DNA from: Candidatus Nealsonbacteria bacterium
GTDB taxonomy: Bacteria; Patescibacteriota; Minisyncoccia; Minisyncoccales; JANBVM01
Assembly: GCA_047456295.1 (NCBI GenBank)
Contig: CP179887.1
Location: 45,944 to 109,943 of the forward strand
DNA: 64,000 bases
Direction: 5' to 3'
How positions within the stretch are numbered: position 1 is the first letter of the stretch; each line of letters opens with the position of its first letter. A program made the position numbers and the translations under genes. Of the stretch, positions 1-64,000 are shown piece by piece. The notes beneath the pieces are model-generated. The model was not told the origin of the DNA and searched no databases. It was given only the letters and a program-made list of their open reading frames with translations.

Positions 1-12
1 TAGCCAAAATTT

Positions 13-780
13 ATGGAGCTTCAATTTATCTATAGTTTAATAGTGAGTATTTTCATTGGCGGGGTGGCAGGTTTCTTGGGCTCTTTGATGATTACCAAAC
101 GAATGGCTTTAGTTGGCGATGCTTTAGGGCATGTTGCTTTGCCTGGCGTAGCCTTAGCCCTTATTTATGGATTTAATGTTTCCTGGGGAGCTTTAGTTTG
201 TTTATTTTTTGGAATTTTACTGATTTGGCTCTTTGAAATTCACACCAAGCTGCCAATGGAAGCCTTAACTGGAATTGTTTTTACTGCTTCAGTAGCCATT
301 GCCTTTTTGTTTTTACCTGAAACAAAAGTTTCAACTGCGCTAATCGGCGATATTTCTCAAATAGGGCTTTGGGATACTTTAGTTTCAGTAATATTTTGCA
401 TTGTTACCTTTTTGGTTTTAAAAAAGATTTTTTCAAAAATGATTTTATCTAATCTCTCAGAGAATTTAGCTAAGGTAGAAGGAGTAGATGTTGAAAAATA
501 TAATCTTATTTATCTGGTTTGTGTTGCAATTGTCGTTGCTTTAGGAATTAAGGTAACAGGTTCTCTTTTAATGGGTGCTTTAGTAATTACTCCAGCTGCA
601 GCCGCTCGCAATATTGCTCGTAATTTATCTCAATATTCCTACGGAGCACTCTTGATAGGTAGTTTTTCTTGTTCTCTAGGCGTTTTAATCTTCAAGGTCT
701 TTGGTTTACCTGCAGGTCCATTAATTATTTTAGTTGCTTTCCTAATATTTCTAATTTCATTAGTATTTAAACAAAAATGA
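13..780 (+). CDS. ABC-3 family metal (Zn/Mn-type) ABC transporter permease
   Basis: 255-aa polytopic membrane protein, ZnuB/MntB-like hydrophobic profile; no partner ATPase or SBP adjacent. Confidence 0.6.
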   Translation: MELQFIYSLIVSIFIGGVAGFLGSLMITKRMALVGDALGHVALPGVALALIYGFNVSWGALVCLFFGILLIWLFEIHTKLPMEALTGIVFTASVAIAFLFLPETKVSTALIGDISQIGLWDTLVSVIFCIVTFLVLKKIFSKMILSNLSENLAKVEGVDVEKYNLIYLVCVAIVVALGIKVTGSLLMGALVITPAAAARNIARNLSQYSYGALLIGSFSCSLGVLIFKVFGLPAGPLIILVAFLIFLISLVFKQK

Positions 781-1703
781 AGCTCGTAATTGCAAGTGGA
801 AAAGGGGGAGTAGGAAAATCAATGTTAGCTTCAAGTCTGGCAATACTTTTTGCTAAATCCAAAAAAATAGCAGCTGTAGATTGTGATGTTGATGCTCCCA
901 ATTTAGCTATTTGGTTAAATGAAATTAAAAATTCAGGGAAGAAAACCCCAATAGTTACTTCAGCTAAACCAGTAATTGATTATAAAAAATGTAATGGTTG
1001 TGGTTTATGTGTTGAGAAATGTCGTTTTGGAGCAATAAAAATGATAAATGGAAAACCCCGTACCAGAACAAGTTCGGTACGGGGCAGGCCTCAACTAAAT
1101 CCATTTTTATGTGAGGGGTGCGGTGTTTGTGAAATTGTCTGTCCTCAAGGGGCCATTAAATTAAAACCTGTTCAAAACGGGGAGATTATAATAAAGAATA
1201 CAAAATACGGTTTTCCTTTAATCATTGGAAATCTTTTACCTGGAGAAACAGGTTCGGGAAAAATAATAACAGAACTTAAAAAACAGGCAGACAAATCTGG
1301 CTGTAAGCTTCAAATCTTAGATTCTTCTCCAGGAACAGGTTGTCCGGTTATAGCTGCCTTACAGGATTCAAATTTTGCTATTTTGATTACAGAGCCTACT
1401 CCTTCAGCTTTTTCTGATTTAAAAAGGATTTTGAAAGTGATAAATCATTTCAATCTTCCTTACGAGATAGTAATTAATAAGTGGGATATTAATTCTGAAA
1501 TGGCTGATAAAATTGAAAAATGGGCCCTTGGGCATGGCTCAGGACAGACAGGTAAAAGAATTTTAGGTAAAATTTCTTACGATAAAAAGATATTTAAAGC
1601 AGTTTCTAACTTAAAGCCAATTGTAGAAACTAAACTTAAAGCCAAAACCGAAATTAAAAGAATTTTTAAAAAATTAGAGACTATTCTATGGCAAGACCAA
1701 TAA
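777..1703 (+). CDS. MinD-superfamily P-loop ATPase with inserted 2x[4Fe-4S] ferredoxin domain (COG1149-like)
   Basis: N-terminal KGGVGKS Walker A; two CxxCxxCxxxCP motifs; start overlaps upstream stop (ATGA). Confidence 0.75.
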   Translation: MKLVIASGKGGVGKSMLASSLAILFAKSKKIAAVDCDVDAPNLAIWLNEIKNSGKKTPIVTSAKPVIDYKKCNGCGLCVEKCRFGAIKMINGKPRTRTSSVRGRPQLNPFLCEGCGVCEIVCPQGAIKLKPVQNGEIIIKNTKYGFPLIIGNLLPGETGSGKIITELKKQADKSGCKLQILDSSPGTGCPVIAALQDSNFAILITEPTPSAFSDLKRILKVINHFNLPYEIVINKWDINSEMADKIEKWALGHGSGQTGKRILGKISYDKKIFKAVSNLKPIVETKLKAKTEIKRIFKKLETILWQDQ

Positions 1704-1966
1704 AACCAAGAAAAATTTTATTTAATCCAAATGTCACTTATTTTAAACCAAGAGCTATACCTCTTTCTGTGTTAGAAGAAGTGGATTTAAAAGTAGATGA
1801 GTTGGAAGCAATTAGACTTTGTGATTTAAGAGGATTAAGTCAAACCGAGGCTGCAAAGAGAATGAGAATTTCTCAAAGTACTTTAGGTCGAATTTTATCC
1901 TCGGCTCGCAGAAAAGTAGCTGAAGCTCTTGTTAAAGGAAAAGCAATTACAATAAGGAAGAAATAG
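1688..1966 (+). CDS. DUF134/UPF0251 predicted DNA-binding protein
   Basis: 92 aa, sigma70-region4-like HTH (LSQTEAAKRMRISQSTLGRIL); overlaps upstream Fe-S ATPase gene by 16 nt, a typical pairing. Confidence 0.65.
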   Translation: MARPIKPRKILFNPNVTYFKPRAIPLSVLEEVDLKVDELEAIRLCDLRGLSQTEAAKRMRISQSTLGRILSSARRKVAEALVKGKAITIRKK

Positions 1967-2063
1967 CAAGTATCAAGGTTGCCATATCCGAAATATTGGA
2001 TAGTGAACAATCTATCAAAAAAGAGATTTAACCTGTTTTAACAGGATTTTTATTTAAAGAAAC

Positions 2064-3341
2064 TTAGGGAATTAAGTTCTTGGAAGCCCATAGATTTTCT
2101 CCCTCCAGCACATACAGCTTTTTATCAACAGGATTCCAGAATATTTCAGAATTTTCAAATTCAGCTAAATCAATAATGTTTATTCTGTCTCGGTTGTCAA
2201 TCTCAGCAATCTTTATTTTGTTTTCAGTGTTGAATATTAAATATCTTGACATTAACCAGAAGACATCCTTGATTTTTTCTGAGAGTCTGACCAAAAAGAT
2301 GCTCTCTCCCATTTTTCTTGTTGGCCGGGTTGTTTTTTCTTTGAGAAACAGAACCCGGATTTCAGAATCTGAACAATAGACTAATTTCTTGCTGTCAGAT
2401 GAAATCTTCAAGGAATTGATTCCTTCAAAAAACCTTTCAAATATTTTTGTTTCTTGATTCAATAAATAGAGGATTTCTCCTCCTTCTTCTAAAAAGATAA
2501 AGTCAGGAAAAACATATAATTCATATCCTGTTTCTTTTTTTAGTGGAAAGGATGCTGTTGTAACCTTTTCTTTTAGAGAAAAAGAAGCATCTGTTTTATA
2601 AAGATAACCCAGGTTATCCAGATAATAGATGTCATTATTAAATTCTTCATAGGTTATGATATTTTCAGGGAGGAGTGAGGATTCTTTGGTTTCTTTTAAA
2701 ACAGGAGGAATCTTGTCGATTTCCAGGGCAAAGCTCTTTAATTGTTCTGCTGTAATTACCTTAAAATATATTTCCTTTCCATCCTTGGAAAACTCCAAAT
2801 CAAAAAATTCAGCTCCTTTTTTCGAAACATCGCTTTCTTTCAAGAGGTGACTTTTTAGGTTTTTATTCAAATCATAGAGTTTCAGGGTCCAAAGATTTCC
2901 TTCTTTTTCTTCCCACACCATTCTTTTTCCGTCAGGAGAAAACCAGAGATTCTTTATTCCATTGGATAATAAACTGAAATCAGCATCTTTTGGAAAAAGG
3001 ATAATTTCTTTTGCTTCCACCACCTCTTTCTCTTTTACTTCTAAATTCTTTTCCCACTCAAAGTATCCCTCTTTCTTTACCTTGATATTGTATTTTTTGG
3101 GCAATAGCTCCTCAATAAGGATTGAGCCAAAGAAGAAATCTGTTTTTCTGGAGAACCCTCCATCTATATATATCTCTGCTTGCCTGGGTACAGCTTTTAA
3201 GAAGATACCGCCTGTCTGGGTTAGTTTCTTGTTTTCAAAATCAAATCTATATCCCTGAAAGTAAAGCACCACCAGAGGGGCTGACAAAAGGAATATGAAG
3301 ACAAAGATGAAAAATATGATTCTGCGGGTTTTTTTCTCCAT
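2064..3341 (-). CDS. membrane-anchored PEGA-domain / beta-propeller-like protein
   Basis: N-terminal TM helix; PEGA-like segment (AEIYIDGGFSRKTDFFFGSILIEELLPKKYNIKVKKEGYFEWEKNLEV); TolB-like SPDGKRMVWEE repeats. Confidence 0.5.
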   Translation of the reverse strand: MEKKTRRIIFFIFVFIFLLSAPLVVLYFQGYRFDFENKKLTQTGGIFLKAVPRQAEIYIDGGFSRKTDFFFGSILIEELLPKKYNIKVKKEGYFEWEKNLEVKEKEVVEAKEIILFPKDADFSLLSNGIKNLWFSPDGKRMVWEEKEGNLWTLKLYDLNKNLKSHLLKESDVSKKGAEFFDLEFSKDGKEIYFKVITAEQLKSFALEIDKIPPVLKETKESSLLPENIITYEEFNNDIYYLDNLGYLYKTDASFSLKEKVTTASFPLKKETGYELYVFPDFIFLEEGGEILYLLNQETKIFERFFEGINSLKISSDSKKLVYCSDSEIRVLFLKEKTTRPTRKMGESIFLVRLSEKIKDVFWLMSRYLIFNTENKIKIAEIDNRDRINIIDLAEFENSEIFWNPVDKKLYVLEGENLWASKNLIP

Positions 3342-3470
3342 TCTTAATATTATATTTATTTAATAGCTTGTCTGCAAGTTTTTGGGGTTTAACCTCATAC
3401 AAAGATTTGCAAACTTTAAGACTTTAAATTATACTTAAATTGGATTTCCATAATTTTTAAGCCCAAAGAT

Positions 3471-4469
3471 ATGAAAATTGGCGTTGATTTAGGAACCTGT
3501 AATTCGGTTGTTTTTATTCCCAAGAAAGGAGTGGTTTTACAAGAGCCATCAGTGGTAGCTGTAGCTTTGGCAGAGAATGAGATTTTAGCTGTGGGAAGAG
3601 AAGCCAAAGAAATGATGGGCAGGACCCCTGATACCATCAAGATATACCGTCCACTTAGAGACGGGGTGATTGCTGATTTCAGGGTTACCCAGGCCATGCT
3701 TAAATATTTTATTGATAAAGCCCTGGGTAGATTTCGACCTTTTAAGCCTGATTTAATGATTGGTATTCCAGCTGGCATTACCTCTACTGAGAGGAGAGCA
3801 GTAATTGAAGCTGGCATGAATGCCGGAGCCAGGGCAGTTTATTTGGCAAAAGAACCAATCCTGGCAGCTGTGGGAGCCAATGTTCCTATCAATAGCTGCT
3901 CGGGCAATATGATTCTTGATATTGGAGGAGGAACATCTGAAGCTGCAGTAATTTCTCTGGGAGGAATTGTCAATTTTCATTCCATAAGGGTAGCTGGAGA
4001 TAAAATGGACCTGGCTATCTCTGATTACATTAAGAAAAAATACAATTTAGCCATCGGACAACAAACAGCCGAAGAAATAAAAAAAAGAATTGGTACAGCC
4101 TTACCTGATAAAGAAGAGAAAAGGATGGATATCAAGGGAAGGGATATGGCTCTGGGTTTGCCAAAGAACATTAAGATTTCATCAAACGATGTCTGTATGG
4201 CCTTATCTGATATTCTTTCAGAGATTATTCAGATGATTAAAATAGTGCTTCGGGATACTCCTCCTGAGCTCTCAGCTGACATACTGAACAAGGGTATGGT
4301 AATGACAGGGGGAGCTTCTTTGCTGAATAAGTTTCCAGCATTAATTGCCAGATCAATCGGTGTTCCAGCTATCTTAGCTGATGATTCCATTTTATGCGTA
4401 GCAAAAGGAACAGGAATAATGCTGGAAAATCTTGATCTCTACAAGAAAACCATAATGAGTAAGAAATAA
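3471..4469 (+). CDS. mreB: MreB-like actin homolog (divergent paralog)
   Basis: IGVDLGTCNS phosphate-1 motif; DIGGGTSE; collinear with second mreB at 8267. Confidence 0.8.
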   Translation: MKIGVDLGTCNSVVFIPKKGVVLQEPSVVAVALAENEILAVGREAKEMMGRTPDTIKIYRPLRDGVIADFRVTQAMLKYFIDKALGRFRPFKPDLMIGIPAGITSTERRAVIEAGMNAGARAVYLAKEPILAAVGANVPINSCSGNMILDIGGGTSEAAVISLGGIVNFHSIRVAGDKMDLAISDYIKKKYNLAIGQQTAEEIKKRIGTALPDKEEKRMDIKGRDMALGLPKNIKISSNDVCMALSDILSEIIQMIKIVLRDTPPELSADILNKGMVMTGGASLLNKFPALIARSIGVPAILADDSILCVAKGTGIMLENLDLYKKTIMSKK

Positions 4470-4470
4470 G

Positions 4471-5331
4471 GTGGTGGCTTTCATGATTATCGGTCATAAA
4501 AAACAACAACAATTTTTAAAAAAAATAATTAGCTCAAGAGAAATTCCCCATGCTTTATTGTTTACAGGTCCGGAAGGATTGGGAAAAAAGACAATAGCTT
4601 TACAATTCCTTTCTTCTCTTTTTGGAGAAAAACTCTTTCAACATCCTGATTTCAGTTTAATTACCCCTATAACAAAGCAGATTCAAATTAACCAGATCAG
4701 AGACCTCAGATGGAGATTATCTTTAAAACCAATTAAGGCCCCTCTTTTGGGAGCTGTTGTTGATAAAGCCCATTTAATGACCAGGGAAGCCCAAAACTGT
4801 TTTTTAAAGACCCTGGAGGAGCCCAAAAGCAGAAGCCTTTTAATTTTAATTAGTGAATATCCAAATTACCTTTTATCTACCATTGTTTCCAGGTGCGAAA
4901 AGATTAAGTTTTATCAGGTGGAAAATAGAGAAATAACCAGTTACCTGGAGAAAAAAAAGGTTTCCAAAGAAAAGATTGAGGAGATTGTTGAAATTTCTCT
5001 GGGAAGACCGGGAAGGGCTGTTAATATATTGCAAAACCCGGAGAAGTTGGAAGAAAGGAAAAAAAAGATAAGAGAGTTAATTAAGATTTCAGGTTCTCCT
5101 CTGTCTTTACGCTTTAAATATGTCAAGGAATTAGCCCAGCAGCAGGACTTGAAAGAAACCCTGGGCATTTGGTTGTTCTACTTCAGGAAGGGTTTAATTT
5201 CCTGTAGAAACCGCACAGAATTAATAAAGATAAAAAATATTCTTAAGGCCGTACAAGAAACAATGTTTTTACTTTCAACCACAAACGTCAATCCCAGGTT
5301 AGCCTTGGAAATATTAACAATGAAACTATAG
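4471..5331 (+). CDS. holB: DNA polymerase III delta-prime subunit
   Basis: HALLFTGPEGLGKKT P-loop-like clamp-loader motif, 286 aa. Confidence 0.75.
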   Translation: MVAFMIIGHKKQQQFLKKIISSREIPHALLFTGPEGLGKKTIALQFLSSLFGEKLFQHPDFSLITPITKQIQINQIRDLRWRLSLKPIKAPLLGAVVDKAHLMTREAQNCFLKTLEEPKSRSLLILISEYPNYLLSTIVSRCEKIKFYQVENREITSYLEKKKVSKEKIEEIVEISLGRPGRAVNILQNPEKLEERKKKIRELIKISGSPLSLRFKYVKELAQQQDLKETLGIWLFYFRKGLISCRNRTELIKIKNILKAVQETMFLLSTTNVNPRLALEILTMKL

Positions 5332-5339
5332 ATATTATT

Positions 5340-5912
5340 ATGGGTGAGGATAAGGTATCATATAAAGAAATTATTGAGAAGATTAAGCCTGAACTGGAAA
5401 AGGTCATCAATTTTTTGAGCAGGGAGTTGCAAAAGATTAGGACCGAGAGAGCTTCACCTTCTCTGGTGGAGGATATTAAGGTTGATTATTTTGGACAGAC
5501 ATTTTCTTTAAAACAATTAGCTGCAATATCCATTCCTTTTCCCAGAGAGATTCTCATTCAACCATGGGATAAATCATATATTGAAGAGATTGTAAAAGCC
5601 CTGGAAAAGAGCAGTATTGGAGCAAATCCTGTAGTTGATAGACACGTAATCAGAATCACCATGCCTTCCCTGAGCGAGGAATTCAGAAAGGATTTGATTA
5701 ATCTTACATCTGAAAAACAGGAACAGGCAAAAAGAACAATCAGGAAATGGAGGGATGAGGCCTGGGGGGAGATACAGGAAAGCTTTAGACAGGGAAAGAT
5801 GAGCGAGGATGATAAGTTTAAAGGAAAAGACGAATTGCAGGATTTGATTGATGATTTTCAGGAGAAGATTAAGGAAATGGTGGAGAAAAAGAAAAAAGAA
5901 ATAGAGAGTTAA
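5340..5912 (+). CDS. frr: ribosome recycling factor
   Basis: 190 aa; characteristic RRF sequence (VEDIKVDYFGQ...IRITMPSLSEE). Confidence 0.9.
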   Translation: MGEDKVSYKEIIEKIKPELEKVINFLSRELQKIRTERASPSLVEDIKVDYFGQTFSLKQLAAISIPFPREILIQPWDKSYIEEIVKALEKSSIGANPVVDRHVIRITMPSLSEEFRKDLINLTSEKQEQAKRTIRKWRDEAWGEIQESFRQGKMSEDDKFKGKDELQDLIDDFQEKIKEMVEKKKKEIES

Positions 5913-5922
5913 ACATTAAAAC

Positions 5923-7005
5923 ATGACGATTTTAACCCTTGCCATTGCTTTTTTTAGTCTTATTAGCTTGATAATTATCCACGAGTTGGGTCATTTTTTA
6001 TTGGCTAAGAAATTCGGTGTCAGGGTTGAAGAATTCGGCATAGGTTATCCTCCCCGTTTGATTGGGAAAAAAATAGGAGAAACCATTTATTCTTTAAATC
6101 TTCTGCCTTTTGGTGCTTTTGTACGCTTTCCCGGAGAGATTAAAAGGAAAGATGATCCTGGCAGTTTTTCTCAACAACCAGTGGAAAAAAGGTTTTTAAT
6201 TTCTTTGGGAGGAGTGCTTTCTTTTTGGATAATAGCAATTCTTCTTTTTGGTATTGTCTTTAGTATTGGTGCTCCGGTCATGGTTGAAGATGAAGATGTT
6301 TCTGGTTTAACTGAATCTGAGATCAGGATTGCTGGCATAGCTTTAAATTCACCTGCTGACAGGGCAGGTATTAAGATAGGAGATACAATAAAAGAATTAT
6401 TAGCTGGCAATGACAGATTAATCCCTGTAAAGATAAAAGAGGTGCAGGATTTTACAAATTCTCATTTAGGACAAGAGATTAAACTGACAATTGAGAGGGA
6501 ACAGGATTTTTTTGAAATATCCTTGATTGCCAGGTCCTCGCCTCCAGCTGGAGAAGGATCCATGGGTGTGATGTTGGTCAGGACAGCAATTCAAAAATAT
6601 CCCTGGTATCTGTCTCCCTGGCAGGGAATTTTAGCTACTGTAAGAACCACCTTTCTTATTATTAAAGGCTATATGACAGCCATTGGAAATATTTTTCAGG
6701 GGTCAGCTTCAGGGGTTCAATTAGCAGGACCTGTGGGTGTTTTTCAGATGTTAATCCAGAGCCAGCAGTTAGGATTAGCTTATTTCTTAAACTTTCTGGC
6801 TTTAATTTCTCTTCATTTAGCCATATTTAATCTTCTGCCTATTCCAGCAGTAGACGGAGGTAAGATGCTTTTTTTAGGCATTGAAGCTGTAAGGAAAAAA
6901 CCTGTTTCTGAAAATATCGAACAGAACATTACTGCTTTTTCCTTCATCATATTGCTTGTTTTAATGGTTTGGGTAACAATAAATGATATAACTAGGTTGT
7001 TTTAA
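5923..7005 (+). CDS. rseP: RIP site-2 zinc metalloprotease (M50) with PDZ domain
   Basis: HELGHF HExxH motif in first TM; central PDZ; C-terminal LLPIPAVDGG motif. Confidence 0.85.
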   Translation: MTILTLAIAFFSLISLIIIHELGHFLLAKKFGVRVEEFGIGYPPRLIGKKIGETIYSLNLLPFGAFVRFPGEIKRKDDPGSFSQQPVEKRFLISLGGVLSFWIIAILLFGIVFSIGAPVMVEDEDVSGLTESEIRIAGIALNSPADRAGIKIGDTIKELLAGNDRLIPVKIKEVQDFTNSHLGQEIKLTIEREQDFFEISLIARSSPPAGEGSMGVMLVRTAIQKYPWYLSPWQGILATVRTTFLIIKGYMTAIGNIFQGSASGVQLAGPVGVFQMLIQSQQLGLAYFLNFLALISLHLAIFNLLPIPAVDGGKMLFLGIEAVRKKPVSENIEQNITAFSFIILLVLMVWVTINDITRLF

Positions 7006-7008
7006 TAT

Positions 7009-8259
7009 ATGAGGCAATCTCAACTTTTTACAAAAACAATCAGAAAGGCACCCAGAGATGAAAAAAGCATAAATTCACGGCTTTTAATAAAAGCTGGTTT
7101 TATTGATAAATTAATGGCAGGGGTTTATTCTTATCTGCCCCTGGGGTTTCGGGTTTTAAAAAGAATTGAGAATATTATTCGGGAAGAAATGAATGGAATC
7201 TTAGGACAGGAGATTCTTTTGCCTGCTCTTCATCCCAGGAGCAGGTGGGAGACAACAAGAAGATGGAAGGAACAGATTATGTTTAAATTAAAGACTCGGG
7301 GGAAAAAAGATTATGGTTTGGGTTGGACCCACGAAGAGATTATCACTCCTCTGGTTAAAACCTTTGTTCAGTCATATAAGGACCTGCCTGTTTATGTTTA
7401 TCAGATCCAGGATAAATTCAGGGATGAGCTGCGGGCCAAGTCAGGGTTGTTAAGAGGGATAGAGTTTATAATGAAAGATCTTTATTCTTTTCACCAGGAT
7501 GAGAAGGATTTAGACAGATATTATGAGAAGGTAAAAGGAGCTTATTCCAGGATTTTTAAGAGATGTAAGATAGGCAGACAAACCTTTTTGACTTTAGCTT
7601 CAGGTGGGACTTTCAGCAAGTATTCTCATGAATTTCAAACCATAACCCCTTATGGCGAAGACTTGATATATCTTTGTAAGAAATGTAAGTTAGCTGTCAA
7701 TAAAGAGATTATAAAGGAGCAGAAATATAAATGTCCCAAATGTAAAAGCAAGAAGTTAGAGACTAAAAAAACCGTTGAAGTAGGAAATATTTTTAAACTA
7801 AAAGACAGGTTCAGTAAGGCATTTAATTTGAAATTTAAAGACAGGAATGGAAAAGAAAAAATGGTATTGATGGGTTCTTATGGTATTGGGCTGAGTCGAT
7901 TATTGGGTGCCATTGTGGAGGTCAACCACGATAAAAAAGGAATTATCTGGTCAGAAGAGACAACCCCTTTTCAGACTCATTTAATTTGTCTTAAAGACAC
8001 TTTAAAAACAAGGAAAACAGCTGAAAAACTATATCAGGATTTAAGCAAAAAAGGATTTGACCTGTTGTATGACGATAGAAAAGACAAGTCTCCAGGGAAG
8101 AAATTTGCAGATTGTGATTTAATAGGCATTCCCATCAGGCTTGTTATTTCTGAAAAAACCTTGAAAAAGAATTCCATTGAGGTTAAAAAAAGAAGAGAAG
8201 ATAAAATAAAATTAATAAAAATAACTGATTTAAGTAAGTTTTTAAAAAAGATAGTTTAA
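7009..8259 (+). CDS. proS: prolyl-tRNA synthetase, short form without editing domain, with Cys4 zinc-ribbon insertion
   Basis: N-terminus MRQSQLF...; class II motifs 2 (FRDELRAKSGLLRGIEF) and 3 (GSYGIGLSRLLGAIVE); CKKCK...CPKCKSKK insertion; 416 aa. Confidence 0.85.
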   Translation: MRQSQLFTKTIRKAPRDEKSINSRLLIKAGFIDKLMAGVYSYLPLGFRVLKRIENIIREEMNGILGQEILLPALHPRSRWETTRRWKEQIMFKLKTRGKKDYGLGWTHEEIITPLVKTFVQSYKDLPVYVYQIQDKFRDELRAKSGLLRGIEFIMKDLYSFHQDEKDLDRYYEKVKGAYSRIFKRCKIGRQTFLTLASGGTFSKYSHEFQTITPYGEDLIYLCKKCKLAVNKEIIKEQKYKCPKCKSKKLETKKTVEVGNIFKLKDRFSKAFNLKFKDRNGKEKMVLMGSYGIGLSRLLGAIVEVNHDKKGIIWSEETTPFQTHLICLKDTLKTRKTAEKLYQDLSKKGFDLLYDDRKDKSPGKKFADCDLIGIPIRLVISEKTLKKNSIEVKKRREDKIKLIKITDLSKFLKKIV

Positions 8260-8266
8260 TGAAACC

Positions 8267-9310
8267 ATGTTGAAAAAAGCCCTTAAAGCATTATCAGATG
8301 ACATTGCAATTGATCTGGGTACAGCCAACTCCGTGGTTTATGTGCGGGGAAGGGGTATTGTAATGCAAGAACCCTCCATAGTAGCTGTCAATCAAAAAAC
8401 AGGTCAGATATTGGCAATTGGTTCTGAAGCCAAAAGAATGGTAGGCAGAACCCCATCTCACATTGTAGCCACCAGACCATTAAAGGCAGGAGTGATTTCT
8501 GATTTTGAGATTACAGAACAAATGCTCAGGTATTTTATTGAAAAGACCAGAAAGAAAAAATGGATTAGACCAAGGGTTATTATTGGAATACCATCTGGAG
8601 TAACACAGGTGGAAAAAAGAGCGGTTATTGATGCTACCAGGTCAGCTGGAGCAAGGGAGGTTTTTTTGATTGACGAACCCATGGCATCTGCTATTGGAGC
8701 CCGTCTTCCTGTTCAGGAACCAGGTGGCAACTTTGTCATTGATATCGGGGGAGGGACAACAGAGGTGGCAATCATTTCTTTGGGAGGAATAGTTTTATCA
8801 AAGAGCTTGAGGGTAGCTGGAGATAAACTAAACGAAGACATCGTGCTCTTTGCCCAAGAAGAGTACAAATTATTAATTGGTGAAAGGACGGCTGAGTCAA
8901 TTAAGATTGCCATAGGTTCAGCTTACCCTTTAAAAGATAAAAAAGAGATTCCAATGAGGGGTAGAAACCTGGTTACCGGTCTTCCTGAAGAGGTTTTGAT
9001 TTCCAACAAGGACGTGAAAAGAGCAATGGATAAATCAATTAATCGGATTGTAACTGAAATTAAAACAGCCATTGAAGAGACTCCGCCTGAACTGCTGGCT
9101 GATATAATGACAAAAGGAATATATATGGCAGGAGGAGGTTCTCTTTTAAAAGGATTGGATGTGTTGATTCAGAAAGAAACAAGGATTCCGACAAATATCA
9201 TTGAAGACCCCATGACAGCTGTGGTAAGGGGAGCAGGAATGGTATTGGAGAATTTGGATGAGCTGCACGAGGTATTGTTAGAAACATGGGAGTTGGAACC
9301 CCCAAAATAA
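8267..9310 (+). CDS. mreB: rod-shape protein MreB
   Basis: IAIDLGTANS; DIGGGTTEVAI; full-length 347 aa. Confidence 0.9.
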   Translation: MLKKALKALSDDIAIDLGTANSVVYVRGRGIVMQEPSIVAVNQKTGQILAIGSEAKRMVGRTPSHIVATRPLKAGVISDFEITEQMLRYFIEKTRKKKWIRPRVIIGIPSGVTQVEKRAVIDATRSAGAREVFLIDEPMASAIGARLPVQEPGGNFVIDIGGGTTEVAIISLGGIVLSKSLRVAGDKLNEDIVLFAQEEYKLLIGERTAESIKIAIGSAYPLKDKKEIPMRGRNLVTGLPEEVLISNKDVKRAMDKSINRIVTEIKTAIEETPPELLADIMTKGIYMAGGGSLLKGLDVLIQKETRIPTNIIEDPMTAVVRGAGMVLENLDELHEVLLETWELEPPK

Positions 9311-9312
9311 TT

Positions 9313-9600
9313 ATGATTTCCAAAAAAGAAGTTCAACATATAGCTCAACTTGCCAGATTGGGTTTGAGCAAGAAAGAAACAGAGAAAATGCAAAAAGACC
9401 TCTCTTCTGTTTTAGATTACATTGAAAAATTAAAAGAGGTTGATATATCAGGTGTTGATGTTTATTCTCCTTTAGATGGTCTTGGAAACGTGATGAGGGA
9501 AGACAGAATAAAGAAAGAATCAAAGAAGAAGGATAAGAAATTATTAGAACTGGCACCTGAGAAAAAGAACGGATATTTAAAGGTAAAACAGGTACTTTAA
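9313..9600 (+). CDS. gatC: Asp/Glu-tRNA amidotransferase subunit C
   Basis: MISKKEVQHIAQLARLGLSKKE... GatC signature; start chosen at internal ATG just after mreB stop. Confidence 0.8.
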   Translation: MISKKEVQHIAQLARLGLSKKETEKMQKDLSSVLDYIEKLKEVDISGVDVYSPLDGLGNVMREDRIKKESKKKDKKLLELAPEKKNGYLKVKQVL

Positions 9601-9636
9601 TATTTTTGTATTAACACAAAGTCTGTCAATGTTTTA

Positions 9637-11076
9637 ATGGAGTTAACAAGTCTTACAATAAAAAAGATTCACGAGGGTTTGCTGAAAAAAGAATTTTCAG
9701 CCCTGGAATTAACCAGGGCCTATCTAGAAAAGGTTAAAAAAGAAGATGTAAAGATCCATTCTTTTTTATCTGTTTGTGAAGACACAGCTGTTTCTCAAGC
9801 AAAAAAGATTGATGAAATGATTTTTGTTGGGAGAGAGATTCCTTTGTTAGCTGGAGTTCCTGTGGCAGTAAAAGACAATATTCTGGTTGAGGATCTGGGA
9901 TGTAGTGCTGGATCCAGGATTTTAAAAAACTATCTCGCTCCTTATGACGCTACCTGTATTAAAAGATTAAGAGAGCAAGGAGTTATAATCTTAGGAAAGA
10001 CAAATCTGGATGAATTTGCCATGGGTTCTTCTACTGAGAATTCTGCTTTCGGGCCGACGAGAAACCCCAGGGATTTAACCAGGGTACCAGGAGGCTCTTC
10101 TGGAGGGTCAGCTGCTGCTGTAGCTGCAAACCTTTGCCTTTTTGCTTTAGGTTCTGATACCGGAGGTTCAATAAGACAACCAGCATCTTTTTGCGGTGTA
10201 GTGGGTTTAAAACCTAGTTACGGGGCTGTATCAAGATATGGTTTGATTGCTTTTGCTTCTTCTTTAGACCAGATAGGTCCAATAACAAGAACCGTGCAAG
10301 ATTGTAAAATAGTGTTTAATGTTATTAAAGGAAAGGATGTATTGGATTCAACCAGTGTTGAAGCTCAATCACAGAAATCTTCAGTTAACCAATCTGTGAA
10401 GGGACTGGTAATAGGAATTCCAAAAGAATACTTTGTTGAAGGAACCGACCCTGAAGTGATAAGATTAATAAAAAGGGCAATAGACAAATATGAAGAAAAG
10501 GGGGCTAAGATTGAACAAATCAGCCTTCCTCATACAGAATATGCTTTACCCTGCTATTATATCATTGCTCCCTCTGAAGCCAGTGCCAATCTTGCCCGTT
10601 ATGATGGAATTAAATACGGATACAGTAAAGGTTTAAAGTCAAAGTCCCACAGTCTTTTAGATGTTTATTTGCAAAGCAGGGGACAGGGATTTGGTGAGGA
10701 AGTCAGGAGAAGAATAATGCTGGGCACTTATGCTCTGTCATCTGGATATTATGATGCTTATTATTTGAGAGCCCAAAAGGTTAGAACATTAATTAAAAAG
10801 GATTTTGATAAAGTCTTTGAAAAGGTTGATGTTATATTTTCCCCTGTGTCTCCCACTCCTGCATTCAAATTAGGAGAGAGAACCAGAGATCCCTTAAAAA
10901 TGTATTTGTCTGACATTTTTACAGCTTCCGTTAATTTAGCTGGATTACCGGCAATTTCCATACCTTGTGGTACAATAGAAAAAGGTTTACCAGTGGGCTT
11001 ACAAATTATTGGGAAACCTTTTGAGGAGGAAAAGATAATGAATATTGCTGAAGTCTTTGAAAAAGAATATATTTAA
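9637..11076 (+). CDS. gatA: Asp/Glu-tRNA amidotransferase subunit A (amidase)
   Basis: amidase signature [13 protein letters not shown]; 479 aa. Confidence 0.9.
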
Positions 11077-11088
11077 AAAAATACATTT

Positions 11089-11604
11089 ATGGCCTTAGAT
11101 AATATAATTCAATTTATTTTAGACCCTGTTCTTCCTGGTTGGCTTTTGATTGTAAAATTTGTATTTTTGAGCCTGGGTTTATTTTTCATTTTTTTCATTG
11201 TTTGGGCTTTGATTAAGACTACCTGGTTAAAGAGGCTGATTATCTGGGATATAAGGGAAATAATGACTTTCCGGCATTATGGATTGGCCAGAATTGAAAG
11301 GAAATGGATTAAAATCAGAGAGAGATTTGTCATGAATACTGAAGCTGAAGAAAAGTTAGCCATAATAGAAGCTGACAACCTGTTGGATGAGGTTTTAAAG
11401 AAAATGGGTTTTATGGATAAAACCCTGGGTGAAAAACTGGATAAACTAACCATTGATATTCTTTCCAATCTCAATGAGGTTAGAGAGGCCCATAAGATTC
11501 GTTCAAACATTATTCATGATCCAACCTTTCGTTTAGACAGAAACGAAGCAAAAAAAGTTTTTAAAACTTATGAAAAAGCCATGGTTGATTTACAGGTATT
11601 GTAG
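11089..11604 (+). CDS. hypothetical membrane protein
   Basis: one to two N-terminal TM helices, no recognisable domain. Confidence 0.45.
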   Translation: MALDNIIQFILDPVLPGWLLIVKFVFLSLGLFFIFFIVWALIKTTWLKRLIIWDIREIMTFRHYGLARIERKWIKIRERFVMNTEAEEKLAIIEADNLLDEVLKKMGFMDKTLGEKLDKLTIDILSNLNEVREAHKIRSNIIHDPTFRLDRNEAKKVFKTYEKAMVDLQVL

Positions 11605-11648
11605 TTGATGTTGCCTGGTTGCTTTTTTAATTTGCTTTTTAAAAATAT

Positions 11649-11677
11649 TGACTCTCAAGGTTAAAAAAGGTAAAATC
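11649..11677 (+). promoter_or_regulatory. sigma70-like promoter for tRNA cluster (TTGACT-17-TAAAAT)
   Basis: ttgactctcaaggttaaaaaaggtaaaat sits ~12 nt upstream of the first tRNA. Confidence 0.5.
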
Positions 11678-11689
11678 ATGGACATAGAC

Positions 11690-11758
11690 GCGGTGTGGAG
11701 GAGTAGTACCTCGCCAGTCCCATAAGCTGGAGGCCCTGGTGCAATTCCAGGCACCGCA
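11690..11758 (+). tRNA. tRNA with CAT anticodon (Met or Ile2-type), non-canonical T-loop
   Basis: acceptor GCGGTG/CACCGC; anticodon stem CCAGT/GCTGG with loop CCCATAA; T-arm CCTGG-TGCAATT-CCAGG; position 33 is C and T-loop is atypical. Confidence 0.5.
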
Positions 11759-11760
11759 AG

Positions 11761-11833
11761 GCCGGTGTAGCTCAATGGTTAGAGCAATTGCATCATAAGC
11801 AAGAGGTTACAGGTTCGAGTCCCGTCACCGGCA
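11761..11833 (+). tRNA. tRNA-Met (CAT)
   Basis: GCCGGTG acceptor, D-arm GCTC-AATGGTT-GAGC, anticodon loop ATCATAA, T-arm ACAGG-TTCGAGT-CCCGT. Confidence 0.8.
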
Positions 11834-11860
11834 TAAAAATTTACTTTATAATTTTCATAT

Positions 11861-11934
11861 GGGGACGTAGCTCAATTGGTTAGAGCTCGTGATTGTCGAT
11901 CACGAGGTTGCGAGTTCGAGTCTCGTCGTCCCCG
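11861..11934 (+). tRNA. tRNA-Asp (GTC)
   Basis: GGGGACG acceptor; anticodon loop TTGTCGA; T-arm GCGAG-TTCGAGT-CTCGT; discriminator G. Confidence 0.85.
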
Positions 11935-11942
11935 AATTTTCA

Positions 11943-11966
11943 AGCCCCGCCAAGGCGGGGTTTTGA
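11943..11966 (+). terminator. intrinsic terminator after tRNA-Asp
   Basis: ccccgccaaggcgggg hairpin followed by TTTT. Confidence 0.6.
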
Positions 11967-12461
11967 GTTATATTGGGCAGGTAAGCTATTGACAAAATTA
12001 AAATGGTGTGATATAATTTAAATATGATAGGAAATAAGAAAACTGGAATAAGTGCCGATCGGTTCAAAGAGTTACAAGAATTGGCTGGCAAAATCCAGAA
12101 GATAAAGAAAAACCTGATTAGTCGCAGTCCTCAATTATCAACAGAGGAGGCGGCGCAGGTTGAGAGATTTTTCGAGCCGTTGTTAAAATCTCTTGCCAAA
12201 GTGTTAAATGGTGTTAAAAATAACTAAATCCTATTTTTTTTATTTTTTATTTATTGTTCTTTACAATCAATCCTATTTTTCAAGCCCATAACTTACTTGT
12301 GATTTTGAAAAAGCCCGAAACCACCTTTGAGGTGGTTTTTGGTTTAGGCAGGAAAGTAGTCGAGAAAGCTATCTATTTTCTCCATCATTTCTTCAGGATT
12401 CTCTATAGAATCAAGCCATTCCAGAGTTCGAAAATAGTCTCGTCGTCCCCGCCACAATAAG

Positions 12462-12499
12462 AAATCGCCTTTTAGGTGATTTTTTTGTAGAATAGGAAT
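12462..12499 (+). promoter_or_regulatory. repeat module A: hairpin + T-run + extended -10 + leaderless ATG
   Basis: aatcgcc-tttta-ggtgatt stem, ttttttGTAGAAT, aggaatATG. Confidence 0.5.
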
Positions 12500-13471
12500 A
12501 TGAAAATAATTAACCTCAAAAAGATTTTTTCAAGCATTCTGAAGCCGACTCCGCCTTATAATTTTAATGTAACAATCCATAAGCCGTCGCATTTCCCCTC
12601 GTCTGATAATGAATGGTCAAAAGGGAAATACTGGATAACAATGGTTTGGAGAGGCAAGTATCTGGGATTAAAATTGGAAAATAAGGGAACGGTAAAAAGA
12701 CCAAAGATAAGGTTTAGCGTATATTCAAAAAAGCCCCTATTAAAGTCATATAAGGATAGTTTAATGACAGAAATAGAATGGAGGTTTAATCTGAAGTCGG
12801 ATATTTCAGAATTTGCTAGAAAGTTCAAAAAAGATAAAATTTTAAAACCTTTATTAAAAAAATGGCAAGGAATGAAACCAGTAGCTGCTAATTCGTTATA
12901 TGAAACGCTTGTCATATATATTGTTTTACAGAATGCCGTAGTTCGTCGTTCGGTTCAGATGTTGGAGAATCTTTTTAATAAGTTTGGTAAGAAGGTGAGA
13001 TTTGACAACAAAACCCTTTCTACTTTTTGGGAGCCAAAAGCTATAAATAAAGTTTCAGAGCAAACATTAAGAGATTTAAAGTTAGGTTACAGAGCTAAAT
13101 TCTTAAAGAAAATCAGTTTACAGTTCGTCAAAGGAAAGATTGATGAATTTAAAATGAGAAAGATGGAGAGAGAAGAGTTAAAAAAGAAAGCATTAAAACT
13201 TTACGGAATTGGACCTGCTTCTGTAGAGTATCTTTTATTTGAGGATTTTTATCATTACAATGCCTTAGAAACTATTCCTCCCTGGGAACAGAAAATAATG
13301 TCTAAGTTGTTATTTAACAAGAAGTTAGTTTCTACTAAAAAAATCTTAAACTTCTTCAGAAAAAGATATTCAGGATGGGAGAAATTAGCCTTTCACTATA
13401 TCTGGGAAGATATCTTCTGGAAAAGAAAAACCCAGAAAATAGATTGGTTGGAAAAAGAAATCCGACTATAA
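12500..13471 (+). CDS. AlkA-like HhH-GPD DNA glycosylase
   Basis: HhH-GPD motif LYGIGPASVEYLLF near C-terminus; AlkA-N-like N-terminal domain. Confidence 0.65.
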   Translation: MKIINLKKIFSSILKPTPPYNFNVTIHKPSHFPSSDNEWSKGKYWITMVWRGKYLGLKLENKGTVKRPKIRFSVYSKKPLLKSYKDSLMTEIEWRFNLKSDISEFARKFKKDKILKPLLKKWQGMKPVAANSLYETLVIYIVLQNAVVRRSVQMLENLFNKFGKKVRFDNKTLSTFWEPKAINKVSEQTLRDLKLGYRAKFLKKISLQFVKGKIDEFKMRKMEREELKKKALKLYGIGPASVEYLLFEDFYHYNALETIPPWEQKIMSKLLFNKKLVSTKKILNFFRKRYSGWEKLAFHYIWEDIFWKRKTQKIDWLEKEIRL

Positions 13472-13508
13472 AATCGCCAAGCAGGCAGTTTCTTGGTAGG
13501 ATGGAAAT
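13470..13508 (+). promoter_or_regulatory. repeat module B (degenerate)
   Basis: aaatcgccaagcaggcagtttcttgGTAGGATggaaatATG. Confidence 0.4.
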
Positions 13509-13922
13509 ATGAAAAAAATCTTATTTGTCTATTTAGGTAATGTTGCCAGAAGCCAGATGGCTGAGGCATATTATAATCATTTTACAAATTCCAACAATGC
13601 AACAAGTGCTGGCATTTTAGATTTTACTCCAGTAAGATACGGTTATCCTATAAAAGAAGTTGTTCGGGCGATGAAAGAAGAAAGTATAGACGTATCCAAA
13701 AATAAAGTCAAAACCATAACAAGAGAGATGGTAAAAGAAAATGATAAGATTTTTGTTATGTGTAAGAAAGAAGAATGTCCTAACTTTCTATTGAATTCTG
13801 GTAAAGTTACTTTTTGGAATGTTGGTGACCCTTTTGATACAGATTTAGAAAATTTCAGAAGAATTAGGGATAAAATTAGGGGGAAAGTAGAACAACTGAT
13901 TACAGAAAAAAGAATTAATTAA
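13509..13922 (+). CDS. LMW-PTP/ArsC-fold protein with catalytic Cys replaced (predicted inactive)
   Basis: P-loop region ILFVYLGNVARSQMAEA aligns with CTGNICRS; both Cys replaced (Y, A), Arg retained. Confidence 0.6.
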   Translation: MKKILFVYLGNVARSQMAEAYYNHFTNSNNATSAGILDFTPVRYGYPIKEVVRAMKEESIDVSKNKVKTITREMVKENDKIFVMCKKEECPNFLLNSGKVTFWNVGDPFDTDLENFRRIRDKIRGKVEQLITEKRIN

Positions 13923-14191
13923 TATTTAATCATTCAATTATTGCGATACGCGGAAAATTATTCCAAAACCAAGTTTTAATTATATCCAACCATCCCCGCC
14001 AAATTGTAATTCAAAGAATCAAGGTTCTGAGGAGCGGTAGCGACGAATGGTTCTTATAAAATTGGATGTAATTAGATATAATTCGAGCTTTTTGTTCGGA
14101 TTTTTTTCACAAAATTACACAAAATTAGTTTGATATTTTTTTAAAATTTGTTACACTAAATTTAGGCCTCCTCGAATTTAGTGAAAATTTT

Positions 14192-14764
14192 ATGAAACAA
14201 AAAGAAGTATTATTTATTACGGGCAATAAAAGTAAATTAGCTGAGACAACTAAGATGGCTGAAAGATTCTCAGTAAAGATAGTAGGGCAAAAAGCTAATT
14301 TATTTGAGCCAATGGTATCCGATTCTACTAAAATCTTAATTGACAAAGCAAAGGATGCATATAAAAAGTTTGGTAAGCCTTTAATCGTTGATGATGCTGG
14401 TATTTACTTTGGAGCTTATCCTAATTTTCCTGGTGTATTCACGAAATTTATTATTAAGTTGCTTGGTTTTAATGGAATCATTAAGTTATTAGAAGGAAAA
14501 AGCAAAGACGCTTACTTCAAGTGCACAATTGGTTTTATTGACGAAAAGTTAGACCAGCCTCTTTTATTTGAAGGTATATCTAAGGGGAAAATAACCGAGA
14601 AAATTTCGATAAACTTCAATGGAAATTTCGAATTTAATAGTATTTTTATTCCTGAGGGAGAAAGTAAAACTTTTTCAGAAATGTCAATTGAGGAACGTAG
14701 TAAACACTGTCATAGAGATAGAGCGTTAGAGAAATTTTTAAGTTGGTATGTTAAAGAATATTAG
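14192..14764 (+). CDS. Ham1/RdgB-family non-canonical purine NTP pyrophosphatase
   Basis: FITGNKSKLAE N-terminal motif and C-terminal SKHCHRDRAL motif. Confidence 0.75.
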   Translation: MKQKEVLFITGNKSKLAETTKMAERFSVKIVGQKANLFEPMVSDSTKILIDKAKDAYKKFGKPLIVDDAGIYFGAYPNFPGVFTKFIIKLLGFNGIIKLLEGKSKDAYFKCTIGFIDEKLDQPLLFEGISKGKITEKISINFNGNFEFNSIFIPEGESKTFSEMSIEERSKHCHRDRALEKFLSWYVKEY

Positions 14765-14769
14765 TAAAA

Positions 14770-15396
14770 ATGAAATATATTAAAAAGGAAACAATTGGGG
14801 CGAGTTGGTTAAAAGCAGTAGAGGTGGTTATGGAAGAAGGAAACGATTTTTATGATCGCGATGTTAAGATAAAGGAGTTACTTGATCTTTTCATTGAGAT
14901 AAAAGATGCTCTTCTAATTGACGACGTGATAAAGAAACATGGAGATAAGTATATGATAGAACAACTAAAAATAGTTTTATTGGATACAAAACCAGGTGAG
15001 TGGGGGTGGAGTTATGGACAAAGGTTGTTTGGAGATAGTAACTATTTTAACCAAATAGAATTTATTGTAAATAAATTAAAGAGGAAACCGGAAACAAAAT
15101 CAGCTACCGTAACTTGTTTATTTCCTAAGGAGGATTTTCAGAAGGGAGCTCACATTCCATGTATTTGTCTTTTGGATTTTAAAATTAGAGATAATAGGTT
15201 GAACATGAGTGTTTGTTTAAGAAGCCAAGATATTGCTAAAAAGATGTATGGGGATGCGCTTGCTTTAGGTAAACTCATGGAAAAAGTAGCTAACGAATTA
15301 GATGTCTTGACGGGTAATCTTAAACTGTACATTATGTCGGCTCATATTTATGAAAACGAGTTTGAGAAAATGAGAAAAATAATAGGAAACTCTTAA
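14770..15396 (+). CDS. thymidylate-synthase-fold enzyme, short methanogen-type (paralog A)
   Basis: AHIPCICLLDF...LNMSVCLRSQD...SAHIYENEF: catalytic Cys and RSQD / HIYxN TS motifs; 208 aa. Confidence 0.7.
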   Translation: MKYIKKETIGASWLKAVEVVMEEGNDFYDRDVKIKELLDLFIEIKDALLIDDVIKKHGDKYMIEQLKIVLLDTKPGEWGWSYGQRLFGDSNYFNQIEFIVNKLKRKPETKSATVTCLFPKEDFQKGAHIPCICLLDFKIRDNRLNMSVCLRSQDIAKKMYGDALALGKLMEKVANELDVLTGNLKLYIMSAHIYENEFEKMRKIIGNS

Positions 15397-15582
15397 AATA
15401 AATAAATTCACCATAAACATTCTGATAGTGATAAGCTTACTATAATAAGTTTATTTTTTTTATTGTTGAGCAATCCTGAAATAATATGGGTCTTGATAAT
15501 TCAAAGAAATACTGTATTATATGAATAGCTATAAGATATATTTCCAATAGCAAAGTTCTTTATAACTTAAAAGAGGTGAAAT

Positions 15583-16152
15583 GAGATAAAAGTTATATAT
15601 GTAGGAGGAGTTAAGGGTGTTGGTAAAACCTTTGTCCTTCGTGAGGTCTTTAGGCAACTATCTTTAGAAAAAGTGCCTTTTAAGAAGGCAAAAGTTGCAA
15701 AAGTTATGTTTGATCTATTAAAAAGATACGGTATGGTTGAGAAGTATGATGAGTTAGAAAATATTAGTGTCGAAATAAAAGATTGTATTCGCAAAGAATC
15801 TTTCAAAAAAATACTGAAAGATAAAAATGAAAATTTGATTTTCGATGGCCATTATTCAATATCGTCACAGTTTGGTTATGAGTATGGAATTCCATTGAAT
15901 TTTATAAAAGAAATTGATCACTTAGTATTATTATATAACAATGAAGATGTTGTTCGCAGGAGAAGGTTAGAAGATAAATCTAAAAAAAGAGAGACAAGTT
16001 TAGAGAAAGTAATAATAGACTTAATAATAGAGGAAGCGTTTGCTGAGTTTTATGCGAGATTACGGGGTAGAAAGTTAAAGAAGATAGAAACTAATAATAA
16101 AGCCAGTGTCAGTTTAAAAGATTTTATAAAGGAGGTGTTTGAAAGTGGTTAG
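15583..16152 (+). CDS. P-loop nucleotide/nucleoside kinase-like protein (start uncertain)
   Basis: in-frame upstream extension encodes Walker A VIYVGGVKGVGKTF but has no ATG/GTG/TTG before it; ORF-track start 15673 is a GTG. Confidence 0.5.
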   Translation, partial: EIKVIYVGGVKGVGKTFVLREVFRQLSLEKVPFKKAKVAKVMFDLLKRYGMVEKYDELENISVEIKDCIRKESFKKILKDKNENLIFDGHYSISSQFGYEYGIPLNFIKEIDHLVLLYNNEDVVRRRRLEDKSKKRETSLEKVIIDLIIEEAFAEFYARLRGRKLKKIETNNKASVSLKDFIKEVFESG

Positions 16153-16789
16153 ATTAATAGAAGCAGATAATATTTCAGAAGCATGGTTAAAGGGATGTGA
16201 ATGTATTATAAATTACGGCTTTAGAACGAAAAGAAAAATCAAACTCCATAATTTGATTGCTGAGATTAAAAATATAACTCTAGATAAATACATAGATGAG
16301 CAATTTAGAAATTATATGAATCTAAGAATATTCAAGCGAACATTGGATATCGTTTCTTCAGATCAAAACCTCAATTCACATCCTAATTATTGGAGACGCT
16401 TGAAAGGAAAGGAAGAATTTAAGATAGACCAAGTGGCCCGCGTTATTTCCAGACTTAGAAAGCAGCCTCATTCAACCAAGCTTACCTTATGTATTTACAG
16501 CCCTAACGATTTCAAAAAGATGTATACACCTTGTATTTTATGTGCTGAATTAAGAGTGAATAAGAGGCGTCTTAATATGACCGCTTTTATCAGAAGTCAA
16601 GATTTCGCAAATAAAAGTTATGCTGATTATATAGGTTTATCATCTATTCTTAAACGAATTGGAGAGAATAGTAACATAAAACCAGGAGCAATTCTTACTC
16701 ATACTATAACCGCATTTATTGCCTATAAAGACCTAAGCCGAATGAAATCCTTTTTAAATATCATAAGGGAAAAGAAAATATCAAATTAG
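16139..16789 (+). CDS. thymidylate-synthase-fold enzyme (paralog B, divergent C-terminal motif)
   Basis: YTPCILCAELRVNKRRLNMTAFIRSQD; C-terminal THTITAFIAY replaces HIYEN. Confidence 0.65.
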   Translation: MKVVRLIEADNISEAWLKGCECIINYGFRTKRKIKLHNLIAEIKNITLDKYIDEQFRNYMNLRIFKRTLDIVSSDQNLNSHPNYWRRLKGKEEFKIDQVARVISRLRKQPHSTKLTLCIYSPNDFKKMYTPCILCAELRVNKRRLNMTAFIRSQDFANKSYADYIGLSSILKRIGENSNIKPGAILTHTITAFIAYKDLSRMKSFLNIIREKKISN

Positions 16790-16892
16790 TTATATGCACC
16801 AGCACCAGTTTATAATGTAAACTTATAAACTGGATTTTTTATATAAGCTAAGAAATACAATAGTACTTATATGAAGGAGAAAAAGACAATAA

Positions 16893-17105
16893 ATTCATCC
16901 AGGTTTTAGTTAAAGATTCAGACATAGGTTTGGACAGGAAAGACAAAAACAATCTTTTTAAGCTCTTCCATAGGGGAGAAAAAGCCACTTCTTTGTATCT
17001 TAACGGCTTAGGTTTAGGGCTCTTTATTGTTAAAAACCTGATCGAATTCCACAAGGGCGCGGTTAAAACTAAAAGCGAGGAGGGGAGAGAAGTACCTTTA
17101 TCATA
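16893..17105 (+). pseudogene. histidine kinase HATPase_c C-terminal fragment
   Basis: translation DSDIGLDRKDKNNLFKLFHRGEKATSLYLNGLGLGLFIVKNLIEFHKGAVKTKSEEG (G2 box GLGLGL) with no upstream HisKA in frame. Confidence 0.6.
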
Positions 17106-17189
17106 AAAATACCTTTCATGGTAGAGGTTTAAGAGGATAATCCTTCCAGAATTCATTTCTAACCATGCTTAACCATTCTCGTCACACTA

Positions 17190-17228
17190 AGTCGCATTTG
17201 AAGTGATTTTTTGATAGAATCGAAATAT
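17190..17228 (+). promoter_or_regulatory. repeat module C
   Basis: gtcgcatttgaagtgatttttTGATAGAATcgaaatATG; this ATG opens only a 15-codon ORF overlapping the rlmN start. Confidence 0.45.
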
Positions 17229-17254
17229 GAAAAAAGATTTAAGATTATCAAGAT

Positions 17255-18250
17255 ATGGATTTAGCTCTTCTTAAAAAAATTCTTGTAAAAGAACCATCTT
17301 TTCGTTTAAGGCAAGCGAAAAGAGCTATATTTAGAGACTTGATTGAAGATTGGTCAGGAGTTACAACCTTCCCTTTGTCTTTACGAGAAAAATTGAAAGA
17401 AAAATATCCTTTAAAAATTCAAGCTAAAACTTTTACCTCTAGAGACAAAAGAACAGTCAAAGCTGTTATTAATTTAAAAGACAATTTGAAAATTGAAACA
17501 GTTTTAATGCGCCATAAGAATAAGAGAAATACTGTTTGTGTTTCATCTCAGGTTGGCTGTGCTTTAGGTTGTATCTTTTGTGCTACTGGAAAGGCTGGTT
17601 TCAAAAGAAATCTTGAGGCTTTTGAAATTGTAGAACAGGTTTTATTTTTTGCTCGTTATTTAAAAAAAGAGAAACAAAAGATTACCAATATTGTCTTTAT
17701 GGGAATGGGAGAACCTTTTTTAAATTATGATAGTGTTTTGAACGCTATTAAAGTCCTAAACGATAAAGAAGGATTTAATTTGGGAGCAAGACGATTTTCA
17801 ATCTCTACTGTAGGAATTATAGAGGGTATTAAAAAATTGGCTGAAGAAAAACTTGAAGTGAATTTGGCAATTTCTCTTCATGCACCTGATGATACCCTGC
17901 GTTCAAAAATTATACCAATTAATAGAAAATATCCTCTTTCAAAAGTTTTAAAAGCAGTTGATGAGTATATTAAAAAGACTCGGCGTAGAGTAATGTTTGA
18001 ATACATAATGATAAAAGGATTAAATGATTCAGATGAGTATGCGAAAAAATTAGCAGAATTAATGAAGAAAAGAGAGCTTTCTTTTGTGAACCTTATTTCT
18101 TACAATCCCACAGGAATTTTTAAACCCTCTCTGAGTACAAGAATAAAAAAATTCAAAGATATTTTAGAAAAAGCAGGAATAGCCGTTACTCAGAGATATC
18201 GTTTTGGACAAGATATTAAGGGGGCTTGTGGTCAGCTAGCAGCTAAATAA
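17255..18250 (+). CDS. rlmN: 23S rRNA/tRNA m2A radical-SAM methyltransferase
   Basis: CVSSQVGCALGCIFCATG radical SAM motif, 331 aa. Confidence 0.85.
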   Translation: MDLALLKKILVKEPSFRLRQAKRAIFRDLIEDWSGVTTFPLSLREKLKEKYPLKIQAKTFTSRDKRTVKAVINLKDNLKIETVLMRHKNKRNTVCVSSQVGCALGCIFCATGKAGFKRNLEAFEIVEQVLFFARYLKKEKQKITNIVFMGMGEPFLNYDSVLNAIKVLNDKEGFNLGARRFSISTVGIIEGIKKLAEEKLEVNLAISLHAPDDTLRSKIIPINRKYPLSKVLKAVDEYIKKTRRRVMFEYIMIKGLNDSDEYAKKLAELMKKRELSFVNLISYNPTGIFKPSLSTRIKKFKDILEKAGIAVTQRYRFGQDIKGACGQLAAK

Positions 18251-18715
18251 GTTTATTAATTAAAGATCAGATTAACCAATAAAAAAATCAAAAATCTGAC
18301 CAAGAGATATAGAGATAACTAATACTGCTAATTTTAGTCTTTCTGAAGAGTTTTTTTCTTAAGACCATAAGACAGTTTTTGTTTAGGTGGCTGACTTCAT
18401 CGTCCATCCGTTATTATAAGTAATTTATCAGGTTTTTTTCAAAATCCACCTAACTAAAATTCTAAAATCGTTTCGTAGTCCCCGAATACCACTGCCCAGC
18501 GGGGACATTTTTGTTTTAAGTTGTTGAATAATTCTCCCAAAACCAATTTCCAATACATTTAATTCTCTCTCTTTTCGTAAGTTAAAGTTGGTTTTGGTAG
18601 GTGGGGACCTTAAAAATACCAAATAATGGGTATTTTTCATCTTAATTTATTATTTTTTATTCACACCCTTGAGCTTGATTTTACCTTAATTTTAAGCTAA
18701 AATGAATATGAGATT

Positions 18716-19768
18716 ATGGCAAAAATTGACCTGAAAACCATCAAGAATAAGGCTGGAAAAGAGATTAAAAAGAGCCAGACCTTAAAGGAATTGGATAGGG
18801 TTTTTAAGAGATATCTGGGAAAAAAAGGGGATCTTTCCTGGATTTTGCGTTCTTTAAACAAGATGCCAAAAACAAAAAGGATAAAGATGGGGAAAAAGGC
18901 AAATCAGCTTAAAGAGTTTTTAGAAGAAGCGATTGCCAAAAAGAGTGGGGAAATCAGAAAAAAAACAAAGAAATCATTAGAGGGGACAGAATGGTTTGAC
19001 ATTACCATTCCTGGAAAGAAACCTGTTTCCGGTCACTTACATCCTTTAACCCAGGCAAAGAAAAAAGCCGAAGAGATTTTTCAATCAATGGGTTTTTCAA
19101 TAGCTGAAGGTCCAGAACTTGAAAGTGAATGGTATAACTTTGATGCCTTAAACTTTCCCTCAGAACATCCAGCTAGAGAGATGCAGGATACCTTGTTTAT
19201 AAAACAAAAGAATAGAGAAAGATTACCTAGTACAGCTAAGCTTTTAATGAGAACTCACACTTCTCCGGTTCAGATTCGTTATATCAAAGAAAATCAGCCT
19301 CCTCTAAGAATTATTATTCCAGGCAGGGTCTTTAGACATGAAGCCACCGATGTTTCCCATGAGATTAATTTCTATCACGTGGAAGGGTTGATGGTTGATA
19401 AGAAAATCTCGGTAGCAAATTTTAAAGCCATAATAAAGGAGTTTTTAAAAAGATTCTTTGAAAAAGAGCTTAAGATTCGTCTCCGTCCCAGTTATTTTCC
19501 TTTTACCGAACCTTCTTTTGAGATTGACTTTTCCTGCCCCATGTGTGGAGGAAAAGGATGTTCTATTTGTAAAAAAAGAGGGTGGTTGGAGATTATGGGA
19601 GCAGGAATGGTTCATCCTAATGTGTTTAAGAATGCTGGTTTGAACCCTAAAAACTGGCAGGGTTTTGCCTTTGGAATGGGATTAGACAGATTAACAATGA
19701 TGAAATACAAAATAAGCGATATTAGATTATTTTACGGAGGGGACTTGAGATTTTTAATCCAATTCTAA
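18716..19768 (+). CDS. pheS: phenylalanyl-tRNA synthetase alpha subunit
   Basis: FRHEATDVSHEINFYHVEG class II core. Confidence 0.9.
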   Translation: MAKIDLKTIKNKAGKEIKKSQTLKELDRVFKRYLGKKGDLSWILRSLNKMPKTKRIKMGKKANQLKEFLEEAIAKKSGEIRKKTKKSLEGTEWFDITIPGKKPVSGHLHPLTQAKKKAEEIFQSMGFSIAEGPELESEWYNFDALNFPSEHPAREMQDTLFIKQKNRERLPSTAKLLMRTHTSPVQIRYIKENQPPLRIIIPGRVFRHEATDVSHEINFYHVEGLMVDKKISVANFKAIIKEFLKRFFEKELKIRLRPSYFPFTEPSFEIDFSCPMCGGKGCSICKKRGWLEIMGAGMVHPNVFKNAGLNPKNWQGFAFGMGLDRLTMMKYKISDIRLFYGGDLRFLIQF

Positions 19769-19777
19769 TTCATTAAC

Positions 19778-21808
19778 ATGTTATTTTCTTATAACTGGTT
19801 ACAATCATTTTTTAAAGAAAAACTACCCAGACCCCAAAAACTAGGGGAGGTTTTAACAATGCATAGTTTTGAAGTTGAAGAAATAGAAAAAGAGAAGAAT
19901 GATTGGTTATTGGACATTGATATATTGCCAAACAGGGGTCCTGATTGTTTTTCTCATTTAGGTGTGGCCAGGGAGATTGCTGCTGTCTTAAATCTTAAAT
20001 TACGATTTGAAGATTACAAATTAAAGGAACAAGGAAACAAAACAAAAGATTACATAAAAGTAATGGTTAAAAACAAAGAGGAGTGCCTGAGATATACAGC
20101 CAGGGTTATTACAGATATTAAGGTTGCTCCTTCTCCTAAATGGATTCAAGATAGATTAAAGGCTTTGGGTTTAAAACCCATTAATAACGTGGTTGATATT
20201 TCAAATTACGTTATGCTGGAAACCGGACAACCATTGCATGCTTTTGATTTGGACAAGATATCTGATTGTAAGATAATTGTGAGAAGAGCCAAAAAAGGAG
20301 AGAAAATAATTACCTTAGACAATGAAAGGTATGAACTGGATAAGGATGTCTTGGTGATTGCTGATTCTAAAAATCCTTTGGCAATAGCTGGAATCAAAGG
20401 CGGAAAAAGAGCTGAGATAGACAAGAAGACAAAAACCATTGTTTTGGAGTCTGCTAATTTTAATCAGAGGGTTGTCCGCCGGGGTTCTAAGAAGATTGAT
20501 TTAAAAACAGATGCTTCCTGGCGATTTGAACATGGTTTGGATTTGAACTTAACTGAAACAGCAATAAACAGAGTAGCTTATTTAATGGAAGATATTGCAG
20601 ACGGAAAGATATGTCAGGGATTGGTTGATTTTTATCCTCAAAAGGTTTCTCCAAAGAAAATTAAATTGGATTTAGATTACCTTGAAGATTTGCTGGGAGT
20701 GAAAATTCCACCAAGGAAGATAAAGAATATATTAAAGAACCTGGGTTTTAGTGTCTCTCAAGATTCTTCATCTTCTCAGCTCTTAGTCTGGGTTCCAACC
20801 TTTAGATTGGATATTGCCATTCCCGAAGATCTAATCGAGGAAATTGGCAGGGTTTATGGTTATCACAGGATTCCTTCAGTTTTTCCCACAGCAGCTTTAG
20901 TTCCGCCAGAAAGAAACCTCAATATCTTCTGGGAGGATATGACAAAGAAGGTATTGAAGGAAGCTGGATTTAGCGAGATTTACAGCAATTCTTTTGTAAA
21001 TAAAAAAGAAGCAGAACTCTTTAACTACAAAGACTCTCGGTTGATAGAAACAGATAATCCCATCAGTGCTGATTACCAATATTTAAGGCCAAGTCTGATT
21101 CCAAACCTTCTGAAGAGTGTTAAGAAAAATCAAAGATTTTTTGGCAACATTAGAATTTTTGAGCTGGGAAAAATCTTTAAAAACTCAAAGGTTAAAGAAA
21201 AAAGAGCCCTTACCGGATTAATGACAGGAGATGTATTCTATGGGGCAAAAGGGATTGTAGATATGCTTTTGAATAAGCTGGGTATCAGTGATATCTGGTA
21301 TGACCAGTATCAACCCACACCAGAAGAATCAAAGATATCTATCTGGCATCCTAAAAAATGTGCTGAAATCAAGGTTGGTGGAAAAGAAATAGGATTTTTA
21401 GGAGAAATATCTGGTAAGGTGATGGAAGATTTAAAATTAAAGTCCAGGATAGTGGTTTTTGATTTTGATTTTGAAAAATTACAGAAGATTGCTTCTGAAG
21501 AACAGGAGTTCAAACCCATTTCCTCTTATCCATCAGCTGTCAGAGACATAGCAGTATTGGTTCCCAGAGATGTCTTGGTGGTAGATGTGTTGAATAAGAT
21601 TGAAGCAGCTGGAGGTAGATTGATTAGGGATATCGACCTCTTTGATATCTATGAAGGTGAAGAGATATCAGAGGGAAAAAAGAATTTAGCTTTTCATATC
21701 ATTTATCAGGCAGAAGATAGAACCCTGTCTTCAAAAGAAATAGACGGAGTTCAAAATAGGATAATTAAGGTTTTAGAAAAAGAATCAGGATGGGAGGCGA
21801 GGAGATAG
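19778..21808 (+). CDS. pheT: phenylalanyl-tRNA synthetase beta subunit (short form)
   Basis: MLFSYNWLQSF N-terminus; B3/4 and FDX-ACB-like regions; 676 aa. Confidence 0.85.
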   Translation: MLFSYNWLQSFFKEKLPRPQKLGEVLTMHSFEVEEIEKEKNDWLLDIDILPNRGPDCFSHLGVAREIAAVLNLKLRFEDYKLKEQGNKTKDYIKVMVKNKEECLRYTARVITDIKVAPSPKWIQDRLKALGLKPINNVVDISNYVMLETGQPLHAFDLDKISDCKIIVRRAKKGEKIITLDNERYELDKDVLVIADSKNPLAIAGIKGGKRAEIDKKTKTIVLESANFNQRVVRRGSKKIDLKTDASWRFEHGLDLNLTETAINRVAYLMEDIADGKICQGLVDFYPQKVSPKKIKLDLDYLEDLLGVKIPPRKIKNILKNLGFSVSQDSSSSQLLVWVPTFRLDIAIPEDLIEEIGRVYGYHRIPSVFPTAALVPPERNLNIFWEDMTKKVLKEAGFSEIYSNSFVNKKEAELFNYKDSRLIETDNPISADYQYLRPSLIPNLLKSVKKNQRFFGNIRIFELGKIFKNSKVKEKRALTGLMTGDVFYGAKGIVDMLLNKLGISDIWYDQYQPTPEESKISIWHPKKCAEIKVGGKEIGFLGEISGKVMEDLKLKSRIVVFDFDFEKLQKIASEEQEFKPISSYPSAVRDIAVLVPRDVLVVDVLNKIEAAGGRLIRDIDLFDIYEGEEISEGKKNLAFHIIYQAEDRTLSSKEIDGVQNRIIKVLEKESGWEARR

Positions 21809-21859
21809 GTTTTAATTTTAATAAAGGCAGGCTTTTTTATTTCAACCAATAGTAAAAAA

Positions 21860-24800
21860 ATGAAGAAGAAAAAAATTAAAAAGAGAAAAAAAACTAAATT
21901 AACATATACGGCAAAGGACATTTATGTGCTGCACGGTTTGGAACCCATCAGAAAAAGACCGGGAATGTATATTGGTTCAACCGGACCTGAAGGATTGCAT
22001 CATTTAATCAGGGAGTGCGTGGGAAACAGTATTGACGAAGCCATCATGGGTTATTGTAACGATATTAAGGTTTTTCTTTTGCCTGGAGACAGGATTAAGA
22101 TTGAAGACAATGGAAGGGGTATTCCTGTAGACAAGCATCCTCAGACCAAAAAATCAGCTTTGGAGACCGTAATGACCACCTTACATGCCGGAGCTAAGTT
22201 CGGAGGAAAGGTGTATGTTTCTACAGGTGGCTTGCACGGAATTGGTGTTTCCGTGGTTTGTGCCCTGTCAAGATATATGAAAGCCGAGGTTTGTCGGGAA
22301 GGCTTCAGGTATTCCCAGGAATATTCAAAGGGAAAAGTAAAAACAAAATTGAAGAAAATCGGAAGATGTAAGGACAGGGGAACGATTATTACTTTTGAAC
22401 CTGATCCTGAAATCTTTAAAGACATAAAGTTTAATAAAAAGAAGATCATAAATTATCTCCGTCAGCAGGCTTACCTGACCAAGGGCTTGAGGATTACCTT
22501 AATAGACAAAACAGTAAAGCCCAATACCACTTATAGTTTTTATTTTGAAGGAGGGATAGTTTCTTACGTTAAGTATTTAACTCAAGGCCGTAGTCTCCTT
22601 CACCGGAATACTTTTTATTGTTTTGAGGAAAAAGATGGAATCTTGGTTGAGACTGCTTTTGTTTATACCGATGAATATGAATGTTATGAAGATGCCTTTG
22701 CCAATAATATTCACACTGCTGAAGGAGGGACCCATTTGACAGGTTTCAGGAGCGCTTTAACCAGGACATTCAATGATTATGCCAGGAGGAATGAATTTTT
22801 AAAAGAAAACAGCACTAATTTCAGCGGTCAGGATACCAGAGAGGGTTTGACAGCAGTGGTTTCCATTAAAATAAGAGATCCCCAGTTTGAGGGTCAGACC
22901 AAGTCAAAGTTAGGGAATTCTGAAGCCAAGACAGTGGTTGAACACGTGGTGGGCAAGACCCTGACAGATTTCTTGGAGAGAAACCCTACTGATGCCAAGG
23001 AAATAATCCAGAGATTCATTTTAGCCCAGAAAGCAAGGAAGGCTGCTAAAGCTGCCAAAGATATTATTTTGCGAAAGAGGCTTTTAGATGGTTTAGCCCT
23101 GCCTGGAAAACTGGCTGATTGTTCTTCTAAAAACGCAGAAGAATCAGAATTATATATAGTTGAAGGCGAGTCTGCTGGAGGAAGTAGCAGGCAGGCCAGG
23201 GACCGTCACTTCCAAGCCATTCTGCCTCTTCGGGGTAAAATCCTGAATGTGGAAAGAGCCCGTCTCGATAAAATCCTTTCTTCAAAAGAAATAAAATCCT
23301 TAGTCATAGCTTTAGGTACTGCTATTGCTGAAGATTTTAATATTGAAAAAGTCAGGTATCATCGAATTATCATAATGTGTGATGCAGATAGCATAACAGG
23401 TGATACTCCTATTTTTCTTTATAACAAAGAAAAGCAAGAATTTTTCTTAAGTAAAGTAGGGGAATTTATTGAAAACTGTGATGATACCAGTGAATATATG
23501 GTCTTGACCTACAATCAAAAAAATGGGAAGCGAGAATTAAAAGAAATTCGTCAGACAATAAAGCATCCCTTAAGGACTCCACTTTACGAGATAAAAACCT
23601 ATTGCGGTTATCCTATCAAGGTAACCTCTTGTCATAGTGTTTATGTTTTTGAAAATGGAAAGGTGATAACTAAAAAGGGTGATGAGGTTAAAAAAGGAGA
23701 TTTACTCGTTTTTCCCAAAACCTTTCCTCGTCAGAACAAAGAATATATTATGTCTCTGAAAGATGTAATTTTGAATTCGGATTTTAGAAATATCTCTGTG
23801 AAGGTTCCCCAGGATTATGTAAAAGAAATACCATTAAGGGCCTGGTGTGAATTGGATTCCCCTTTATGGAATAGACTTCAGAAAAAAAGAGAATTAGCCA
23901 GGGTTTCTCGGCGAGTAATGGGAGAATCAATTGGGATTTATGATAGGGTTATTCAGCAATGGGAACAAAAGATTGATAACGTAATGCCCAGATTCTGTCA
24001 ATTTCAAAAGTATCTGAATCAACTTGAAATAGATAATAAGAATTTAAATTACAATATTTATATTCCCTTAAAAGATTGGAAAGATAAGAATATTTCAAGA
24101 GAAACTCCATTGTATTATGGAAATCATTCTCGGATTTTAAGAACAAGGTTTGAATTAAATGATGATCTCGCTTATTTACTTGGTTTTTATTTAGGAGATG
24201 GTTGTGCTTGTCCAGAGAAAAATAGTCCAAATAGATTTTCGATTTCTTTAAACAAAGACAAGTCAGAAAAATATCTTGAGAGACTTTCTCGAATAATAAA
24301 AGAGAAATTCAATGCAAAAGCTATTTTAAACCACCGTAAAACCAATGATATCCAACTTTATTTCCATTCGTTTGAGTTTAAATTACTCTTAATAAAACTG
24401 GGTCTCTTAGGAAAGAAATGTAATGAAAAGTTTATTCCTGATATTTTCTTTAATGTTAAAAGAGAAATTCAGGAGGATTTACTTGAAGGGTTGCTCCATA
24501 GTGACGGGTTTATTACGGTCTGGCCAAAAGGTAAAGCAAAGAAAGCAATTTATGGGTGGAGATTGTCTTCCCAAAGACTGATTCAGGGAATTCTTACCAT
24601 TTTTAGGCAGTGGGGAATATTTCCAGCATACACTGTCTGTCAGACCAAGGATCATTTCAGAAGAGATGGAAAGATTATTCGTTCTAATTTTAAATCTTAC
24701 GATTTATCAATTTCTACTGTTGAATATTTACTTAAAACTGAGAAGGTTTGGACTGGACATAAAGATGCTCAAAAATTAAAGAATTATCTAAAGAAAGTGG

Positions 24801-25378
24801 ATTACAAAAAAGTCATTGGCAAGTACATAAAACCCATTTCTCAAGACTTCGTTGGGTTAAAGGTAAAAAAAATTAAAAAGTTAAAAAATACAGATGAATT
24901 TGTTTATGATTTTTCAGTTCAGGGAGACCAAAATTTTATAGCCGGGACAGGTGGAGTATTATTGCATAATTCTGATGGTAATCACATTAAAGCCCTGCTC
25001 TTGACTTTATTTTACCGTTACTTTAAACCTTTAATTGAGAAGGGTTATCTGTATATTGCCCAGCCTCCTCTTTATAAAATTCAAGCCGGGAAAGAGATTC
25101 AATTCGCTTATACCGAGAATCAGAAATTAAATATCTTAAAGTCAATGAAAAAAAGAGTTGGTATTTCTATTCAAAGATACAAGGGTTTAGGAGAGATGAA
25201 TGCAGGAGAGTTATGGGAAACAACCATGGATCCTGAAAATAGGATTTTACTTCAGGTCACTATTGAAGATGCCAGGGAGGCAGATAAGATTTTTGACACC
25301 TTGATGGGAAAGGAAGTTTCATCAAGAAAGAAGTTTATTCAAACCTATGCAAAAAAGGTGAAGAATCTTGATATTTAA
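21860..25378 (+). CDS. gyrB: DNA gyrase subunit B, interrupted by intein
   Basis: GHKL ATPase N-terminus; Toprim ELYIVEGESAGGS...QAILPLRGKILNV; extein RIIIMCDAD|...|SDGNHIKALLLTLFYRY around a 527-aa insert. Confidence 0.9.
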   Translation: MKKKKIKKRKKTKLTYTAKDIYVLHGLEPIRKRPGMYIGSTGPEGLHHLIRECVGNSIDEAIMGYCNDIKVFLLPGDRIKIEDNGRGIPVDKHPQTKKSALETVMTTLHAGAKFGGKVYVSTGGLHGIGVSVVCALSRYMKAEVCREGFRYSQEYSKGKVKTKLKKIGRCKDRGTIITFEPDPEIFKDIKFNKKKIINYLRQQAYLTKGLRITLIDKTVKPNTTYSFYFEGGIVSYVKYLTQGRSLLHRNTFYCFEEKDGILVETAFVYTDEYECYEDAFANNIHTAEGGTHLTGFRSALTRTFNDYARRNEFLKENSTNFSGQDTREGLTAVVSIKIRDPQFEGQTKSKLGNSEAKTVVEHVVGKTLTDFLERNPTDAKEIIQRFILAQKARKAAKAAKDIILRKRLLDGLALPGKLADCSSKNAEESELYIVEGESAGGSSRQARDRHFQAILPLRGKILNVERARLDKILSSKEIKSLVIALGTAIAEDFNIEKVRYHRIIIMCDADSITGDTPIFLYNKEKQEFFLSKVGEFIENCDDTSEYMVLTYNQKNGKRELKEIRQTIKHPLRTPLYEIKTYCGYPIKVTSCHSVYVFENGKVITKKGDEVKKGDLLVFPKTFPRQNKEYIMSLKDVILNSDFRNISVKVPQDYVKEIPLRAWCELDSPLWNRLQKKRELARVSRRVMGESIGIYDRVIQQWEQKIDNVMPRFCQFQKYLNQLEIDNKNLNYNIYIPLKDWKDKNISRETPLYYGNHSRILRTRFELNDDLAYLLGFYLGDGCACPEKNSPNRFSISLNKDKSEKYLERLSRIIKEKFNAKAILNHRKTNDIQLYFHSFEFKLLLIKLGLLGKKCNEKFIPDIFFNVKREIQEDLLEGLLHSDGFITVWPKGKAKKAIYGWRLSSQRLIQGILTIFRQWGIFPAYTVCQTKDHFRRDGKIIRSNFKSYDLSISTVEYLLKTEKVWTGHKDAQKLKNYLKKVDYKKVIGKYIKPISQDFVGLKVKKIKKLKNTDEFVYDFSVQGDQNFIAGTGGVLLHNSDGNHIKALLLTLFYRYFKPLIEKGYLYIAQPPLYKIQAGKEIQFAYTENQKLNILKSMKKRVGISIQRYKGLGEMNAGELWETTMDPENRILLQVTIEDAREADKIFDTLMGKEVSSRKKFIQTYAKKVKNLDI
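23390..24970 (+). mobile_element. GyrB intein (Ser1...His-Asn, +1 Ser) with LAGLIDADG homing endonuclease domain
   Basis: block A SITGDTPIF; LAGLIDADG-like LLGFYLGDGCA and LLEGLLHSDGF; terminal VLLHN followed by S; 1581 nt in frame. Confidence 0.8.
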
Positions 25379-25393
25379 CATTGAAAAAATAAT

Positions 25394-25594
25394 ATGAATT
25401 TTAAAAATATTCCCATAAAAATTAATACCTTTTTTAAAGAAATCAAGGTAGAGATTAGGAAGGTTAATTGGCCAACAAGAAAGGAAACCATAAGAGATAC
25501 CTTGATTGTCATCGGGGTTTCAATAGTAGTTGCCATATTTTTAGGTGGAATAGATTTTCTCTTTACCACCTTATTAAATAGATTTATACTTTAG
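25394..25594 (+). CDS. secE: preprotein translocase subunit SecE
   Basis: 66 aa, KVNWPTRKE motif and C-terminal TM. Confidence 0.8.
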   Translation: MNFKNIPIKINTFFKEIKVEIRKVNWPTRKETIRDTLIVIGVSIVVAIFLGGIDFLFTTLLNRFIL

Positions 25595-25598
25595 AAAT

Positions 25599-26144
25599 AT
25601 GCCAAAGCAAAAAATAATCCAAAAGAGAAGCTGGTATGTGCTCCATACCTATTCAGGGTATGAAGAATCTGTGGCCAAGAATTTAAGACAAAGGATTGAG
25701 TCTTTGGGTATGGAAGATAAAATCTTTAATGTTATTGTTCCCAAGGAAAAAAAGATAAAGATTAAAGCAGGCAAGAGAAAGGTGATTGAAGAAAAGATTT
25801 ATCCAGGTTATGTGCTGGTGGAAATGATTGTTACAGATGATTCCTGGTATGTTGTCAGGAATACCCCTAACGTTACTGGTTTTATCGGGGCTGGTACCAT
25901 TCCTATTCCGGTTTCAGAAAAAGAGATTAATGACCTGAAAAAGAGGATGGAGGTGAAAGAGCCCCAGTACAAGATTAAGGTTAAAATTGGTGATTTGGTA
26001 AAGATTACAGATGGTCCTTTTAAGGATTTTGAAGGCAAGGTTTCTGAGATTGATGAAGAAAAGGGGAAGATAAAGGTCTTGGTAAATATATTTGGAAGAG
26101 ACACGCCTGTTGAGTTAGATTCCCTCCAGGCCAAGAAGCTTTAA
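25599..26144 (+). CDS. nusG: transcription antitermination factor NusG
   Basis: [14 protein letters not shown] domain and KOW motif [15 protein letters not shown]. Confidence 0.9.
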
Positions 26145-26170
26145 TATTAAACCTATCTAATGACAAGATT

Positions 26171-26593
26171 ATGGCAAAAAAAATAAAAGCCGTCATAAAA
26201 TTACAGATTCCAGGAGGTAAAGCTACTCCTGCACCTCCTGTAGGGCCTTCTTTGGCCCAGCATGGATTAAATATTGCTGAATTCTGCAAGAAGTTTAATG
26301 ATGCAACCCAGAATCAGCAGGGAGCTAAGATTCCTGTAGTGGTTACCATATATGAGGACAAGAGTTATACCTTTAAGACAAAGCAACCCTTGATCTCTGA
26401 TTTATTGAAAAAAGCAGCTGGTATTGAGAAGGGTTCAGGAGAGCCTAACAGAAAAAAGGTGGGCAAGATTACAAAAGAACAGCTAAGAAAGATAGCTGAA
26501 CAAAAGATAGCTGATTTAAATACCGAAGACATAGAAAAAGCAATGAAGATTATACAGGCTACAGCTAAAAACATGGGAATAGAAGTTCAATAA
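26171..26593 (+). CDS. rplK: 50S ribosomal protein L11
   Basis: [24 protein letters not shown] signature. Confidence 0.9.
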
Positions 26594-26602
26594 ACAATCT
26601 CT

Positions 26603-27082
26603 ATGTTAAATTCAAGAATCAATTTGAAAATAGCAGTAATTATCCTTGGCATTGCCATAATAGGAGCATTAATTTTAATTCAGAATGAGTATTCTTTAAC
26701 CAAAAAAGAGATAGATGATTTGATTGAAAATCAGTTTGTTGATTTCCAGTATCAGAAAAGAAAAGCTGTTCAGGAAGAAACAGTATATATCATTAATAAG
26801 GGAAATGAGGACGTGCTCTACTATGAAATAGTGCCTTCTGAAGACTCAACTGTCTTTTCCTTGCTGGAGGAGTTAAGCCAGAGAGAGAATTTTGAGCTAG
26901 AATCAACCTTATATGAGGGAATGGGCGTATTTGTTGAAAGTATTGATGGTCTCAGGAATGGAACCCAAGATAAATATTGGCAATACTGGGTTAATAATGA
27001 ATTGCCCCAGGTTGCTGCAGATAAAATGCAGATTAAGAAAAATGATGTTATTGAGTGGAGATTTGAGGCTTCTACTTTTTAG
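26603..27082 (+). CDS. membrane-anchored DUF4430-like protein (family linked to cobalamin-binding/uptake loci)
   Basis: N-terminal TM; C-terminal YWQYWVNNELPQVAADKMQIKKNDVIEWRF resembles DUF4430 signature (from memory). Confidence 0.5.
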   Translation: MLNSRINLKIAVIILGIAIIGALILIQNEYSLTKKEIDDLIENQFVDFQYQKRKAVQEETVYIINKGNEDVLYYEIVPSEDSTVFSLLEELSQRENFELESTLYEGMGVFVESIDGLRNGTQDKYWQYWVNNELPQVAADKMQIKKNDVIEWRFEASTF

Positions 27083-27108
27083 TACGTATTTAACAATCCA
27101 TAAATTAA

Positions 27109-27678
27109 ATGGACTATAAAAAGCTTTTTTTTACTATTTTAATTATCATCTTCGGAGTTATTTTTCGCATTTTTTTGAATGAAACAATAGGTATTCCTAA
27201 TTTTGAAGCAGTAACTGCTTTATCTTTGCTTTCAGGGGTGTTTGTGGGAGGTGTTTACAGTATTTTAATTCCCCTTTCCATCATGTTTTTTTCTGACCTT
27301 TATTTTGGCAATACCTTTATTTATCTTTTTACCTGGTCAGCCTTTGTCTTGATTGGAATTTCTGGTAATATATTCAAGAGGGATTCTAAACATTATTTGC
27401 TTAAAATTACAGGTTCAGGAGTTTTGTCTGTTTTATTTTTTTATTTGTGGACGAATCTTGGCTGGTGGCTGATTTCTGGGATGTATCCCATGAGTTTTTC
27501 AGGTTTGATTCAATGTTATATTGCTGCCCTTGCTTTTTTAAAGAATCAACTTATTTCCGTGATTCTTTTTGTTCCTGGTTTCAATGTTATTTTTTCTTTT
27601 CTTATTGATAAGGTTTTTTCTTCTTCTCAAAAGGTAAAAAAGCATGGAACCTTTATTTTACCCGAAATTAATCATTAA
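27109..27678 (+). CDS. polytopic membrane protein (possible S-component-like transporter)
   Basis: ~6 predicted TM helices, 189 aa. Confidence 0.45.
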   Translation: MDYKKLFFTILIIIFGVIFRIFLNETIGIPNFEAVTALSLLSGVFVGGVYSILIPLSIMFFSDLYFGNTFIYLFTWSAFVLIGISGNIFKRDSKHYLLKITGSGVLSVLFFYLWTNLGWWLISGMYPMSFSGLIQCYIAALAFLKNQLISVILFVPGFNVIFSFLIDKVFSSSQKVKKHGTFILPEINH

Positions 27679-27699
27679 GATTATATTATTTTAATTTAT

Positions 27700-28266
27700 A
27701 TGATTCTTTCTGACAGAGACATCAAAAAATATATTAAAATGGGTAAGATTAAAATAAATCCCGAACCTGATTTTAAAAAACAGTTAGGTTCAGCTTCTTT
27801 AGATTTAAGACTGGGAAATGAATTCAGGGTTTTTAACCACGTAAAAAAACCGTTTATTGATACCAAAGATCCAAAGACTTTTAAGAATATAACCCATTTG
27901 ATAAAGATAAAAGATAAAGAACCTTTTGTTTTCCAGCCAGGCCAATTTATTTTAGGGGTGACCTTAGAGGAGATTTCTCTGCCCGATGGCGTGGCAGCCA
28001 GGGTTGATGGAAGGAGCAGCATTGGAAGACTGGGAATTGTTGTTCATTCCACTGCCGGACATGTTGATGCCGGATTTAGGGGAAGAATTAATCTTGAGAT
28101 GGAGAATATTGGAATGATGCCCGTTCTTTTGTATCCTGGAACAAGGATCTGCCAGTTGGTTTTTGAATTGCTTTCTTCACCAGCTGAGATTCCTTATTAC
28201 AAAAAGAAAGGGGCAAAATATTTAGGAACAAAATCCCCGGAAGAAAGCAAGCTTGAAAAAATATGA
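27700..28266 (+). CDS. dcd: dCTP deaminase (dUTPase superfamily)
   Basis: MILSDRDIKKYI...SASLDLRLG...GRSSIGRLG motifs. Confidence 0.85.
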   Translation: MILSDRDIKKYIKMGKIKINPEPDFKKQLGSASLDLRLGNEFRVFNHVKKPFIDTKDPKTFKNITHLIKIKDKEPFVFQPGQFILGVTLEEISLPDGVAARVDGRSSIGRLGIVVHSTAGHVDAGFRGRINLEMENIGMMPVLLYPGTRICQLVFELLSSPAEIPYYKKKGAKYLGTKSPEESKLEKI

Positions 28267-29093
28267 ATGATTGGCCCAAGGTAGAAGGAAGATATAAAGT
28301 GGGAAACAAGACCTCTCCCATTGCTGTTTGTACCAATGCCAGTATTGATGACATAGAGATTGACCTTAAAAAAATAGCAATTATTGGAAAGTGTGTTACA
28401 GAGAACATTGGCATTGAAAAGATAATCCAGAATATAGTTTCCAATCCTAATATAAGGTATTTGATTCTTTGCGGAAAGAAATCAAAGGGTCATTTTATCT
28501 CCCAGGCAATTGAATCTTTAAAGAAAAATGGCATTGACCAAGATAAGAGAATCATTGGAGCTGCAGGCAACATGCCTTATTTAAGAAATATTGATGAAGA
28601 ATTAATTGAAAGGTTCAGGAAACAGGTAGAAATAATCAATATGGCAGGGGAGACCAACAGCCAAAAAATTGAAACAATGGTAGATAAATTATTAGAAGGA
28701 AAAACAGAGGAGTTTAAAGGTGAAGCTGTTCAAATTAAAAAAACAGAGGAGATTGAAGCTAAACCAGCAAAATGGATTGCTGACCCTAAAGGTTATTTTG
28801 TAATATCCCTTAACAATGAAAGAACTAAGATTATGGTTGATCATTATATAAAAGGGGAGATCAACAAAAGAATTATTGGCAAGAATGCCAAGGAAATCTG
28901 TGATACCATTGCCAGATTAAAACTCATAGGAGAGTTTGAACAGTCTTTGGAGCATTCCATGTATTTGGGAAGAGAACTTGAAAAAGCAGAAATAGCCTTA
29001 AGGGAAAACCTTGATTTTGAACAGGACAAGGAATTAAAAATTAAAAAGCTTAAAAAACAAGAGCCAACCAATGAATACGGTTGGTTTGATTAA
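28263..29093 (+). CDS. MtrA-like (cobamide-binding methyltransferase subunit A homolog) protein
   Basis: SPIAVCTNAS...TENIGIEKIIQNIVSNPNIRYLILCGKKSKGHFISQA...NGIDQDKRIIGAAGNMPYL...RFRKQVEI recalled as MtrA-family signature; start overlaps dcd stop by 4 nt. Confidence 0.5.
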   Translation: MNDWPKVEGRYKVGNKTSPIAVCTNASIDDIEIDLKKIAIIGKCVTENIGIEKIIQNIVSNPNIRYLILCGKKSKGHFISQAIESLKKNGIDQDKRIIGAAGNMPYLRNIDEELIERFRKQVEIINMAGETNSQKIETMVDKLLEGKTEEFKGEAVQIKKTEEIEAKPAKWIADPKGYFVISLNNERTKIMVDHYIKGEINKRIIGKNAKEICDTIARLKLIGEFEQSLEHSMYLGRELEKAEIALRENLDFEQDKELKIKKLKKQEPTNEYGWFD

Positions 29094-29871
29094 AAATATG
29101 TATCAAACAAGAATAATTGCAGCTAAAAATTTAGGTCAGGCATGGGAAAGAGCCTGTATCTTAATAATGAAAGAAGGACATAATCGTTATGTTCAGGCCC
29201 CTGAATATAAAATTGAAACAAGGGATTTGCCTTTGATGATAAAGGTGTCAGAACCTTTTTCAGAGCCAAGACTTTCTTTGAAATCCAATGTTAAAAAAGA
29301 ACAGGCTGATGACTATTCCAAAAAACTGCTTTTTGGGAGCGGAAAAGAAAAAGAAAACAGTTTTGATTATACCTATTTTTCTCGGCTTCGTTGTTATCCT
29401 GATTGCCGGGTGAGGGCTTTTTTGCCCAGTATTACAGAATCAAAAGAAGAACTGGAACAGGAGGTAAGAAAGGTTTCTCCTGACGGTAAATGTCTGGTTG
29501 AGAGAATTGACCAGGTGGAAAAAGCAATTAAGATTTTAAAGAAAGATCCAACCCGTCGGACAGTTGTTCTTCATACCTGGATTCCTTACAGGGATTTGAT
29601 GAAATTTGGACCTAAGAGAGAAGACACCTCTTCTCCCTGCGTGGTTTTGGTTTATCCTCAACTGGTTGATGGGAAATTGCACATGTTTATTGTAATGAAA
29701 ACCAATGATTTATATAATGCCTGGCCTGAGAATGCCTATGCCCTTACCAATCTCCAGAAACATATAGCTGATGAATTGGGGGTTGAAACTGGAACCTATA
29801 CCCATTTTTCTGTGAGTATGCATATTTATAAAGACATGTTTGAGGAAGTAAAAAGGAAATTTAATCTTTAA
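29071..29871 (+). CDS. thymidylate-synthase-fold enzyme (paralog C, N-terminally extended)
   Basis: SSPCVVLVYP...FIVMKTNDLYNAWPEN...SVSMHIYKD; overlaps upstream ORF by 23 nt. Confidence 0.7.
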   Translation: MNTVGLIKNMYQTRIIAAKNLGQAWERACILIMKEGHNRYVQAPEYKIETRDLPLMIKVSEPFSEPRLSLKSNVKKEQADDYSKKLLFGSGKEKENSFDYTYFSRLRCYPDCRVRAFLPSITESKEELEQEVRKVSPDGKCLVERIDQVEKAIKILKKDPTRRTVVLHTWIPYRDLMKFGPKREDTSSPCVVLVYPQLVDGKLHMFIVMKTNDLYNAWPENAYALTNLQKHIADELGVETGTYTHFSVSMHIYKDMFEEVKRKFNL

Positions 29872-29917
29872 GAATAAAAAACTTAATATTAGGGAATTAA
29901 GTTTTAGGAGTTCGAAT

Positions 29918-29940
29918 CTCGTCGTCCCCACCATTTCGGG
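29918..29940 (+). repeat. tRNA-Asp 3'-end copy (T-arm + acceptor + CCA)
   Basis: ggagttcgaatctcgtcgtccccacca vs tRNA-Asp gcgagttcgagtctcgtcgtccccg. Confidence 0.7.
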
Positions 29941-29942
29941 CC

Positions 29943-29972
29943 CGAGCATTTGGCTCGGGTTTTAGGTTTGAC
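29943..29972 (+). terminator. intrinsic terminator
   Basis: cccgagc-attt-gctcggg hairpin followed by TTTT. Confidence 0.6.
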
Positions 29973-30022
29973 AAAAACTAAAAGATGGGGTAAAAGTAGA
30001 TAGATTAAAATTACAATTAAAA

Positions 30023-30370
30023 GTGTGGAGGTTAAGGATAAAAATGTTTAGGAAAAAAAGGAAAAAAACAGAAATTAAAGAAAGAAAGGAAATTAAAGAG
30101 ACTAGAAAAATTGAGAAGGTAGCTATAAAAACAAATGAATTTACCAAGGGCACCTCAATCAAAATCTTCTTTCCCAATAGAGAAGAAGATAACATATGGC
30201 TTACTTCTGTAGATAAGCGCTTGAAACCTTATTCTGAATCTCAGATTAGAAGAATCTGGTCCGATTGTCAGAATCAGATAAAAGCAATGGATTCTGAGAT
30301 TCCTGTGGTATTTCATGAAATAGTTCGAAAACTTAACGAAGCTATTAAAAAGAGAGGAATAGATATCTGA
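30023..30370 (+). CDS. hypothetical protein with K/E-rich N-terminus
   Basis: ORF only; start may be internal Met at 30044. Confidence 0.4.
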   Translation: MWRLRIKMFRKKRKKTEIKERKEIKETRKIEKVAIKTNEFTKGTSIKIFFPNREEDNIWLTSVDKRLKPYSESQIRRIWSDCQNQIKAMDSEIPVVFHEIVRKLNEAIKKRGIDI

Positions 30371-30573
30371 ATAGCTAAATGTTGGTGGTTTCTAGATTTA
30401 TTTTATATAGGGAAAAAAGAACTATATCGAGAAAATAATTATTTTTTCTTTCTTTTTTCCGCTTTTTTTCAAGCCCATAATCATAGATTGTGGTTTTGAA
30501 AAAGAAAATTAAAGGAAAAGAAGATTAGAACAAAAACTGTCTATTAGTATAGGCAGTTTTTGTGTTATAATAT

Positions 30574-31206
30574 GTGTATAATAAAACAATGGAGAAGAAT
30601 ACTTTTCCTGGAAAATTTATTGTTTTTGAAGGATTGGATGGTTCAGGGCAATCAACCCAGTCAGGACTTTTAAAGGATTTTTTATTGAAAAAAGGATATA
30701 ATATTCTTCTTGCAAAGGAACCTACCTTAGATTCTGAAGCTGGGAGAAAGATCAGAAAAGTTTTGAGGAAAGAATTAAAAATACCTCCCCAGGAACTACA
30801 AGAATTGTTTGTTCAAGATAGAAAGGAACATCTGGAAAAAACCATTATTCCTGCTTTAAAACAAGGGAAAACAGTTATTTCTGACCGTTATTTTCTCTCT
30901 TCCCTTGCTTATGGAACATCTGAAGGCCTTGATTTGGAATGGTTAATTGAGATTAACAGCCAATTTCTTTTTCCTGATATAATTTTCCTTTTAAAGGTGA
31001 ATCCTGAAACTTGTATTAAAAGGGCTAAAAAGAGAAATATCAAAATTACCCTTTTTGAAGAAAAAGAAAAGTTAGCTATGGTTTGGCAAACTTATGAAAT
31101 CTTGCCAGCTCGATTTGAGAATATTTATGTTATCGATGGAGAAAAATCCATTGAAAAAGTTTTTGAACAAATAAAGAATATATTAAATAAAAAGCTAAAT
31201 TTATGA
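30574..31206 (+). CDS. tmk: thymidylate (dTMP) kinase
   Basis: FIVFEGLDGSGQSTQ P-loop and DRYFLSSLAY motif; start may be 30589. Confidence 0.85.
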   Translation: MYNKTMEKNTFPGKFIVFEGLDGSGQSTQSGLLKDFLLKKGYNILLAKEPTLDSEAGRKIRKVLRKELKIPPQELQELFVQDRKEHLEKTIIPALKQGKTVISDRYFLSSLAYGTSEGLDLEWLIEINSQFLFPDIIFLLKVNPETCIKRAKKRNIKITLFEEKEKLAMVWQTYEILPARFENIYVIDGEKSIEKVFEQIKNILNKKLNL

Positions 31207-31877
31207 AAAAGATAAACAAAAAAAATATTGCCAGAATCATTGACCACACCAATATCAAGCTTGAAGCAAAAGCCAAAGACATTAAAAAGACCTGTCAGGA
31301 GGCAAAACAGTATGGTTTCAGGTCGGTATGTGTCAATCCTAAATGGGTGAGATTAGCCAAGAAACAACTAGAGGGAACCAAGGTTAAAATAGTTGTTTTA
31401 ATTGATGCTCCCATGGGTTTAAGCTCTCATCAAAAAAGAATGAGAATATGTAAAAAAACAAAGAAACATGGGGCAGATGAACTGGATGTAGTAATGAATA
31501 TTGTTGATTTAAAATATGGAAGATATGATAAGGTTTTAAAAGATTTGAAAGGAATTTGTAGTATTTTACCCACAAAAGTAATCATTGGTTCAGGTTATCT
31601 GACAGATGACGAGATTAAGAAAGCTTCTAAGATTGTTAAGAAAGCTGGAGCTTTTTGTGTTAAAACAGCAACCTCAAAAGACCCTTTGGAAAATCGAGAA
31701 ATAAAAGAAAAAGTCTATCATCTGAAAATAATGAAAAAATCAGCTCCTGGTCTTTCAATTAAAGCCTCAGGAAAAATCAGAACCTTAAGCGATGTTAAGG
31801 CAGCTGTGAAAGCTGGAGCTGACATTATTGGTACCAGTTCCGGGATAAAGATAATAAAACAAATCTCTAAAAGATAA
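31203..31877 (+). CDS. deoC: deoxyribose-phosphate aldolase
   Basis: IDHTNIKLEA...SVCVNP...GADELDVV...CVKTATSK (Schiff-base Lys)...SGKIRT. Confidence 0.8.
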   Translation: MKKINKKNIARIIDHTNIKLEAKAKDIKKTCQEAKQYGFRSVCVNPKWVRLAKKQLEGTKVKIVVLIDAPMGLSSHQKRMRICKKTKKHGADELDVVMNIVDLKYGRYDKVLKDLKGICSILPTKVIIGSGYLTDDEIKKASKIVKKAGAFCVKTATSKDPLENREIKEKVYHLKIMKKSAPGLSIKASGKIRTLSDVKAAVKAGADIIGTSSGIKIIKQISKR

Positions 31878-31883
31878 TCCTTT

Positions 31884-33356
31884 ATGGAAAAATCTCGATT
31901 CCAGCCCGTGATAGGATTGGAAATACATGTTGAGTTAAAAACAAAAACCAAGATGTTTTGTTCTTGTTTGAATAACCCTGATGAAAGGCATCCCAATGTT
32001 AATGTATGTCCCATATGCCTGTCGCATCCAGGAACACTTCCAGTAATAAATAAGGAAGCTGTGAAAAAGGTTATAAAAACAGGCTTGGCATTGAATTGTG
32101 AAGCATCAACAGCTTCAAAATTTGATAGAAAGAATTATTTTTATCCAGATCTGCCAAAGGGATATCAAATATCTCAGTATGACATGCCTCTTTGTAAAAA
32201 GGGATTTTTGCAGATAGGGAAGAGGAAGATTAAAATAACTAGGGTTCATTTAGAAGAAGATACAGGGAGACTTATTCATCCTCAAGGTAAAGATTACAGC
32301 CTGGTGGATTTTAATCGGGCAGGCATTCCTTTAATGGAATTGGTTACTGAACCTGACCTCACTTCTGCTTTGGAAGCGAGAAGGTTTGCCCAAGAGCTTC
32401 AACTGATTTTTCGATATCTTGGTGTGTCTGATGCTGATATGGAAAAAGGACAAATGAGGGTAGAAGCTAACATCTCACTCTCTCCTAAAGATGCAAAATC
32501 CAGGACTCAACCTTTAGGTAACAAGGTAGAGGTTAAAAACCTTAATTCTTTTAAAGCAGTAGAGAGAGCAATTGATTACGAGATTGAAAGACAGGCAAAA
32601 ATTTTACAAGGAGGAAAGAAAGTTTTACTAGAAACAAGAGGCTGGAATGCTGTAAAGGAGATAACATTTTCTCAAAGAAAAAAAGAGGAAGCTCATGATT
32701 ACCGTTATTTCCCTGAACCTGATTTACCTTCACTTCATTTCACAAAAGAAGATATTAAAGGAATCAAGAGCGGGATTCCTGAGCTACCTCAAGCCAGAAG
32801 AGAAAGGTTGGCCAAAGAATATAAACTGGGTAAAGAAGCAGTTGAATTTTTCGTTCAAAATAAAGATTTGGGAGAGTATTTTGAAAAGGTGGTTAGCGAA
32901 TTTGAATCAAGGATATCCAGGGAAAAACTCTCTGCTTTAATAACTTTGGCAACCAATTATATGATTAGTGATTTACAGGGGTTATTAAAAGAAGCCGGTA
33001 TTTCTGATGAAGATTTTTTGATTACTCCGGAAAACTTTGCCGAATTCATTTCTTTATTAGAGGGTAAAAAAATATCAAGCAAAATTGCCAAGACCGTTCT
33101 TTCAGAGATGTTTGAAACCGGAGCTGATCCTTCTCAAATTATTGAAGAAAAAGGATTGTCTAAGATAACCGATGGGGTTGTGATTACAGATACTGCCAGT
33201 GAAGTAATTTCAGAGAATCCAGAAGCAGTTAAAGATTATAGAAAAGGAAAGAAAAATGCCCTTGAGTTTTTAATAGGGCAGATGATGGTAAAAGAAAAAG
33301 GAAGAATAGATCCTGAGACTGCTCGAAAAGAAATAGAGAAAAAGCTCAAAACTTAA
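31884..33356 (+). CDS. gatB: Asp/Glu-tRNA amidotransferase subunit B
   Basis: PVIGLEIHVELKTKTKMFCSC N-terminus and GatB/YqeY C-terminal domain. Confidence 0.9.
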   Translation: MEKSRFQPVIGLEIHVELKTKTKMFCSCLNNPDERHPNVNVCPICLSHPGTLPVINKEAVKKVIKTGLALNCEASTASKFDRKNYFYPDLPKGYQISQYDMPLCKKGFLQIGKRKIKITRVHLEEDTGRLIHPQGKDYSLVDFNRAGIPLMELVTEPDLTSALEARRFAQELQLIFRYLGVSDADMEKGQMRVEANISLSPKDAKSRTQPLGNKVEVKNLNSFKAVERAIDYEIERQAKILQGGKKVLLETRGWNAVKEITFSQRKKEEAHDYRYFPEPDLPSLHFTKEDIKGIKSGIPELPQARRERLAKEYKLGKEAVEFFVQNKDLGEYFEKVVSEFESRISREKLSALITLATNYMISDLQGLLKEAGISDEDFLITPENFAEFISLLEGKKISSKIAKTVLSEMFETGADPSQIIEEKGLSKITDGVVITDTASEVISENPEAVKDYRKGKKNALEFLIGQMMVKEKGRIDPETARKEIEKKLKT

Positions 33357-34252
33357 TTTTTTAAAAATTCTTTTACTAAGTTTTCAGCCTCCGGGTATTT
33401 TTTTATCCAATGAATTCTTTTATCTCTTTTAAACCAGGTCATTTGTCTCTTGGCAAATTGTAGGGTGTGATATTTAATAGTGTTTTTTACTTCTTTGTTT
33501 TCCTTTGTTGTAAGAGGAAAAGAAGGCCATTCTAGATAGCCAATTGTTTGGAGTAAAAGAAGTTTACCGTATTTTTTCCTTAAATCTTCAACCTCTTTTT
33601 CCAATCCTGATTTAAACATACTCTTTGTTCTTGTTGAGATTCTTTTTTTTAATTCCTCTTTCGATAACTTTATTCCAATCTGGAGAATATTGAAAAGAGG
33701 TTTTCCTTTCTTTCTCTGTCCCCAAAATGGTTTTTTTGTTACCTTACAAACCTCAATTGCCCTGATTAATCTTCTTTTGTTTTCTTTGTCAATGAATTCT
33801 GCTCCTCTGGGGTCTAATTTCTTATAAATCTTAAACAATTCTTCCTTGGTTTTTTCCATTAACTCTTTCCTTATCTTTTTTTGGGGTGAAACCTCTGGGA
33901 AGATGACATTATCAATGATTGACTGAATGTAGAGGCCTGTTCCTCCAACTAAAAAAGGAACCTTTTTCTTTTTTTGAATATCTTTAATGGTCTGAATAGC
34001 CATTTTTTTATACAGGGCCACATTAAATTTTTCGTTTGGATAAATAATATCAATTAAGTGGTGGGGGATAGCTTTCATTTCTTTTTTGGTTGGTTTTGCT
34101 GTTCCAACAGTCATTTCTTTATAAATCTGTCTTGAATCAGCTGAAACAATTTCTCCTTTAAATTCCTTGGCTAATTTTATTGCCAAGCCTGTTTTTCCGG
34201 TAGCTGTAGGTCCCAATATGACGATTAATTTTGGTAATTTGTTGTTTTTCAT
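33353..34252 (-). CDS. miaA: tRNA dimethylallyltransferase
   Basis: LIVILGPTATGKTGLAIKLA P-loop and SADSRQIYKEMTVGTAKPT. Confidence 0.9.
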   Translation of the reverse strand: MKNNKLPKLIVILGPTATGKTGLAIKLAKEFKGEIVSADSRQIYKEMTVGTAKPTKKEMKAIPHHLIDIIYPNEKFNVALYKKMAIQTIKDIQKKKKVPFLVGGTGLYIQSIIDNVIFPEVSPQKKIRKELMEKTKEELFKIYKKLDPRGAEFIDKENKRRLIRAIEVCKVTKKPFWGQRKKGKPLFNILQIGIKLSKEELKKRISTRTKSMFKSGLEKEVEDLRKKYGKLLLLQTIGYLEWPSFPLTTKENKEVKNTIKYHTLQFAKRQMTWFKRDKRIHWIKKYPEAENLVKEFLKN

Positions 34253-34262
34253 CTTCCAGGAA

Positions 34263-35588
34263 TTAAACTTTACTCTTTAAGATTCCCTTTAGTCCCCAGG
34301 GCAGGACATCAATAATTTTCACTTTCAAGAAGCGACCAATTAAACTGCTGGTTAATGTTTTGTCTGGTATTTTGATTTTTACTGTTTTATGGGTTCTGGT
34401 TTTACCGTATAAAAAGCCCTTTTTGTGTTCATTCACTAAAACCTCCACTTGTTTTTTAAGATATTTTCTATTGTTTTTTAAAGCAGTTTTGCTTAATACT
34501 ACTGTCAGGGTTTTCCATCTTCGCTCCTTTTCTTTTTTAGGAACGTTATCTTCCATTAAAGCTGCTTTGGTTGCAGGTCTTAGAGAATACTGGGAGATAT
34601 ATGCCATATCAAACTTAATCTCTTTGAAGAGTTTCATTGTATTTTTAAATTGTTTTTTAGTTTCTCCTGGAAAACCGACAATAACATCGGTTGATAAGCT
34701 AATATCTGGTATTTTTTGACGAATCTTTTTTACCAAACTTTTGTATTCTTTAATGTTATATTGCCGATTCATCATTTTTAAAATCTTATCGTCTCCTGAT
34801 TGAACAGGAAGGTTTAGATATTCTGTTATCTTTTTACATCTTGATATTTTTTCAATTAATTCCCCAGAGAAATCTTTAGGATTGGAGCTTGTAAACCTGA
34901 CCCAGAAATTACCTGGTATATTATTTATCATTTCCAATATCTCAGGGAAATTTATTGAAGAATTACTTGGGGATTGATAATCATTAATATTTTGGCCCAA
35001 AAGCCAGACTTCTTTGACACCTTTTTTAATTGAGTTTTCAGCTTCCTTTAATATGTCTTTATGGCATCGGCAGACCAGAGGACCGCGGGTAAAAGGAACA
35101 ACACAATAACTGCATAAATTATTGCAACCTGTTGAAATAGGGATAAGGGTGGAAAAATCTTTGGAGTATTGCGGAGAGATATTAAGATAATTTGCGTCAA
35201 ATTTTTCATTGAATTGAGAGTCTCTTTGGTTTAAATAAAGGAAATGACTTTTTCTTTTTAATATCTCTGGCCAGTACTTTAAGGTTTTAACAGGGAGAAT
35301 AAAGTCAAAGAAATCTTTAAATTTTCTAAAGTCTTTTTTTAAAAAACATCCTGTTAAGATAGTTTTAATAGCCTGTTTGTTTTTTCTTAAACCCTTAAAC
35401 TTTTGGGAAAGACCGTAAATCCTATCGACAGCTGATTGTCTTACCGAACACATATTGACAATAATCAAATCAGCCTCATTTATTGTTGAAGCTGATTTAT
35501 ATCCCATTTTTTCTATCACAGAGGCAAGTCTTTCAGAGTCAGATTTATTCATCTGACATCCGTAAGTAACAATAAGGTATTTTTTCAT
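34263..35588 (-). CDS. miaB: radical-SAM methylthiotransferase (MiaB-like)
   Basis: MKKYLIVTYGCQMNKSDSE UPF0004 domain; CxxxCxxC radical SAM (CNNLCSYC); TRAM domain; start taken at internal MKKYLIV. Confidence 0.8.
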   Translation of the reverse strand: MKKYLIVTYGCQMNKSDSERLASVIEKMGYKSASTINEADLIIVNMCSVRQSAVDRIYGLSQKFKGLRKNKQAIKTILTGCFLKKDFRKFKDFFDFILPVKTLKYWPEILKRKSHFLYLNQRDSQFNEKFDANYLNISPQYSKDFSTLIPISTGCNNLCSYCVVPFTRGPLVCRCHKDILKEAENSIKKGVKEVWLLGQNINDYQSPSNSSINFPEILEMINNIPGNFWVRFTSSNPKDFSGELIEKISRCKKITEYLNLPVQSGDDKILKMMNRQYNIKEYKSLVKKIRQKIPDISLSTDVIVGFPGETKKQFKNTMKLFKEIKFDMAYISQYSLRPATKAALMEDNVPKKEKERRWKTLTVVLSKTALKNNRKYLKKQVEVLVNEHKKGFLYGKTRTHKTVKIKIPDKTLTSSLIGRFLKVKIIDVLPWGLKGILKSKV

Positions 35589-35658
35589 ATCATTTTCTTT
35601 ATAACAGAAAAACAGCCCCTGACAAGGCTGTTTTCTATTATTTTTCAAAACTTTCCCT

Positions 35659-37413
35659 TTATTCTTTGGCCCCTTCTTGTGTCTGTAAAGATGATTTTAG
35701 CTTTAACTGTAATTGAGGACAGCTATTGACTCTTGTCCATGATTTTGGAACATCACAGGGGGTTGGGAATTCCTTACATTCATTTGTTATAGGGTCTTTA
35801 GCTGGAGTAATAACCTGAATACAGACTTGAGGTTCTTTACAAAGAGGCACTATGCATTTGCCTTCAACACATTTTGAGGTTTCTCCTATACAGCGGGAAA
35901 GGGGACAATCTTCATCTGTCTGGCACTGAAAAGAAACCCCTGGTTTTTTACAGATGCTGTAAGTCCTGGCTACCCTGATTTCTTCCAGACCCTCACAGCA
36001 TAACTGAGAAATTGCGCCAAGAAGAGGGTTCCGGTTCACTCTTTGTCCTTCTATGGCACAGCGTATTTCAGCTCTACATACTTCCCGATAGGCAATTGCA
36101 ACTCCTTGTTTTTTTGCTTCACAGATATTGAGATAGGTGTTTCCGTCTGTTCCACAAACAGGAGCTTCAATATCTGTACAGATTATAGCCTGAGATTCTG
36201 CAGTCTCTTCAAAGCCTGCTCTTACTGCCATAATTCTAATGGCATTTTTAGACAAAGATTCAAATGTTGTTGTTTGACCGAAAGCAGCTCCGTAATTTCC
36301 CTCCTCATAGTATTTTTTAGCAGCCTCTAAATTTTCCTGGGCTTCTTCTACCAGTCGATAGACAGCAGGCATTTCTTCTTTTGTAATCTCTTTTTCAAGG
36401 ATTAAGGACTTGGCTTTTTCTAATATTTGTTCAGCTCGATTAATCTGTTCTTGGGTCTTTTCTGGTGTTATCATTTCTTTATACTTGTTTTCTATTCTCT
36501 CAACGTTTATTTCTCTTGCTTGTTTAATAATTACCCTTAATTTTTCTGAAAGTTCTTTTCCTTCAAGATAACCCAATATATCCAATTGGTTTAATTTATC
36601 TCCGCTTATCCTCTCTATGTATTGTTTAAATTGTTCTTGCTCTTCTGGAGGAAGCGCTTCTAAACTCTGGCGTAATCTTTCTATTATCTCTTCTTTCTTT
36701 TGTTCAATTTTCTCTTGTATATCTTCTGGAAGCCTTTTTTTAAATTCATTAAGAACCTCCAGGTTTTTGAAGTCTTTAAATTTACTGCCTTTTAATTTTT
36801 CTAAATTGTTTACCAATCTATCAGGGATTTTAGCTTTATCTTCAAGTTTTAACATTACATTGTTAAATCTTTCTAAGTGTTCTTCCCTGGCTTGTTTTAT
36901 CTTTTCAAAGGCTTCAACAGGTACCTGCTCTTGTAGTTTTAAAAGCAGTTTTTCGTGAAGAAACTGATGTTGGGTAAATTTATCTAAAAAGGTTCCTATT
37001 CTTTCATTTTCCTGGGCTGTTTCCCTTATTCTTTCTGTATATCTTTCAACTTTTTCCATTTCATTTCTATACTTTTCAGTAGCCTTTTTTAAGCTTTCTG
37101 GATTTCTTTTTATCTCAACCATTTTCTTTAATTCCATCAATCTTTCATTTGCAAATCTTTCTCTCAGTTCTGCTTTTGCCACTGAGTTGAAAGTAAAGAA
37201 AGCCCTGATTTCTCTTCCCCAGTCTCTCAAAAAATAAAAGGGGCTGTCGGGTAATATTGCAGGTTCACCAACTTCCAGGTCAGCTGGCTGAACATCCTCG
37301 TCAAGATTAACTTGTTCAATGACTTGTGATGTATCTTGAGCTGAAACAAAGCTCCCCACAAGGAGAAGAGTTAAGGCTGTTAAAGCCAAAAGGTATTTGG
37401 TTGTTTTTCGCAT
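35659..37413 (-). CDS. secreted coiled-coil protein with Kazal-type and Cys-rich C-terminal domains
   Basis: signal peptide; long E/K-rich coiled coil; CTDIEAPVCGTDGNTYLNICEAKKQG Kazal signature; about 20 further Cys. Confidence 0.6.
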   Translation of the reverse strand: MRKTTKYLLALTALTLLLVGSFVSAQDTSQVIEQVNLDEDVQPADLEVGEPAILPDSPFYFLRDWGREIRAFFTFNSVAKAELRERFANERLMELKKMVEIKRNPESLKKATEKYRNEMEKVERYTERIRETAQENERIGTFLDKFTQHQFLHEKLLLKLQEQVPVEAFEKIKQAREEHLERFNNVMLKLEDKAKIPDRLVNNLEKLKGSKFKDFKNLEVLNEFKKRLPEDIQEKIEQKKEEIIERLRQSLEALPPEEQEQFKQYIERISGDKLNQLDILGYLEGKELSEKLRVIIKQAREINVERIENKYKEMITPEKTQEQINRAEQILEKAKSLILEKEITKEEMPAVYRLVEEAQENLEAAKKYYEEGNYGAAFGQTTTFESLSKNAIRIMAVRAGFEETAESQAIICTDIEAPVCGTDGNTYLNICEAKKQGVAIAYREVCRAEIRCAIEGQRVNRNPLLGAISQLCCEGLEEIRVARTYSICKKPGVSFQCQTDEDCPLSRCIGETSKCVEGKCIVPLCKEPQVCIQVITPAKDPITNECKEFPTPCDVPKSWTRVNSCPQLQLKLKSSLQTQEGAKE

Positions 37414-37425
37414 AGTATTATTATG

Positions 37426-39144
37426 TTATTTTTTCTTATCAATTTCTATTTTCGCCTTTTTGATAAAACCTGTCAACTTTATTTTCCCCAAGTCTTTTCC
37501 TTTATATCTTGGTCTTACTGATTTTGTTTTCATTTCTTTGTCGCCCACTACCAAAAGGTAAGGTATTTTTTTGAGTTCTCCGTTTCTGATTTTCTTGGAT
37601 ACGGTTTCATTCTCATCTTTAAGTTTACATCGGAAGCTATCTGATAGAAGTTTTTTTGCAACCTCTTTTGAGTATTTTCTATGTTGGGAGCCTACTGGTA
37701 TTACCCATATCTGTTCAGGAGCCAACCACAAAGGCAAATTACCTGCCCAATTTTCCAATAAGACCCCGATAAATCTTTCAAAAGATCCAAGCAGAGCCCG
37801 ATGGATCATATAGGGTCTTTTTTTCTTTCCTTTTTTATTAATATATGACATGTCAAATCTTTCAGGCAGATTGAAATCAACCTGGATTGTTGTACACTGC
37901 CATTCTCTTCCCAAAGAGTCCTTTATCTTAATATCTATCTTGGGTCCATAAAATGATCCTCCTCCTTTGTCAAGGTAGTGTTTTAACCCCTCTTTTTTTA
38001 ATACGTATTTTAAAGCATTCGTTGCTTTTTCCCAGCCCTTTTTTGTTCCGACATATTTTATAGGACGGGTGGAAAGATAAATATCAAACTCTTTAAAACC
38101 AAAAGCCCTTAAGATTTTTAGACTGTGTTTCAAGAGTTTTATAACCTCTTCAGCTAACTGATCTTGGGTGCACCAGACATGGGCGTCATCCTGGGTAAAA
38201 CCCCTTACCCTTGTCAAACCATGCAAGACTCCAGATTTCTCATAACGGTAAACCGTACCAAATTCTGCGTATTTAATGGGTAGTTCTTTATAGCTTCTGA
38301 TTTCAGATTGATAGATTTTTATATGAAAAGGACAATTCATGGGTTTTAATATGTATTGTTCTTTCTCAACCTTCATTGGGGAGTACATATTTTCTCTATA
38401 AAAGTCCCAGTGACCAGATTTTTTCCAGAGCTCTAATTTTCCGATATGGGGCGAGACCAGCCATTGATATCCTTGAGAGGTTAATTCTTTGTACATATAG
38501 TCTTGAATAATCTTTATCAAGATAGCTCCATTGGGATACCATATATGGAGTCCAGCCCCAACCTCCTCGTCAGAGTAAAACAGCTTTAATTTCTGACCCA
38601 AAATCCGGTGGTCTCTTTTTTCAGCTTCCTTTAATTTGAAAACATGATTGTCTAATTCTTTCTTTGTTTTGAAAGCGATTCCGTAAATCCGGGTCAGCAT
38701 GGGATTCTTTTCATTTCCTTTCCAGTAAGCCCCTGCAATCTTTGTTATCTTGAAAGCATTGGGATTGATTTCTTTTGTTGATTTAACATGGGGACCCTGG
38801 CATAAATCTATGAAATTACCACTTTCATAAAAGGTTAACTTACCTTTTGCTAATTTTTTCATCAACTCTCGTTTATATGGTTGTTTCTTGAAGATTTTAT
38901 TGATTTCTTGTTTTGACAATCTTCTCTTCTTAAAGGAGATATTTTTTTTAATGAGTTCTTTCATCTTTTTTTCAATCTTTGGTAAATCATCTGGGGTTAA
39001 AGCTTCTCTGGGGAAACCAAAATCATAATAAAATCCATTTTCAATTGCAGGTCCTATGCCAAATCTCACCCCAGGGAATAATTCCTGGACAGCATGAGCC
39101 ATTACATGGGAGAGTGAATGACGGATTGTTTCAATTTTAGCCAT
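37426..39144 (-). CDS. thrS: threonyl-tRNA synthetase (lacks N-terminal TGS domain)
   Basis: MAKIETIRHSLSHVMAHAV second-additional domain and class II core HRALLGSFERFIG. Confidence 0.85.
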   Translation of the reverse strand: MAKIETIRHSLSHVMAHAVQELFPGVRFGIGPAIENGFYYDFGFPREALTPDDLPKIEKKMKELIKKNISFKKRRLSKQEINKIFKKQPYKRELMKKLAKGKLTFYESGNFIDLCQGPHVKSTKEINPNAFKITKIAGAYWKGNEKNPMLTRIYGIAFKTKKELDNHVFKLKEAEKRDHRILGQKLKLFYSDEEVGAGLHIWYPNGAILIKIIQDYMYKELTSQGYQWLVSPHIGKLELWKKSGHWDFYRENMYSPMKVEKEQYILKPMNCPFHIKIYQSEIRSYKELPIKYAEFGTVYRYEKSGVLHGLTRVRGFTQDDAHVWCTQDQLAEEVIKLLKHSLKILRAFGFKEFDIYLSTRPIKYVGTKKGWEKATNALKYVLKKEGLKHYLDKGGGSFYGPKIDIKIKDSLGREWQCTTIQVDFNLPERFDMSYINKKGKKKRPYMIHRALLGSFERFIGVLLENWAGNLPLWLAPEQIWVIPVGSQHRKYSKEVAKKLLSDSFRCKLKDENETVSKKIRNGELKKIPYLLVVGDKEMKTKSVRPRYKGKDLGKIKLTGFIKKAKIEIDKKK

Positions 39145-39343
39145 GATTTTATTAGTTTATTTTACTATAAAAATTGACCTTTTAAAAATAAAAACCTCTT
39201 TTTTTCAAGAGTCTAGCTTAAAGAATTGTTTAAAATTCCCAAACCAGACCTTTAAGAGGTTGTAGTGGTAGTTGTAATTCTATTGCTTAGATTCTTTGAC
39301 ATCCTGATTTTAATTTTAGAGGGAATAAAAATCTTGTCAAGCA

Positions 39344-42300
39344 TCAGGCTTCCATAATCTCTTCAATGTTTTCACAGATGAGCTTTGGGGTTTCGCTTCG
39401 TCTATCAACCCTTCCTGAAACCAGAACGATTTTATTTTCCTTGAAAGCAGTAGGATTCTTTTCAATTATTGTTGGAAATACCACAACCTCAATTCTATCG
39501 GATAAATCCTCCAAAGTCATAAAAAACATGAGTCTTCCGGTTTTGGTAATAATCTTTTTTATCCTTGAAATAATTCCTCCAATCCTAACGTGACGGTTTG
39601 TTAAAGCAGGGACCAGGCTGGAAATTTTAGTTGCCTTTTTTTCTAAGATATCCTGGAAATCTTCCAAAGGATGGGAACTGACAAAAAGTCCTAACAGTTC
39701 TTTTTCCCAGGCCAGTTTTTGTCTTTTGGTAGCAGCCTCAATAGGTTGAAGATGAAGCTTATTGTTAAACTTCATTCCCTCAAAAAGCCCTTTTTGACCT
39801 GTGGTTAATATTTTTTGATTTTCCCGGCTGCAATCTAGAATCTTTTCTATGTTGAATAAAAGCAGGTTTCTTTCAACCAGTTTGTCAAAGGCACCGGCTT
39901 TAATAAGGCTTTGCAGGGATTTTTTGTTTAAATCAGTTGAACTTATCCTTAAGATAAAGTCATCTATTGACTGGAAGAGACCTTTATTTTTTCTCTCCTG
40001 GACTATGGATTCCACAATATTTGAACCAACATTTTTAATGGCCAATAATCCGAAACGAATTTGTTTTTTATTAGGAATAACCGTGAAGTTTCTCCAGCTC
40101 TGGTTTATATCAGGAGCCAGGATTTCAATGTCCATTCTTTTGCATTCCTGCATTAAAAATCCAATCCTTTCCACATCAGCCTTGCTTGAGGTTAAAAGAG
40201 CAGCCATAAATTCTACTGGAAAATGGGCTTTAAGATAAGCTGTTTGATAAGCAATAGTGGAATAGGCGCAGGAGTGGCTTCTGTTAAATCCGTAGCTGGC
40301 AAAGGGTAAAATCCATTGCCATATCTTCTGGGCAATCCTTTGTTCTATTCCGTTTTTCATCATTCCCTGGATTAGTTTTTCTTTTTGAGCCATAAGCAGG
40401 GATTTAATCTTTTTTCCAACAGCCTTTCTCAAGATGTCTGCTTCAGAAAGAGTGAAGCCTGCCAATTTTTGGGCAATGAGCATTAGGTCTTCCTGGTATA
40501 TGAGAAGGCCATAGGTTTTTCCCAGGATCTCTTTTAAGCTAGGATGTAAATATTCCACCTGTTTTTTTCCTTTTTTTCTGGCAATATATTCAGGAATAAG
40601 AGACATGGGACCTGGTCTATAAAGAGCAACCATGGTTATGATGTCTTCAAATTCAGTTGGTTTTAATTGTTTTAAGTATCGTTGAAAACCAGCTGATTCT
40701 AATTGAAAAACTCCGACTGTTTTTCCTTTTTGCAATAATTGATAGGTTTTTTTGTCGTTGAGAGGGATATTCTCAATGTCAATCTTCTTTTTCTTTCTAA
40801 CAACATAGATTCTTGTTAAGGTATCTTCAATAATGGTTAGATTCTTCAGTCCCAGGAAATCCATTTTCAGGAAACCCAGATCCTCTATTGAATGCATTTC
40901 ATATTGGGTAACAATAGTTGAATCATTCTGAGTGGGATGCTGTAAGGGAATGTCATTATCTAAGGATTCTTTTGAAATTACCACTCCGCAGGCATGGGTT
41001 GAGGCATGTCTGGCTACACCCTCCATTTTTTTTGCAAAATCAATAAGTTTTGTTGCTTTAGGATCTGTTTCATAAAGTTGTCTGAATTCAGGAATCTTTG
41101 CCAGGGTTTCATCCAGGGTAGAACCAAAAGGAATCATTTTTGCAACCCTGTCACAATAGCTATAAGCATAGTTAAGGGCTCTTCCAACATCTCTTACAGC
41201 TGCCCTGGCAGCCATTGTTCCAAAAGTAATGATTTGGGCTACCCGGTCTCTTCCGTATTTTTCAGCCACATATTCAATTACTTCATCCCTTCTTCTGTCG
41301 GTAAAATCCAAATCAATATCAGGCATTGATATGCGGGCAGGATTAAGAAATCTTTCAAATAAGAGATTATATTTCAAAGGGTCAATAGTTGTAATGCCTA
41401 AAACATAAGATACCAATGATCCCCCGACAGAACCCCTGCCTGGACCCACCACAATTCTTTTTTCTTTTGCCCAATTAACAAAATCCTGGACAATCAAAAA
41501 ATAAGAAGAAAAACCCATTTTATCAATCATGTCTAATTCATAGTTTAATCTGTCTAGGACCTCTTTTTTTGCCAGAGGCCCAAACTTTTTCTTTACTCCC
41601 TGAAGACATAAGTGCTTAATATATTCACCAGGCGTTTGGTTGTTTGGCGTTTCAAAATGAGGCAGTTTTGTTTTTCCGAGAACAAAATCAAAATTGCAGC
41701 TTTGCGCTATCCTTTGCGTATTTTCAATAGCTTGGGGTACATCCTTGAAATCTTCAATCATTTTTTCAGGAAGCCTTAAAGAAAAATCATCTGCTTTCAT
41801 GGTCAGTCTTTCCGGGTCATTGGGGTCAGATCCAGTATTAATAAGCATTAAGATGTCCTGGGCCTCTGCATCCTCTGGTCTTAAATAATGAGAGTCGTTT
41901 GTAGCTACCAGGGGAATGTTTAATTCTTTTGATATTAAGATAAGACCCTGATTGACAATTCCTTGCTCTCTTAGATTGGGATGGTGTTGTAGTTCTAAAT
42001 AAAAATTTCCTTTGCCTAAAATCTCCTGATATTTTAAAGCAGCTTTTTTAGCTGTCTCAGGTTTTTTGGCTAGAATTAACTGGGGGATTTTTCCCTGGAT
42101 ACAGGCTGATAAACCAATAAGTCCTTCTGAATAGCGGGATAATAGTTCTTCATCAATCCTGGGTTTGTAGTAAAAACCTTCCAGATGAGCTTTTGTTAAG
42201 AGTTTTACCAGATTCTTATAACCTGTTTTGTCTTTAACCAATAAAACCAAATGATATCTTCTATTATCAATGTTTGGCCTTTTTTGATGCATGCTTTCCA

Positions 42301-42517
42301 GGGCCATATATACTTCACAACCAATTATGGGCTTTATTCCTTTTTTCTTTGCCTTTTTGTAAAATTCAACTGCCCCGTAAAGAACCCCATGATCGGTTAT
42401 GGCAACAGAATCCATTCCCTGTTCTTTTACGTAATCCAAAAGTTCATCGATTTTTGGAAGGCCATCGAGCAGGGAATAATGACTATGAACGTGGAGATGG
42501 GTAAATTTTTTATCCAT
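39344..42517 (-). CDS. dnaE: DNA polymerase III alpha subunit
   Basis: PHP domain FTHLHVHSHYSLLDG; 1057 aa. Confidence 0.9.
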   Translation of the reverse strand: MDKKFTHLHVHSHYSLLDGLPKIDELLDYVKEQGMDSVAITDHGVLYGAVEFYKKAKKKGIKPIIGCEVYMALESMHQKRPNIDNRRYHLVLLVKDKTGYKNLVKLLTKAHLEGFYYKPRIDEELLSRYSEGLIGLSACIQGKIPQLILAKKPETAKKAALKYQEILGKGNFYLELQHHPNLREQGIVNQGLILISKELNIPLVATNDSHYLRPEDAEAQDILMLINTGSDPNDPERLTMKADDFSLRLPEKMIEDFKDVPQAIENTQRIAQSCNFDFVLGKTKLPHFETPNNQTPGEYIKHLCLQGVKKKFGPLAKKEVLDRLNYELDMIDKMGFSSYFLIVQDFVNWAKEKRIVVGPGRGSVGGSLVSYVLGITTIDPLKYNLLFERFLNPARISMPDIDLDFTDRRRDEVIEYVAEKYGRDRVAQIITFGTMAARAAVRDVGRALNYAYSYCDRVAKMIPFGSTLDETLAKIPEFRQLYETDPKATKLIDFAKKMEGVARHASTHACGVVISKESLDNDIPLQHPTQNDSTIVTQYEMHSIEDLGFLKMDFLGLKNLTIIEDTLTRIYVVRKKKKIDIENIPLNDKKTYQLLQKGKTVGVFQLESAGFQRYLKQLKPTEFEDIITMVALYRPGPMSLIPEYIARKKGKKQVEYLHPSLKEILGKTYGLLIYQEDLMLIAQKLAGFTLSEADILRKAVGKKIKSLLMAQKEKLIQGMMKNGIEQRIAQKIWQWILPFASYGFNRSHSCAYSTIAYQTAYLKAHFPVEFMAALLTSSKADVERIGFLMQECKRMDIEILAPDINQSWRNFTVIPNKKQIRFGLLAIKNVGSNIVESIVQERKNKGLFQSIDDFILRISSTDLNKKSLQSLIKAGAFDKLVERNLLLFNIEKILDCSRENQKILTTGQKGLFEGMKFNNKLHLQPIEAATKRQKLAWEKELLGLFVSSHPLEDFQDILEKKATKISSLVPALTNRHVRIGGIISRIKKIITKTGRLMFFMTLEDLSDRIEVVVFPTIIEKNPTAFKENKIVLVSGRVDRRSETPKLICENIEEIMEA

Positions 42518-42713
42518 GTCATTATATAAAGTTTAGCTCGCTCAGGGCGAGCATTGTATCATTTTACTTTTTTGGGTCTTCCAAGTCAAATTTTAAAAAT
42601 TATCAGATATCTTTTATAAAATTTGGACAGGCTAAGCCTGTCCAAAGAAGATAAAGTCTTAAGGCCTTATATGTAGACCTTAAGACCGCCCTATTTTTTA
42701 TTTTGAGTTTGAA

Positions 42714-42774
42714 ATATAATTAAGAAATGAAATACCCAAATTTTTCTGAAGAAAAAAAGTTATGGAAAAAGGGA
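42714..42774 (+). repeat. 61-bp direct repeat copy 1 (duplicate of rnhB promoter and first 12 codons)
   Basis: atataattaagaaatgaaatacccaaatttttctgaagaaaaaaagttatgGaaaaaggga; 60/61 identity with 46251..46311. Confidence 0.85.
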
Positions 42775-42848
42775 AAATCCAAACCAACATTCAGTAAATA
42801 AAATATGCCCCATCATTATTTGGTGGGGCTTTTCTTTCAAGGATTTTC

Positions 42849-44177
42849 TTATTCTAAAAGTTCGACTTGCTCCTCTTGGGCTTCAAACTCTACTTTGCTT
42901 TCTTCATTGAAGGATGGTATGAAAAAATCTGGAGGGATTAGTTCGACCTCTGAAATGCTTAAAATTCTAATCTTTGAAGGAATAAACGAACCTGCTTCCG
43001 TCCGCCTGCCTTTAGCTTCAATGATATCTCCTCGTTGAAAATCTTTTAACTTTATCTCTTTTTTGTCCTTGTTTAAGAGCATCGTTTTCTCGGTGAGTGC
43101 CACGCTTATCTCCTTTCCTTGCTGTTCTTGTATTGTAATGACTTTGGCACTTAATGCTACATCGGTAATCCTTCCTGTCACGGTATCCAAGAGGTATTGT
43201 TCTATGTTTGTTTGATGTTCCTCGTAGGTTTTGGCAGGGTGAATCTGTCCTTCGCTGTCGTGCAGGTAGTAAAGGTATTCGCTGTCCTCTGAATTAATCA
43301 CTGCATCAATCGCTGCCAGTCCTGGATTGCAGATTGGTGCTGGCGGGCGTCCTGTGTGCAGATAGGTGTTATAAGGGGAATCGGTTTTGTATTCCTCTGG
43401 CTTCACCTTCTTCCACCAGTTGCCTGGCTCTCCCAGTGCGTATTGAACGGTGGCGTCTATTTCAAACCTCATGTCCTGCAGCCATCTGTTCCAGATGATT
43501 CCCGCAACCAGAGGCATCTGTTTTTCATTGCCTGCTTCTCTCTGAATCAGCGAGGCGAGGACAATTAAAGTGTCGTTTCTGATGTTGTTTTTTTCTGCTT
43601 CTTTAAAAAGGTCTGCCACTTCCTCATTAAACTTGTCCTTCATTCTCTCGGCTACTTCTTGGCCAGTGTAATCTACGTTGAGCAGATAGGTGTCTGGAAA
43701 CAAGTAGCCCTCTTTAGTCCAGCTGAGAAACCTTCTTTCTTCCACTTCTGGCCAACCGATTTTCTCCTGAACCATTTCTGCTATTTCTTCTTTTCTCAGC
43801 CCCTCTGGGATCACTATCCATTTCTGGTAAGGATGATTGACCAGCGTGTCGGCCAAAAACCAAGCGTCCATTCCTTTTGAGACTATGTATCCGCCTGGTT
43901 CAATTTTGCCCTGCCACCCCTTTCTTTTTAATACGAAGTTAAACGCCCACTCGCTTCTGATGTAGCCCTGCTCTTTCAGCTTAGGAATGAATTCTTCTTC
44001 TGTTGTGGCCAGGTTGATTACGATTCGTTCTTCCTCTGCTGTTCTCTGCGGTGCTGAAAACTGATAAAAAAATACAGCAATAACGATTGCTGTCGCCAGG
44101 ACTATCCCGCTTCCGATTGCTATTTTTTTATTTCTGGTTATCACTGTCATTATCTTTTTATCATAAAATAAAGTCAA
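42849..44177 (-). CDS. MltG/YceG-like endolytic transglycosylase paralog with ~130-aa C-terminal extension
   Basis: N-terminal TM; SPYNTYLHTGRPPAPICNPG YceG motif; GC-richer than surroundings. Confidence 0.7.
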   Translation of the reverse strand: MTLFYDKKIMTVITRNKKIAIGSGIVLATAIVIAVFFYQFSAPQRTAEEERIVINLATTEEEFIPKLKEQGYIRSEWAFNFVLKRKGWQGKIEPGGYIVSKGMDAWFLADTLVNHPYQKWIVIPEGLRKEEIAEMVQEKIGWPEVEERRFLSWTKEGYLFPDTYLLNVDYTGQEVAERMKDKFNEEVADLFKEAEKNNIRNDTLIVLASLIQREAGNEKQMPLVAGIIWNRWLQDMRFEIDATVQYALGEPGNWWKKVKPEEYKTDSPYNTYLHTGRPPAPICNPGLAAIDAVINSEDSEYLYYLHDSEGQIHPAKTYEEHQTNIEQYLLDTVTGRITDVALSAKVITIQEQQGKEISVALTEKTMLLNKDKKEIKLKDFQRGDIIEAKGRRTEAGSFIPSKIRILSISEVELIPPDFFIPSFNEESKVEFEAQEEQVELLE

Positions 44178-44247
44178 GGGCTTTAGTTCTAAACCAAAAA
44201 ACCTCTTTGGATTGGCAGAGATTTTTTGGTTTTAAAATTCCTAAGTT

Positions 44248-44799
44248 TTACCAATAAATTCTTGAGGCATCGGCGTAAATCCTCTTATCAGCAGGAGATC
44301 CACAATCTGTAACTATCAATCTGTCTTTCTCGGAACTCCAATAGGAGGCGAATCCGTAACAACTATATTTTCCGACGCAAGGACATGTGTGAGCGTTTGT
44401 CCATCCGTAGGTGTTGTAGTGGTCTATTTTTCCTATGCAGTAGGTCGGAATATAATCCTTGTTGTAAAAATGATAATCTGCGTATGTGACTGGATTTGTT
44501 TCATACCAGGGGATGTAAAAATACGAGTCACTATCTCCTACCCACTGGTTATTCGTGGTGAATCTCCAAGAAGCATAGTCAGCCCACCCGTAAGGCAACC
44601 ACCCTGCATCGCAATTATAACTCAGTGCACTGAAGGTGTAATAATCCGTTGAGCAAACTCTGTTTGCTGGATTGTGAATTGCCCAATAACCCGCTAAATA
44701 ACGGTCGCAGGATGTCTCGTAGCCCGCTAATACCACCCCTATTATTACTGCCACTAATGCCACTCCAAGAATTGTCGCAATAATTGTTTTCTTTCCCAT
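44248..44799 (-). CDS. membrane-anchored Tyr/Trp/Cys-rich protein
   Basis: N-terminal TM; about 14% Tyr, many W and 8 Cys; no known domain. Confidence 0.5.
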   Translation of the reverse strand: MGKKTIIATILGVALVAVIIGVVLAGYETSCDRYLAGYWAIHNPANRVCSTDYYTFSALSYNCDAGWLPYGWADYASWRFTTNNQWVGDSDSYFYIPWYETNPVTYADYHFYNKDYIPTYCIGKIDHYNTYGWTNAHTCPCVGKYSCYGFASYWSSEKDRLIVTDCGSPADKRIYADASRIYW

Positions 44800-44803
44800 A
44801 GTT

Positions 44804-45679
44804 TTATGGAAGCCAATTTTGGTAATTAATAATTTCTCCTTTTACTGGTTCAACCGCTACTAAAATCTGGTAATCTTTGGGTGTTTTCTCGCCTGTGGCA
44901 GGATAAATAAAAATGAAGGTGTTTCCTTTTTCTGTTGCCCGTTGAACTTCACAATTTTCTATTACCTCTTTTGCTTTTGCTTCTCCTATTGTTTTAGTCA
45001 GAAGGGTTAAAACATTTTCCCTCGCTTCTTTTTCGGTTATCTTTCCTTCTTTGTAACGGCAATTTTCGTCGAGAATGTCTTGACGGGTTTTGCACCAATT
45101 TTCTCCCCCTATTTGCAAACTGAGAATTTTGTTTTTGTCTACATCAAAATAGAAAATTCGCCCTTGCTCGTCTGTGTATTCTTCCATTACATTCTCTTTG
45201 GTGTAGGGATTTCCGCTAACTTTCTGATAGACCACATTGCTTTCTCCAAATAAATCTTTAATTTGTTTGATTGTTTCTGCTCTTTCCTCTATTGGTCTCT
45301 CTAAATTTTCTTTAATTAAATTTTCTCTGTGAATCTGTATTTCAAGGAAATCAATTTCTTTGCCTACCTCTTCTTTTAAACGAGGGGAGAAAACTATCAC
45401 ATAGGTTTCTTTATTGCTGGCGAGATACTCCATTGTCTCCAATTCTTCTCCTATTGTTTGTTTGATTCTTTGAATTTTTTCTTCTACTCCTTCTTCTCCC
45501 TTTCGGAATATTTGGATTATTCCATCTTTTTTAAAACCCAAATCTTTTTTGCCTTCTTCATAATACTGAAGGTTAGGGTCTTTTTGGTATTTCTCTGATA
45601 CTCCTATTACTATTCCTGCTGCTACTCCCACTACTAATGTTGATAAGCCAACGCCAAGTAGTATTTTTTTAATTTCCAT
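44804..45679 (-). CDS. membrane-anchored hypothetical protein
   Basis: N-terminal TM helix, 291 aa, no known domain. Confidence 0.5.
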   Translation of the reverse strand: MEIKKILLGVGLSTLVVGVAAGIVIGVSEKYQKDPNLQYYEEGKKDLGFKKDGIIQIFRKGEEGVEEKIQRIKQTIGEELETMEYLASNKETYVIVFSPRLKEEVGKEIDFLEIQIHRENLIKENLERPIEERAETIKQIKDLFGESNVVYQKVSGNPYTKENVMEEYTDEQGRIFYFDVDKNKILSLQIGGENWCKTRQDILDENCRYKEGKITEKEARENVLTLLTKTIGEAKAKEVIENCEVQRATEKGNTFIFIYPATGEKTPKDYQILVAVEPVKGEIINYQNWLP

Positions 45680-45965
45680 GAGTTTGTTTCTTTTAATCTT
45701 TCTTCGACCTTTGTGGTTTCCCCCTATCGCTTCGAGCCAATCCTCGCTTCGATAGTTTGTTGGGGATTCCTATCTTTTATTTTCACTTTTCCTTGAAATC
45801 AAGTCAAGGGGGTTTCTTTTTTCCCCGTGTTCGATTCTGTTGTCTCTATTCTGAATGCGTAGCCATCTTGGATGAAAATTGTAATCCTGCCAAATTTCAA
45901 TTTTCGGGCATCTTGGTATGCCTTCTTAATGATTCGCCTTGCTCTTTTTTCTCTGTTTTCTTTTT

Positions 45966-46244
45966 TTATCGGTTTGGTTCATACTTTAGCCGTTTTTTTA
46001 ATGCGATGTGCCAGTAAATAAGTGCAGTCCAGAAGTGGTCTGCTCCCGAGTTCGCCCATTCTCTTTTTTCCTGCCCGTATTTGTCGGTGACGGTTCTGGC
46101 GTAAATGGTCTGGGCATGTTTGATTAATAATTGAAAGGTTGGTGCTTCTTTTGGCATTGCGAAGGTAATGTCCCCTCTCATTAAGGCAGAGATGGTATCG
46201 TCGTAGATTCTGTTTCTTGAGGTGAACACTTTCATTAGTTTCAA
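45966..46244 (-). CDS. 92-aa hypothetical; possible C-terminal nuclease-fold fragment (terminase-like GxDH..[DT]AL.Y motif)
   Basis: GADHFWTALIYWHIAL; abuts DR2. Confidence 0.3.
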   Translation of the reverse strand: MKLMKVFTSRNRIYDDTISALMRGDITFAMPKEAPTFQLLIKHAQTIYARTVTDKYGQEKREWANSGADHFWTALIYWHIALKKRLKYEPNR

Positions 46245-46250
46245 ATTTTA

Positions 46251-46311
46251 ATATAATTAAGAAATGAAATACCCAAATTTTTCTGAAGAAAAAAAGTTAT
46301 GCAAAAAGGGA
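46251..46311 (+). repeat. 61-bp direct repeat copy 2 (native rnhB promoter/start)
   Basis: see copy 1. Confidence 0.85.
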
Positions 46312-46923
46312 TTTAAAAGAGTGGTTGGATTAGACGAGGCAGGAAGAGGACCCTTGGCAGGACCTGTGCTGGCTGGAGCAGTTATGGTCAATTCAAAATT
46401 CAGAATTAAAAATTCAAAATTAAAAGTAAACGATTCAAAAAAGCTTTCAGAGAAAAAAAGAAGAGAACTGTATAAAATTTTAGTGAATCATTCCCAGATA
46501 GAGTGGGGAATAGGCAGGGTTTCAGAAAAAGTCATTGATAGAATCAATATCCTGGAAGCCACCAAATTGGCAATGAAAAGAGCTATTAAGAATCTGGGAA
46601 AGAAATTAAAAAAGAAACAACAGAAAAAATCAGATTCAGTTGGTTTTTTAATTTTAGACGGGAGAATAAAGCTTGATTTGGATATTCCTCAGAAATCAAT
46701 CATTAAAGCTGATAACAAGGTTTTTTCCTGTGCCGCGGCATCCATTATAGCTAAGGTAAGCAGGGACAGGATAATGCAAAGGTGGGATAAAAAATACGTT
46801 AGATATGGATTCTTAAAACATAAGGGATATGCTACCAAGCTTCACCTTAAGATGTTAAAGAAATACAAACCCTGTAAGATTCACAGAAAGAGTTTCAAAC
46901 CAGTGCAGAGATTGCTTCATTAA
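46264..46923 (+). CDS. rnhB: ribonuclease HII
   Basis: VGLDEAGRGPLAGPVLAGAV active-site motif. Confidence 0.85.
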   Translation: MKYPNFSEEKKLCKKGFKRVVGLDEAGRGPLAGPVLAGAVMVNSKFRIKNSKLKVNDSKKLSEKKRRELYKILVNHSQIEWGIGRVSEKVIDRINILEATKLAMKRAIKNLGKKLKKKQQKKSDSVGFLILDGRIKLDLDIPQKSIIKADNKVFSCAAASIIAKVSRDRIMQRWDKKYVRYGFLKHKGYATKLHLKMLKKYKPCKIHRKSFKPVQRLLH

Positions 46924-46983
46924 ATTGAGAAGCTTGATTTTTATAAAAAATAATGTAAGAATATAAAATTAACTTTTAATTTA

Positions 46984-47268
46984 ATGGCTGTACCCAAGAA
47001 GAGAACGACAAAGTCAAAACGGGATAAAAGAAGGCTCCATATTTTTTTAAAGAAACCTGTTTTAGCCAGATGTCCAAAATGTGGTAAGTTATTATTACCC
47101 CATACCCTTTGTTCTTATTGCGGGTATTATAAAGGGAGGGAGATTGTAAACATTCTTGGTAAAATGACCAAAAAAGAAAGGAAGAAAAGAGAAAAAGAAA
47201 TGAAGGAAAAAGACAAAGAAACCCAAAAGAAGAAACCCTTGGACTGGAAGCAGTTATCTAAAAGATAA
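46984..47268 (+). CDS. rpmF: 50S ribosomal protein L32 with K/E-rich C-terminal extension
   Basis: [17 protein letters not shown]...CPKCG...CSYCGYY. Confidence 0.85.
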
Positions 47269-47275
47269 ATCACAT

Positions 47276-47722
47276 ATGGCTTCAAGACACTTATCACGAA
47301 GTATCGCTATGCAATCCCTTTATGAATGGGATTTTAGCAATAAAGAACTGGATTTGGACAAAATCGTTGAAAAGAATTTAAAGGAGTTTGGTCCAGGATT
47401 AGAGGATCAAGGATTTGTCTGGGAGCTGGTAACAGGAGTGGTTGAACATTTAAAAGAGATTAATGAGATTATTACAAAGGCTGCTCCTCAATGGCCTCTG
47501 CAGCAGATTTCCATTGTTGATAGAAATATCCTGAGAATCGGGATTTACGAGTTGTTATACGAAGATAGAAAAGCTGTTCCTCCCAAGGTAGCCATTAATG
47601 AGGCAATTGAATTGGCAAAATCCTTTGGAGGTGAAAATTCAGGAAAATTTATAAACGGGGTCCTGGGAACGGTCTTTGAACTTATTTCTTCTTCTGAAAA
47701 AGAACAAAAACCCAAGAAATAA
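47276..47722 (+). CDS. nusB: transcription antitermination factor NusB
   Basis: [18 protein letters not shown]; 148 aa. Confidence 0.8.
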
Positions 47723-47724
47723 CA

Positions 47725-48426
47725 ATGAACAACAAGATGAAAGATTTCTCCCTTTTTGAAAAAAAATTAAAGATTAAATTTAAAAACAAGGATCTCTTGA
47801 CTCAGGCTTTTGTCCACCGTTCTTATTTAAACGAAAATCCAGATTTTCCTTTGTTTCACAATGAAAGACTGGAGTTTTTAGGAGATGCTGTATTGGAGTT
47901 GGTTGTGACCGAAGAGCTTTACAAAGAATATCCTAAAAAATCAGAAGGAGAACTAACCAATTGGCGGGCAGCCCTGGTCAATTCAAAGATACTTTCAGAG
48001 ATTGCCGACGAATTGGGTTTGAATGATTTTTTACTGTTATCCAGGGGGGAGACAAAAGAACTTGGTAAGTCCAGGAAATATATTTTAGCCAATACCTTTG
48101 AAGCCATGATTGGAGCCATTTATCTTGACCAGGGATATGGAGTCTGTCGGGATTTAATTAAAAAACATTTAATAAAGGAATTACCTTTAATTATTGAAAA
48201 AGGTCTTTATAAAGATGCCAAATCCCTTTTTCAGGAGGAAGCACAGGAAAAGGTGGAAATTACCCCTACTTACAAAGTATTGAAAGAGTGGGGACCTGAC
48301 CATGCCAAACATTTCATTATCGGGGTTTTTCTGGAAAAAGAATTAATAGCAGAAGGTGAGGGTTCTTCAAAGCAGGAAGCAGAGGATGAGGCAGCTAAAA
48401 AAGCTTTAGAAGTTAAAAAATGGTAA
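47725..48426 (+). CDS. rnc: ribonuclease III
   Basis: ERLEFLGDAVLELVVTEELY signature and C-terminal dsRBD. Confidence 0.9.
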   Translation: MNNKMKDFSLFEKKLKIKFKNKDLLTQAFVHRSYLNENPDFPLFHNERLEFLGDAVLELVVTEELYKEYPKKSEGELTNWRAALVNSKILSEIADELGLNDFLLLSRGETKELGKSRKYILANTFEAMIGAIYLDQGYGVCRDLIKKHLIKELPLIIEKGLYKDAKSLFQEEAQEKVEITPTYKVLKEWGPDHAKHFIIGVFLEKELIAEGEGSSKQEAEDEAAKKALEVKKW

Positions 48427-48427
48427 T

Positions 48428-48931
48428 ATGCTTGTTATTCGTTTGTTTCGTGTCGGTAAAAAAAATCAGCCTTCTTTCAAGATTGTGGTAATTGACAAAA
48501 GGAAACCTCCCAGACGAGGCCGCTTTATAGAAGAGGTTGGTTTTTTAAATCCTTTAACTAAAGAAAAGGTGTTGAGAAAGGAAAGGATTGATTACTGGAT
48601 GTCGGTGGGAGCCAAACCCTCAGATACGGTTCATAATTTATTGGTTGAAGAAAAGATTATTGAAGGAAAGAAAATTGTAAAACATAAGAAAGCAAAAAAG
48701 AAAGAGAAAAAAGAGGAAGGGAAGATTCCATCTCAAGAAGAGAAACCCAAAGAACAAAAGAAGGAAGAGAAAAAAGAAATTCAAGTCCCAGAGGAAAAAG
48801 TAAAAGAAGTTTCAATCTCAAAGAAACCAGAGGAGGTTTCAGCTCCAGGAGAAAAAAAAGAGAGGCAAAAACAGACTAAAGAAGCATCTAATACAAAGAA
48901 AGAAGAAGATAAAAAGGAAAAAACAGAATAA
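48428..48931 (+). CDS. rpsP: 30S ribosomal protein S16 with K/E-rich C-terminal extension
   Basis: MLVIRLFRVGKKNQPSFKIVV N-terminus. Confidence 0.85.
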   Translation: MLVIRLFRVGKKNQPSFKIVVIDKRKPPRRGRFIEEVGFLNPLTKEKVLRKERIDYWMSVGAKPSDTVHNLLVEEKIIEGKKIVKHKKAKKKEKKEEGKIPSQEEKPKEQKKEEKKEIQVPEEKVKEVSISKKPEEVSAPGEKKERQKQTKEASNTKKEEDKKEKTE

Positions 48932-49115
48932 TTTTTGGAGAGGAGAAGAATCAGACAGTTCTTTATAAAAAAAGAGAAGGAAATCCTTGGATGATGGAAT
49001 TTGTCAGCTATAAATTAGTAGATAGATTCCACTATCCAAGGAGCTGATTAAAATTAAAATAAAAATTAAAGTATTTCCAGAACAAGAAATTTTTAAAAAA
49101 CCTGGAATAGAAGAT

Positions 49116-49355
49116 ATGGCAGAGAGAATAAAGGATGTATATATAGATTTGGACGTACATACAGCAGGGATCTTTCAAAAAGCATCACCAGAATTAAAAA
49201 GGAGGATAAAAAATGAATTTGAAAATCTTTTCCGCCATTTTGGAAAATTAGGATTTACATCTTTTTTAGTAACGGCTGAAACAGACGATTGGAGTATGGT
49301 GAATAAGATGAAAGAAGCTCTAGATAATTTACATGAAGAATTAACTTTATATTAA
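49116..49355 (+). CDS. hypothetical protein
   Basis: ORF only. Confidence 0.35.
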   Translation: MAERIKDVYIDLDVHTAGIFQKASPELKRRIKNEFENLFRHFGKLGFTSFLVTAETDDWSMVNKMKEALDNLHEELTLY

Positions 49356-49428
49356 AAAACCAAACCCTTCTCTTTTTTTTAATTTTTAGAAGTTATTAAA
49401 AGAAGGGATTTATTTTAGAATTAATCCT

Positions 49429-49457
49429 TGACATATTTTAAATAATAAATATAATAT
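49429..49457 (+). promoter_or_regulatory. consensus sigma70 promoter (TTGACA-N17-TATAAT)
   Basis: cttgacatattttaaataataaatataat sits ~105 nt upstream of the KH-protein gene. Confidence 0.55.
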
Positions 49458-49562
49458 CAGTATTGGTAGCTTTTTCAGTTTAGCCGATTCTCCGAATGAT
49501 TGGAGGAGGGTAGGCTGCAAAGGTCGGGCTACTCAAAAATCACTTAATTGTTGTAGGAATTT

Positions 49563-49880
49563 ATGGCAAAAGGAACAGCTGATAAAGATTTCCTTGAATT
49601 CATTATCAAGGCCTTGGTTGACAACCCAGATGATGTCAAAGTTGACCGTAGGGTTGATGAGATGGGAGTTTTACTTTCTTTAAAGGTAAACCCTGAAGAC
49701 ATGGGTCAGATCATTGGAAAGGCTGGATCTACTGCTCGGGCTATCAGAAACCTGGTTCGTATCGTCGGTCTTAAAAATCACGCTAGGGTGAATTTAAAGA
49801 TTGAGGAACCAGAAGGAGCCAGAGCTTCTCAGGGAAAGAAATCTAAAGTTGAAGAAGGACTAGAAGACTTAAAAATATAA
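49563..49880 (+). CDS. KH-domain RNA-binding protein (UPF0109/YlqC-like)
   Basis: IIGKAGSTARAIRNLV GxxG KH motif; located between rpsP and trmD as usual. Confidence 0.75.
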   Translation: MAKGTADKDFLEFIIKALVDNPDDVKVDRRVDEMGVLLSLKVNPEDMGQIIGKAGSTARAIRNLVRIVGLKNHARVNLKIEEPEGARASQGKKSKVEEGLEDLKI

Positions 49881-49971
49881 GTCTTTCCTAGATTTACTCT
49901 TAAAGGAAACAGTGCTATTATATTAATTAGTAGCGCTGTTTTCTTTTTAACTGATAATTTTTTCAGGATAT

Positions 49972-50655
49972 ATGTTGAGATTCGATATCATCACAATTTT
50001 TCCAGAGATATTTGACTCCTATTTAGGAGCCAGTTTAATTAACAGAGCTCAAAAAAAGAAATTAATCAAGGTTAAGCTTCATGATTTAAGGAAATGGACC
50101 CTTGACCGTCATAAAACAGTTGATGATAGACCTTATGGAGGGGGTATAGGCATGGTTTTAAAGGTTGAACCGATTTATAAGGCAGTCAGAGACATTAAAA
50201 AATTAAAAAGAGTAGACAAGAGAAAAAGGAAGATTATTTTATTCACTCCAAGAGGAAAACAGTTTGACCAAAAAACAGCTTATTTTTTAAGTAAACTCAG
50301 TCATGTTATTATGATTTGCGGTAGATACGAAGGAGTGGATGAAAGGGTAGCAAGACATATAGCTGATATGAAGTTATCAATAGGGAATTATGTTTTAATG
50401 GGGGGAGAGTTACCATCTATGGTAGTAATTGAAACCGTAGCTAGGCTTATTCCAAGAGTGTTGGGCAAACCTAAACTTTTAAAAGAAAGGATAACAAAAG
50501 AAAAAGGGTTTATTGAATATTCTCAATATACCCGACCTGAGACCTTTAGCCCCAAAAAAGGGGTAAACTGGAAGGTACCGAAGGTTTTACTCTCAGGTCA
50601 TCATAAGAAAATTAAAGAGTGGCGCAAAAAACACGAAAAAGTTATTAAAAAATAG
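49972..50655 (+). CDS. trmD: tRNA (guanine37-N1)-methyltransferase
   Basis: MLRFDIITIFPEIF...DDRPYGGG...ICGRYEGVDERV. Confidence 0.9.
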   Translation: MLRFDIITIFPEIFDSYLGASLINRAQKKKLIKVKLHDLRKWTLDRHKTVDDRPYGGGIGMVLKVEPIYKAVRDIKKLKRVDKRKRKIILFTPRGKQFDQKTAYFLSKLSHVIMICGRYEGVDERVARHIADMKLSIGNYVLMGGELPSMVVIETVARLIPRVLGKPKLLKERITKEKGFIEYSQYTRPETFSPKKGVNWKVPKVLLSGHHKKIKEWRKKHEKVIKK

Positions 50656-50720
50656 CATTTATCGCTATTGATAAATTAAGAAAGACAAGGTAAACTGTTA
50701 AAGTATTCAATATTACTCTT

Positions 50721-50804
50721 GGGTGGTTGGCGGAGCAGACAAACGCATCAGACTGTAAATCTGACGGCCACTGGCCTACGGGGGTGCAAATCCCTCACCA
50801 CCCA
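50721..50804 (+). tRNA. tRNA-Tyr (GTA)
   Basis: GGGTGGT/ACCACCC acceptor; anticodon loop CTGTAAA; long variable arm. Confidence 0.75.
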
Positions 50805-50892
50805 TAAATAACTTTTACAAAACACTGTTACCAAAGAAAAAATTAGAAAAATTGTATAAGAGTGGTTTGTCAATGCAAGAAATTTCTAATAA

Positions 50893-50965
50893 GCCGAGAT
50901 AGCTCAGATGGTAGAGCATTTCCGTGGTAAGGAAAAGGTCACGAGTTCGATCCTCGTTCTCGGCT
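50893..50965 (+). tRNA. tRNA-Thr (GGT)
   Basis: GCCGAGA acceptor; D-arm GCTC-AGATGGT-GAGC; anticodon loop GTGGTAA; T-arm ACGAG-TTCGATC-CTCGT. Confidence 0.8.
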
Positions 50966-50982
50966 TAAAGTATTAAAAATAT

Positions 50983-51147
50983 ATGGCAAAAAGAAGAAAA
51001 CCTTTTGTAAAAATGATGTGTACTGATTGTAAAAGAATTAATTATTACACTCACAAATCAAAGAAGATGGTGGGGGAGAAGTTAGAATTGAAGAAATTCT
51101 GTAAGTGGTGCAAGAAACACACTTTACATAAAGAAACAAAGAAGTAA
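50983..51147 (+). CDS. rpmG: 50S ribosomal protein L33
   Basis: MAKRRKPFVKMMCTDCKRINYYTHKSKK...CKWCKKHTLHKETKK; 54 aa, below the ORF-track length cutoff. Confidence 0.85.
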   Translation: MAKRRKPFVKMMCTDCKRINYYTHKSKKMVGEKLELKKFCKWCKKHTLHKETKK

Positions 51148-51227
51148 GATAAGAATATATGGGGGCGTTGGTTAATAGACGAACTGCTTCTGATTTTTGC
51201 AAAGGCATTACAAAAAATATTTGTATT

Positions 51228-51301
51228 GGGGGTGTAGTGAAGTGGTATCATTGGAATCTCCAAAATTCCAGTCGGGGGTTCGATTCCCTCCGCCCCTGCC
51301 A
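51228..51301 (+). tRNA. tRNA-Trp (CCA), 3' CCA encoded
   Basis: anticodon stem GGAAT/ATTCC with loop CTCCAAA; T-arm GGGGG-TTCGATT-CCCTC. Confidence 0.75.
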
Positions 51302-51307
51302 AAGATT

Positions 51308-51634
51308 ATGAAAAAAATAAAGATAAATAAATCAAAGCTTCTTTTAGGAATTCCCTTGGCCTTAATATCTTTAAGAATTTATTTGGGAGTTTTGTTTGGT
51401 TATTTTTTCGCAAGGTTTCTATCAACAAGGATTAATTCCATTATTCTTAGTATCGGCAGCCATAAACTCCACTTTCATCATTGGATAATGGGTTTTATTG
51501 CCTTGATTTTTATTCTTTGGTACAGTTTTTCTCCATTGATAGATCAGCTTGTCTTTGGATTCTTAGGAGGTTTAATCTTTGAAGGAATCTCTTCTTATCC
51601 GGATTGGTATAAAGTTATAATCAGAAAAGAATAA
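51308..51634 (+). CDS. small membrane protein
   Basis: start trimmed to first ATG after tRNA-Trp; 3 TM helices. Confidence 0.45.
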   Translation: MKKIKINKSKLLLGIPLALISLRIYLGVLFGYFFARFLSTRINSIILSIGSHKLHFHHWIMGFIALIFILWYSFSPLIDQLVFGFLGGLIFEGISSYPDWYKVIIRKE

Positions 51635-51690
51635 AGGCTCCTCAATATCAAACGTGTATGTAAAATACACGTTTTTTTATTTTAATAAAT

Positions 51691-53313
51691 ATGATATTAT
51701 TATCATATATGAAAAAGGTTATAGTAATTGTAGTTATTGTTTCTATTGTTTCTATTTTTGTCTATCAGAATTATTTCAAAAAAACAGAGTTAGATTTTAC
51801 TTTGGTAAAGGTGGTAAAGGGAGAGGTGGTACAGGAAATATCTGAAACAGGTCAGGTTAAAAAAGGAGAAGAAGTAAATCTTGGCTTTAAATTGGCAGGC
51901 GTACTTGAAAACATTTATGTTGAGGTTGCCGAAGAGGTTAAAGAAGGAGAGATATTGGCAAAATTAGAAAACAGTCAATTAAGGATTAAATTAGAAGAAG
52001 CTGAAGCCAATCTGGATTTAGCCCAGGCTCAATTTAATAAATTGTTAGCTGGAGCAACCCAGGAGGAAATTCAAATTACCCAGACTGCTGTGGATAATGC
52101 AAGGATTTCTTTTGAATCTGCAAAACAAAACCTCCAAGACATTAAAGTCCAGGGAGAAGAAAATCTAAAAGCAGCTTATGACGATGCTTTAAATGCTCTG
52201 GATGATTCTCATTTAAAAATCACTAATGCTCTTAACAATGTAGATTTGATACAGACAACATATTTCACAAGTAATGATCAGGAAAAGATCATTGTTAGAG
52301 AAAATAAAGACAAGATAGAAAATGCTTTAAATAAGGTAAAGTCTTATTTAGATACTGCCAAGAACACTCAAGGATATGAGGATATTGATCTTGCTATTTC
52401 TGAAATGAAAGAAGCCTTGGATAGTGTTTTTAATGCCTTAAAGATTATCAGAGATACCTGTGAAGAAACAGGTTATAAAAACCTGGTTTCCTCGACCGAC
52501 AAGACATCTTTAGATAATCACCAGGGATACATTAATACTGCCTTAACAAACATTACCAACTCCCAGCAAACCATTTCTTCAACCAAATTAACAAACAGCA
52601 GCAATATCAACACCTATCAGGCCAGCATTGATTCAGCCCAGGGCAAGCTAACAGCAGCAGAGAATGAATTAACCAAGATTACAGCTGATCCCAGAAAGGA
52701 AGATGTTGATTTATACCAGGCTCAGGTAAGACAGGCCAGGGCCCAGTTTCAGCTTTTGGGAAAACAGATTGAAGACACCATACTCAAGAGTCCTGTTGAA
52801 GGCCAGGTGGTTAAGATAAATAAGAGAGTAGGGGAACTGGTTCAGGCAGCCATTCAGGATCCAGTCATTATTCTTCTTCCTGCCAGTCCTTTTAAAATAG
52901 AGGTAGATATTTATGAGGAAGATGTAGCTAGAATGGATATTGGCAATCCGGTAGATATTACTTTGGTTGCTTTTCCTGATGAAACTTTAACAGGAAAAGT
53001 GATTTCAATTGATCCTGTTGAAAAAATGATAGAAGGAGTAGTCTATTATGAGGTTTCTATTTCTTTTGATAATGTACCTAAAGACGTTAAACCTGGGATG
53101 ACAGCTGATTTGGTTATTACAACAGAGAAAAAGGAAAACGTACTCACTGTTGCAAAAAAAGCTATTAAGACCAAGAATGGAAAAACAATAGTTCAGGTTT
53201 TAGAAAATAACATTATTACAGAGCGTGAAATAAAAATTGGTCTTAAAGGCACCAATGATCTCATAGAAGTTATTTCTGGGCTCAAAGAAGGTGAACAAGT
53301 TATTTTACCTTAA
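51691..53313 (+). CDS. HlyD-family periplasmic adaptor (MacA-like membrane fusion protein)
   Basis: N-terminal TM, long coiled coil, C-terminal beta-barrel segments. Confidence 0.7.
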   Translation: MILLSYMKKVIVIVVIVSIVSIFVYQNYFKKTELDFTLVKVVKGEVVQEISETGQVKKGEEVNLGFKLAGVLENIYVEVAEEVKEGEILAKLENSQLRIKLEEAEANLDLAQAQFNKLLAGATQEEIQITQTAVDNARISFESAKQNLQDIKVQGEENLKAAYDDALNALDDSHLKITNALNNVDLIQTTYFTSNDQEKIIVRENKDKIENALNKVKSYLDTAKNTQGYEDIDLAISEMKEALDSVFNALKIIRDTCEETGYKNLVSSTDKTSLDNHQGYINTALTNITNSQQTISSTKLTNSSNINTYQASIDSAQGKLTAAENELTKITADPRKEDVDLYQAQVRQARAQFQLLGKQIEDTILKSPVEGQVVKINKRVGELVQAAIQDPVIILLPASPFKIEVDIYEEDVARMDIGNPVDITLVAFPDETLTGKVISIDPVEKMIEGVVYYEVSISFDNVPKDVKPGMTADLVITTEKKENVLTVAKKAIKTKNGKTIVQVLENNIITEREIKIGLKGTNDLIEVISGLKEGEQVILP

Positions 53314-54027
53314 ATGTCAAACCCAATAGTTAAATTAGAAAATGTTTGGAAAGTTTATCAGTTAGGCAAGGTTGAATTAACAGCTTTAAAAGGAGTAAGC
53401 CTCGATGTGAGTCGAGGTGCTTTTGTAAGTATTATGGGTACTTCAGGTTCTGGTAAATCAACTCTTTTAAACATGATAGGATGTTTAGATACTCCAACTA
53501 AAGGTAAAGTTTTTTTAAAGGGAAAAGATGTTTCAAAACTAACAGAAGATCAATTGTCTCAATTAAGGGGGAAAATCATTGGCTTTGTATTTCAGGAATT
53601 TAATTTAATGCCTCATTTAACAGCTCTTGAGAATGTAATGCTGCCCATGGTTTTTCAAGGTATATCACTAAAACAAAGAAAAGAAAAAGCAAAAGCACTT
53701 TTAGTGTCTGTAGGTTTAGAAAAAAGAATTTCCCATCAGCCAGCTGAACTTTCAGGTGGTGAAAGACAGAGAGTAGCTATAGCCAGAGCTTTTGCTAATG
53801 ATCCAGAACTTGTTATTGCTGATGAGCCAACAGGTAATTTAGATTCAATTACTGGTAAAAAGATAATGGATCTTTTAAAGAAATTCCATCAAAAACAAGA
53901 AAAAACCATTATTGTTGTGACCCATGATCCTAATATTGCTGGTTACAGTAAGAATATTTTTAATATTAAAGATGGTGAAATTATTGTTAATCATCAAAAA
54001 GCATCTAAAGTATTATGGGAGAAATAA
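53314..54027 (+). CDS. ABC transporter ATP-binding protein (MacB/LolD type)
   Basis: [12 protein letters not shown] Walker [16 protein letters not shown] signature, Walker [11 protein letters not shown]. Confidence 0.9.
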
Positions 54028-55238
54028 AAGAATATATTTATATTGGTATTAGAAATCTTAAGACCAGATCTTTAAGAAGTTGGTTAACTATTTTTGGTAT
54101 TGTTATCGGAGTTTTTTTAATCATTAGTTTGCTTTCTTTGTCTGAAGGCATTAAAAATAGTATTACTCAACAATTAAGATCTTTGGGAGGAGAAATGGTT
54201 TTTGTTATACCTGGTGATGTTTCCAATCCTTTTATGGCTATGATGGGAAGTGAAAAATTAGAAAAAGAAGATATAGATATTATTAAAAAAACAAAAGGAG
54301 TAGATCGAGTGCTTACTACCTCATACACAAGCACTATTATGAGGCATGAAGATGAAAGCAAGCAAATTCTTTTAATGGGTGTTGCCTGGGAAGATAGAGA
54401 TGTTTTAGAAAACTATCAGGGTTGGAATTTAGCTGAAGGACAATGGCCTGTTGCTGGCAAAAGAGAAGTTGTAATTGGTCAACAAGTAGCTCATGAAATA
54501 TTTGAAAGAGAGATTGAAGTTGATTCAGAGGCAGTAATTAAAGGCAGAACTTTCAAAATAGTTGGTGTTTTAAATTCTTTAGGAAGCAGAATGGATGATA
54601 GCGGTGTTTATATAGACATACCAATTTATCAGGGTTTAACTGGAGAAAAAAGAGGAAGTGCTCAAATGGCAATGGTTAAAATTGAAGAAGGTGCTCCTCT
54701 AGATGAAACAGCTGATAATATTAGGGAGAATTTACAAAAAACAAGAAAAAGAAGAGCTGGAACTGATGAAGCTGACTTTAGCGTTATTACTTCAGATACC
54801 ATCGGTGATATTGCAGGTAACATATTAGCTGTTATTCAATTAGCCATCATGGCTTTCGCTAGTATTGCTATTATTGTTGGAGGTATTGGAATAATGAATA
54901 CAATGTTTACTTCAGTTAGAGAAAGAACTAAAGAAATAGGGGTTATGAAAGCTGTAGGCGCTAAAAATTCAGCAGTATTATCTATTTTCCTAACTGAAGC
55001 TGCAGTTATTGGTTTGATTGGTGGAATAGGAGGAACATTTTTAGGTGCTATTTTTGCAAAGTTTATTGAGCTTTATGGGCAGCTTCACCCCATGTTTTAT
55101 TTTAAAGCCTCTGTAAGTCCTGAATTAGTTATTTTTGGCTTGTTTTTTTCTTTTTTAGTTGGTTGTTTGTCAGGATTTTTTCCAGCTAGAAAAGCAGCTA
55201 GCTTGAAACCAGTTGAGGCCCTGAGAAGACTTGAATAA
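54015..55238 (+). CDS. ABC transporter permease, FtsX/MacB-like
   Basis: N-terminal TM, large periplasmic domain, C-terminal 3-TM FtsX fold. Confidence 0.8.
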   Translation: MGEIKEYIYIGIRNLKTRSLRSWLTIFGIVIGVFLIISLLSLSEGIKNSITQQLRSLGGEMVFVIPGDVSNPFMAMMGSEKLEKEDIDIIKKTKGVDRVLTTSYTSTIMRHEDESKQILLMGVAWEDRDVLENYQGWNLAEGQWPVAGKREVVIGQQVAHEIFEREIEVDSEAVIKGRTFKIVGVLNSLGSRMDDSGVYIDIPIYQGLTGEKRGSAQMAMVKIEEGAPLDETADNIRENLQKTRKRRAGTDEADFSVITSDTIGDIAGNILAVIQLAIMAFASIAIIVGGIGIMNTMFTSVRERTKEIGVMKAVGAKNSAVLSIFLTEAAVIGLIGGIGGTFLGAIFAKFIELYGQLHPMFYFKASVSPELVIFGLFFSFLVGCLSGFFPARKAASLKPVEALRRLE

Positions 55239-55291
55239 AGTGTTTAATGTATTATAAAATAAAAAAAGGATTAATTTAAATCTTTAAAATT

Positions 55292-55594
55292 ATGACTTAT
55301 TTAATATTAGGTGCAGGTTTTTTAGGAGGAGTAGTGAGGGGATTAATGGGATTCGTAAAACACCAGTTTTCATATAAAAACGTGCCTTTTAAATTAGGGT
55401 ATTTTTTAACAATGGTTTTTCTGTCTGGCGTGATCGGGTTTTTATCAGTTTGTGCAGTTAAAAATACTGGTTTTACCTTAGAGGGAGTGTTTAGTCCAGC
55501 TTTAAGTTTTATTGTAGGTTATGCAGGAGGTGATTTTATAGAGAATATTTATAAAATCATTATTAAAAAATCATCATTGTATTCTGAAAAATAA
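55292..55594 (+). CDS. small membrane protein
   Basis: 3 predicted TM helices. Confidence 0.4.
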   Translation: MTYLILGAGFLGGVVRGLMGFVKHQFSYKNVPFKLGYFLTMVFLSGVIGFLSVCAVKNTGFTLEGVFSPALSFIVGYAGGDFIENIYKIIIKKSSLYSEK

Positions 55595-55610
55595 TTGCTT
55601 TTTAGCTTTA

Positions 55611-56048
55611 TTATTTTTCCTCTGTCCACTTTTTTGCCTTTTCCACAGTAGGAAATAATTCTACTTCTATTGATGGTTTGTTTAACTTTAAGAAAAACGA
55701 ACCAATTATTCTTGCCATTGGATTTTTATAAACTAACGCAACTTTTTTTCTAACATGTTTCGCAATCTCTGGACTTTCATTAACAAATCTTCTTGCTTCC
55801 AGACTTACTTTTTCTATCTCTGAAATATCTACAATTATTCCTCGTCTTTGGAGATTCTTCGTTATTTTAATTCCTGCTTCAGTTATTCGTTCTACTTCTT
55901 CTTTGTCTATTTTCCCCCACATTCTTATCATCATTATATTGTCTTCAATCCAAGTTTCGCTACTCCTTGTTTTAATTGATTCTTTTTTCATATTTTTATA
56001 AATCCGTTTGACTGTTTTCATTTCGACATCTTTAATAACGACAAACAA
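55611..56048 (-). CDS. hypothetical protein (possibly STAS-like)
   Basis: ORF only; weak alpha/beta pattern. Confidence 0.35.
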   Translation of the reverse strand: MFVVIKDVEMKTVKRIYKNMKKESIKTRSSETWIEDNIMMIRMWGKIDKEEVERITEAGIKITKNLQRRGIIVDISEIEKVSLEARRFVNESPEIAKHVRKKVALVYKNPMARIIGSFFLKLNKPSIEVELFPTVEKAKKWTEEK

Positions 56049-56118
56049 TTAATTTTAAAAAATCTTCCTTTTAAAGAAAGGAAAAGTTCGAGTCCTACTA
56101 CCGGAGCAAATTAAGTTC

Positions 56119-56160
56119 AAAAATCGCCAATCAGGCGGTTTTTTGATAAAATGAACTATA
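56119..56160 (+). promoter_or_regulatory. repeat module D
   Basis: aatcgcc-aatca-ggcggtt hairpin, ttttTGATAAAAT, gaactataATG. Confidence 0.5.
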
Positions 56161-56577
56161 ATGACAAGAAGAATTGCTATTTTTGCCCCTTCTGGAGTTG
56201 GTAAATCAACACTAATTAAGATTGCCTTAAAACAAGGGATAAAGGCTTATGATTTTGAAGATTTCTCTTCTCAAGAAAGAATAAAAAAAGCTCAAGAAAT
56301 TCTCAAGAAGGATTTTAATGACATTGTATTGTTTAATGCGGGAGATTTACAAACTAAAGATTTCCCGTTTGATGTTGAACTGGTATTGCTTTTACCTCCT
56401 AAAGATATTTATTTGAAGCGTTTAAAAAAGCGCGACAAATTAAATCCAGAGAAAAAAGGCCAACAAGGGAATATGAAGTATGAGATATTTTTTTAAAAAA
56501 AGAACATTTTTCATAGAATTATTAAAGATACAGGAACAGCGGATGAAATTTTAGATAAGATATTAAAAAGTTTATGA
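56161..56577 (+). pseudogene. P-loop kinase paralog interrupted by in-frame TAA at codon 112
   Basis: collinear with 57269..57685 over 138 codons; TAA at 56494..56496 aligns with the Ser of TST in the paralog; downstream in-frame RIIKDTGTADEILDKILKSL matches the paralog C-terminus. Confidence 0.7.
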
Positions 56578-57044
56578 ACATAAAAGTTTTTATTGAGAAT
56601 AAAGCAGGGTCTAATCAAAAAAATATCTATGATGAAAAAACCTTGCAATATAAGAAAACTGTAATAATCTCAAGGAAATATCCATATCCCTATGGTTTCG
56701 TTTTGAATACCACAAGTGGGGATGGTGATAATGTAGATTGTTTTGTGTTAACAAACAAAAAACTTAAAACTGGTGAAATCGTTGAGTGTAAACCTATTGC
56801 CATGATGGAGCAAATAGAGTCTTATTCTGCAGAGCCAGGAATAGAGGAAGAAGACCACAATGTCTTAGCTGTTTTAGAGGGTGAAAGTTTTGAAATAGAC
56901 GATATATTAAAGAATAAACTGTCTGAATTTGTTTCACATGCCTTTGACCATTTACCAGATAAAAAAGTTAAAGTAGGAAATTTCTTAGATGAAAAAAAGA
57001 CTATAGAGTATATAGAAAAATGTAGAGATGCTATTAATCTTTAA
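56574..57044 (+). CDS. family I inorganic pyrophosphatase-like protein
   Basis: KYPYPYGFVLNTTSGDGDNVDCFVL resembles the PPase DGDPLDVLV core. Confidence 0.65.
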   Translation: MNIKVFIENKAGSNQKNIYDEKTLQYKKTVIISRKYPYPYGFVLNTTSGDGDNVDCFVLTNKKLKTGEIVECKPIAMMEQIESYSAEPGIEEEDHNVLAVLEGESFEIDDILKNKLSEFVSHAFDHLPDKKVKVGNFLDEKKTIEYIEKCRDAINL

Positions 57045-57232
57045 ATTCAGGTTCGAACATTATCCTATTAAATTAGGTTAATCCTTGAAATAGTCTTTAA
57101 ATCTCTAAGCTTTTTCTCAATTTCTATCCAATCAATAGTTCTAAATTGGTAAATTTTCCCAAAACCAAGTTCTAATATTGTACCACCCCCGGAGCAGGCT
57201 AGTGCTCGGTTCAAGTGACCGAGACGCATCAA

Positions 57233-57268
57233 ATCGCCTTATAGGCGGTTTTTTGGTAAAATCGAAAT
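57233..57268 (+). promoter_or_regulatory. repeat module E
   Basis: aatcgcc-ttata-ggcggtt hairpin, tttttTGGTAAAAT, cgaaatATG. Confidence 0.5.
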
Positions 57269-57685
57269 ATGAAAAGAAGAATTGCCATCTTTGGTCCTCC
57301 TGGTGTTGGTAAGTCAACCCTAATTAAGCTCGCTATAAAAAGAGGAATAAAGGCCTTTGATTTCGAAGATTTTCCTGAGGAAGAAACATTAAGGCGAGTC
57401 AAAGAAATCTTCAAAAAAGTTCCTGATGACATTGTATTGTATGGTGCGGCTGGCTTACAGACTTATGATTTCCCACAGGATGTAGAACTGGTGTTGGTTC
57501 TGCCACCTAAAGATATTTATTTAGAGCGTATAAAGGAGCGGGATACAGTAAATCCAGCTAAAGTAGGCCAGAACCATTTGGAATGGTATGATGGCTATAC
57601 AAGTACTAAGAATCGTTATCATAAAGTTATTAGTGAGACAGGAAGTCCCAATGAAGTTTTAGATAAAATATTAGAAGATTTATGA
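57269..57685 (+). CDS. small P-loop kinase-like protein
   Basis: IAIFGPPGVGKSTLIKL Walker A; 138 aa. Confidence 0.65.
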   Translation: MKRRIAIFGPPGVGKSTLIKLAIKRGIKAFDFEDFPEEETLRRVKEIFKKVPDDIVLYGAAGLQTYDFPQDVELVLVLPPKDIYLERIKERDTVNPAKVGQNHLEWYDGYTSTKNRYHKVISETGSPNEVLDKILEDL

Positions 57686-58653
57686 AAAGTGTTACCCCAT
57701 CAAAACTTAGAAAAGGAGATGAGATAAGAGTCATAGCTCCTGCTAAAAGTTTCAAGACCTCCTTCACAGAAGAGAGAATGGCAACCGCAATGAAAAGGTT
57801 TGAAGAAATGGGTCTGAAAGTTAGTTTTGGAAAACATGTCTACGAACGGAATGAATTTGAATCCACAACTATTGAACATCGACTAGAAGATTTACATGAT
57901 GCTTTTTCAGACAACAACGTAAAAGGGATTTTAACTGTTCTTGGAGGTACCCATTCCAATCAGCTTTTGAAGTATATAGATTACGACCTCATCAGTAATA
58001 ATCCTAAAATCTTATGCGGACTATCGGACATCACTTCCTTGGCAAATGCAATACATGCTAAAACAGGACTGGTGACATATTCTGGACCACACTTCACGTT
58101 GTTTGGTGTAAATAAAGCAATTGACTATACTGTCGATTATTTTAAGCAATGTTTTTTTACAAACGAATCAATAGACGTACAAGCTTCGGAGCATTTTTGT
58201 AATGATAGATGGGACAGTGAAGAAATTCCAAACGATGGAATGTGGCTCATCAATCGTGGTGAAGCTCAAGGAAAAGTTCTCGGCGGTAATATGGTCACTT
58301 TCAATCTTCTGCAAGGGAGTGAATACTTTCCTGATATCTCTGATTCAATCATCTTTGTGGAAGACAACGCAAAAGAAAGTATTCGCGCCTTTGAAAATCA
58401 CTTACAATCACTTATCAACCAACCAAATTTTTCCAAAGTGATAGGGTTAGTAATTGGCAGGTTTCAAGAAGGTACTGGAATGACAAAAAAGTTACTTACA
58501 CAAATCGTTCAAACAAAAAAAGAATTTAACAATTTACCTGTTATTGCAAATGTGGATTTTGGACATACAATCCCAATGATTACTTTCCCCATCGGAGGCG
58601 AATGCAAAATTGCAGCAAAGGACGATCCTAGGATTAAGATAACCAAACACTAA
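57682..58653 (+). CDS. S66-family LD-carboxypeptidase (LdcA/MccF-like)
   Basis: GLSDITSL nucleophile-Ser motif; 323 aa. Confidence 0.7.
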   Translation: MKSVTPSKLRKGDEIRVIAPAKSFKTSFTEERMATAMKRFEEMGLKVSFGKHVYERNEFESTTIEHRLEDLHDAFSDNNVKGILTVLGGTHSNQLLKYIDYDLISNNPKILCGLSDITSLANAIHAKTGLVTYSGPHFTLFGVNKAIDYTVDYFKQCFFTNESIDVQASEHFCNDRWDSEEIPNDGMWLINRGEAQGKVLGGNMVTFNLLQGSEYFPDISDSIIFVEDNAKESIRAFENHLQSLINQPNFSKVIGLVIGRFQEGTGMTKKLLTQIVQTKKEFNNLPVIANVDFGHTIPMITFPIGGECKIAAKDDPRIKITKH

Positions 58654-58930
58654 TTATGGACAAAATGAAACAAGAAAGCACGGTCAATTTGATTATATAA
58701 AAAGCATTGGATGCTACCTAGACAGTGTGTGAACCGACATCAATATCCTTGTATAGTTCAAGAACGCGTACCGATGCAGCAAGCGGAAGCGATTGAAATT
58801 TTAAAGACTATTTTATCTAAAGACCATTAAAACAGGTTCTAACCTCGTCCAGCCCCCGGAGTCAGCTTGTGCTCGGTTCGAGGGACCGAGACACTTTCGG
58901 TTCGAATCCTAACCCCACAGATGGTAAAAT

Positions 58931-58961
58931 CAAGCTTGAAAGAAGCTTGCTTTTTTATTAA
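58931..58961 (+). terminator. intrinsic terminator
   Basis: caagctt-gaaag-aagcttg followed by CTTTTTT. Confidence 0.6.
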
Positions 58962-58989
58962 ATTTAGGGAAAGGTTAAAATAGTGACTT

Positions 58990-59925
58990 ATGGAGATAAA
59001 AAACACAAAACCATCTTTTCGTTGTGTGTTACATGGAAGTTTCCGCAAATACTGGGATTTAATTAAAAGAACACATCGTATCTTTACTGAAGCCGGTATA
59101 GAAGTTTTGGCGCCTCGTGAAACAGAAATAACTTCTTCTACAGAAGGCTTCGCATTTTTAGAAGGTGAAGAAGATAAAGACCCTCGGATGGTTGAGTTGC
59201 TATATCTGCATAATCTTAAACGATTAGGGGAAAACGGTTTTAGTTATTTTGTAGATCCAGAAGGATACATAGGCAAAAGTGCATCTTATGAACTTGGCAT
59301 TGCACAAGTTACAAATATAAGGTGCTTCTTCTTCGATACCCCAAGGGACCACCCAGCTTATATTCATAGAAATGCTATTTGGAAACCTGAAAACCTCACT
59401 ACATTTATACGAGAGAAAGGAAGATTACCTGAGCCTCAAGTAGAGCCGGACAAACAAAAGATTCATAAGCTTTGGGAAGATTTAATGGTACCTGGTTCTG
59501 TAGTAGCTGCGGGAGGCATTATTGAGTATGACTCTGATAAAAAAGAGAAAGAAATTCTTTTAGTAAAGACTCATAAGTGGAAAGGACGATATTCGATTGT
59601 GGGGGGTAAGCTTCGCAGAAATGAAAGACTTGAAGATGCTTTACTTAGAGAAGTTAAAGAAGAAACAGGATTGGTAGGAAGGGTTGGAGAACATCTTTGC
59701 ACTTTTGACCAGATAAAAAACTCTGGTTATTACTTGCCTGGAATACAACATATTTTTGTTGATAATGTAGTTCATGTTAGAAGTAAACACGTTCGTTTGA
59801 ATGAAGAAGCAGAAGATTATATTTGGATACCAGCACGAATTGCGCTTCGTGAACTTTCAATAGAACCAAATGCTCGTCATACACTTCAATTATATGCTGA
59901 CAGCTTTTCTGTGTTAAGTAACTGA
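58990..59925 (+). CDS. fusion: nucleoside 2-deoxyribosyltransferase-like N-domain + Nudix hydrolase C-domain
   Basis: Nudix box GGKLRRNERLEDALLREVKEETGL; N-terminal flavodoxin-like NDT-type region (VLAP...SYELGIA). Confidence 0.6.
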   Translation: MEIKNTKPSFRCVLHGSFRKYWDLIKRTHRIFTEAGIEVLAPRETEITSSTEGFAFLEGEEDKDPRMVELLYLHNLKRLGENGFSYFVDPEGYIGKSASYELGIAQVTNIRCFFFDTPRDHPAYIHRNAIWKPENLTTFIREKGRLPEPQVEPDKQKIHKLWEDLMVPGSVVAAGGIIEYDSDKKEKEILLVKTHKWKGRYSIVGGKLRRNERLEDALLREVKEETGLVGRVGEHLCTFDQIKNSGYYLPGIQHIFVDNVVHVRSKHVRLNEEAEDYIWIPARIALRELSIEPNARHTLQLYADSFSVLSN

Positions 59926-59962
59926 TTTATAAGACAGGTTCTAAAATCGTTCGTCCTTCGGA

Positions 59963-60026
59963 GCTAAAAAATCGCTAAATAGGCGATTTTTTGATAAAAT
60001 AAACAATATAAGTAAAAAATATTAAT
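59963..60026 (+). promoter_or_regulatory. repeat module F
   Basis: aaatcgc-taaatag-gcgattt perfect 7-bp stem, tttTGATAAAAT, then 26 nt to ATG. Confidence 0.5.
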
Positions 60027-60653
60027 ATGGCTTTAATCAATAACCTAATCCAACAAGGTTGGTTAAAAACACCTAAAATTATTAAGGCTTTTAAAGAAAT
60101 CAAAAGAATTGATTTTTTGCCTGAAGATTCAAAAAATCTGGCTGAATTAAATGAACCCCTACCAATAGGATATGGACAGACAATATCTCAACCATTGGTT
60201 GTAGCTTTTATGATAGAACACCTCCAACCTAAACAAGGCCATAAGATTTTAGATATTGGTTCAGGTTCAGGCTGGACAACAGCCTTGTTGTCTTACATTG
60301 TAGGACCCAAAGGAAAGGTAATAGCCATTGAAGTTATTCCAGAATTAAAGGAGTTTGGAAAGAAAAACGTATCAAAATACAACTTTATACAAAAAGGAAT
60401 AGCAGAATTTATATGTGCAGATGGTTCAAAAGGGTATGAAATAAAAGCCCCTTTCGACAACATCTTAGCCTCAGCTTCAGCCCAGGAAATTCCTCAATCC
60501 TGGAAAGAACAATTGAGGATAGGTGGCAGTATTGTAACCCCTATTAAGTCTTCCATCTGGGTTTTCACCAAAAAATCAGAAAAAGACTTTGAGGAACGGG
60601 AATATCCTGGTTTTGCTTTTGTACCACTTATAACAAAGAATGAAAACACATGA
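60027..60653 (+). CDS. pcm: protein-L-isoaspartate O-methyltransferase
   Basis: GYGQTISQP...ILDIGSGSGWTTALL SAM motif. Confidence 0.85.
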   Translation: MALINNLIQQGWLKTPKIIKAFKEIKRIDFLPEDSKNLAELNEPLPIGYGQTISQPLVVAFMIEHLQPKQGHKILDIGSGSGWTTALLSYIVGPKGKVIAIEVIPELKEFGKKNVSKYNFIQKGIAEFICADGSKGYEIKAPFDNILASASAQEIPQSWKEQLRIGGSIVTPIKSSIWVFTKKSEKDFEEREYPGFAFVPLITKNENT

Positions 60654-61690
60654 AAGAGACTAATAAATCAACAATCTTTGTTTTTTGTTTTCTTGTTTTT
60701 TTTATATTTATCTGGCAACAGATTTATCTGCCTTTAAATTCTTCTGATACTGAAGATAGATTATTTTTAATTGAAAGAGGTCAGAATCTTTTTCAAATTT
60801 CTGGAAATCTGGAAAAACAAGTGATAAAGGACAGGTTTTCGTTTAATCTTTATGTGTTTTTAAAAGGCGGTGCAGGAAGGCTTCAGGCAGGGGAATATGT
60901 TTTTAATCCTTCAATGAGCATTGCAAGGATTGCTGATAAAATAATTTCTGGTGATGTTGCAAAAGAAACCATATTGATTCCCGAAGGATGGAATTTAAAA
61001 GACATTGCCTGGTATCTGGAAAACAAAGGAATGTTTCAGGCAGAAGAACTTTTTGAATTAGTGGGTTTTCGCTTGATTGATTACTCCCACAATAGTGATT
61101 TGCCAGAACTCAAGGATTTTAGTTCAGATCATGATTTTTTAACTGATAAACCCAAGAATATAGGATTGGAGGGTTATCTTTTTCCTGACACCTATGAAAT
61201 AAAAAGGAATAGCAGTTTGGAAGAGATTGTTAGGAAAATACTGGATAATTTTGGCAAGAAATTAAGTGGAGAATTAAGGGAAGAAATAAAAAGACAGGAA
61301 AAAACAATCTTTGAAATAATAACAATAGCTTCTTTAATAGAAAAAGAAGTTAAAACACCTGAAGAGAAAAAAATAGTTTCTGGAATCTTATGGAAAAGAT
61401 TGAAAAACAAAATACCTTTGCAGGTTGACGCTACCATAAACTATATTACTGGTAAAAAAACAACAAAGGTTTTAATACAAGAAACCAAGATTGATTCTCC
61501 TTATAACACCTATAAATATGGAGGATTACCTTTGGGTCCCATCTGCAACCCTGGAATTGAAAGCATTATATCAGCCCTCTATCCTGAAAGCAGTGAATAT
61601 TCTTATTATCTGTCTACTTCTGAAGGAGAAACCCTTTTTAGTAAAACCCTGGAAGAACATAATTTAAAAAAAGCTCAGTATCTTAAATAA
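60650..61690 (+). CDS. mltG: endolytic murein transglycosylase MltG/YceG
   Basis: N-terminal TM; SPYNTYKYGGLPLGPICNPG motif. Confidence 0.85.
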   Translation: MKETNKSTIFVFCFLVFFIFIWQQIYLPLNSSDTEDRLFLIERGQNLFQISGNLEKQVIKDRFSFNLYVFLKGGAGRLQAGEYVFNPSMSIARIADKIISGDVAKETILIPEGWNLKDIAWYLENKGMFQAEELFELVGFRLIDYSHNSDLPELKDFSSDHDFLTDKPKNIGLEGYLFPDTYEIKRNSSLEEIVRKILDNFGKKLSGELREEIKRQEKTIFEIITIASLIEKEVKTPEEKKIVSGILWKRLKNKIPLQVDATINYITGKKTTKVLIQETKIDSPYNTYKYGGLPLGPICNPGIESIISALYPESSEYSYYLSTSEGETLFSKTLEEHNLKKAQYLK

Positions 61691-61694
61691 AATC

Positions 61695-62327
61695 ATGAAT
61701 AGAGTTTTGGTATTATTTATCATTGCTGCTATAATAATAACAGGATTTTTAGCTTATAATCACTTAATCAAAAAACAAGTTTATATGCCACAGGATAATA
61801 AAAAAGCTGTAATAATTATATCTTTTCGTAATTTTAGAGACGCAGAATATTTCATTCCTAAAGAAATTTTAGAAGAAGCAGGTGTTGAGATAAAGACTGC
61901 TTCAAATAAAATAGGATTAGCTATCGGGTCAGATGGAGGAGAGGTAAACATAGATTTGCTGGTTTCTGACATAAATATAGGTGAATTTGATGCAGTGGTA
62001 TTTATTGGGGGTCCTGGCTGTCTTACCAGTTTGGATAATGAACAATCATATAACATAGCAAGAGAGGCAGTTTCTCAAAACAAACTTCTTGCCTCAATTT
62101 GTATTTCCCCTGTTATCTTAGCTAAGGCTGGTGTGTTGGAAGGGAAAAAGGCTACTGTATGGAGTTCTCCTATGGATAAAAGTGCGGTTAAGACCCTGGA
62201 AGAAAAAGGTGTCCTTTACCAGACAGAGCCTGTGGTTGTTGATGGAAAGATTATTACTGCTAATGGTCCTGCTGCTGCCAAGGGTTTTGGCCAGGCTATA
62301 ATTGAAGGGTTGACAAAAAGTTATTAA
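61695..62327 (+). CDS. DJ-1/PfpI-family protein
   Basis: nucleophile-elbow ASICISPVIL; FIGGPG motif. Confidence 0.75.
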   Translation: MNRVLVLFIIAAIIITGFLAYNHLIKKQVYMPQDNKKAVIIISFRNFRDAEYFIPKEILEEAGVEIKTASNKIGLAIGSDGGEVNIDLLVSDINIGEFDAVVFIGGPGCLTSLDNEQSYNIAREAVSQNKLLASICISPVILAKAGVLEGKKATVWSSPMDKSAVKTLEEKGVLYQTEPVVVDGKIITANGPAAAKGFGQAIIEGLTKSY

Positions 62328-62503
62328 AAATATATATTGAAATATCCACAGACAGCAGGTTTATCCTCTTAGATAGGAGAGGATATCTAATGAGTAAAGT
62401 AAATCCTGCCGAGGATACCAGATATCTCTGGTAGAGTAGGTAATAGGTAAGAGATAAAATCCTTAAGTCTGTGATATGCACAGATTTTTGTTTTTTTAAT
62501 ATC

Positions 62504-63016
62504 ATGGCAAAATCTAAAGAACAAAAGAAAAAAATATTAGAGGAATTAAAAGAAAATATATCTAAACAAAAAACACTGGTTTTTATTGATTTTACGGGTT
62601 TGAAAATGGAAGATATGTTTGGCTTAAGAAAGAAATTAAAGAAAGCTGATGCTCAATTAAAGGTTGCTAAAAAAACCTTAATTCAGTTAGCTTTAAAACA
62701 AAGCGGTTTAAAAACAGATGTAAAAAAAATAAAGGGAGAATTGGGTTTGGTGTTTGGATATAAAGATGAGATATCTCCTGTAAAGGTGGTTCATGAGTTT
62801 TCCAGAGAAAATCCTTGTTTGAAGATTTTAGGAGGATTCTTTGAAAATGAATTCAAAGAAGCTGAAGATTTTATAGCTTTAGCTCAGCTTCCTTCAAAAC
62901 AAGAGCTTTTAGCAAGATTATCTGGGAGTTTGGCAGCTCCAGTAGTAAATTTTGTTAGGGCTTTACAATACAATTTAAAAGGTCTAGTTTATATATTATC
63001 AACAATTAAAGAGTAA
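62504..63016 (+). CDS. rplJ: 50S ribosomal protein L10
   Basis: MAKSKEQKKKILEELKENISKQKTLVFIDFTGLKMEDM; start moved to internal Met. Confidence 0.85.
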   Translation: MAKSKEQKKKILEELKENISKQKTLVFIDFTGLKMEDMFGLRKKLKKADAQLKVAKKTLIQLALKQSGLKTDVKKIKGELGLVFGYKDEISPVKVVHEFSRENPCLKILGGFFENEFKEAEDFIALAQLPSKQELLARLSGSLAAPVVNFVRALQYNLKGLVYILSTIKE

Positions 63017-63026
63017 TAATTAAAAT

Positions 63027-63548
63027 ATGGCTGAAGAAACAAAAAAAGAAGAAATAAAAGAGGAAATAAAGAAAGAAGAAAAAAAGGAAGAGGTAAAGAA
63101 AGAAGAAATAAAAGAAAAAGCTAAAGAAGAAAAGAAAGAAAAAAAAGAAACTCCTGTTAAGGTTCCTGCAAAATTTAAAAAGCTCATAGAAGAGATTGAA
63201 AAAATGAGTGTTTTAGATTTAGCAGAACTGGTCAAAATTTTAGAAAAGAAATTCGGCGTTTCAGCTGCTCCTCAGGTAGTGGCTGTAGCTGCCCCTGCTG
63301 GAGCTAAAGCTGCCCCTGTGGAAGAAAAGAGTGTTGTCAATATTGTTCTTACTGCTGTAGGAGCCAAGAAGATTGAAGTTATTAAAGCTGTAAGAGACGC
63401 AACTCAAAAAGGATTGAAAGATTCAAAAGATTTGGTTGATGCCGTGGCTTCAGGTCCCCAGACAGTTAAAGAGAATGTAAAGAAAGAAGAGGCTGAAGAG
63501 ATTAAAAAGAAATTTGAGGCAGCTGGTGCAAAAGTTGAGTTGAAATAA
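63027..63548 (+). CDS. rplL: 50S ribosomal protein L7/L12 with ~50-aa K/E-rich N-terminal extension
   Basis: C-terminal domain [24 protein letters not shown]...AAGAKVELK. Confidence 0.9.
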
Positions 63549-63623
63549 ATCCTTATAAAATCTCCTAGAAAAGAACTCTTTTTGAAGGGTTCTTTTTCAG
63601 TTTAAATGTGTTAAGCTAAAAGA

Positions 63624-64000
63624 ATGAGAAAAATGTCTTTGCGTGAGCTTTTCGAAAAGGAAAGAGAGGTTTTTGAGGGTTATAAAAAGACAAATCCTGA
63701 GTTGTTTGTATCTCCAGAGACCCAAGAAACGGAACTCCTCTTTCATATTGGAATTGGAATAGATTTTAAATCACGTCTGAAAGGGTATTTACGTCTCTAT
63801 TTCCATGATTTCATTGTTGAAGAATTATCAGTTAATAGAGAGATTTCTGAGATAGAACCAAGGGAGAGGAGGATAAAGGTTCCTTCAGACCCTTTTACCC
63901 TTTATTGTGGTTTGATTAAGGTAGGAATTTCCACTAAAGCTGCTATTTCAAGCTTGGCTAACGAGCTTGGAATTGGAGCTAATAAGATAGGGTATGCTGG
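63624..64000 (+). CDS. probable tRNA pseudouridine synthase TruD-like (5' partial, runs off window)
   Basis: DFIVEE N-terminal motif and GIGANKIGYAG approaching the GxKD catalytic motif. Confidence 0.4.
   Translation, partial: MRKMSLRELFEKEREVFEGYKKTNPELFVSPETQETELLFHIGIGIDFKSRLKGYLRLYFHDFIVEELSVNREISEIEPRERRIKVPSDPFTLYCGLIKVGISTKAAISSLANELGIGANKIGYA

What the first reader, a model, noticed from the sequence alone, without database searches (positions are those of the whole stretch)
56081..59962. Accessory array 56.1-60.0 kb: nucleotide-handling genes, each bounded by repeat modules with tRNA T-arm-like fragments
The array holds a kinase with an in-frame stop, a PPase-like protein, an intact kinase paralog, an S66 LD-carboxypeptidase (MccF-like), an NDT+Nudix fusion and pcm. 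Intergenic pieces recur: ccccggagcaggctagtgctcggttcaagtgaccgagac at 57190 versus cccccggagtcagcttgtgctcggttcgagggaccgagac at 58850; acaggttctaa at 58833 and 59933; ggttcgaatcc T-loop-like at 58901. Inference: MccF-type peptidases detoxify aminoacyl-nucleotide antibiotics, so together with nucleoside kinase, Nudix, NDT and PPase functions the array may be a mobile nucleotide-antibiotic resistance or salvage island.
Basis: partly seen in the sequence, partly recalled or inferred. Interest (0 to 1): 0.6.

Follow-up and report, generated by a model that had tools for sequence, protein, structure and literature searches.

The report
Recombinase attachment-site scars bounding gene cassettes
The short repeats between these genes look like leftover docking sites, copied from the end of the asparagine tRNA gene, of mobile elements moved by a serine recombinase, and the same repeat marks arrays of small accessory genes in many uncultured Patescibacteria (CPR) bacteria.

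Summary
The window comes from a Candidatus Nealsonbacteria (CPR) genome. Two relatives have the permease gene directly next to pcm, so 55239-60026 is extra DNA.

The intergenic repeats resolve into three elements:
- One 22-nt fragment of the tRNA-Asn 3' end (56086-56107).
- A 28-nt oriented motif, GGTTCTAAC-ATC-GTCC-N7-GGAGC. There are three good copies (57168, 58835, 59937) and two decayed ones.
- A terminator-plus-promoter hairpin, in three copies.

The 28-nt motif equals the tRNA-Asn 3' end with 5 extra bases. It occurs in more than 120 metagenome contigs, always co-oriented within a contig. Copies lie 0.2-4 kb apart (mostly under 2 kb), separated by small, diverse genes, and downstream of tRNA-Asn wherever that gene or its 3' fragment is on the contig.

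Large serine recombinase genes abut tRNA-Asn in related genomes. In three elements the motif sits at the far end. The 5-bp offset and a GTCC-N8-GA-N8-GGAC dyad fit the published attP/attB half-site geometry of serine integrases.

Best reading: the array is a stack of cargo-gene-plus-attachment-site remnants. The antibiotic-resistance idea is untested; the S66 enzyme is MccF-like by sequence only. No recombinase gene is in the window, and most copies are half-sites only, so an active cassette system is not excluded.

The parts
55292..55594 (+). 100-aa membrane protein (weak holin-like hit). It is part of the DNA absent from relatives, but whether it belongs to the repeat-bounded array is uncertain.
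   Evidence: ORF. Pfam hit is weak only. Absent at this locus in L002 and L003.
55611..56048 (-). DUF7793 / SpoIIAA-like gene, the only minus-strand gene of the insertion.
   Evidence: Pfam E=3e-17. Absent at this locus in L002 and L003.
56086..56107 (+). B-type site: a 3' fragment of tRNA-Asn running from the T-loop to the discriminator (GTTCGAGTCCTACTACCGGAGC). It heads the array.
   Evidence: 19/22 identical to the tRNA-Asn 3' end of L113 (counted by eye). Full tRNA-Asn genes followed by a similar hairpin-promoter flank occur in L092 and L113. 67 nt are 77.6% identical to L092. It is not a tRNA gene here.
56119..56152 (+). Terminator-promoter element, copy 1 (AAAAATCGCC-N5-GGCGGTTTTTTGATAAAAT).
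   Evidence: (family D2).
56161..56578 (+). P-loop kinase-like paralogue with a single in-frame TAA at 56494-56496. The stop overlaps the start of the PPase gene (ATGA).
   Evidence: D1 and D3 in register, spacing 1108; P0007.
56574..57044 (+). Family I inorganic pyrophosphatase.
   Evidence: Pfam PF00719, E=1e-19. The same kinase+PPase pair is in L015-L017.
57050..57077 (+). Decayed P-type motif directly after the PPase stop codon (GGTTCGAACATTATCC...).
   Evidence: The orthologous position in L015 carries a better copy, GGTTCTAACCTCATCCATCCCCCGAAGT.
57096..57164 (+). Decayed P-type motif of the 'ccaatcaat' subfamily, with its conserved upstream extension.
   Evidence: (matches to L019, L039, L066, L106, L129).
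57168..57195 (+). P-type motif, variant copy (AGTTCTAATATTGTACCACCCCCGGAGC).
   Evidence: (E=0.03). 92-96% identical copies occur in L015, L019, L057, L092, L094 and L113.
57196..57226 (+). Recurrent hairpin module AGGCTAGTG-CTCGGTTCAAGTGACCGAG-AC. It carries another T-loop-like box. Role unexplained.
   Evidence: The same module occurs in L033, L073, L141, L096 and L068.
57231..57262 (+). Terminator-promoter element, copy 2.
57269..57685 (+). Intact 138-aa P-loop kinase-like protein. Its stop overlaps the S66 start.
   Evidence: weak similarity to the putative adenylate kinase 4cvn, 1.3e-4.
57682..58653 (+). S66 peptidase of the MccF-like clade.
   Evidence: Pfam, both domains. PDB ranking. 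The same kinase+S66 pair is in L018 and L019.
58657..58830 (+). Decayed remnant of a further ORF. Its end (...AIEILKTILSKDH*) resembles the kinase C-terminus.
   Evidence: (family D6). It is further decayed in L019.
58835..58862 (+). P-type motif, the best copy (GGTTCTAACCTCGTCCAGCCCCCGGAGT; 26/28 to the consensus, counted by eye).
   Evidence: (E=3e-9).
58864..58894 (+). Second copy of the hairpin module.
58899..58921 (+). Decayed B-type (tRNA-Asn 3'-end-like) fragment, GGTTCGAATCCTAACCCCACAGA.
   Evidence: Compare L033 2999 and L096 1745, where the hairpin module is followed by an intact B-type fragment.
58931..58955 (+). Intrinsic-terminator-like hairpin followed by a T run.
58990..59925 (+). 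311-aa protein: an unassigned N-terminal domain plus a C-terminal Nudix hydrolase.
59937..59964 (+). P-type motif 11 nt after the Nudix stop (GGTTCTAAAATCGTTCGTCCTTCGGAGC).
   Evidence: (E=1.4e-5). The homologous gene in L151/L152 is also followed at once by a decayed copy.
59967..60000 (+). Terminator-promoter element, copy 3, now positioned to drive pcm.
60027..60653 (+). pcm, the conserved right flank. In relatives it sits directly after the permease gene.

Best explanation
The intergenic repeats are halves of site-specific recombination (attachment) sites derived from the 3' end of the tRNA-Asn gene.

The two site types:
- The B-type is the true tRNA end: GGTTCGA(A/G)T-CC-TAC-CCGCG-GA-GC.
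- The P-type is the same sequence with 5 extra bases between the T-loop box and the TCC box: GGTTCTAAC-ATCG-TCC-AGNNNNCG-GA-GC.

What related genomes show: in related CPR bacteria, a large family of large serine recombinases (LSRs) inserts elements at tRNA-Asn. The recombinase gene ends on top of the tRNA 3' end. In the three elements whose far end is on the contig, that end carries the P-type motif in the same orientation.

Inferred mechanism:
- The recombinase's zinc-ribbon domain reads the GGTTC(T/G)AA box.
- Its recombinase domain reads (G)TCC.
- Strand exchange is at the GA of CGGAGC.
- The 5-bp offset is what distinguishes attP-type from attB-type half-sites.

The window's array (56086-60000) would then be a stack of right-end remnants of such elements. 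Each is a cargo gene or gene pair followed within about 5-180 nt by a P-type half-site. The stack is headed by a B-type fragment. Each unit is re-armed by a portable terminator-plus-promoter hairpin.

Shown here: the sites, their distribution, the insertion relative to relatives, and the LSR/tRNA-Asn/P-motif arrangement in other genomes.

Inferred, not shown: the domain-to-box assignment, the crossover position, and the accretion-then-deletion history.
For: 1. Insertion. L002 and L003 have ATPase, permease, pcm, YceG, DJ-1, L10 and L12 contiguous, without any island gene.

2. The motif is a real, widespread, oriented element.
- Positions not fixed by the search pattern are also conserved: A at -4, C9, T11, C12, G13, C15.
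- It shows no base-pair covariation and does not lie in long ORFs.
- In all 46 multi-copy loci every copy is on one strand.
- Flanking ORFs are co-oriented with the motif 136:40.

3. Link to tRNA-Asn.
- 11 of the 34 tRNA genes in loci fetched by the motif alone are tRNA-Asn.
- In all 23 loci with a B-type site (11 full tRNA-Asn genes, the rest 3' fragments, the window included), every P copy is on the same strand. All but one copy (in L095) lie downstream.

4. Link to LSRs.
- L060: tRNA-Asn 1206-1279, convergent LSR gene 1276-2841, P motif at 8578.
- L077: B-type fragment, LSR, then a P motif 8.7 kb away.
- L023: the LSR 3' end overlaps a P motif, an attP-like arrangement.
- Blind test: five LSR homologues were chosen only by protein similarity and contig length. 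Three abut tRNA-Asn convergently (L143, L147, L150). A fourth (L145) abuts a degenerate P-like site and is followed by six co-oriented P copies.

5. Geometry.
- With a 5-nt gap, the motif and the tRNA-Asn end match at 19/23 positions (counted by eye from the sequences).
- Rutherford et al. 2013 (PMC3783163) show for LI integrase a 25-bp attP half-site with the ZD motif at positions 16-24 and recombinase-domain contacts at 9-11. In attB the ZD motif is shifted 5 bp toward the centre.
- Placing the centre at GA puts GGTTCTAAC at 24-16 and GTCC at 12-9 in the P-type. It puts GGTTCGAAT at 19-11 and TCC at 11-9 in the B-type.
- Independently, LSR-proximal sites show the dyad (G/A)TCC-N8-GA-N8-GGA(C/T) in 6 of 7 cases.
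- GGA(C/T) is enriched at exactly that offset among all copies: 10 at the predicted position against 0-2 at all but one of the other offsets scanned.

6. Gene-plus-P units recur in other contexts: PPase then P in L015; the Nudix fusion then P in L151/L152; kinase+S66 in L018 and L019.
Against: - No LSR gene is in the 64-kb window. LSR genes are present in only 4 of the roughly 120 motif-fetched loci.
- The array is not next to a tRNA-Asn gene. It lies between a permease gene and pcm.
- LSR recombination makes no target duplication, so truncated B-type fragments (window 56086 and others) are not an expected product.
- Canonical LSR rules forbid a second attP integration into attL, so tandem arrays need an extra assumption: deletion of the previous element's left end, or weak right-arm requirements.
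- Only 10 of 214 P copies have the symmetric right-arm box. The window's three do not.
- The right-arm GGAC in LSR-proximal sites lies in the recombinase's own C-terminal codons, so coding constraint may contribute to its conservation.
- In three of the LSR loci (L143, L147, L150) no P motif was found within 10 kb.
- The assignment of boxes to protein domains is by analogy with one distant integrase.
- The recurrent hairpin module with a third T-loop-like box is unexplained.
Confidence: 0.6

Rival explanations
1. Active cassette platform. The P-type half-site works like an integron attC. Single-gene cassettes bounded by it are captured, excised and reshuffled in trans by a recombinase (the LSR or another enzyme) at a tRNA-Asn-derived primary site. 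The arrays are then living structures, not fossils.
For: - Arrays hold up to 8 co-oriented copies, with one or two small, unrelated ORFs between copies (L134).
- Cargo is extremely diverse and includes toxin-antitoxin-type families, as in integron arrays.
- The 28-nt half-site is very well conserved although its right flank is not.
- Copies within one array share the variable inner 7 nt far more often than copies from different arrays: 26% identical against 1.8%. This resembles the array-specific attC sites of sedentary chromosomal integrons.
- Single units appear in different contexts in close relatives.
Against: - No recombinase gene is consistently linked to arrays.
- No circular cassette junction or empty site was observed.
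- LSRs are not known to act on half-sites.
- Decayed copies and decayed ORFs in the window (57050, 57137, 58657-58830) look like erosion rather than turnover.
Confidence: 0.17
2. Classical tRNA-targeting islands made by tyrosine integrases. On this view the repeats are the direct repeats of the tRNA 3' end that flank successive integrations.
For: - tRNA-Asn heads the arrays.
- Truncated tRNA 3' fragments (window 56086, L024, L033, L057, L059) are the usual product of tyrosine-integrase insertion (established knowledge).
- Tandem accretion at tRNA genes is routine for that enzyme class.
Against: - The distal repeats are not copies of the tRNA end. They carry a constant 5-nt insertion.
- No Phage_integrase family appeared among the families matched by two or more of 150 neighbouring ORFs.
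- The recombinase genes actually found abutting the sites are serine recombinases.
Confidence: 0.08
3. RNA-level element. The motif lies in the 3' UTR between the stop codon and the terminator, and acts as a tRNA-like processing or stability signal that punctuates polycistronic or read-through transcripts.
For: - The motif is strand-specific.
- It sits 3-120 nt after stop codons and before terminator hairpins.
- It has a T-loop-like box.
Against: - No internal or flanking base-pair covariation.
- The folds of the tested segments are only modestly more stable than shuffles or not at all (z = -2.5 to +0.1), and the stable part is the terminator hairpin.
- No Rfam match.
- This reading does not explain the link to tRNA-Asn and LSR genes, or the dyad in LSR-proximal sites.
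Confidence: 0.07
4. A selfish short interspersed repeat (REP- or MITE-like) spread by a transposase, which merely accumulates in intergenic DNA.
For: - High copy number in some genomes.
- Intergenic location.
- Subfamilies with extended conserved flanks.
Against: - The motif itself is not palindromic; an inverted partner was found for 2 of 158 copies.
- Perfect co-orientation within contigs.
- Clustering in one island of a 64-kb window.
- No transposase family was prominent among 150 neighbouring ORFs.
Confidence: 0.05

Closest known systems
Serine-integrase attachment sites (attP/attB of A118/LI, Bxb1, phiC31 integrases; model of Rutherford et al. 2013, PMC3783163)
   Same: - A recombinase with Resolvase + Recombinase + Zn_ribbon_recom domains lies next to the site.
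- The half-site has a distal box of about 9 bp and an inner box.
- The distal box is 5 bp nearer the centre in the host-type site than in the element-type site.
- There is a dyad around a central dinucleotide in the recombinase-proximal sites.
- The recombinase gene lies at the element's edge.
   Different: - The target is a tRNA gene (tRNA-Asn), which as far as I know is unusual for LSRs.
- The element-type half-site persists in multi-copy co-oriented arrays without a partner half-site and without a recombinase gene.
- The right arms are poorly conserved.
- No biochemistry exists for this family.
Tandem genomic islands at tRNA genes, made by tyrosine integrases (for example islands at asn tRNA genes in enterobacteria; own knowledge)
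   Same: - A tRNA gene heads a variable region built from successive insertions.
- Partial tRNA 3'-end copies mark the junctions.
- Cargo is accessory.
   Different: - The junction repeat is not a plain copy of the tRNA end; it has a 5-nt insertion.
- The associated recombinase is a serine recombinase, not a tyrosine one.
- Units are very small, 0.2-2 kb.
Integron cassette arrays and CALINs (clusters of attC sites lacking an integrase)
   Same: - Co-oriented arrays of single small, diverse genes, each followed by a conserved site.
- Sites are more alike within an array than between arrays.
- Arrays are often found without a nearby recombinase gene.
   Different: - No attC-type imperfect palindrome (R''/R' pairing was found for 2 of 158 copies).
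- No IntI-type tyrosine recombinase was seen.
- The site is tRNA-derived.
- Cassettes here often carry their own promoter.
pdif modules of Acinetobacter plasmids (gene modules bounded by 28-bp XerC/D sites; own knowledge)
   Same: Small gene modules bounded by a 28-nt recombination site, reshuffled between replicons.
   Different: pdif sites are 11-6-11 imperfect palindromes in alternating orientation and use the host XerC/D. Here the site is asymmetric, always co-oriented and tRNA-derived.
MccF / LdcA (peptidase family S66), for the cargo gene 57682-58653
   Same: Both S66 domains are present. By sequence it is closest to the PDB entries named MccF-like (4e5s, 5usd, 4h1h), then to MccF, and far from LdcA.
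   Different: No substrate data exist. The MccF-specific nucleotide-binding residues were not checked. It is translationally coupled to a small P-loop kinase-like gene, which as far as I know is not part of known microcin C immunity.

Membership tests
Large-serine-recombinase attachment sites | A gene for a recombinase with Resolvase, Recombinase and zinc-ribbon domains lies beside the site. | tested here: inconclusive
   Met in related loci: L023, L060, L077, L143, L147, L150, L145 (Pfam PF00239 + PF07508 + PF13408). Not met in the window, where tblastn found no LSR in 64 kb.
Large-serine-recombinase attachment sites | Two inverted half-sites lie around a central dinucleotide. | tested here: inconclusive
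   The dyad (G/A)TCC-N8-GA-N8-GGA(C/T) is present in 6 of 7 LSR-proximal sites and in 10 of 214 motif copies at exactly the predicted offset. The three window copies have unrelated right arms.
Large-serine-recombinase attachment sites | The distal (ZD) box is 5 bp closer to the centre in attB-type than in attP-type half-sites. | tested here: met
   The tRNA-Asn end GGTTCGAAT-CCTACCCGCG-GA compared with the motif GGTTCTAAC-ATCGTCCAGNNNNCG-GA shows the same boxes with a 5-nt offset. The rule is taken from PMC3783163.
Large-serine-recombinase attachment sites | Conservative recombination between attP and attB, catalysed by the enzyme. | not testable with these tools
   Needs an in vitro or in vivo recombination assay, or read-level evidence of attP/attB junctions.
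Integron (attC cassette array) | attC site with inverse-core (RYYYAAC) and core (GTTRRRY) boxes that pair. | tested here: not met
   A downstream partner complementary to GGTTCTAAC within 300 nt was found for 2 of 158 copies, no more than upstream controls. No covariation.
Integron (attC cassette array) | An IntI-type tyrosine recombinase with attI lies at the head of the array. | tested here: not met
   The arrays are headed by tRNA-Asn or its 3' fragment. No Phage_integrase family appeared among the families matched by two or more of 150 neighbouring ORFs. Most contigs are short, so absence is not proven.
tRNA gene | A complete cloverleaf recognised by ARAGORN or Rfam RF00005. | tested here: not met
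   No tRNA is called in 55.9-60.1 kb. Only the last 22 nt of a tRNA-Asn are present at 56086-56107, with a decayed copy at 58899-58921.
REP / MITE-type interspersed repeats | A palindromic unit or terminal inverted repeats, dispersed on both strands. | tested here: not met
   The 28-nt motif is asymmetric. In all 46 multi-copy loci the copies are on one strand. Within the window it is confined to one island.
MccF (microcin C immunity peptidase, S66) | S66 fold with both domains, and closer to MccF than to LdcA. | tested here: met
   Pfam PF02016 + PF17676. phmmer: 4e5s 'MccF-like' 1.8e-98; MccF 3gjz 4.4e-42; 3tla 9.4e-35; LdcA 1zrs and 5z01 about 1e-13.
MccF (microcin C immunity peptidase, S66) | Hydrolysis of aminoacyl-nucleotide amide bonds, with the nucleotide-stacking loop residues. 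| not tested
   Substrate-binding residues were not aligned, and activity needs biochemistry. Candidate catalytic motifs (GLSD, FVEDN, FGHT) are visible in the sequence but were not placed on a structure.
Nucleoside 2-deoxyribosyltransferase-like domain (N-terminus of 58990-59925) | Match to an NDT-family profile or fold. | tested here: inconclusive
   No NDT-family Pfam hit at E<=5; the only match was an unrelated family at E=0.22. No PDB sequence hit. The AF2 model has low confidence in residues 94-128. Foldseek matched only the Nudix half.

The most novel reading that the evidence does not exclude
CPR bacteria may possess an integron-like gene-capture platform built on a serine recombinase. 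A tRNA-Asn-derived primary site would accept single-gene cassettes, each tagged by a 28-nt P-type half-site. This would give co-oriented, array-specific cassette stacks that supply accessory functions (nucleotide handling, toxin-antitoxin and others) to very small genomes. The window would hold a displaced piece of such an array.
Probability: 0.17. Interest if true: 0.85.

Novelty: new variant of a known kind. Interest (0 to 1): 0.6.

Why it matters
If the reading is right, it identifies the natural attachment site of a very large, uncharacterised family of serine recombinases in Patescibacteria. More than 5,700 relatives score E<=1e-30. The proposed attB is the tRNA-Asn 3' end, and the attP arm is the 28-nt motif.

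It also offers a natural illustration of the 5-bp attP/attB offset rule in a lineage far from the phage integrases where the rule was worked out. Serine integrases are genome-engineering tools, so a family whose sites can be predicted from sequence is directly usable.

It would also explain how ultra-small CPR genomes hold and exchange accessory genes. One hot spot downstream of tRNA-Asn accumulates small cargo units, each with its own terminator and promoter.

The co-oriented half-site arrays resemble integron cassette arrays but use different chemistry. Whether they are fossils or an active capture system is a testable question.

Tried and rejected
- tRNA or structured-RNA gene in the island. 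ARAGORN and Rfam, at gathering and E<=10 thresholds, found nothing relevant.
- Stable RNA fold of the modules. Only the terminator hairpins are stable, and z-scores are modest.
- attC-like palindrome. No inverted partner.
- Base-pair covariation inside the motif. None; the mutual information seen reflects subfamilies.
- Protein-coding origin of the motif. The minus-strand reading '...WLRxLDDVRT' looked tempting because of apparent synonymous changes. However, the frame is open for a median of only about 28 codons, and no frame is consistently open. The few long ORFs are recombinase or neighbouring genes that run into the site.
- Adjacency of the P-type motif itself to tRNA genes. None within 400 nt except one tRNA-Ser. 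The link is to tRNA-Asn further upstream.
- Phage origin. One hit for the motif in IMG/VR, with no LSR or tRNA on that contig. No relative of the L023 LSR was confirmed in viral contigs.
- Literature. No paper holds the 14- or 16-mer motif strings, and none links integrons or attC, or genomic islands and serine recombinases, with Patescibacteria in a relevant way.
- Composition. GC is only slightly raised (0.35-0.39 against 0.30-0.35), which is not decisive.
- NDT fold of the Nudix protein's N-terminus. Unresolved.
- Shared flanks between L060 and L121, to define an empty site. Only the tRNA and the motif plus 30 nt match.
- Literature on the function of BA_5613 / Lmo1638. Nothing useful found.

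Full report
**What is there.** The region is AT-rich and its relatives are Patescibacteria (CPR). The intact kinase-like protein is recorded from a Candidatus Nealsonbacteria MAG contig of 689,429 bp. The gene order is as follows:
- ABC ATPase (53314-54027) and FtsX-type permease (54015-55238).
- A 100-aa membrane protein and a DUF7793 gene on the minus strand.
- A P-loop kinase-like gene with one in-frame TAA, coupled to a family I pyrophosphatase.
- An intact kinase-like paralogue coupled to an S66 peptidase.
- A decayed ORF remnant.
- A 311-aa protein with a C-terminal Nudix domain.
- pcm, YceG, DJ-1, L10 and L12.

The repeats are statistically real and, within the 64 kb, confined to this island. 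The one gene label I could not confirm is 'NDT' for the N-terminus of the Nudix protein.

**The island is extra DNA.** I fetched loci around pcm relatives in one genome per species. Two of the closest (L002 and L003; pcm 73% and 71% identical) show ABC ATPase, permease, pcm, YceG, DJ-1, L10 and L12 as one contiguous block. Only 5-42 nt separate the permease gene from pcm, and none of the island genes lies within 8 kb. So 55239-60026 is an insertion here, or a loss in both relatives.

The kinase-like gene is rare, with seven 90%-identity clusters. Where it occurs elsewhere it forms the same two-gene units, but in other surroundings: kinase+PPase in L015-L017 and kinase+S66 in L018 and L019. A relative's copy of the Nudix fusion (84% identical) lies between a second Nudix gene and a dihydroorotate dehydrogenase gene, not near pcm.

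**Anatomy of the repeats.** Three elements recur.

1. A 28-nt strand-specific motif, GGTTCTAA-N4-GTCC-N7-GGAGC, with a fixed 15-nt spacing. Good copies are at 57168, 58835 and 59937. Decayed copies are at 57050 and 57137. Each lies after the stop codon of the preceding gene, 5-11 nt after it in three cases.
2. One fragment, GTTCGAGTCCTACTACCGGAGC (56086-56107), plus a decayed relative at 58899-58921.
3. A hairpin fused to an extended -10 box, AAAATCGCC-N5-GGCGGTTTTTTG(A/G)TAAAAT. It lies 8, 6 and 26 nt before the start codons of the two kinase-like genes and pcm.

A fourth recurrent piece remains unexplained.

**The motif is widespread.**
About a hundred chance hits might be expected in a collection of that size (my own estimate, assuming roughly 10^12 bases, not a tool result). 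The hits are clearly not chance. Positions left free by the pattern are conserved (aaaCA before the motif; C9, T11, C12, G13, C15). The consensus is aaaCA-GGTTCTAAC(A/G)TCGTCCAG-N4-(C/G)GGAGC.
- 46 loci carry 2-8 copies. In all 46, every copy is on one strand.
- L134 has eight copies in 5.9 kb, with single small co-oriented ORFs between most of them.
- Neighbouring ORFs are co-oriented with the motif 136:40.
- Their content is very diverse: 153 Pfam families in 150 ORFs. The most frequent include NUDIX, TspO, Fic, HIT, CYTH, HEPN/Polbeta and HAD. No recombinase family is prominent.
- The motif shows no base-pair covariation, has no inverted partner and is not inside long ORFs. That argues against an attC-type site, a structured RNA, or a coding remnant.

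**Where it comes from.** The window's 56086 fragment matches the 3' end of tRNA-Asn(GTT). L092 and L113 carry the full tRNA, followed by a hairpin-promoter element like the window's. Aligned to that tRNA end, the 28-nt motif is the same sequence with five extra bases after the T-loop box. GGTTCGAA|TCCTACCCGCGGAGC compares with GGTTCTAA[CATCG]TCCAGCCCCCGGAGC at 19 of 23 positions (my count).
- Among loci fetched by the motif alone, 11 of 34 tRNA genes are tRNA-Asn.
- 23 loci, the window included, contain a tRNA-Asn end: 11 full genes and 12 fragments. In every one, all motif copies are on the tRNA's strand. With one exception (a copy in L095), they lie downstream of it.

**Which enzyme.** Some long minus-strand ORFs that run into the motif are large serine recombinases.
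- L060 reads: tRNA-Asn (1206-1279), a convergent recombinase gene (1276-2841), then the motif at 8578 in the tRNA's orientation. That is a 7.3-kb element.
- L077 has the same layout over 8.7 kb.
- In L023 the recombinase gene ends on the motif itself, as expected of an unintegrated attP.
- As a blind test I took five homologues of this recombinase from long contigs. The family has more than 5,700 members at E<=1e-30, with domains PF00239 + PF07508 + PF13408. Three abut tRNA-Asn in the predicted convergent way (L143, L147, L150). A fourth (L145) abuts a degenerate P-like site and is followed by six co-oriented motif copies. The fifth showed neither.

**Fit to serine-integrase mechanics.** Rutherford et al. 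2013 reported three things for LI integrase (read). The attP half-site is 25 bp, with the zinc-ribbon-domain motif at positions 16-24. The recombinase-domain helix contacts positions 9-11. In attB the zinc-ribbon motif is shifted 5 bp toward the centre.
- If the centre is the GA of CGGAGC, the motif has GGTTCTAAC at 24-16 and GTCC at 12-9. The tRNA-Asn end has GGTTCGAAT at 19-11 and TCC at 11-9. The inner box is in the same place and the outer box is shifted by 5 bp.
- The distal-box placement is by construction. The inner-box coincidence and the invariant core are not.
- As an independent check, recombinase-proximal sites show the dyad (G/A)TCC-N8-GA-N8-GGA(C/T) in 6 of 7 cases.
- Across all copies, GGA(C/T) is enriched at exactly the predicted offset: 10 copies there, against 0-2 at the other offsets scanned. 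The single exception is the position immediately after GGAGC, which also has 10.
- A crossover at GA would leave the tRNA intact, because both partners continue with GC.

I therefore call the tRNA end the B-type half-site and the motif the P-type half-site. This domain-to-box assignment is inference by analogy.

**How the window's array most likely arose.** Each element that enters at tRNA-Asn leaves its P arm at its far end, next to its last cargo gene. If the recombinase end of an element is later deleted and a new element enters, cargo-gene-plus-P units pile up, co-oriented, downstream of the tRNA. This accounts for several observations:
- The P arm sits close after the stop codon of the preceding gene.
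- Recombinase genes are absent from most arrays.
- P arms are joined to unrelated DNA on their right.
- The window holds decayed copies and a decayed ORF.
- Gene-plus-P units recur in other contexts. PPase then P occurs in L015, and the Nudix fusion then a decayed P in L151/L152.

The hairpin-promoter element, which in this window occurs only in the island and is common in motif-bearing contigs, gives each unit its own terminator and near-leaderless promoter. The last copy is positioned to drive pcm.

**What does not fit.**
- The array is not at a tRNA-Asn gene.
- Serine recombination makes no duplication, so the truncated B-type fragments are unexplained.
- Canonical rules do not allow re-integration into attL.
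- The recurrent hairpin with a third T-loop-like box has no role in the model.
- The 28-nt half-site is better conserved than relics should be.
- Copies within an array share their variable inner 7 nt much more often than copies from different arrays: 26% against 1.8% identical. That is reminiscent of array-specific attC sites in chromosomal integrons.

An active cassette-capture system using the half-site is therefore not excluded. I give it about 0.17.

- The S66 enzyme is closest to PDB entries deposited as MccF-like (4e5s, 5usd, 4h1h; E about 1e-98 to 1e-95). Next come MccF proper (1e-42 to 1e-34), and it is far from LdcA (about 1e-13). 'MccF-like' holds at the level of sequence clade only.
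- The kinase-like proteins are only weakly similar to adenylate-kinase-type P-loop proteins.
- The Nudix half resembles NudI/MutT-type hydrolases.
- The Nudix fusion is 66-84% identical across many Parcubacteria orders. That points to a conserved cellular role rather than niche resistance.

A nucleotide-salvage or house-cleaning theme is plausible for CPR cargo in general; Nudix, HIT, CYTH and HAD families recur next to the motif. Resistance to aminoacyl-nucleotide antibiotics remains an untested guess.

**Novelty and verdict.** Integration at tRNA genes, tandem accretion and serine-integrase half-site geometry are all known. I did not find three things described:
- a serine-recombinase family targeting tRNA-Asn in CPR bacteria;
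- its 28-nt P-arm motif;
- the co-oriented half-site arrays that separate small cassettes.

I rate it a new variant of a known kind. Interest is 0.6, and confidence in the attachment-site reading is 0.6.

Noticed in passing
window 56119-56152, 57231-57262, 59967-60000; also L033, L057, L092, L133: A conserved hairpin fused to an extended -10 box (ATCGCC-N5-GGCGGTTTTTTGGTAGAAT). In related contigs it usually lies only 6-10 nt before the ATG, which suggests portable terminator-promoter units and near-leaderless mRNAs. In this window it occurs only in the island.
   Followed up: partly
window 56485-56505: The single in-frame TAA of the first kinase-like gene sits inside a T7A8 homopolymer run (ATATTTTTTTAAAAAAAGAAC). 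The downstream frame stays open to the normal stop at 56578. This could be a true pseudogene, an assembly error or a slippage site.
   Followed up: no
L015 35-265, L018 855-1092, L019 565-815: In other contigs the kinase-like gene is preceded by a strong TTGACA-17-TATATT promoter and a conserved leader of about 200 nt. In the window the short hairpin-promoter element replaces it. This could be a regulatory leader.
   Followed up: no
window 57196-57226 and 58864-58894; L033 8173-8205, L073, L141, L096, L068: A recurrent module, AGGCTAGTG + hairpin CTCGGTTCRAGNGACCGAG, follows the P-type motif and is sometimes followed by a tRNA-Asn 3' fragment. It contains a third T-loop-like box in direct orientation. 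Its role is unknown.
   Followed up: partly
window 58657-58830; L019 2190-2270: A decayed ORF lies after the S66 gene (starts ATGGACAAAATG, ends ...AIEILKTILSKDH*). Its end resembles the kinase-like C-terminus. It is eroded further in L019.
   Followed up: partly
window 58990-59484 (residues 1-165 of the Nudix fusion): The N-terminal domain has no Pfam or PDB sequence match and a poor AlphaFold model. Even so, the whole protein is 66-84% identical across many Parcubacteria orders. It is a conserved CPR domain of unknown fold.
   Followed up: partly
L143 11596-14657, L147 11584-15495, L150 11584-15884, L092 5028-8098: In L143, L147 and L150, tRNA-Asn lies just downstream of dnaG-rpoD, and in L092 just downstream of a 585-aa and a 391-aa ORF that I take, unscanned, to be the same pair. 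The integration hot spot therefore seems to have a conserved chromosomal address that differs from the window's permease-pcm site.
   Followed up: partly
L114, L127, L108, L062, L041 (GC-rich contigs): A subfamily of the motif (…cctGGTTCTAACTTCGTCCACTACGGGGAGCcagcaaaccaagcgagg + hairpin) occurs in GC-rich, apparently non-CPR contigs, with about 1.1-kb spacing. The ORFs between copies are mostly on the opposite strand. The element is not restricted to AT-rich Parcubacteria.
   Followed up: no
L060 8606-8635 and L121 (reverse complement) 4345-4374: Two otherwise unrelated loci share 30 nt to the right of the motif (CAGAT(A/T)GGATGATACGAGTTC), including the symmetric GGAT box. This may be a conserved full site of one subfamily.
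   Followed up: partly
window 55292-56048: The 100-aa membrane protein (weak holin-like hit) and the minus-strand DUF7793 gene are also missing from relatives at this locus, but they are not bounded by the repeats. The left edge of the insertion is undefined.
   Followed up: no

What the first reader, a model, noticed from the sequence alone, without database searches (positions are those of the whole stretch)
58990..59925. Nucleoside 2-deoxyribosyltransferase-like domain fused to a Nudix hydrolase
The C-terminal half has a canonical Nudix box (GGKLRRNERLEDALLREVKEETGL). The N-terminal ~150 aa resemble the NDT/flavodoxin-like fold (VLAP, SYELGIA). This combination is rare and suggests coupled base exchange and pyrophosphohydrolysis on unusual nucleotides, in line with the neighbouring kinases and PPase.
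Basis: partly seen in the sequence, partly recalled or inferred. Interest (0 to 1): 0.55.

Follow-up and report, generated by a model that had tools for sequence, protein, structure and literature searches.

The report
NDT-like/Nudix fusion enzyme of ultra-small microbes
This gene encodes a very strongly conserved two-domain enzyme of ultra-small symbiotic bacteria (CPR) and archaea (DPANN) that most likely strips the phosphates from a nucleotide with one half and cuts off its base with the other, and databases label it only as "Nudix".

Summary
ORF 58990-59925(+) encodes 311 aa with a canonical Nudix domain (PF00293, E=4e-13, box G206-L228). Its N-terminal ~145-aa domain gets no hit in Pfam or NCBIfam.

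- 32 of 125 relatives hit PF05014.
- A pLDDT-95 model ranks N-deoxyribosyltransferases first in two structure libraries.
- The invariant E101 aligns with the NDT/DNPH1/MilB nucleophile.

The domain is not a classical nucleoside transferase. It has the GS-x-R loop and a Gly in place of the 5'-OH-binding Asp, as in the NMP N-glycosidases DNPH1 and MilB. It lacks the catalytic Tyr.

Relatives of the N-domain are repeatedly fused to NTP pyrophosphohydrolases of unrelated folds (MazG, Nudix). The characterised phage DmtZ-DutZ fusion has the same logic.

Best explanation: a two-step enzyme, (d)NTP-like substrate -> (d)NMP -> base + (deoxy)ribose-5-P.

The neighbouring "kinases and PPase" are not a conserved context.

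New findings: the family spans Patescibacteria and a distinct DPANN clade, and it is more conserved than MreB in the same genomes.

Verdict: new variant of a known kind, moderately interesting, biochemically untested.

The parts
58990..59925 (+). Whole gene: 311-aa two-domain protein (NDT/DNPH1-like domain + linker helix + Nudix domain)
   Evidence: ORF list. 737 full-length homologs at 66-95% identity. Alignment A1 has 70 invariant columns spread over both halves.
59017..59424 (+). N-terminal domain, residues ~10-145: divergent NDT/DrHyd-superfamily Rossmannoid domain (beta-alpha repeats with an inserted beta-hairpin at 47-57)
   Evidence: No Pfam or NCBIfam hit of its own. 487 relatives by exhaustive phmmer. 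32 of 125 relatives hit PF05014. AF2 model pLDDT 95.4, pTM 0.90. Foldseek ranks NDTs first in the PDB and BFVD.
59035..59049 (+). G16-S17-F18-R19-K20 loop after strand 1: predicted ribose/5'-phosphate-binding loop (aligns with DNPH1 G27-S28-I29-R30)
   Evidence: G16 and S17 are at least 97% conserved in 77 genomes and nearly invariant in 125 distant relatives. hhalign aligns GSFR with GSIR. In rat DNPH1 the backbone N atoms of Ile18-Arg19-Gly20 bind the phosphate and Gly16 contacts the ribose (PMC3834327).
59263..59304 (+). G92-Y-I-G95-K-S97-A-S-Y-E101-L-G103-I-A105: catalytic-Glu motif. E101 is the predicted nucleophile. G95 occupies the position of DNPH1 S98, MilB S97 and NDT D92.
   Evidence: E101 is the only invariant column among 125 distant relatives. 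It aligns with Rcl E93, DNPH1 E104 and NDT E98 and with the MilB/BlsM catalytic Glu. G95 aligns with the MilB phosphate-binding Ser.
59425..59499 (+). Conserved linker, residues 146-170 (LPxP...IHKLWEDLMVPGS), with a helix at 153-165 that is confidently modelled together with the N-domain
   Evidence: L146, P147, P149, I158, L161, W162, L165, P168, G169 and S170 are invariant or nearly invariant. Helix 153-165 appears in the pLDDT-95 model.
59500..59889 (+). Nudix hydrolase domain, residues ~171-300
   Evidence: PF00293 E=4.2e-13. Foldseek E=2e-10 to Ap4A hydrolase 3i7u, MutT1 5gg5, NudI 6dt3 and CTPase 2rrk/3gwy. phmmer gives NudI 3n77 at E=6.8e-7.
59605..59673 (+). Nudix box G206-X5-E212-X7-R220-E221-V-K-E224-E225-T-G227-L228 (metal-binding catalytic helix)
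   Evidence: Read directly from the sequence. E212, R220, E224 and E225 are at least 97% conserved in 77 genomes, including the DPANN-labelled ones.

Best explanation
The gene encodes a bifunctional, two-step nucleotide-degrading enzyme.

Step 1 (domain identity shown, chemistry inferred): the C-terminal Nudix domain hydrolyses the pyrophosphate linkage of a nucleoside triphosphate, nucleoside diphosphate-X or dinucleoside-polyphosphate type substrate. This releases a nucleoside 5'-monophosphate (ribo or deoxy).

Step 2 (inferred): the N-terminal domain is a divergent member of the NDT superfamily of the DNPH1/Rcl/MilB type. It binds that 5'-monophosphate through the G16-S-F-R-K loop and the small residue G95. 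E101 attacks C1' as the nucleophile, which releases the free base and gives (deoxy)ribose 5-phosphate. Alternatively the sugar phosphate is passed to another base.

The net effect is irreversible removal of a nucleotide from the pool. That serves either sanitation of non-canonical nucleotides or harvesting of bases and sugar phosphate. The hosts are CPR bacteria and DPANN archaea, which are reported not to make nucleotides de novo.

The gene is a stand-alone housekeeping gene, not part of an operon or a defence island.
For: Domain identities:
- Nudix: PF00293 E=4e-13 and fold E=2e-10.
- N-domain: 32 of 125 relatives hit PF05014 over the homologous region. NDTs rank first in two structure libraries with a pLDDT-95 model. 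All four PDB sequences reached by the subgroup profile are NDT-superfamily enzymes, led by the CMP N-glycosidase MilB.

Active sites:
- Both look intact and are at least 97% conserved in 77 genomes: G16, S17, D64, R66, E69, G92, G95, E101; and E212, R220, E224, E225.

NMP rather than nucleoside substrate:
- GSFR aligns with DNPH1 GSIR.
- G95 sits where DNPH1 and MilB have the phosphate-binding Ser and NDT has the 5'-OH-binding Asp (PMC3834327; PMC12884076).

Functional coupling:
- The same N-domain family is independently fused to MazG or MazG-like domains (20 of 125) and to Nudix (at least 10 of 125), on either side. These are two unrelated NTP-pyrophosphohydrolase folds.
- A third fold, dUTPase-like DutZ, is fused to the NDT-like DmtZ in phages. 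There dATP -> dAMP -> base release/transfer was shown biochemically (PMC12884076).
- The Nudix half is closest to (d)NTP/ApnA hydrolases (NudI, MutT1, Ap4A hydrolase, CTPase), which produce NMPs.

Housekeeping role:
- Exceptional conservation: 64-68% identity against 27-56% for other window proteins in the same genomes, in 30 of 30 pairs.
- Variable housekeeping neighbourhoods.
Against: - No activity was measured, and substrate identity cannot be read from Nudix sequences.
- The query itself gives no PF05014 hit. Direct profile-to-sequence scores against DNPH1, Rcl, NDT and MilB are weak: 5-16 bits, hhalign probability at most 10% against single sequences, best PDB E=0.06.
- Foldseek TM-scores are only 0.45-0.60, and no PDB hit reaches E<=1e-3.
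- Two of the three NDT catalytic-triad residues are not conserved at the aligned columns. Tyr is replaced by V13/I13. The Asp column holds Y72, although an invariant E69 lies one helical turn earlier.
- Some relatives have Gln at position 69.
- The full-length model is poor (pLDDT 71, pTM 0.52), so nothing can be said about channelling between the two sites.
Confidence: 0.5

Rival explanations
1. Base-exchange enzyme. The N-domain is a (deoxy)ribose-5-phosphate transferase like phage DmtZ. It moves the sugar phosphate from the NMP made by the Nudix domain onto a different free base. This would let organisms without de novo synthesis interconvert nucleotides without PRPP. It is closest to the first reader's idea.
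For: DmtZ, fused to a dNTP pyrophosphatase, both hydrolyses dAMP and transfers dR5P to another base (PMC12884076). The family has an invariant Pro (P42, 'VLAP/VLSP') just after strand 2. That paper describes a Pro conserved in transferases that shields the active site from water. The covalent Glu mechanism allows either outcome.
Against: The equivalence of P42 to the transferase Pro was not established. The P57A mutation in DmtZ did not abolish transfer. The catalytic Tyr shared by NDT transferases and DmtZ is absent here (V13). No base-salvage genes are conserved nearby.
Confidence: 0.15
2. NAD/ADP-ribose pathway. The N-domain acts as a DrHyd-type NADase or NMN nucleosidase, and the Nudix domain as an ADP-ribose or NADH pyrophosphatase. 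Together they catabolise NAD+ or ADPr derivatives.
For: Members of the DrHyd (NDT) superfamily include NADases and ADP-ribosyl cyclases, and Nudix domains commonly process ADPr (PMC9503650). JGI names some family members 'ADP-ribose pyrophosphatase YjhB'. One locus has an NMNAT-like gene nearby.
Against: ADPr pyrophosphatases are not among the top 50 structural matches of the Nudix half, and its best sequence matches are NTP/ApnA hydrolases. The recurrent alternative partner is MazG, an NTP pyrophosphohydrolase with no known ADPr role. The JGI name is a generic COG label. NAD genes are not conserved neighbours.
Confidence: 0.1
3. Regulatory N-domain. The NDT-like domain is a non-catalytic nucleotide sensor or oligomerisation module, and it only controls a conventional house-cleaning Nudix hydrolase.
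For: The TIR-DrHyd-SLOG clade includes inactive ligand-sensing versions (PMC9503650). Two of the three classical triad residues are not at the expected columns. In DNPH1 the Glu also hydrogen-bonds the ribose hydroxyls (PMC3834327), so its conservation alone does not prove catalysis.
Against: Glu101 is the single invariant column across 125 distant relatives. About 40% of those relatives are stand-alone proteins of ~130-170 aa that must function on their own. The N-domain is almost as conserved as the Nudix half: mean top-residue frequency 0.67 against 0.73. Fusion to three different PPase folds suggests consecutive reactions more than regulation.
Confidence: 0.15
4. Anti-phage defence effector that depletes nucleotides on infection.
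For: Other branches of the N-domain family are fused to conflict-system domains: SMEK_N with an Argonaute-associated PADLOC model, a CAP12/Pycsar TIR, SLOG, PIN and HSDR_N. The Nudix half weakly matches a PADLOC candidate model, PDC-S07.
Against: The gene is single-copy and stand-alone in variable housekeeping neighbourhoods, with no partner gene. It is far more conserved than is typical of defence genes, exceeding MreB. The PDC-S07 hit covers only the generic Nudix box region.
Confidence: 0.05

Closest known systems
DNPH1/Rcl (2'-deoxynucleoside 5'-phosphate N-hydrolase) and MilB/BlsM (CMP / hydroxymethyl-CMP N-glycosidases), the NMP-specific branch of the NDT superfamily
   Same: Rossmannoid fold. 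The Glu nucleophile lies in a 'Y/I-E-x-G-x-A' helix (E101 vs E104 / E103). The G-S-x-R loop follows strand 1. A small uncharged residue replaces the 5'-OH-binding Asp of NDTs (G95 vs S98 / S97). Possible lid salt-bridge pair R19/D64, like Rcl R19/D62. MilB is the best PDB sequence hit of the subgroup profile (PMC10603095, PMC3834327).
   Different: No Pfam PF05014 hit. The Tyr (DNPH1) or Phe (MilB) at the end of strand 1 is Val/Ile here. The general-acid Asp column is Tyr, with an invariant Glu one turn earlier. There is an extra beta-hairpin (47-57) and an invariant D120-H-P-x-Y124 segment. The domain is fused to Nudix. Known members are single-domain.
Phage DmtZ-DutZ fusion (NDT-like dAMP hydrolase / dR5P transferase + dUTPase-like dATP pyrophosphatase), PMC12884076
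   Same: The same two-step logic in one polypeptide: an NDT-like domain at the N-terminus and a dNTP pyrophosphohydrolase at the C-terminus. The 5'-phosphate pocket is built from uncharged space-saving residues.
   Different: The pyrophosphatase fold differs (Nudix instead of dUTPase-like). DmtZ keeps the Tyr-Asn-Glu triad. DmtZ-DutZ is a phage Z-genome device, whereas this is a cellular gene conserved throughout CPR and DPANN. No sequence similarity was detected between them here.
Classical nucleoside 2'-deoxyribosyltransferases (PF05014; Lactobacillus NDT/PDT, Chroococcidiopsis NDT)
   Same: Best structural matches in the PDB and BFVD. Shared Glu nucleophile motif. Relatives of the N-domain hit PF05014.
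   Different: It lacks Tyr7, and it lacks Asp92/Asn123, which bind the 5'-OH. It is therefore unlikely to act on nucleosides. It falls below Pfam thresholds.
House-cleaning Nudix (d)NTP/ApnA pyrophosphohydrolases (NudI, MutT1, NudG/ORF135, Aquifex Ap4A hydrolase)
   Same: Canonical Nudix box and fold. These are the best sequence and structure matches of the C-terminal half. MutT1 is likewise a two-domain enzyme that processes a nucleotide in successive steps.
   Different: It scores far below every NCBIfam equivalog cut-off (e.g. NudI 30 bits against 95). It has family-specific invariant motifs (T194-H-K-W197, T238-F-D-Q241, S245-G-Y247). Its fusion partner is unique.

Membership tests
Nudix hydrolase superfamily (PF00293) | Nudix box GX5EX7REUXEEXGU | tested here: met
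   G206...E212...R220 E221 V K E224 E225 T G227 L228, read from the translation. The catalytic residues are at least 97% conserved in 77 genomes.
Nudix hydrolase superfamily (PF00293) | Profile HMM score above the Pfam gathering threshold | tested here: met
   49.9 bits against 21.1, E=4.2e-13, residues 176-298.
Nudix hydrolase superfamily (PF00293) | Alpha/beta/alpha Nudix fold | tested here: met
   Foldseek E=2e-10 to 1e-8 and prob 1.00 against many solved Nudix enzymes, although the full-length model is only pLDDT 71.
Specific Nudix equivalogs (NudI, MutT, NudC, ADPRase, RppH) | Score above the NCBIfam equivalog cut-off | tested here: not met
   The best is NudI at 30.2 bits against a cut-off of 95. 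All others are lower. Substrate class is therefore unassigned.
Nucleoside 2-deoxyribosyltransferase Pfam family PF05014 | Profile HMM hit (gathering score 28.8 bits) | tested here: not met
   No hit for the query at E<=10 or for its N-domain alone. 32 of 125 relatives hit at E<0.01 (best 1.2e-6). The four hits shown individually score 17-18 bits, below the cut-off.
NDT / DrHyd superfamily (fold level) | Rossmannoid (flavodoxin-like) alpha/beta fold most similar to NDT/DNPH1 | tested here: met
   The model has pLDDT 95.4. PDB: the top hit is NDT 8pqr (prob 0.98, E=3.7e-3), and DNPH1 9i9q has prob 0.97 with rmsd 3.2 A over 106 columns. BFVD: the top hit is an N-deoxyribosyltransferase (E=1.2e-4, prob 1.00), and 4 of the top 5 are NDT-annotated. 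Caveat: TM-scores are 0.45-0.60, and TIR and RpiB folds are interleaved among the PDB hits.
NDT / DrHyd superfamily | Catalytic Glu nucleophile in the helix after strand 4 (...E-x-G-x-A) | tested here: met
   E101 is invariant in 125 distant relatives. It aligns with Rcl E93, DNPH1 E104 and NDT E98 and with the Glu of MilB, BlsM and 6evs.
NDT / DrHyd superfamily | Catalytic Tyr at the end of strand 1 (NDT Y7, DNPH1 Y24, DmtZ Y6) | tested here: not met
   The aligned column is V13 (Val/Ile in the family; S/T/A/V in relatives). MilB has Phe at this position and prefers ribonucleotides (PMC10603095).
NDT / DrHyd superfamily | General acid Asp/Asn on helix 3 (NDT D72, DNPH1 D80, DmtZ N77) | tested here: inconclusive
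   hhalign places Y72 at the DNPH1 D80 column. An invariant E69 lies three residues (one helical turn) earlier, but it is Gln in some relatives. A structural superposition with ligand is needed.
DNPH1/MilB-type NMP N-glycosidases | 5'-phosphate pocket: G-S-x-R loop after strand 1, and a small uncharged residue instead of NDT Asp92 | tested here: met
   G16-S17-F18-R19 aligns with DNPH1 G27-S28-I29-R30. G95 aligns with DNPH1 S98 and the MilB phosphate-binding Ser. The roles of these residues are taken from PMC3834327, PMC10603095 and PMC12884076.
DNPH1/MilB-type NMP N-glycosidases | Homodimer with a second-subunit residue completing the phosphate site; N-glycosidase activity on NMP/dNMP | not testable with these tools
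   No multimer prediction or assay is available. In the global hhalign alignment to human DNPH1, the invariant D120-H-P-x-Y124 segment lies over the S128' region. That is a lead only.
TIR domain / SLOG (sister superfamilies) | Profile hit to TIR or SLOG/LOG families for the N-domain itself | tested here: not met
   There is no such Pfam hit for the query. TIR structures appear in Foldseek at lower rank and TM-score. The TIR and SLOG Pfam hits among relatives belong to separate fused domains.

The most novel reading that the evidence does not exclude
This is a signature enzyme of the two great lineages of ultra-small episymbionts (CPR bacteria and DPANN archaea). It is kept under stronger constraint than MreB. 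It converts scavenged or damaged (deoxy)nucleoside polyphosphates in one polypeptide into free base plus (deoxy)ribose-5-phosphate, or swaps the base at the nucleotide level without PRPP. It would then be a central and so far unrecognised node of nucleotide economy in organisms that cannot synthesise nucleotides. It would also be a natural phospho(deoxy)ribosyl-transferase/hydrolase with biocatalytic interest.
Probability: 0.3. Interest if true: 0.75.

Novelty: new variant of a known kind. Interest (0 to 1): 0.6.

Why it matters
- Databases label hundreds of these proteins simply 'NUDIX domain-containing protein', so half of the protein is unannotated.
- Recognising the N-terminal half as a DNPH1/MilB-like domain turns an anonymous Nudix into a testable two-step pathway in one polypeptide.
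- The family is among the most conserved proteins of CPR genomes sampled here, and it is shared with a distinct DPANN clade. Both groups are reported to lack de novo nucleotide synthesis. The enzyme is therefore a good candidate for a key step in how these symbionts clean or recycle nucleotides taken from hosts or the environment.
- The N-domain is independently fused to three unrelated NTP-pyrophosphatase folds (Nudix, MazG, dUTPase-like). This generalises the 'pyrophosphatase + N-glycosidase' module beyond the phage Z-genome case.
- Natural NMP-level glycosidases and transferases are also sought as biocatalysts for nucleotide analogue synthesis.

Tried and rejected
1. A direct Pfam/NCBIfam assignment of the N-domain gave no hit.
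2. A fold search with the full-length model was swamped by Nudix hits and the model was poor. I re-modelled the N-domain alone with 125 diverse relatives.
3. The profile of all relatives (A2) against PDB sequences gave only weak MazG-type hits from the fused partners and no NDT. The domain-only subgroup profile (A3) then gave four hits, all in the NDT superfamily but individually non-significant.
4. Local hmmsearch/hhalign against DNPH1, Rcl and L. leichmannii NDT used sequences recalled from memory. Their catalytic positions matched the numbering used for human DNPH1 (PMC10603095) and rat DNPH1 (PMC3834327), checked. The runs gave sensible motif alignments but low scores, and hhalign failed for LlNDT.
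5. Conserved gene neighbourhood or operon: rejected.
6. Known defence system: PADLOC gives only a generic Nudix candidate match.
7. Gene-fusion artefact: rejected by 737 homologs with the same architecture.
8. The upstream 337-nt spacer as a tRNA, tmRNA or known RNA: ARAGORN and Rfam are negative and the fold z-score is -1.2.
9. Kaminski & Labesse 2013 (PMC3585086), on converting NDT into a phosphodeoxyribosyltransferase, could not be retrieved. The 5'-phosphate determinants are cited from other papers instead.
10. Literature searches found no description of this CPR/DPANN family.
Full report
**1. The observation**

The window carries an ORF at exactly 58990-59925 (+), with an ATG start and 311 aa.

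The last string contains a perfect Nudix box, G206-X5-E212-X7-R220-E221-V-K-E224-E225-T-G227-L228. Pfam NUDIX (PF00293) matches residues 176-298 at E=4.2e-13, 49.9 bits against a gathering score of 21.1. The closest solved sequences are NudI-type nucleoside triphosphatases, at E=6.8e-7.

NCBIfam gives only sub-threshold hits. NudI scores 30 bits against a cut-off of 95, followed by MutT1, NudB and others. This is an orphan Nudix subfamily.

The N-terminal ~165 residues have no hit in Pfam even at E<=10, and none in NCBIfam.

**2. The fusion is real and fixed**

A search of 5.8 billion proteins returned 737 homologs. The best 120 are all 293-333 aa, cover 93-100% of the query and are 66-95% identical. 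Where named, they are called only 'NUDIX domain-containing protein', 'hypothetical protein' or the generic 'ADP-ribose pyrophosphatase YjhB'. They come from Nealson-, Terry-, Giovannoni-, Yanofsky-, Sung- and Daviesbacteria, Paceibacterota and similar groups.

An alignment of 46 of them has 70 invariant columns distributed over both halves and the linker.

**3. What the N-terminal domain is**

An exhaustive phmmer search with residues 1-168 against 1.84 billion cluster representatives found 487 relatives at E<=1e-3. I scanned 124 of these relatives, plus the query's own N-domain, against Pfam:
- 32 hit PF05014 (Nuc_deoxyrib_tr), with a best E-value of 1.2e-6.
- 1 hit DUF4406 and 1 hit DUF7768.

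Where shown individually, the PF05014 stretch coincides with the stretch homologous to the query, although at 17-18 bits it is below the 28.8-bit cut-off.

Modelled alone with these relatives as the alignment, the N-domain gives a very confident AlphaFold2 model (pLDDT 95.4, pTM 0.90). Its order of elements is beta1 - alpha1 - beta2 - beta-hairpin - alpha - beta - alpha - beta - alpha - alpha.

Foldseek results with this model:
- PDB: a nucleoside 2'-deoxyribosyltransferase is ranked first (8pqr, E=3.7e-3, prob 0.98). Human DNPH1 is recovered at prob 0.97, rmsd 3.2 A over 106 columns. No hit reaches E<=1e-3, TM-scores are 0.4-0.5, and TIR, RpiB and flavodoxin-like folds are interleaved.
- BFVD (viral models): the best hit is an 'N-deoxyribosyltransferase' (E=1.2e-4, prob 1.00, TMt 0.60). 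Four of the top five are NDT-annotated. Further down are a 'CMP/hydroxymethyl CMP hydrolase' and a 'dATP/dGTP diphosphohydrolase N-terminal domain-containing protein'.

A domain-only profile of one subgroup of relatives reached only four of 177,635 PDB sequences at E<10. Three are named NDT-superfamily enzymes: MilB CMP N-glycosidase (E=0.062), an N-deoxyribosyltransferase (6evs) and BlsM. The fourth, 7o62, carries no molecule name but shows the same E-x-G-x-A motif, so I count it as NDT-like by inference. In all four the family's invariant Glu is aligned to that Glu motif.

I conclude, with about 0.9 confidence, that the domain is a divergent branch of the NDT ('DrHyd') superfamily within the TIR-DrHyd-SLOG Rossmannoid clade described in PMC9503650. 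It is not a member of Pfam family PF05014 by that family's own threshold.

**4. Which kind of NDT-superfamily enzyme**

E101 is the only invariant column among 125 distant relatives. G16, S17, P42, F54, G92 and G95 are at least 90% conserved.

Local alignments used DNPH1, Rcl and L. leichmannii NDT sequences recalled from memory. Their catalytic positions matched the published numbering for human DNPH1 (PMC10603095) and rat DNPH1 (PMC3834327), as checked. These alignments give the following correspondences:
- E101 falls on the nucleophile: E104 (DNPH1), E93 (Rcl) and E98 (NDT).
- G16-S17-F18-R19 falls on DNPH1 G27-S28-I29-R30.
- G95 falls on DNPH1 S98 and on the phosphate-binding Ser of MilB.

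In rat DNPH1 the phosphate is held by Ser87 and Ser117' and by the backbone of Ile18-Arg19-Gly20 and Gly89. Gly16 and Glu93 hold the ribose (PMC3834327). NMP-specific members lack the Asp/Asn that binds the 5'-OH in true NDTs and carry small uncharged residues instead (PMC12884076).

The family therefore has the signature of enzymes that act on nucleoside 5'-monophosphates, not on nucleosides.

The differences are real:
- The strand-1 Tyr of the Tyr-Asp/Asn-Glu triad is Val/Ile here.
- The column of the general-acid Asp (DNPH1 D80) holds Y72, with an invariant E69 one helical turn earlier.

MilB also lacks the Tyr. It has Phe at this position, and a Phe-to-Tyr mutation shifts its preference toward deoxyribose (PMC10603095). 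Ribonucleotides therefore cannot be excluded as substrates.

**5. Evidence for coupling of the two halves**

Among the scanned relatives of the N-domain:
- About 40% are stand-alone proteins of ~130-170 aa.
- 17 carry MazG and 3 carry MazG-like, which are all-alpha NTP pyrophosphohydrolase domains.
- At least 10 carry Nudix.
- The partner domain occurs on either side of the N-domain.

A few are fused to conflict-system domains: SMEK_N with an Argonaute-associated PADLOC model, a CAP12/Pycsar TIR, SLOG/LOG, PIN and HSDR_N.

Two unrelated pyrophosphohydrolase folds have thus been recruited independently to the same domain. A third case has been characterised biochemically. In PurZ0 phages the NDT-like DmtZ is fused, in 77 of the 85 genomes that carry it, to the dUTPase-like DutZ. 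DutZ converts dATP to dAMP. DmtZ then cleaves dAMP and can transfer deoxyribose-5-phosphate to another base (PMC12884076).

The Nudix half of the present protein is closest in sequence and structure to (d)NTP/ApnA hydrolases. These include NudI, MutT1, Aquifex Ap4A hydrolase, and the CTP pyrophosphohydrolases ORF135 (2rrk) and 3gwy. All of them release NMPs.

This supports a two-step model. Nudix makes the (d)NMP. The N-domain then removes the base, or possibly exchanges it, and yields (deoxy)ribose-5-phosphate.

**6. Genomic context**

In the window, the immediate neighbours are an LD-carboxypeptidase upstream and PCMT, YceG/MltG and DJ-1/PfpI downstream. Further upstream lie an inorganic pyrophosphatase flanked by two small weak P-loop ORFs, and a MacB-type ABC transporter.

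This context is not conserved:
- Three distant homologs lie among unrelated housekeeping genes.
- The 84%- and 75%-identical homologs are not syntenic with the window.
- In a clustering of all neighbouring ORFs from 80 species-representative loci, no neighbouring family occurs in more than 6 loci.

The gene is a stand-alone unit. There are anecdotal associations with other house-cleaning or repair genes: further Nudix genes and Ham1/ITPase in L001/L002, an adjacent Nudix gene in L087, and thioredoxin and MsrB in L003. These are noted but are not statistically supported.

**7. Distribution and conservation (new observations)**

A narrow peptide-pattern scan of one genome per GTDB species found 148 genomes with a relative. 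By record title, the 80 that were kept are spread over Parcubacteria/Paceibacterota lineages, Microgenomates (Daviesbacteria), WWE3, Uhrbacteria and Saccharibacteria. At 49-55% identity they also include records titled Woesearchaeota, Parvarchaeota, Nanoarchaeia and 'archaeon'.

The six archaeal-type sequences form their own cluster. They are 58-66% identical to each other and 49-57% identical to the bacterial sequences. Two of their flanks carry archaeal-flavoured genes: a DRG-type MMR_HSR1+TGS GTPase and a geranylgeranyl reductase. This is consistent with a genuine DPANN clade but is not proof.

A few titles (Gammaproteobacteria, Binatia, Methanosarcinales MAGs) are probably mislabelled bins. 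I did not check them.

Both active-site signatures are retained in every clade. Fifty-one residues are at least 97% conserved across 77 sequences.

In a paired comparison within the same loci, the target is 64-68% identical to the window protein. Other window proteins with homologs there are 27-56% identical. The most conserved of these, at about 55%, is a 331-aa protein that I take to be MreB from its size and its position before four co-conserved downstream ORFs; I did not run a domain scan on it. The target is the more conserved protein in 30 of 30 pairs, by a mean of 28 percentage points. Some comparators may be paralogs, but the five-gene cluster is syntenic in those loci.

**8. Mechanism, rivals, and what is shown versus inferred**

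Shown:
- Domain composition.
- Intact and conserved catalytic motifs.
- Superfamily relationships.
- Recurrent fusion partners.
- Lack of an operon.
- Phyletic spread and strong constraint.

Inferred:
- That the Nudix product is an NMP or dNMP.
- That the N-domain cleaves its glycosidic bond through E101.
- That the physiological role is nucleotide sanitation or salvage.

Rivals:
- A DmtZ-like base-exchange transferase. The invariant P42 is a lead, not a test.
- An NAD/ADPr pathway (DrHyd NADase plus ADPr pyrophosphatase).
- A non-catalytic sensor domain.
- A defence effector.

The evidence for and against each rival is in the respective sections of this report.

**9. Verdict**

The refinement is that the N-domain is DNPH1/MilB-like (NMP-directed), not a classical nucleoside transferase. 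The contextual argument fails.

The architecture is a new variant of a known kind: an NDT-like domain plus an NTP pyrophosphatase, previously characterised only with a dUTPase-like partner in phages. It is unannotated in current databases, restricted to CPR and DPANN, and unusually conserved. That makes it a worthwhile target for biochemistry.

Noticed in passing
window 58654-58989 (especially 58873-58957): The 337-nt spacer upstream of the gene holds a hairpin (ctcggttcgagggaccgag). This is followed by a perfect T-loop-like GGTTCGAATCC at 58899-58916, then a terminator-like stem with a T-run at 58931-58957. ARAGORN and Rfam find no tRNA, tmRNA or known RNA, and the fold z-score is only -1.2. 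It could be a tRNA remnant or an unannotated small RNA.
   Followed up: partly
window 3416-9310; loci L030, L037, L040, L045, L082: The window carries a gene cluster at about 3.4-9.3 kb whose first product is a 331-aa protein. I take the cluster to be mreB-mreC-mreD-PBP2-rodA from ORF sizes and order; no domain scan was run on these ORFs. In four or five other CPR genomes, homologs of these ORFs lie within a few kb of the NDT-like/Nudix gene, whereas in the window they are 50 kb apart. This is too infrequent (at most 6 of 80 loci) to be called linkage.
   Followed up: partly
loci L001/L002 (9319-11348, 12913-) and L087 (8211-8738): In some genomes the gene sits near several further stand-alone Nudix genes. 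L001/L002 have three more Nudix genes, a Ham1/ITPase and an NMNAT-like gene. L087 has a Nudix gene that ends one base before the target's start. This suggests local clustering of nucleotide house-cleaning genes.
   Followed up: no
proteins P0176, P0206, P0189/P0194/P0235/P0255, P0254 (relatives of the N-domain): Other branches of the same N-domain family have different architectures. P0176 (769 aa) has SMEK_N with an Argonaute-associated PADLOC model. P0206 has the N-domain plus SLOG/LOG. P0189 is MazG followed by the N-domain. P0194, P0235 and P0255 have an unknown domain, the N-domain and then MazG. P0254 is Nudix followed by the N-domain (reversed order). The Pfam scan of relatives also found one member with a CAP12/Pycsar TIR domain. 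Part of the family therefore probably serves as effectors in conflict systems.
   Followed up: partly
loci L022, L035, L058, L063, L072, L081, L085 (titled Gammaproteobacteria), L012 (Binatia), L075 (Methanosarcinales): These MAG records carry this CPR/DPANN-type gene under unexpected organism titles. L075 clusters with the DPANN sequences. They are probably mislabelled or chimeric bins rather than true occurrences in those taxa.
   Followed up: no
window 56161-56496 and 57269-57685: Two small ORFs (111 and 138 aa) flank the inorganic pyrophosphatase gene (56574-57044). They have only weak, sub-threshold P-loop hits (AAA_18, MMR_HSR1). Their function is not established.
   Followed up: no
window 11689-11935 and 50720-51301: There are two tRNA clusters: Met-Met-Asp, and Tyr-Thr-Trp. 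The window otherwise looks like a typical low-GC (about 35%) CPR chromosome segment. It carries RNase HII, L32, NusB, RNase III, S16, KhpA, TrmD, L10 and L7/L12.
   Followed up: no
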